Source: Thermoproteota archaeon
GTDB lineage: Archaea; Asgardarchaeota; Jordiarchaeia; Jordiarchaeales; Freyrarchaeaceae
Length of the DNA stretch: 18,229 nucleotides
Assembly (NCBI GenBank): GCA_029258835.1
Contig: JAPDJY010000073.1
Location: 1-18,229 of the forward strand
Direction of reading: 5' to 3'
Position 1 is the stretch's first letter. Every line of letters begins with the position of its first letter. The notes beneath the pieces are model-generated. The model had not been told where the DNA came from. It worked only from the letters and a program-made list of their open reading frames with translations, and made no database searches. A program made the position numbers and the translations under genes. Below are positions 1-18,229 of the stretch, piece by piece.

Positions 1-1
1 G

Positions 2-1390
2 GTGGCGGACTGCGTAATATCGTGGATGCAGGGGGTTCCAGCGTGTGGAAAACCACTCCTATTCACAGACCAGCAAGTATTCACAGAAATGATAGACTGG
101 CCAACAATAATCATAATAATCTCCCTCATAATAATCGCGGCTGTGGCTTCAAGATCCGGCATCTTCGAGTACCTGTGCATTAAGGTTGTTAAGTTGAGTG
201 GTGGAGACCTTAGGAAGCTCTTCACCTACCTATGCCTGCTAAGCTTCGCACTCACAGCAATAATAGGGAACGACCCTGCCTTTATCATAATCAGCGCTCT
301 TACTTTGACTTTGACTAGGGCTCTCGGCGTTGACCCCCGACCCTACATTCTTGGGGAGGTGTTCGTGATAAACGCGGCGAGCACGTCAACCCTAGTGGGG
401 AGCTTCGTCAACATCCTGATCTCGGCACACTTCAACCTGAACCCAAGCTACTACCTCTCATACGTCCACTTCATTGTTCTAGGCGCACCGTTCGCAGCGG
501 CATACTCCGCAGCTTCGATGCTCATCGTCCAAAGGATCTTCAGGGAGGAGTTCAAGGCGCATGACGAGAGAGGGTTTGAGCTCGTGAGAGCCCGCCTCCT
601 ATCACTCGACGAGTCAACCATAATAGAGGACACCCACCTCTTCAAAAGGATGATCATACTCTTCATTCTAACCATCACCGGCTTCGTGGTTGCTGGCTCA
701 CTTAACATCCCCCTCTACATGGTTGCTCTGGTCTCAGCGTTCGCATTCCTCCTCCTAAGCGGAGCAGACCCAGAAAAAGTCCTGCAGGAGGTTGATTGGG
801 GTCTTGTGGTTTTCCTCGTTAGCATTTTCATTATTGTTGGTGGGGTTCACAGCGCAGGCGTCCTCGAATCAATAGGGAAAAGCCTAGGAAGCCTAACAAC
901 AGGAAACCCCCTAGCAACGATCTTCCTGACAATGACGGTTTCCGGCGTTCTTTCTGGTGTTATGGATAACGTTTCTGTTACTACTGCTTTGTTGTATGTT
1001 TTGGCTCCTCTTTCTGTTAATGCCTTTGTCCTCGATAAGGTTGTTGTTTGGTCTCTTATTTATGGTGCTAATGCTGGGGCCAGCCTCACACCCATAGGAG
1101 GGATACCAAACCTCCTGGCAATATCGATACTAGAAAGAAACGGAACACCAATCTCATGGAAAAACTTCTTCAAAATAGGAACACCACTATGCCTGGTTTC
1201 ATTCCTCATAGGAACAGGGTTACTGTACGGCCTGGCGACGCTTCTAGGGTGGACCTCCACGGGACCGGAAGTCTTCGCCATGGTTCTCGCATCCCTCATG
1301 AAGATGGCAGGGGTCGGCGCAGGGGAACTGGGGATACCAGGATGGGTGACGCTACTAGCCGCATACTACGGATACCCAATCCCGTACTAG
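2..1390 (+). CDS. ArsB/NhaD/SLC13 (ion-transporter superfamily) permease; 5' end may lie outside the window
   Basis: Many hydrophobic helices and the twofold repeated IT-superfamily motifs: IIGNDPA...NAASTSTLVGSFVNILI in the first half, EVDWGLVVF...SGVMDNV...GANAGASLTPIGGIPNL in the second. Confidence 0.85.
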   Translation: MADCVISWMQGVPACGKPLLFTDQQVFTEMIDWPTIIIIISLIIIAAVASRSGIFEYLCIKVVKLSGGDLRKLFTYLCLLSFALTAIIGNDPAFIIISALTLTLTRALGVDPRPYILGEVFVINAASTSTLVGSFVNILISAHFNLNPSYYLSYVHFIVLGAPFAAAYSAASMLIVQRIFREEFKAHDERGFELVRARLLSLDESTIIEDTHLFKRMIILFILTITGFVVAGSLNIPLYMVALVSAFAFLLLSGADPEKVLQEVDWGLVVFLVSIFIIVGGVHSAGVLESIGKSLGSLTTGNPLATIFLTMTVSGVLSGVMDNVSVTTALLYVLAPLSVNAFVLDKVVVWSLIYGANAGASLTPIGGIPNLLAISILERNGTPISWKNFFKIGTPLCLVSFLIGTGLLYGLATLLGWTSTGPEVFAMVLASLMKMAGVGAGELGIPGWVTLLAAYYGYPIPY

Positions 1391-1560
1391 CCCGGGAAAA
1401 CACGCAGAAGCCGGCAGCAACCCTCCACCCAAACAATGTTTAAATTCAACGCCAACACGACCCGCCGGCACCACGTGAACCACCACCCCAACACCAACAG
1501 CCTCCCAACCTCCTATGATTACCACTATAATAACTCTTTTATACCAAAATTCTCTGACCT

Positions 1561-1570
1561 AAAATTTAAG
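1561..1570 (+). promoter_or_regulatory. Probable archaeal TATA box (AAAATTTAAG)
   Basis: TTTAAG about 25-30 nt upstream of GTG 1594; a GGAGGGG RBS-like sequence lies in between. Confidence 0.4.
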
Positions 1571-1593
1571 CGAGTTGGCTGGAGGGGACGAGA

Positions 1594-2682
1594 GTGAAGT
1601 ACTGCAAGGTTGCCTTTGCACTTCTCCTTGCTCTACTCGTCCTGTCCCTGGGGTGCATGTCGACGGAAACCGCAGCCATCCCGGTCCAAGCTAAACTCAG
1701 CGGCGAGGCACCATCATTCTCGGTGTCTGAAGAATGGGTTTACAACTTCACCTTCACCAATCAAACCGATGGATCAACGGTTACCGCCACGATAAACGCA
1801 AGCACTTCGGCAGCCTACACTCACATGACGGATTACCATGGTAACATGAGAGACTGCTATGTTTTCAAGTTCAACCCAATAGACCCGCAATCCCTCATGA
1901 TAATAATAGGATACCTGTCAAGCACGTTTAACATTGGTAACGTGAGCGTTAACTCGCTTCTCTCCCAGTACACCAACGAGAGCAGCGTCAAGCTATACCT
2001 GGAGACAGACAACTTCTCATTGGTGGGTGCAAGCTACCACCTCAAATTCGATAATGGCACACACACGGTGGATGCCAGCTTCACAGCCCTGCTCAACGAG
2101 ACATATCCATACCTCATGTTTAACTTCCCGCTCTCAACAGGGAAAACATTCGGAAACTACACCCCCTCCATAAACATCTCGTTAGATGGCGACATCTCAT
2201 ACACAAACTCCTCGGGAACATACCATACCCCCATAGCTGAGGAGGTGAACTTCACCTACCCGTACAGCTACTCGTTCTACCCGCTGTTCAAGGTTGTAGG
2301 CACCGAGACGGTGACTGTGGAGGCTGGCTCGTTCGAGTGCTGGAAGATAGGTGTGCTCAACTCCTCGAACCCGAACCAGATCGTAGGATACGTATGGTAC
2401 TCCCCAGACGCCAAGAACTACATTAAAGGGGAACTGACAACAGGAGACTCCAGCGGAAACACGTATAACATACAAATCGAGCTGGTGAGCTACGAAGGGT
2501 ACACTTCCCCGATCCCACCCGGCGCGTGGCTCATGCTGTTCATGTACCCGTACATCGTCCTTTACAACTACTTCCAGGGGCAGCAGCGTAACAACCTGCT
2601 CTTCGTCGCGGGGATAGGGGCCGTGGCCGGCGTGGCCATAGCAGCGGTGGCAATAGCTTCACGTCGTAAAAGCAAACCTTAG
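1594..2682 (+). CDS. Exported beta-rich surface protein with N-terminal signal peptide and C-terminal membrane anchor
   Basis: N-terminal KYCK plus hydrophobic stretch ending LGC; many N-x-S/T sequons; ETVTVEAGSFECWKI...VWYSP motif seen in many exported beta-sheet proteins; C-terminal TM helix followed by RRKSKP. Confidence 0.7.
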   Translation: MKYCKVAFALLLALLVLSLGCMSTETAAIPVQAKLSGEAPSFSVSEEWVYNFTFTNQTDGSTVTATINASTSAAYTHMTDYHGNMRDCYVFKFNPIDPQSLMIIIGYLSSTFNIGNVSVNSLLSQYTNESSVKLYLETDNFSLVGASYHLKFDNGTHTVDASFTALLNETYPYLMFNFPLSTGKTFGNYTPSINISLDGDISYTNSSGTYHTPIAEEVNFTYPYSYSFYPLFKVVGTETVTVEAGSFECWKIGVLNSSNPNQIVGYVWYSPDAKNYIKGELTTGDSSGNTYNIQIELVSYEGYTSPIPPGAWLMLFMYPYIVLYNYFQGQQRNNLLFVAGIGAVAGVAIAAVAIASRRKSKP

Positions 2683-2690
2683 TTCAACTC

Positions 2691-2698
2691 CTTTTTTT
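2691..2698 (+). terminator. Oligo-T archaeal terminator
   Basis: T7 run (2692-2698) about 10 nt after the stop codon at 2682. Confidence 0.5.
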
Positions 2699-2830
2699 AA
2701 TAGCTGAAGGCGGCATCACCCGCTGGACGCGTACGCACCCTTAAAAGATGTTAGTGTTTTACCGGTTGCGCCTGTTTAAGTGCGGTCTTCATAGGTTCTC
2801 CTCGGCTTCTTGGATGTTCGGCTGCCGGGA

Positions 2831-2840
2831 AGGTATATAA
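2831..2840 (+). promoter_or_regulatory. TATA box for the flavoprotein gene
   Basis: AGGTATATAA about 35 nt upstream of ATG 2873, with GGTGG RBS at 2864-2868. Confidence 0.55.
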
Positions 2841-2872
2841 GGGTGATGGTTAACCGTGCTCATGGTGGTTGC

Positions 2873-3430
2873 ATGCTGTATGCTGTTGGCGTTTCCGGCA
2901 GCCCGAGGAAGGGTGGTAACACCGACTACCTTCTAGGTGTCGTCTTGGGGTGCTTGAGGGATCTGGGGTTTGAAACACGCCTTCTAAGGGTTGCAGACTA
3001 CGATGTTAAGCCCTGCGTTTCATGCTGGACATGTGTCGAGCGGGGTGAATGCTGCATCGACGATGAAATGAGCAGCATCATCATACCCGAAGTCTTAAAG
3101 GCGCACGTGCTCGTCCTCGGAAGCCCGGTGCACTTCGACAACGTTTCAAGCTTCATGAAAACGTTCATGGACAGGACGTGGCCTCTACGCGGCAGGCTTA
3201 GGGGTAAAGTCGGGGGAGGGTGCGTCGTGGGTAGAGGCTACGGCCTCGACCTGGCACTCGCCGCAATACACTCATTCATGCTGAAGCACGAAGTAATCCT
3301 GTGCCACAGGGGGGTGAGGGGGGTAGCCTACAGGAAGGGGGAGGTCAGCATGGACAAGAGAGCAATGGATGACGCCGCCAAGCTCGCAGAGGCAATCTCA
3401 AAGGTCGCCTTAAAACTGTACGAGCACTAA
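2873..3430 (+). CDS. Iron-sulfur flavoprotein / NADPH-dependent FMN reductase (flavodoxin fold)
   Basis: GSPRKGGNT FMN loop; Cx2Cx2Cx5C cluster motif (CVSCWTCVERGEC); LGSPVHF...MKTFMDR. Start moved from 2810 to ATG 2873 because of the TATA box and RBS. Confidence 0.9.
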   Translation: MLYAVGVSGSPRKGGNTDYLLGVVLGCLRDLGFETRLLRVADYDVKPCVSCWTCVERGECCIDDEMSSIIIPEVLKAHVLVLGSPVHFDNVSSFMKTFMDRTWPLRGRLRGKVGGGCVVGRGYGLDLALAAIHSFMLKHEVILCHRGVRGVAYRKGEVSMDKRAMDDAAKLAEAISKVALKLYEH

Positions 3431-3636
3431 ACCATCGGGGAACCCGCAGTGAGGGTGAAGCACCAAAAGCGTCCACCCTGCCTCCTTTAACGCCCACCGA
3501 CGGAAGTCTGGGTGGCCGGTTTAACCCTTCAGCTCCCCTCCGACCATCTGACTCCCGCCTCCCACCTGTTCAGCAGTAATTTTTTTAACGTAAAGGAAGG
3601 GAAAATAATGGGTTCGCGGTTAACCGGGGGCTTGAA

Positions 3637-4137
3637 ATGTTGGGTGGGGTTTTCCGCGTGCTCTTCGTCTGCGACGCTAACACCTTCAGAAGCCCTCTAG
3701 CCGAGTTCATGCTGAAGCGCATGCTGTCGGATAGGGGGGTTGATGGTGTTGAGGTCTACTCTGGGGGTGTCGCCTCCCACGCCAGGGATGGGTGCATGAT
3801 CTCCCAGGACGTGATCCTCATGCTCAGAGAGGAGGGGGTAACAGTCCCTGAGGCTCCTTTCTCAAGGGATCTTAAAAGGCACAGGGAGCTCCTCAGGGAG
3901 GCTGACCTCATCCTTACGATGACGGCTGAACAGAAGAGGAACGTCCTGGACATGGACGACATCAAGGGGAGAGTTTACACCCTTAAAGAGTACGTTGGGG
4001 AGGAGGGTGACATAGTGGATCCGAGGGAGCTGGGAGAAGAGTACTATCCGAGGTGTAAGGAGGAGATCAAAAGGTGCCTGGAGAAGCTTGCCGACAAGCT
4101 TGCATCCTTAAACTCGCCTAGCCGGGTGATCCCTTGA
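3637..4137 (+). CDS. Low-molecular-weight phosphatase family protein (LMW-PTP / arginine phosphatase / ArsC fold)
   Basis: VLFVCDANTFRSPLAE P-loop (C-x5-R-S), ADLILTM and DIVDP general-acid motif. Confidence 0.85.
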   Translation: MLGGVFRVLFVCDANTFRSPLAEFMLKRMLSDRGVDGVEVYSGGVASHARDGCMISQDVILMLREEGVTVPEAPFSRDLKRHRELLREADLILTMTAEQKRNVLDMDDIKGRVYTLKEYVGEEGDIVDPRELGEEYYPRCKEEIKRCLEKLADKLASLNSPSRVIP

Positions 4138-4598
4138 AGCGGAAAGGCGTCATAGCGTTAGCCGTGGTATTCATCCTCCTAGCCTCAGCCGTAATGCTAT
4201 CCCTAACCCCGAAAGCCAAGGTAGTTTTCATCCCATACTACACGGTGGACGTAAGGCGGTACTCCTTCAACGTCACCCACAGCACCTACTACGACGTTAG
4301 CTTCCACCTTGACTCAGGGTGCCAGGTGAACTTCTCCTTCACGGTAAGCTGGTTCCTAAACGTGCTCCTCCTAGACTCGGAAAACTTCGAAAGCTACAGG
4401 AACGGCGAACCCTACCCCTCCATCCTAACCATAGAGGCTACCAACACAAGCATGGTCTACGAGGGAAGCTATAAAGCCGCCAAAACAGACACCTACCACC
4501 TAGTCTTCGAAAACAGCGTGCTCCCGATAGAAGACTCTGAAGTCAACCTAACAGTTAACCGCACAGTACCCTCCCTCCTACCCATCACATACTACTAG
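4134..4598 (+). CDS. Small N-terminally anchored beta-sandwich protein (GOLD-like by pattern), function unknown
   Basis: TTGA overlap with the phosphatase stop; KRK plus TM helix; VNFSFTV...NVLLLDSENF...TYHLVFEN strand pattern. Confidence 0.6.
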   Translation: MKRKGVIALAVVFILLASAVMLSLTPKAKVVFIPYYTVDVRRYSFNVTHSTYYDVSFHLDSGCQVNFSFTVSWFLNVLLLDSENFESYRNGEPYPSILTIEATNTSMVYEGSYKAAKTDTYHLVFENSVLPIEDSEVNLTVNRTVPSLLPITYY

Positions 4599-4631
4599 GA
4601 ATCCCGGAAGGGTTAACGGCGGCAGTAACCC

Positions 4632-5942
4632 TCATCGAATGGGGAGCAAGGTATTTAAGCGCCACGGCAACCCCGACGGCCACCCCGCCCCCCTCCACCC
4701 CGTACACCACCCACCGTTGAGGATGCGTTGGCGTGGCGAGCACCGCGTAAAGCGCCGCCTGACACAGCAGGTTGCCTTTTTCCACAAGGCCCTCCGTCCG
4801 GTTATACGGCCCCGTCCTATATTGTAAAACTTGGCGTTCCCCGTGAACTCTCCACCCTCCACATGACCCTGAAACGCCTCAACCCTGATCCTTTCACACC
4901 CCACCCTGCACGATCAGCGTGAAGTTGACGTCCTCCGGCTCCGCCTCGCCAGCCACGTAAGTTAGGTAGTATGTTACGACGCCGCTTTCAACTGTTACGC
5001 TTGCTGGGTCGGGTCCGGATGCGTTGTAGAGTCCGGTGGGGAGTGGTGAGAGGGCGTTTCCGCCTACGGATACGACGGGCTGTGAAGCGTTGAAGGTGTG
5101 GTATACGAATGCTAGGTGTCTGCTCCAGTTCCAGACCCCTGGCTCCCCGCCCTCCAGGAACCAGTTACCCGAGAGCCTCCCGGGAAGGTCGTAGTCTATT
5201 TTCCCCCCTCTGGGCTCGTCAACCCTCCTGACCTTCTGGTAGGCCCTCTCCCTCAGGTCCTCCCTGAGGTAGTCCAGGGGGCAGACCGCGTGAGCCATGG
5301 AGGGAGGGTAGGTCTCAGGGTGGATGAACCCCAGGGTAACCCCATAGTCCACCACACCCCAGTCAAGGCAGCACTGGCCCGGGCGGACACGAGCCACACC
5401 CAAAACCTCACCAGCCCTAACCGGAATGCTCACCTCAACCTTTTCATCAGGATTCAAGCCTCCAACCTGCTCCTTAACCCATCCTGCTAGTCTGAGAGGT
5501 GGTGGAAGTATGTTTCGCACGTGGCGGTGTGGTTGATGTACACTATTGTAGTCGTCGTAGCTGACGGTTTCACCGTTGACCGTCACTAAACGGCTTATAC
5601 TCTGTTCTCGTTATTGCCCCGTCTGCTGGGGCCACCACGTTGTAGGCTTCACTCCCGTCTCGTTCACCAGCACGAAGTATACGTGGTCGCTCGGGAAAGT
5701 GTGCCTTGGAGGGTTAAGGTGGCCTAAGGGTATTATTTCGGAGTAGGCTTCATCCTCCAGCGGGATGTAGGTGAACGTGACCGTCGACCTGCACGGCTAC
5801 ACGTGAGGCGTGTTAACGCTAAAAGCCCCTAGCTGGTGTTAGCGTCCACCAGCCGCTGCCAGTAGACGCCAAGCAGCAGCCCGGCTAAGATGACGCATAG
5901 GAACGCTATGCTCCACCTCCGCTTTCTCGGTGCCGCCTTCAA
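4632..5942 (-). pseudogene. Multiply disrupted gene for an exported protein with M23/LytM-like hybrid motifs
   Basis: Consecutive fragments in different frames: MKAAPRKRRWSIAFLCVILAGLLLGVYW (TTG 5942, TAG 5831-5829); TFTYIPL...IIPLGHLNPPRHTFPSDHVYF; YNVVAPADGAIT; VYINHTATCETYFHHLS; IPVRAGEVLG...HAVCPLDY...GGKIDYDLPGRLSGNWF; ERIRVEAFQGH. The 3' boundary is approximate. Confidence 0.75.
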
Positions 5943-6200
5943 CCGTTAACGCACACTTCCACACTCTCAGCTCTCACACCATTCTCATTAAGTGTTCACC
6001 CTTAATTTCCTTTTCCCCCTCAACGAGTTCGTAAGGTTCCTTCTTCCGCTTCCGCCACTCAGCTTGCACCTGAGCTACTCCAGTTGCTGCCCCTAGCTTG
6101 CGGTGGATCGTTTTAAACCGGTTGAAGCCGTTTTCCGTCCGTGAGCGGCATCGTTTCTCTCCCTCCCGCTTTTTAACGTCAAGCTTATATGTGTTGAATG

Positions 6201-6250
6201 TTTCTATAATAGTAATTATTATAATGGTGGTTATTATAATGGCTGTTATA
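6201..6250 (+). repeat. Three-and-a-bit tandem 15-bp repeats overlapping the ATPase start
   Basis: TTTCTATAATAGTAA / TTATTATAATGGTGG / TTATTATAATGGCTG / TTATA at 6201, 6216, 6231 and 6246; palindromic ATTATAAT core in copies 2 and 3; TATA-like CTTATAT at about 6184-6190. Confidence 0.8.
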
Positions 6251-7486
6251 CGTAGGAGGGAGCTGGACCCGGCTCTGAAGGGGTTTAGGTGGCTTCTGAT
6301 CTACGGGAGGAGGAAGACTGGTAAAACTTTCTACGTGAGGGAAAGGGCTGACTACGACAGGTACTTCATAGTTGCAAGGAACAAGGTGCTCATAGACCTT
6401 TGTGAAGGGGAGGAATACACGCAGAGCGAGTTCAGAAGGATGCTCCCCCTCATGGTTAAGGATGAAAGGGTGGTGGTGGACGAGTTCCACCGCCTAGACG
6501 AGCCAGCTCTCTCAGCCATCCAAGCCCTAAGCGGCGTCGGCCACTTGATCCTGATAACGTCGACGATGCACTACTTCAGGGAGGTTGTCGGCAGGGGCAG
6601 CCCCCTCCTCGGCCTCTTCGAGCTGAGGAAGGTTTCACTTGTTGATCCAAGGGACGCCATAGCCTTCGCCAGGGCACTCGGCTTGAAGGGGAAGGAGATG
6701 TTTGAGGTGGCGTGCATGGTGAGGGAGCCCTGGCTTGCACCCATAGTTGAAAGGTACAGGGAGAAGGCCTACCTCAACGTGAAGGACGAGTTGAGGGTTT
6801 ACGTCCCACACCTCACGGGGGAGGTCTTCACCGAGGAGGACGTCGAGTTCACGGCCAGATACTCGGCCATCCTAGGGGCCATAGCTAACGGGAAAACGTA
6901 CTCCTCCGAGATTTCAAGCTACCTCTTCTCGAGGGGGCTGATAGGAAAGGACAACCCCGGACTCGTCTCCCAGTACCTGAGAAACCTCGTCCAAATGGGG
7001 CTGGTGAAGGCTACACCGATGGAGGGGAAGAAGAGGAAGACCTTCCAGTACAGGCACGCGTCCCCCATCATAGACCTGGCATACTACCTGAATGAGAAGT
7101 ACGGGTTCTTCGAAGCGGACATGGACGAGCAGAGAGTTGGGGAGGCCTTCAGCGAAAGGGTTCCAATGTACATGGAGTGGTTCTTCGAAGAGCTCCTCTC
7201 AAGGGAGTTTAACATGCAGCCCGTTAAAATAGCAAGGCCAGACCTTGAAGTGGACGTAGCGTTAAGAGAGCACATGAGGGTGAAGGTCGTGGCGGAGGTG
7301 AAGTGGAAAAGCGTCGTTGACGGAAGGGAGCTGGCCAGGGTTGAAGATAAGCTATCAGCGTTCAAGGATGCGAGGAGGATACTGATCGTTCCAAGCAGGG
7401 ATGCGCTCAAAAGGGAGCCTGAGGGCGTCGAAGTATGGGACTGGAAGCTGATATGGGGGAAGGTGGAGGAGGCCGCCTCAACGTAG
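6239..7486 (+). CDS. Archaeal AAA+ ATPase with wHTH and C-terminal PD-(D/E)xK-type domain (DUF234-like)
   Basis: Walker A GRRKTGKT; Walker B VVVDEFH; SPLLG; wHTH YSSEIS...VSQYLRNLVQMGLV; EVDVA...VAEVKW nuclease-like motif. Start taken at ATG 6239. Confidence 0.85.
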   Translation: MAVIRRRELDPALKGFRWLLIYGRRKTGKTFYVRERADYDRYFIVARNKVLIDLCEGEEYTQSEFRRMLPLMVKDERVVVDEFHRLDEPALSAIQALSGVGHLILITSTMHYFREVVGRGSPLLGLFELRKVSLVDPRDAIAFARALGLKGKEMFEVACMVREPWLAPIVERYREKAYLNVKDELRVYVPHLTGEVFTEEDVEFTARYSAILGAIANGKTYSSEISSYLFSRGLIGKDNPGLVSQYLRNLVQMGLVKATPMEGKKRKTFQYRHASPIIDLAYYLNEKYGFFEADMDEQRVGEAFSERVPMYMEWFFEELLSREFNMQPVKIARPDLEVDVALREHMRVKVVAEVKWKSVVDGRELARVEDKLSAFKDARRILIVPSRDALKREPEGVEVWDWKLIWGKVEEAAST

Positions 7487-7559
7487 AAGGGAATCTGGTG
7501 AAGGGGGCTTCACCCCGCCTCGCCACCTCGGTTCGTCGACGGGAACAGCATCCACGCGT

Positions 7560-8492
7560 TCAGGACGCCTTATCCCTCACCGCCGCCAGGAAGTCTATTA
7601 TTAGCCTTGCAGCAACCTGAGCGGTGACGCCTGCAGGGTCGTACAGCGGGTTCACCTCTACGATGTCGAAGCCAACCACGTTGCCCTTCTCCGGGAGGGC
7701 TGTGAGCATCTCCCTCATCTGAAGGTAGGTGAAGCCTCCAGGCTCAGGGGTTCCCGTCCCGGGGGCAACCGAGGGGTCGAGCACATCTATGTCTATCGTG
7801 ACGTAAATGTTCTCTGACTCGGGGATCTGCTCCAGCACCCACCTGCTCCCATTCCTTATGGCTTCCTCAGCCGTTATTATCCTCGAACCGTACTTAACGG
7901 CCTCCTCAACTATGAACTCGGGGTTCAGCAGCCCCCTTATGCCGATCTGGGTGATCCCCTCAACGTGCCCCAGCTCCGAAATCCTCTTCATGGGGTTCGC
8001 GTGGCAGAGCCTTACCCCCGCAACCTCGTCCATGAAGTCGAGGTGTGTGTCGAAGTGGACGACGCTCAGCCTCCTCCCCTCAAAAGCCCTAACCACGGGG
8101 AACGTGATGGAGTGGTCGCCGCCCAGAACCACCGGGAACACGTCGTGCTTCAGGATCTCCTGAACGTGGAGGGTTACAAGGTTAAGGTTGAACTCGCTTA
8201 GGGTGGGGGCGATGGGGACGTCGCCGTAGTCGACGATCCTGGTTCTGGCAAGCTTGCACCTTCCAAGCTCAACGTCGTAGATCCCCTCCTCAGCCCTGAG
8301 AAAAGGACCGTAAATCTGGGAGGCCTCCCTTATAGCCCTCGGCCCATACCTCGCACCAACCCTGTTGGTAACCCCCTGATCTAGGGGGACGCCGAGAACA
8401 GCCACATCCACACCGTCCAGAGCCCTCGTGTACGGAACCTTGCAAAACGTTACAACACCGACAAAAGGCAGCTCGCCCCCAACACTCACCAT
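7560..8492 (-). CDS. speB: Agmatinase / ureohydrolase family protein
   Basis: GVPLD...GARYGPRAIR, GGDHSIT, HFDTHLD, TIDIDVLDP-x-VAPGTGTPEPGG and DIVEVNP metal-binding motifs. Confidence 0.9.
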   Translation of the reverse strand: MVSVGGELPFVGVVTFCKVPYTRALDGVDVAVLGVPLDQGVTNRVGARYGPRAIREASQIYGPFLRAEEGIYDVELGRCKLARTRIVDYGDVPIAPTLSEFNLNLVTLHVQEILKHDVFPVVLGGDHSITFPVVRAFEGRRLSVVHFDTHLDFMDEVAGVRLCHANPMKRISELGHVEGITQIGIRGLLNPEFIVEEAVKYGSRIITAEEAIRNGSRWVLEQIPESENIYVTIDIDVLDPSVAPGTGTPEPGGFTYLQMREMLTALPEKGNVVGFDIVEVNPLYDPAGVTAQVAARLIIDFLAAVRDKAS

Positions 8493-8944
8493 TCCACCTC
8501 CACCCTAACGTGGGGCAGCAACACGGGTAAACGTGGAGAAACACTTATTAAACCCTTACCCATCAATAGCCCTCCACCCTCACTCAACGCTTCAAGCCAT
8601 AGCCAAACCCAACCATCTAAACTCAACCCCAAAAGCGGCACACCCAAGAGCCGCCGAGAAAGAGGTAGCTTCACGTTTCCATCCGTCGGGCTACCGCCCC
8701 AGACCCTCCCTAACATCCCACGATAAGCCAACCACCGGCTGCACGTCCACCCTCAAACCCACCCCTCCCCTGCAGCACCCTCCACGGAAACAAAACACCT
8801 CAACAGCAGCCTTCAAGAAGCCCCGGTTAAAGGGTAACCGTTAGGGTGCGACCGCCCCCTCGGAAGCCGACGGACCCCTCCACAGCGCTCAACCCTTTTC
8901 CAGTCGGCGGCAAAAGCTTTTATCCTTCACCCTCTTACTAATCT

Positions 8945-9274
8945 ATGGGGGTTCTCATGGTTCAACGGAAACCGCTAGTTTTCACTTTCACCAGCGAGTG
9001 GAGTCATGCGGTCAGCGTCTTCGCCTGCGAGCTTAGGGAGGAGCTTGGGGGGGTGGTTGTGGCTGTGGCTGCCTCCCCCGGCGAGGACGTGATGGTCTAC
9101 GACAGTAACGTTCTCGTCGTGCTTAGGGGTGGAGGGCTGGAGGAGAGGTGGAGGGTTCTGGAGGTTGCGAGGAGGGTTGAGGAGAAGTTCAACGGAAAAA
9201 TAGGGATAAACCCCCTCATCGTAACCGAAAAGGAGGGAGAACGCCTTTCCCCATTATTCTCCCAAAGCCGATGA
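8945..9274 (+). CDS. Degenerate minimal-nucleotidyltransferase-like protein (putative antitoxin)
   Basis: About 100 aa directly upstream of a HEPN gene. YDSNVLVVL sits where SDxD-hydrophobic is expected; helix plus C-terminal INPLIV strand as in MNT folds; no GS motif. TTTTAT box at about 8918-8923. Confidence 0.55.
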   Translation: MGVLMVQRKPLVFTFTSEWSHAVSVFACELREELGGVVVAVAASPGEDVMVYDSNVLVVLRGGGLEERWRVLEVARRVEEKFNGKIGINPLIVTEKEGERLSPLFSQSR

Positions 9275-9281
9275 CCTCCTC

Positions 9282-9608
9282 ATGGAGGCTGAAAAAGACA
9301 TCGAAAACGGGTGCTACAATAAAGCAGTCTCAGCCCTCTACTTCTCCCTGAGAATGGTCAGCGAAGACCTACTCCTAGCCCTCCACGCCCCCATACCTAA
9401 AAGGGACGATAAGCTCGCCAATTCGATCGGAAACATCGGGTTCAAGGAGGTGTCACAGGCCCTGAGGAGGCTCTACGACCTGAGGAAAAAAGCCGACTAC
9501 AGCAGGGAGAAGGTGACGGCCAGGGAGGCGATTGTAGCGCTTGAAACGTACAGGGAGGCCAGAAGGAGGCTGGAGGAGGGGAAGCCTGAAGCATGTAAAG
9601 GGAAATAA
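9282..9608 (+). CDS. HEPN domain protein (archaeal R-x4-Y type)
   Basis: EAEKDIENGCYNKAVSALYFS N-terminal helix signature and LYDLRKKADY motif. Confidence 0.8.
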   Translation: MEAEKDIENGCYNKAVSALYFSLRMVSEDLLLALHAPIPKRDDKLANSIGNIGFKEVSQALRRLYDLRKKADYSREKVTAREAIVALETYREARRRLEEGKPEACKGK

Positions 9609-9856
9609 TTGAAGTGTAAACGTGGCCGTCGGCTCCCGACCGCAACCCTTACATCACACATATCATGGTAATTCCTACGTTAACGCGTGAACTCCTCAAA
9701 GTGCGCCCGAAGAATCCTCCAGGATGGTTCCCACTCCGGATGGAGAAGTCATCCACGAACCCGCCCTCAACAACATACCTCAAGACCAACGCAACCCCAC
9801 CACCAGCTTGAGAAGCCCCTCAAACCTGAAGCATTCCACACCTCCTAGCCGCCACC

Positions 9857-10819
9857 CTAAGGGGGGCACTTCTCAACCCTGCCATCATCAAGGCTCACAC
9901 GCCAGAGCACTCCTCTGGCACCAGCCCACCTCCTCCACGCTGCAATGTTAAGCCTCCCGACGTCGACGCCGGCGGCACCCCTCACGTCATCGTATATCCT
10001 CCTCACCAGCCTATCCCAGTAGTCCAGCATCCAACCCCTCAAAACCCTGCTTCCCTCAACCCTCACCAGGCGGCTGCTCACCAGCTTCGGAATGTACTGC
10101 TTTCCCAGCCCCATCCTCTCCAGCTCCCTCTCAAGCTGGGCGACGTTAACCACCCCATCCCTCAGAAGCATGCTAATCTTGCCCATCAAGCCCCCGATCT
10201 GAAGCGAGAAGAATGGAAGCTCACACCACCTGCTCAAATCCACCCTTCTAACAGCATCCTCCATCCTCTGATCAGGGTGGAGTAAAGCGCCCTCCTGGAA
10301 CACGTAGTAGTAGCGTGTCGGGACGGCCGTGAAGCACCCCGACGAGAGGAGGGCGGCGTTGATCTGGTTGCTCCCCCCAACCATGTTAACCCAAACCTCG
10401 TGTGAGGCTAAGGCCATGAAGGTCGGGTAAGCCTTAAAGAAGCAGTCCTCGAAGTCCGTGTGGTCCACCTCTACGAAGTAAAGCTCAGGCCACTCCCTTC
10501 GGGGTAGCTTCAAGTGTGAGAGGAGGCTGGAAAGGTACCTTGCGACAGCCCTAGGGCAGCTATCCGTCCTCGTCCTAAACCACCTGTCCTCATACCTTGC
10601 CTTAACCTTCCCTAATATAACATCCCTAGATGTGAATACGATCACTGCCTCAGGAAGCCCTCCTCCTCCGCCTACACGCCCTGAAAGCTCAAAGAATCTT
10701 CTCGCATCTCGGTCACTTTTTTCCGCAGCCTTAAAGGCAAGGTAAACGTAGCTTAAAGGGACGGTTAAACCTCCCGGCTGAAGGCCAAGCCCGCTAACAT
10801 GGTAAACCACCCGCACCAC
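9857..10819 (-). CDS. Divergent CARF-domain protein with C-terminal wHTH-like region
   Basis: YHVSGLGLQPG (CARF motif I-like), PEAVIVFTS, VWVNMVGGSN (motif II-like), YYYV...ELP CARF end, then helix-helix-wing pattern (VAQLERELERMG...KLVSSRLVRVEGSRV); CRISPR accessory context. Confidence 0.65.
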   Translation of the reverse strand: MVRVVYHVSGLGLQPGGLTVPLSYVYLAFKAAEKSDRDARRFFELSGRVGGGGGLPEAVIVFTSRDVILGKVKARYEDRWFRTRTDSCPRAVARYLSSLLSHLKLPRREWPELYFVEVDHTDFEDCFFKAYPTFMALASHEVWVNMVGGSNQINAALLSSGCFTAVPTRYYYVFQEGALLHPDQRMEDAVRRVDLSRWCELPFFSLQIGGLMGKISMLLRDGVVNVAQLERELERMGLGKQYIPKLVSSRLVRVEGSRVLRGWMLDYWDRLVRRIYDDVRGAAGVDVGRLNIAAWRRWAGARGVLWRVSLDDGRVEKCPP

Positions 10820-11016
10820 CCCACATGGGAAAAATGTAAGGAAAGTAAGGAAAATAAATATCAGTCTGAAAATGGTAAAAGAACAATATACCTATTTACC
10901 TTTTGCTCATTTCCACCATTAAAAAGGGAAAGGATATCTGATAAGTGGAAAACTAAAGAAGTAACATGAAAATCAGCGGCTCGCAGCTCTCCGCTTCGCT
11001 TCGGTGCATCGCACTC

Positions 11017-11100
11017 GGACAACAGGCGGATATATGACTTGCCCACGCTCACCCAACCTTACGGGCTTCGCGTACTCGCAGAACGCTGGTTGAAATGCCC
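11017..11100 (+). mobile_element. Degenerate integron attC-like site following an AT-rich gene remnant
   Basis: GGACAAC-AG-GCGGATATATG ... CTTCGCGTACTCGC-AGAAC-GCTGGTTGAAATGCCC: an AAC...G(C)T-bounded imperfect inverted repeat, preceded by CGCTTCGCTTCGG and about 50 nt after the stop of an AT-rich start-less frame. Pattern recognition only. Confidence 0.4.
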
Positions 11101-11207
11101 GTATCGCTGAAAACCTGACGGCGCACGGCTGAAACGCTTACAGCAGACACCGGCAACATCTCCTCGACGGAAACACCCACCATCCGGGGGATGGGGCAAC
11201 CAACACC

Positions 11208-11483
11208 CTAAACGACGCGGTCACCCTCCCCCATCCCACCCCTGCTAGATATGTGCGTAACCCTCTCCTGATCCCTCGAGCATAGAGGGATGAAGCGTAC
11301 ATCAGCCTCCGTCCTAGCCGCCAGGACGGCAAGCCTCCTGGCAGCCTCCTGAACCTCACCCCTAGACAGCTCAACCAGGAACGCAGAGTACTGGACACGC
11401 ACACCCCCAAAGTCCCTCAAAACCTCCCTCATCTCATCCCTAACCCTATCGTCAACCACATCGTAAACAACAAGGTAAAGCAC
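11208..11483 (-). CDS. cas2: CRISPR-associated endoribonuclease Cas2
   Basis: LYLVVYDV-DDRVR...LRDFGGVRVQYSAF...DVRFIPLC signature. Start GTG 11483 after a GGAGGGG RBS; the alternative TTG 11507 overlaps the upstream stop. Confidence 0.93.
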   Translation of the reverse strand: MLYLVVYDVVDDRVRDEMREVLRDFGGVRVQYSAFLVELSRGEVQEAARRLAVLAARTEADVRFIPLCSRDQERVTHISSRGGMGEGDRVV

Positions 11484-11503
11484 CCAGCACCCCTCCGCGA
11501 AGG

Positions 11504-12253
11504 TCAACCCCCGCCAAGCACCCTCTCAGCCTCCCCGATAACCCCCTTAACCCTGACAAGGCACTCGTAGGCGTGCCCCCTGCCACCCCTGCCAGCCCTC
11601 AGGAACGCCTCAGCCGCCTCAACCTCCCCCATCAACCCCTCAACGCTCAGCCCAGCTGATTCAGCCCTTCCCAGAGCCCTCCTGAGGGTGCTCAAAGCGT
11701 CAAGGCACATGTCCCAGACGTCGAAGCCAACCCTGTCATCCCCCCTCTCAGCCATAAACCTCTCAGCCCTCTCAACTAGGCGCTTAGCCCTCATGACCAA
11801 CCTTTCAGCCTCACGGTGAGCGGTGAACTCCCCCCAAACCTTCCCTAGGAAGCTGCACCTGCACACCGCAACCTCCACACCCCTAACGGAGGAAACATCA
11901 CCATACACCTTCTCCGAGTACGGGGCAAACCAGACCCCAGCCTTGAACCTGGCAAACCCCATCGACCTGAGGACGCCGGCCACCCCACGCCTCCCACCCG
12001 TAAAAGCTACAATCCACCTCCTACCACCCGAAACACGGGAAAACTCCACAATCATCCTCCCAGCCAAGGTCAGCGAAAGCCACCCGTCAACCACCCTAAT
12101 AAAACCCTCACTGGAAAGACGCGAGACCGCAGAGGAGAACTCCGCCTCCGAAGCCTTAACCCTCCCCCTCAGAGAGGACGCCCGAACCCTAACCCCCCTG
12201 TAAACCTCACCCAGCACCCGCCACTCCAGCTCACCAAGCAAAGGCCACACCAA
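11504..12253 (-). CDS. PaaX-like transcriptional regulator (wHTH + Cas2-like ferredoxin domain + helical C-terminal domain)
   Basis: wHTH FSSAVSRLSSEGFIRVVDGWLSLTLAG; then RWIVAF...VLRSMGFARFKAGVWFAPY, matching the PaaX central-domain pattern W-x-h-h-x-F...L-x-x-x-GF-x5-VW-h-x-P; all-alpha C-terminus. Confidence 0.6.
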   Translation of the reverse strand: MVWPLLGELEWRVLGEVYRGVRVRASSLRGRVKASEAEFSSAVSRLSSEGFIRVVDGWLSLTLAGRMIVEFSRVSGGRRWIVAFTGGRRGVAGVLRSMGFARFKAGVWFAPYSEKVYGDVSSVRGVEVAVCRCSFLGKVWGEFTAHREAERLVMRAKRLVERAERFMAERGDDRVGFDVWDMCLDALSTLRRALGRAESAGLSVEGLMGEVEAAEAFLRAGRGGRGHAYECLVRVKGVIGEAERVLGGG

Positions 12254-12296
12254 CCAGCCCTAACACCACAAACCCCTTCATCTCCCCTGCCTTCCC

Positions 12297-12920
12297 CTAG
12301 GTTCTTCTGAGATCCTTCTCCAGCCCCTTCACCTCCTCGTCCGGCAAGCGCGGTATTGGAACCCTTACAAGGTTGACGTCCTCCTCCGGCCTGCACAGCT
12401 CCTCCACCTTCCCCGCCAGCTCCTCCGAAACCTTAACCCTCGGATCCCTAGCCGCCCTTTCAACCTGCTTCAACTCCTCCTCGCTCAGAACGTTGAGGAT
12501 GTTCTGCGTCCCCAAAACCCCGGGGGCCACCACATGGTAAACGTTTCTCACCCCTCTAGCCATGGCAGCCAAGAACATGTCGATCGGCATCGTCTTCCTC
12601 CCGCCGGCGAGGCTCACGTAAACGTTGTCAGCCCCTCCAGCACGCTTAACAGCGTCCTTCAACACCTTCAGCATCTCAACCCTGAAAGCCCTACAGTCCT
12701 CAGGCCTCCTTATGTCCTCAACCTTAAGGGTTCTAGGTTTAACCTTAACGTTCCACCCCTTAAGGCGGAAGTAGAGCTGGAGGGCGTAAGCCGACACGAC
12801 AGAAGTCCTGGTTGCGGCAAGGAAAACCTCCTCCACGTCAACCTTCCTCTTCCTCAACTCCTCGATGAACTCGGTTACGATGGCAGGGGAAAGCCCAAGA
12901 GTCGAAACAACCACAGCCAC
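12297..12920 (-). CDS. csx14: CARF protein of the Csx14/NE0113 type (Sso2081/Crn1-like), probable cOA ring nuclease
   Basis: STLGLSPAIVTE motif I, EDIRRPEDC-x-x-F, VYVSLAGGRKTM motif II, VYHVV. Start GTG 12920 after a GGTGGTGG RBS. Confidence 0.8.
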   Translation of the reverse strand: MAVVVSTLGLSPAIVTEFIEELRKRKVDVEEVFLAATRTSVVSAYALQLYFRLKGWNVKVKPRTLKVEDIRRPEDCRAFRVEMLKVLKDAVKRAGGADNVYVSLAGGRKTMPIDMFLAAMARGVRNVYHVVAPGVLGTQNILNVLSEEELKQVERAARDPRVKVSEELAGKVEELCRPEEDVNLVRVPIPRLPDEEVKGLEKDLRRT

Positions 12921-12984
12921 ACTCCCACCACCAGACCCCAACCAGCAGAGAAACACACCGCAAAACAACTACTTCCCTCACTCC

Positions 12985-13022
12985 TATATGCTTAATCATT
13001 TATATGCTTAATCATCATGCTT
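12985..13022 (-). promoter_or_regulatory. Perfect 15-bp direct repeat spanning a TATA-like box upstream of the csx14 operon
   Basis: TATATGCTTAATCAT at 12985-12999 and 13001-13015, partial third copy ATGCTT at 13017-13022; the minus strand reads CATATAAATG across the junction. Confidence 0.7.
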
Positions 13023-13198
13023 CAACTATTCTACGCCGAGTCAACGTTCTAGGACCCGTGCAGGAGCAACCCTCCGCCGCAAGAAGCCTCCACTAGGTGG
13101 AATGTGGGTGAAGCAGCCTGGAAGCACCGTTGGACGCGTCGGCGAGGCGGCGGAGGAGGACGCCCTCAACCCGCAGCTGAAGACAGCTCCTGTGCAGC

Positions 13199-14125
13199 CT
13201 ACGGCCTCCTCACAGCCTCCAGCTCCCTGCAAACCTTCTCAGCTATCCTGCCCGACGCCTGAACCATCAGCGTGCGGCTGAGCCAGTCCTCGTTCCTCTT
13301 ACCCCTCCAAGCCCCGTGCACCCACGTCACAGTCGGAGGGTTAACCGTCACCAGCCTCACCCTGGAATACGTTACAGCCAGAGACGAAAGGGTTGTTGGA
13401 ATGTTCCTGTACGTGAGCTCAACCCTGACCGGCCTGGGCTGCTGCTCCACGAAAACCGTTGGAACCCCGTCCTCAACAGCGGTTATCCTCATGTTGTCGT
13501 CCGCCGTGACGAGCACCACGTCAGCCGACCGCGCGAACGAGCCTATGGCGCGCGTTATCGCCCTATCACCAACCCCCTCCCCTCCTATAAGGTGGGCTCC
13601 AAGCCTCTTCTCCACGTACTCGTACTCCGCCAGAGCCTGCTTAGCCAGCCTGACGTCCAGCGGCAGCTGAGCGCCGACGGAACCCCTCCCAGCCCTGCCA
13701 AGTATCTCCCTCCTCACCGGCTCCGGAACCGCCAGCCTCAACCCGGCTGGGAGGGAGCTAAGGTGGTGGGTTGGGAAGCGCAGGTAGAAGAGGTTCGTGT
13801 CAAGCGCCACGTAAACCGGCTTGGGACGCGCGAAGACGTTCTCCTCCGCAACCCTTTTCAGCCGCTCCACCACCTCCCCCAGGTTCGGAGGGGGGAGGCA
13901 TCCTCCGGCGGTGAGGGCGTCAACGTACTTGGCGTATGGAACCCCCCTGTCGATGTACCTCTCCTCCGGGCATGGTGACGCGTGCGCCGGGTCCTCATAG
14001 CTGAATTGGAGCAGGATGCTTCCCTCAGGTGAATCAACCCTAAACTCTGAGCCAGCGTCCTCGTAGATGGCGTTGAGGACGACGTTCAGCTCCCCCTCAC
14101 TCAGGGGGATGTCAACCGTCTTCAA
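13199..14125 (-). CDS. PIN-domain ribonuclease with extra N- and C-terminal domains
   Basis: Acidic PIN tetrad pattern: VALDTN, VPEPVRREI, GDRAI, LVTADDNM; about 100-aa N-terminal extension; C-terminal domain with GAWRGK-x-x-EDW. Confidence 0.8.
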   Translation of the reverse strand: MKTVDIPLSEGELNVVLNAIYEDAGSEFRVDSPEGSILLQFSYEDPAHASPCPEERYIDRGVPYAKYVDALTAGGCLPPPNLGEVVERLKRVAEENVFARPKPVYVALDTNLFYLRFPTHHLSSLPAGLRLAVPEPVRREILGRAGRGSVGAQLPLDVRLAKQALAEYEYVEKRLGAHLIGGEGVGDRAITRAIGSFARSADVVLVTADDNMRITAVEDGVPTVFVEQQPRPVRVELTYRNIPTTLSSLAVTYSRVRLVTVNPPTVTWVHGAWRGKRNEDWLSRTLMVQASGRIAEKVCRELEAVRRP

Positions 14126-14137
14126 CCGTCCACCCCC

Positions 14138-14602
14138 TCACGGCCCCAGTGAGACCTCCTCCAGTCTTTGAAGGGGGAGCGGTATCAGGGGGTAGTCCAC
14201 GTCGGAGTATGAATTGTCCTTCAGGTGAAGGTAGTAGGCTTTCGCCCCATGCTTCAAGGCTGCTAGAAGGATGGCGATGGACATGGGCTTCCTCCCGGGG
14301 CCTACGTCGACCGCCACCTCGCACCCCTCGGCGGCCGCTCCACCCACAATCCTCTCAGCAACCTCTCTGAAGTATGGAAGCCCCCCTCGGTCCTCCACCT
14401 CAACCAGTTCAACCTCCACCCCCTCGACGACGACCCTCAGCTTCTCCCCTGCTTCGCACGCAACGCTCTTGGTTTCCTCGGTGTGGATGAGAACCACCTT
14501 GTCGGGGTGGAAGACTCCCTTCCTGTCCGCTGCCCAGACAGTGTTGCAGACTGCAGCCCTCCTCCGCCCGACGAAGGAAACCCAAACCCTCAACCTCGTC
14601 AC
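14138..14602 (-). CDS. Stand-alone CARF-domain protein
   Basis: VWVSFVG-x4-AVCNTVWAA, PDKVVLIHT, VAVDVGPGRKPMS (motif II), YYLHL...YPLIP; no fused effector domain. Confidence 0.8.
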   Translation of the reverse strand: MTRLRVWVSFVGRRRAAVCNTVWAADRKGVFHPDKVVLIHTEETKSVACEAGEKLRVVVEGVEVELVEVEDRGGLPYFREVAERIVGGAAAEGCEVAVDVGPGRKPMSIAILLAALKHGAKAYYLHLKDNSYSDVDYPLIPLPLQRLEEVSLGP

Positions 14603-14612
14603 CCCGGTAGCG

Positions 14613-15734
14613 TTAAGGGTAAGCCTTCGAGCCGATGAACTCCCTCACCGCTTCCGCCCCCTCGCTGCTGTTAGCCACGGCCTCAACGTCCTGGATCCCG
14701 TACCCCCTCGAGTGCAGCCTGTACCTGACCGCTGTGCCCCTGATGCCCTGGTACTCGAGGAACGTTTCCTTCTGCCTTGTGACCTTAAACGCTCCGAGCC
14801 TGACCTTGCTGACCTCCTGGAGGGAGAGAAGCCTCTTCAGCAGCTTTCTGGCGTCATGGTCGGGTATGTCGTTCAGGTTGATGTAGCGTCCGCTCAGCCT
14901 CCACACCGTCCTGTGGCCTCCCGCCTCAAGGTTGAGGCGTGGGTCGCTTCTGACGTGGATCTTCCTTACGGCCTCCCCCGTGAACACCCTTTGGGCGAGC
15001 CAGCCGGCGGGGGAGAGGCCGAACCTTCCCTTCTCAACCTCTTCGAGGAGCGCCCAGAAGTATTTGAGGTCTTCTCCGAACCTCTCCCTCACCTCCTCCT
15101 CTGATCTCGGCTTCTCGGCGAGCCACTTGACGTCCTCCTCGTGCCTGAACCACAAGTCCGGGCTGAAGAACAGCGGTATTACGGGGAGGGAGATCACGTC
15201 GTTGAACTTTTCATGTATGTAGTATGCTTCAACTCCGTGGATGAGGGCTGTGATGGTGGTGTACGCCATCTCAGCCTTAAACCCTCCCGTCGCGGCGAAG
15301 ACCACCTCCCTCCCCTCCCTCCGCTCCACCTCAACTATCTCAGTAAGCCTGTTAACAAGGCTGTGGAGCCCGACGGCCTTAAACCTCCTGTCATCATACC
15401 TTAAACCCTTAACCTCCTCAGTCCGCACCCCGTAGCCCCTCCCCTCATAGAACTCTTTCAACGCCTCCGCGCAGACCACCCCCTCATCCGTCTCCGAGTG
15501 AAGAAAGTATATGAAGTCCCCCTTCCCGATGACCCTTTCAAGGGTGTTGGCTTCAGCGCACGCCCTGAGGAGGCTTCCCCCCTCCTCAGCAGACCTGAGG
15601 TAGCATGCCAGCTCCCTGACAGCCACCCTCCTATCCCTCATCAGCTCGTCCTGACCCACACCAGCATCCCTACAGTAGTTGGAAAGAAGGGAGGCCCCAA
15701 CGGTGGCCACAACCACCCTCAAGCCAACCACCAT
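14613..15734 (-). CDS. APE2256-family CARF (Sso1393/Crn1-like) + wHTH + about 120-aa C-terminal domain; Cami1-like candidate
   Basis: TVGASLLSN, ACAEANTL, FLHSETDEG, ATGGFKAE and YYIHEKF...LP are APE2256-family hallmarks; wHTH ending GLSPAG; additional alpha/beta C-terminal domain. Confidence 0.8.
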   Translation of the reverse strand: MVVGLRVVVATVGASLLSNYCRDAGVGQDELMRDRRVAVRELACYLRSAEEGGSLLRACAEANTLERVIGKGDFIYFLHSETDEGVVCAEALKEFYEGRGYGVRTEEVKGLRYDDRRFKAVGLHSLVNRLTEIVEVERREGREVVFAATGGFKAEMAYTTITALIHGVEAYYIHEKFNDVISLPVIPLFFSPDLWFRHEEDVKWLAEKPRSEEEVRERFGEDLKYFWALLEEVEKGRFGLSPAGWLAQRVFTGEAVRKIHVRSDPRLNLEAGGHRTVWRLSGRYINLNDIPDHDARKLLKRLLSLQEVSKVRLGAFKVTRQKETFLEYQGIRGTAVRYRLHSRGYGIQDVEAVANSSEGAEAVREFIGSKAYP

Positions 15735-15754
15735 ATGAACTATTGGAAAAACCG

Positions 15755-15765
15755 CTTAAACGTTT
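15755..15765 (-). promoter_or_regulatory. Probable TATA box of the CARF-CARF-PIN operon (likely leaderless)
   Basis: Minus strand reads ACGTTTAAGCG about 25 nt upstream of ATG 15734; same TTTAAG core as at 1565. Confidence 0.4.
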
Positions 15766-16040
15766 AACGTAGAACGCGCGTGAGGGAGGTGCCGCGCGAA
15801 CAGGCCCGCCAACAGCCGAGGCTTACACGTGTTAAAAATTACACCGGCCGTCAAGCGGCCATGTAAGCGGAGAAGGGCTGCTGCCACAGCTCCTCGAAGA
15901 ATTCTACGAAAGGGTAAACGCTTCCTTCCCGGAGGGAACCCCTACCAGCGAGGAACCCCAAAGAGCTAACAGCGTACAATCCAAGTTACAAGTTATTGTG
16001 AGCGGCAACCAGCGAGTTTAGAAAGGAAAGCAAGTTCCCC

Positions 16041-16326
16041 GTGAAAGCCCGGGAGGCTGCGAAGGATCCTGAGGAAGCTACGGGAGCTCAAGCCCGCGCT
16101 GGCGGAGAGCTAAGGATCCAAGGTCGGAGCACCCCCCTCCACAAGGAACCCTCAAAGGAAGAACATCGACACCGCCACCCGCCAAGCTCCGTGAGCCCAC
16201 AGGGCTCCGCCCCTCCGACCTCGTCAAATACCTTGAAAGGAAGCCAGGGAGAATAGCTGACCAGCCTCCTACGAAGCAGTAAACCCTACAAAAACCTGCA
16301 TAGAGAAAGAGGAAATCTTCATATGA
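16041..16326 (+). pseudogene. Decayed minimal nucleotidyltransferase (MNT antitoxin) gene
   Basis: Stitched frames: ILRKLRELKPALAES*GSKVGAPPSTRNPQRKNIDTA / LREPTGLRPSDLVKYLERKPGRIAD / YEAVNPTKTCIEKEEIFI*. This follows the MNT pattern L-x-E-x-YG-x-x-x-G-x-FGS-x-x-R...SDID...EP-x-GL...YLE-x-x-LG-x-x-VD...I-x-KE-x-I-x-I. The stop overlaps ATG 16323 (ATGA). Confidence 0.7.
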
Positions 16327-16329
16327 AGG

Positions 16330-16830
16330 ACATTAAGCCCAGCCGCTTCAACCCAAAACACCATCCAAAAACGCAACTAGGAGCCCGCAGCAAAGCCACC
16401 TCAAAGCCATCGAACCCACCAGACAGCGAAAACAAACACCAACAACCAAAACAGCAAAGTAAAGCGAAGAAAACAGTAAAACCCTCAACCCACCAGCCCA
16501 AACCACCAGCCCCACACAGCCAAACCACCCACTCACACCCTCAAACCCACCACAACCAGAACCCTCAACCCCACCCCCCAACGAGAACCCTCCCAACCCC
16601 CAACAAGCCCTACAACCCCAACCCACACCAACCACAAACCAACCCCCATACCGAAGAACCCCTCCCACCAACCCACCCAACAAAATCCACAGCTAAACCC
16701 AACAGCCCAAACCCAACAAAATCAAAATTAAAACACCAAAAACACCCACCACCCTAAAACACACCAACAACAATAACAAGCAAAGCCAAAACCAGAAAAC
16801 CAGCACCACCACACTGCACAAACTCTGCAA
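16330..16830. repeat. Low-complexity A/C-rich tract
   Basis: About 500 bp strongly depleted of G and T on the plus strand (AACC/CAAC/CCAC runs), with no fixed repeat unit. Confidence 0.8.
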
Positions 16831-17076
16831 CAGAGGGAGGATAAAACCTAAAACCGGGAAAGACGGATTCATAAACCTTAAACAACGAAGATGGTGAAGA
16901 AAAACAGATTAAACCTGAAAATAAGGCTTCTGAACCGGGAAAAAACGTTGCGAGATCAACGATCAAATATATGTTTTTCGGGTTCGACAAAAGACGAAAA
17001 AAGAGGAGAAGGAAACCAGCAGAAAAAGGAGGAAAAAGAAAACCTTAAAAAGGAAAAAAGAAGAAAAAACAACCCA
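16831..17076 (+). promoter_or_regulatory. CRISPR leader with probable BRE/TATA
   Basis: A-rich non-coding sequence abutting repeat 1; GAAAACCTTAAAAAG at about 17038-17052, roughly 30 nt before the first repeat. Confidence 0.7.
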
Positions 17077-18229
17077 GAAAACAAACAAAACCCGATGAAA
17101 AGGGAACGGCAACTTCACGTATCTTCTCTTTACCAGCTCCCACATTTTCACGTATAGAAAACAAACAAAACCCGATGAAAAGGGAACGGCAACCTTGCCT
17201 CCTCGTAAAACTGTCGCACTTTTGCGATCGTGTTTTGAAAACAAACAAAACCCGATGAAAAGGGAACGGCAACACCCCGTGTTCATGTTCTTCTCGCTCT
17301 TCTTTTTCTGAGAGAAAACAAACAAAACCCGATGAAAAGGGAACGGCAACATACAACGTCAACACCCGTGAACGCACCGTTCGCTATCTGAAAACAAACA
17401 AAACCCGATGAAAAGGGAACGGCAACCAAGGTATGCAGTAGCGGCCGACAGGACACCCATCTTTGTATGAAAACAAACAAAACCCGATGAAAAGGGAACG
17501 GCAACTGAATACTCATGTTTGATGGCAACCCTGGCAATTCTGAAAACAAACAAAACCCGATGAAAAGGGAACGGCAACAAGCCTCTCCTCGACCTCATCC
17601 CTGAACCTGTCTATTACGCGAAAACAAACAAAACCCGATGAAAAGGGAACGGCAACTTAGGACGGGAGAAACCTCCTTCCCAAAAACCTCCTTCCTTTCG
17701 AAAACAAACAAAACCCGATGAAAAGGGAACGGCAACTCATATTCTCTGGCAGATTCGGCAACTCCTGCCGAATCTGCTGAAAACAAACAAAACCCGATGA
17801 AAAGGGAACGGCAACTAAATTCCATCCTCTGATGAACTGACCTCTGCCTCAATATTGTGTGAAAACAAACAAAACCCGATGAAAAGGGAACGGCAACCAA
17901 AAAGAGCGTATGTCTGAATGCCAACCCCATAAGTGCCTCTGAAAACAAACAAAACCCGATGAAAAGGGAACGGCAACGCAAGTTTACTGATACCGTGAAC
18001 CTTGCCCTCTGCGATGCAAGAAAACAAACAAAACCCGATGAAAAGGGAACGGCAACTGGAAAAGTAGGTGACCCCTCCACTCATACATTCGTCCTCGGAA
18101 AACAAACAAAACCCGATGAAAAGGGAACGGCAACTTGATGAATTCTCTTTGCTCCTTCTCCTGATACTTCCCGAGGAAAACAAACAAAACCCGATGAAAA
18201 GGGAACGGCAACAGCTTGCTCCGCCTGCT
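17077..18229 (+). CRISPR. CRISPR array: 15 identical 37-bp repeats GAAAACAAACAAAACCCGATGAAAAGGGAACGGCAAC, 14 complete spacers (36-45 bp), truncated by the window end
   Basis: Repeats start at 17077, 17157, 17237, 17314, 17390, 17469, 17542, 17620, 17700, 17779, 17861, 17941, 18020, 18098 and 18176; spacers are unique; orientation inferred from the leader and the 3' ACGGCAAC tag. Confidence 0.99.

Follow-up and report, generated by a model that had tools for sequence, protein, structure and literature searches.

Two adjacent genes of an Asgard archaeon, one for a stand-alone 154-aa CARF protein and the other for a 308-aa PIN-family protein, probably (we would put the chance at about 65%) encode a type III CRISPR ancillary nuclease that is made up of two subunits and forms a non-covalent counterpart of the fused CARF-PIN proteins. 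A single two-part defence enzyme of type III systems is the most likely reading because both proteins are always neighbours or fused in relatives. The stretch of DNA analysed, referred to below as the window, comprises 18,229 nucleotides and is an entire contig (C48) of a 2.7-Mb Asgard archaeal assembly, the nearest database proteins of which carry the labels Freyarchaeota and Jordarchaeales. CARF-PIN proteins as a kind are already known; the novelty lies in the division into two polypeptides, and this split form is the commoner one in the present unannotated archaeal family. The relevant features of the window are as follows.

12297-12968, minus strand: 223-aa Csx14/Crn1-like CARF gene, separated from the PIN gene ahead of it by a 230-nt gap
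13199-14125, minus strand: PIN gene, 308 aa, TTG start; putative three-domain PIN-family nuclease subunit
13202-13435, minus strand: PIN C-terminal domain, residues ~231-308, with conserved G271-x-W273-x-G275-K276...D280-W281
13436-13825, minus strand: PIN catalytic core, residues ~101-230, with D109-T110-N111, E140, R159, D187 and D209
13826-14125, minus strand: PIN N-terminal domain, residues ~1-100, with conserved L13, L17 and N18; predicted receptor for the CARF tail
14126-14137, minus strand: CARF-PIN spacer, 12 nt, reading GGGGGTGGACGG on the coding strand
14138-14602, minus strand: CARF gene, 154 aa from GTG; putative stand-alone sensor subunit
14162-14218, minus strand: CARF C-terminal tail, residues 129-147, DNSYSDVDYPLIPLPLQRL; predicted docking element on the PIN protein
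14613-15734, minus strand: 373-aa Cas_APE2256-type CARF gene, ending 10 nt ahead of the 154-aa CARF gene
15754-15761, minus strand: TATA-like GTTTAAGC, ~20-27 nt ahead of the ATG that starts the 373-aa gene, spotted by eye only
17077-18229, plus strand: CRISPR array with a 37-nt repeat in 15 copies, cut off by the end of the contig

The layout given in the original prediction, with the 154-aa CARF gene 12 nt upstream of the 308-aa PIN gene, was confirmed in its coordinates, open reading frames and minus-strand orientation. Inside the spacer, a Shine-Dalgarno-like GGGGGTGG stands ahead of the TTG start of the PIN gene, and the two genes appear to be co-transcribed and translationally coupled. 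Codon 4 of the CARF gene (14591-14593) is a further TTG that also follows GGGGTG, and initiation there would yield the 151-aa product found as database entry P0003; on both counts this is probably the likelier start, and the true CARF product is perhaps 151 aa long. Together with the 373-aa CARF gene, which would come first, the pair seems to form a three-gene operon, for which the TATA-like GTTTAAGC is a candidate promoter. An ortholog of the 373-aa protein (58% identity) is encoded directly downstream of the CARF-PIN pair in Jordarchaeales. The pair is located 2.5 kb from the CRISPR array, with three other CARF genes around it, and the identical 37-nt repeat recurs on contig C59 of the assembly.

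As single sequences, both proteins scored below curated cutoffs, and family profiles were therefore built. The CARF protein matched the Pfam models HFX_2341_N (22.1 bits), Csa3_N and Cas_APE2256, all under their cutoffs, and the PIN protein reached 19.5 bits against PIN_4 (cutoff 21.9), over residues 184-224 only. The CARF family profile (30 sequences) matched Crn1/Sso2081 (E = 2e-11), Sis0455 (8e-11) and Card1 (5e-7), a result that makes assignment of the 154-aa protein to the CARF superfamily solid at the level of the family. Its structural model, computed from a shallow alignment and of moderate confidence (pLDDT 68.5), resembles the CARF domains of Cam1, Crn1, Can2 and Csm6 (best Foldseek E 3e-5, TM ~0.44). 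Motif II, G103-R104-K105 (PGRK), is intact and invariant across the family; motif I reads G12-R13-R14 where most relatives have G-x-S/T, with G12 present. The C-terminal tail, which had been singled out as unusual, is a real feature, but not one peculiar to the window copy: the pattern Y..PY..IP...Q.L is conserved family-wide, with I140 nearly invariant and P141 invariant, and alignment places the same segment ahead of the linker in fused relatives. TAL-effector rows also returned by the CARF-profile search contained no matched stretch and were set aside as artefacts of repeats or composition.

Exhaustive HMMER searching with the PIN protein as query retrieved 106 representative proteins, mostly of 330-385 aa, as full-length matches. 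At the family level, identification of the 308-aa protein as a PIN-domain protein is solid: 29 of 63 family members match PIN_4 (E <= 0.01; best 2.6e-8), and the family profile matches the PIN domains of MJ1533, SMG6/EST1A and AF0591 at their catalytic motifs. Residues D109, R159, D187 and D209 are invariant in the family alignments (63 and 108 members), and N18, T110, N111, E140, I190, W273, G275 and K276 are each conserved in at least 90% of members. The acidic tetrad D109/E140/D187/D209, described as intact, is so and aligns with the catalytic motifs of all three of these proteins. The N- and C-terminal domains, which had likewise been described as unexplained, yielded no Pfam family match and no look-alike in the Atlas. 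The best PIN matches, the PIN_4 domains of SMG6/EST1A and MJ1533, share the acidic residues at D-T-N, E and T-x-D-D, but proteins of this type have neither the N- and C-terminal domains of the present family nor a CARF partner. The fold prediction for the PIN protein on its own had a pLDDT of 30.6, with a shallow alignment. Matches of a three-sequence PIN profile to glutamine synthetase in the PDB were dismissed as chance.

The two families co-occur strictly, as would be expected of partners. In every complete locus, the PIN gene either has a gene of the same CARF subfamily directly ahead of it, in the same orientation and abutting or overlapping, or is fused to it; the complete loci comprised those of Jordarchaeales (L001-L005), JGI L007, L013, L014, L017, L051-L054 and L060, and 30 further loci from the phylum. 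The latter came from a phylum-wide search of 400 genomes, in which all 30 loci fetched, 29 of them from relatives, showed CARF-PIN adjacency or fusion. At L028 the contig edge leaves just the final CARF residues, and L006 and L055 are uninformative on the upstream gene because their contigs begin at the PIN gene. Among the loci examined, split members outnumber fused ones. Eight long representatives of the PIN family (513-578 aa) each carry an N-terminal extension, and six of these extensions match the profile of the window CARF, with scores as high as 72 bits and matches that extend into the tail. The same genome encodes a fused paralog of 499 aa (C16:20802-22301), which is 30% identical to the CARF protein and 25% identical to the PIN protein.

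Maximum-likelihood analysis of the PIN parts gave a tree on which at least four changes between the fused and the split state are needed, a figure that holds in all 200 bootstrap trees. The window pair clusters with a Jordarchaeales pair, beside a sister pair of which one member is split and the other fused. At the window locus itself, as in most relatives, the genes are unfused, with a stop codon and the 12-nt spacer between them, and since many lineages share this kind of stop, spacer and start, an origin of the split through a pseudogene or frameshift was rejected.

The link of the window to type III CRISPR consists of the array and the other CARF genes; no cas10 is present on this 18-kb contig, from the end of which the array runs off, and Cas10 is encoded elsewhere in the genome, on contigs C16 and C49. 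Both Cas10 genes keep the GGDD motif. The C16 protein (744 aa, with an HD domain) is encoded 11 kb from the fused CARF-PIN paralog, and the C49 protein is Cmr2-like and accompanied by Cmr3 and RAMP genes. In relatives, split pairs are found within operons of the order Cas6-Cas10-RAMP...-CARF-PIN-Csm6, and one has Cas6b on one side and Csx3 on the other, in a cassette that contains Csx19; one fused form follows a Cmr2-Cmr3-RAMP cassette, and another adjoins RAMP genes. The nearest relatives of the window pair have Cas6 nearby. PIN and Cas10 matches shared a contig in nine cases, at distances of 2-11 kb. Across the 400 genomes, a match to the Cas10 palm domain was found in 23 of the 44 strong carrier genomes versus 46 of the 356 others, giving an odds ratio of 7.4, which overstates the association because related genomes are not independent. 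In the remaining 21 of the 44 carriers, no Cas10 palm domain was found. Linkage to cas10, by which the original prediction was to be judged, thus holds for much of the family, within operons or at 2-11 kb, but is not universal, given that about half of the carrier genomes are without detectable Cas10 and that one fused clade stands outside CRISPR.

This clade belongs to one family of the phylum and is represented by seven loci, in all of which the fused gene comes after a gene for an MBL/beta-CASP RNase, itself preceded by SurE in both loci with longer flanks. Five of its genomes, 92-99% complete, contain no Cas10 and no RAMP match, so the CARF-PIN family is not tied to type III systems everywhere. 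By extension, the window copy could be unresponsive to cyclic oligoadenylate (cOA) made by Cas10 and serve RNA metabolism, or respond to another ligand, as the type III-free clade appears to do; the atypical motif I of the window CARF and the 21 carriers lacking a Cas10 match fit such a role. We nonetheless regard it as quite unlikely, because the tree places the window pair outside the clade linked to beta-CASP, its contig neighbours include a CRISPR array and three further CARF genes, its genome has two GGDD-bearing Cas10 genes, and its nearest relatives are encoded near Cas6.

Association of the two proteins is supported by a complex model built with the two family alignments, which reached an ipSAE of 0.90 (0.91, 0.90 and 0.90 in three runs), compared to 0.02 for the best control, with a partner pLDDT of 91 and 100% agreement in contacts between runs. 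In calibration of the tool, 58 of 80 solved complexes and 2 of 110 mismatched pairs came up to the mark, counts that apply only roughly to the CARF-PIN model because custom alignments were used. Contacts involve CARF residues 53-54, 57-58, 129, 136 and 138-144 and PIN residues 11-26, 43-44, 239, 242 and 301-308. In particular, I140 and P141 of the CARF tail meet L13, L17 and N18 of the PIN protein, both sides being conserved in the family, and the last PIN helix (301-308) also touches the CARF protein. The conserved tail (YPLIPLP) is thereby predicted to dock on the conserved PIN N-terminal domain, away from the catalytic site. Adjacency or fusion in relatives, repeated fusion and fission, and the complex model all support the proposal that sensor and nuclease are separate subunits of one complex.

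The original prediction had left two modes of action for such a complex, a cOA-released toxin-antitoxin pair and a cOA-assembled RNase. In the former, the CARF protein would keep the PIN nuclease inactive until cOA binding released or displaced it, freeing the toxin. A small gene a short gap upstream of a PIN gene is the arrangement of VapBC pairs, separate polypeptides could dissociate, and the predicted complex is itself compatible with such a switch. However, the modelled interface comprises the N-terminal domain and the last helix rather than D109, E140, D187 or D209, from which it is far in sequence, so that the model favours a stable two-subunit enzyme over a CARF protein plugging the active site. 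Fused forms, gained or lost at least four times, could not release their CARF part at all. Unlike in VapBC, the upstream protein is a CARF protein, in which domain-model searches found no DNA-binding antitoxin domain, and the PIN protein has three domains. On this evidence, we assign the toxin-antitoxin-like switch a low probability.

The neighbouring 223-aa protein had been taken for Csx14 and as apparently filling the ring-nuclease role. It keeps both motif I (G-L-S) and motif II (GGRK), and it remains a candidate for the ring nuclease of the island, although its matches to the Csx14 and Crn1 models are always below cutoffs. Stand-alone CARF proteins are often ring nucleases, and the 154-aa protein might similarly do no more than degrade cOA, next to an independent PIN protein, with the adjacency reflecting the clustering of genes in defence islands. 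The ring nucleases Crn1 (Sso2081 and Sis0455) are indeed its closest solved relatives by sequence, of similarly small size and with the motif II G-R-K in common. In Sso2081, the motif I residue Ser11 is important for both cleavage and binding, the Ser11Ala substitution lowering cA4 binding ~8-fold (PMC10018336), whereas the equivalent position is Arg (R14) in the window CARF and variable across the family. Moreover, the window CARF scores 15.8 bits against the NCBIfam Crn1 model NF040581, far below the cutoff of 125, and is outscored against the Csx14 and Crn1 models by the 223-aa protein, which is the better candidate for this activity. It also lacks the C-terminal helical insert of Crn1, having in its place the predicted PIN-docking tail, with a specific modelled interface through conserved residues, and its family is obligately adjacent or fused to the PIN family. 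A role as a mere ring nuclease is accordingly highly improbable. The CARF subunit may, by analogy with Csm6, combine sensing with slow, self-limiting ring-nuclease activity.

The GRRR motif I raises the further question of whether the sensor of the window copy has decayed, such that the complex forms but its ligand control is lost or changed. Here R13-R14-R15 stands in place of the G-x-S/T of most relatives, yet the same position varies in other apparently intact members, and the window copy has preserved its motif II and tail as well as every PIN catalytic residue. Full-length orthologs of both proteins exist, at 92% identity for PIN and 60% for CARF, and decay of the sensor is thus very unlikely.

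We favour, then, a two-subunit enzyme that would act as follows. CARF domains form homodimers, and the CARF subunit, presumably such a dimer, would stay bound to the PIN subunit, its tail (YPLIPLP) resting on the conserved N-terminal domain and the last helix of PIN. On sensing foreign RNA, the Cas10 complex would synthesize cOA, most likely cA4. Binding of cOA to the CARF dimer would cause a rearrangement or higher-order assembly that switches on the PIN active sites, which would then cut RNA. We infer the stoichiometry of the complex, the cOA dependence and nuclease activity of the pair and, from relatives of the module, its ligand, activation mechanism and substrate.

To our knowledge, nearly all characterized effectors that cOA activates have their sensor and effector parts on a single polypeptide. 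CARF-PIN fusions were predicted in 2014 (PMC4012209), Msed_1167 and ST0035 were catalogued as such in 2018 (PMC6546367), and PIN is included among the cOA-activated effectors in the 2025 CRISPR classification (PMC12669027). ST0035, the sole Sulfolobales CARF-PIN protein tested earlier, showed weak binding of cA4, which induced no RNase activity in it (PMC6546367). Compared by description only, Msed_1167 and ST0035 are, like the window pair, predicted type III accessory proteins with CARF and PIN parts, but are fused. A CRISPR-associated PIN nuclease activated by cA4 has since been reported (Wang et al., NAR 2025, gkaf744; as cited in PMC13577387 and bioRxiv 10.64898/2025.12.27.695470). In the account given by citing papers, cA4 makes its dimers dimerize, which remodels the active sites across subunits. 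PDB entries 9jxw and 9jxx probably represent this protein. The 9jxw chain (429 aa) consists of a CARF domain (~16-135), a linker, a PIN core starting from ADTNV (~217) and a C-terminal extension. As proposed for the window pair, it combines a CARF sensor with a PIN nuclease for type III signalling, but in a single chain rather than two polypeptides. Its similarity to the present families is marginal, with weak matches to the CARF profile (E = 5e-7) and to the second half of the PIN profile (E = 0.006) and no significant alignment over the first half of the PIN core. No account of a split CARF + PIN module emerged from a literature search, and the named members of the family are all labelled 'hypothetical protein' or 'PIN domain-containing protein' in public records. 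The pair had been put forward as an uncharacterized type III effector; this is not wholly so for the class, in which CARF-PIN fusions are catalogued, but stands for the split form.

The split may itself be functional, with cOA regulating the association of CARF and PIN through assembly or release, or with one CARF dimer serving more than one effector. We consider this a speculative and rather unlikely extension; if true, the split would represent a trans-acting mode of type III signalling that is impossible for fused effectors. More generally, stand-alone CARF genes should not be assumed to function as ring nucleases. The mixed split and fused family offers a natural system for learning how ligand binding by a CARF dimer is relayed to a nuclease when the interface between them is non-covalent. 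With the reading proposed here, two unannotated archaeal families gain names, and the Asgard defence repertoire gains a type III effector. From the CRISPR-free fused clade comes a hint that a CARF-regulated RNase may act outside immunity. If the split is indeed functional in the way suggested above, the location of this clade's genes next to a beta-CASP RNase, in genomes lacking type III systems, would point to a housekeeping RNase pathway under CARF control in Asgard archaea.

The CARF-PIN pair of the window is directly adjoined by a further CARF gene:

14613-15734, minus strand, Cas_APE2256 CARF protein, 373 aa

This protein shares 58% identity with a 365-aa Jordarchaeales gene product (L001:2584-3681), and the Cas_APE2256 CARF gene adjoins the pair in both the window and Jordarchaeales lineages, but on opposite sides. 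Its C-terminal ~180 residues gave no family match. Elsewhere in the window lie two short ORFs that look like a nucleotidyltransferase-HEPN-type pair:

8945-9608, plus strand, 109-aa ORF (no Pfam match), then a 108-aa ORF with a HEPN domain (Pfam HEPN, 22.5 bits)

The 37-nt repeat of the window's CRISPR array recurs in the same genome on an 11.6-kb contig (C59), where it forms both of the arrays that lie, in opposite orientation, at the contig boundaries (7 and 25 repeat copies). This contig also codes for another Cas_APE2256 CARF protein (283 aa), a radical SAM protein and a Cas1 fragment.

The genome that the window comes from also has a fused paralog of the CARF-PIN pair:

C16:20802-22301 (L048:3803-5302), minus strand, fused CARF-PIN, 499 aa

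A type III cassette with a 744-aa HD+GGDD Cas10 is 11 kb away from it, and the genes in between code for a Csa3-like CARF-HTH protein, an RNA ligase, an AAA ATPase and a VWA/metallopeptidase pair.

Two other loci harbor further neighbors:

L017:1519-2259, Cas4-like PD-(D/E)xK nuclease gene
L060:4367-6604, TPR + metallo-beta-lactamase protein, 745 aa, Anti-Pycsar Apyc1-like match

The former, from a single metagenome locus, directly adjoins the PIN gene at its end, with a Cas10 gene 5.6 kb away; the latter is encoded within a type III cassette, where Cas6b and the CARF-PIN pair follow immediately downstream. CARF partners of one clade are larger (280-304 aa) and have an extra C-terminal domain of ~120-150 aa, which a related 702-aa fusion retains between CARF and PIN:

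L034:611-1462, L041:619-1458, L047:528-1439, L046:529-2634, CARF partners with the extra domain and the related fusion

Another clade consists of fused proteins:

L056:9754-13849 (G362, contig C8); L057:6495-10561 (G392, contig C40); also L029, L031-L033, L035, L036 and L038, fused CARF-PIN clade loci

Here, an MBL/beta-CASP RNase gene (RMMBL domain) is always directly upstream of the fused gene, preceded by SurE in both loci with longer flanks. Because five genomes of this clade (92-99% complete) yielded no Cas10 or RAMP match, the beta-CASP-linked fused CARF-PIN looks like a CARF-regulated nuclease operating outside CRISPR.
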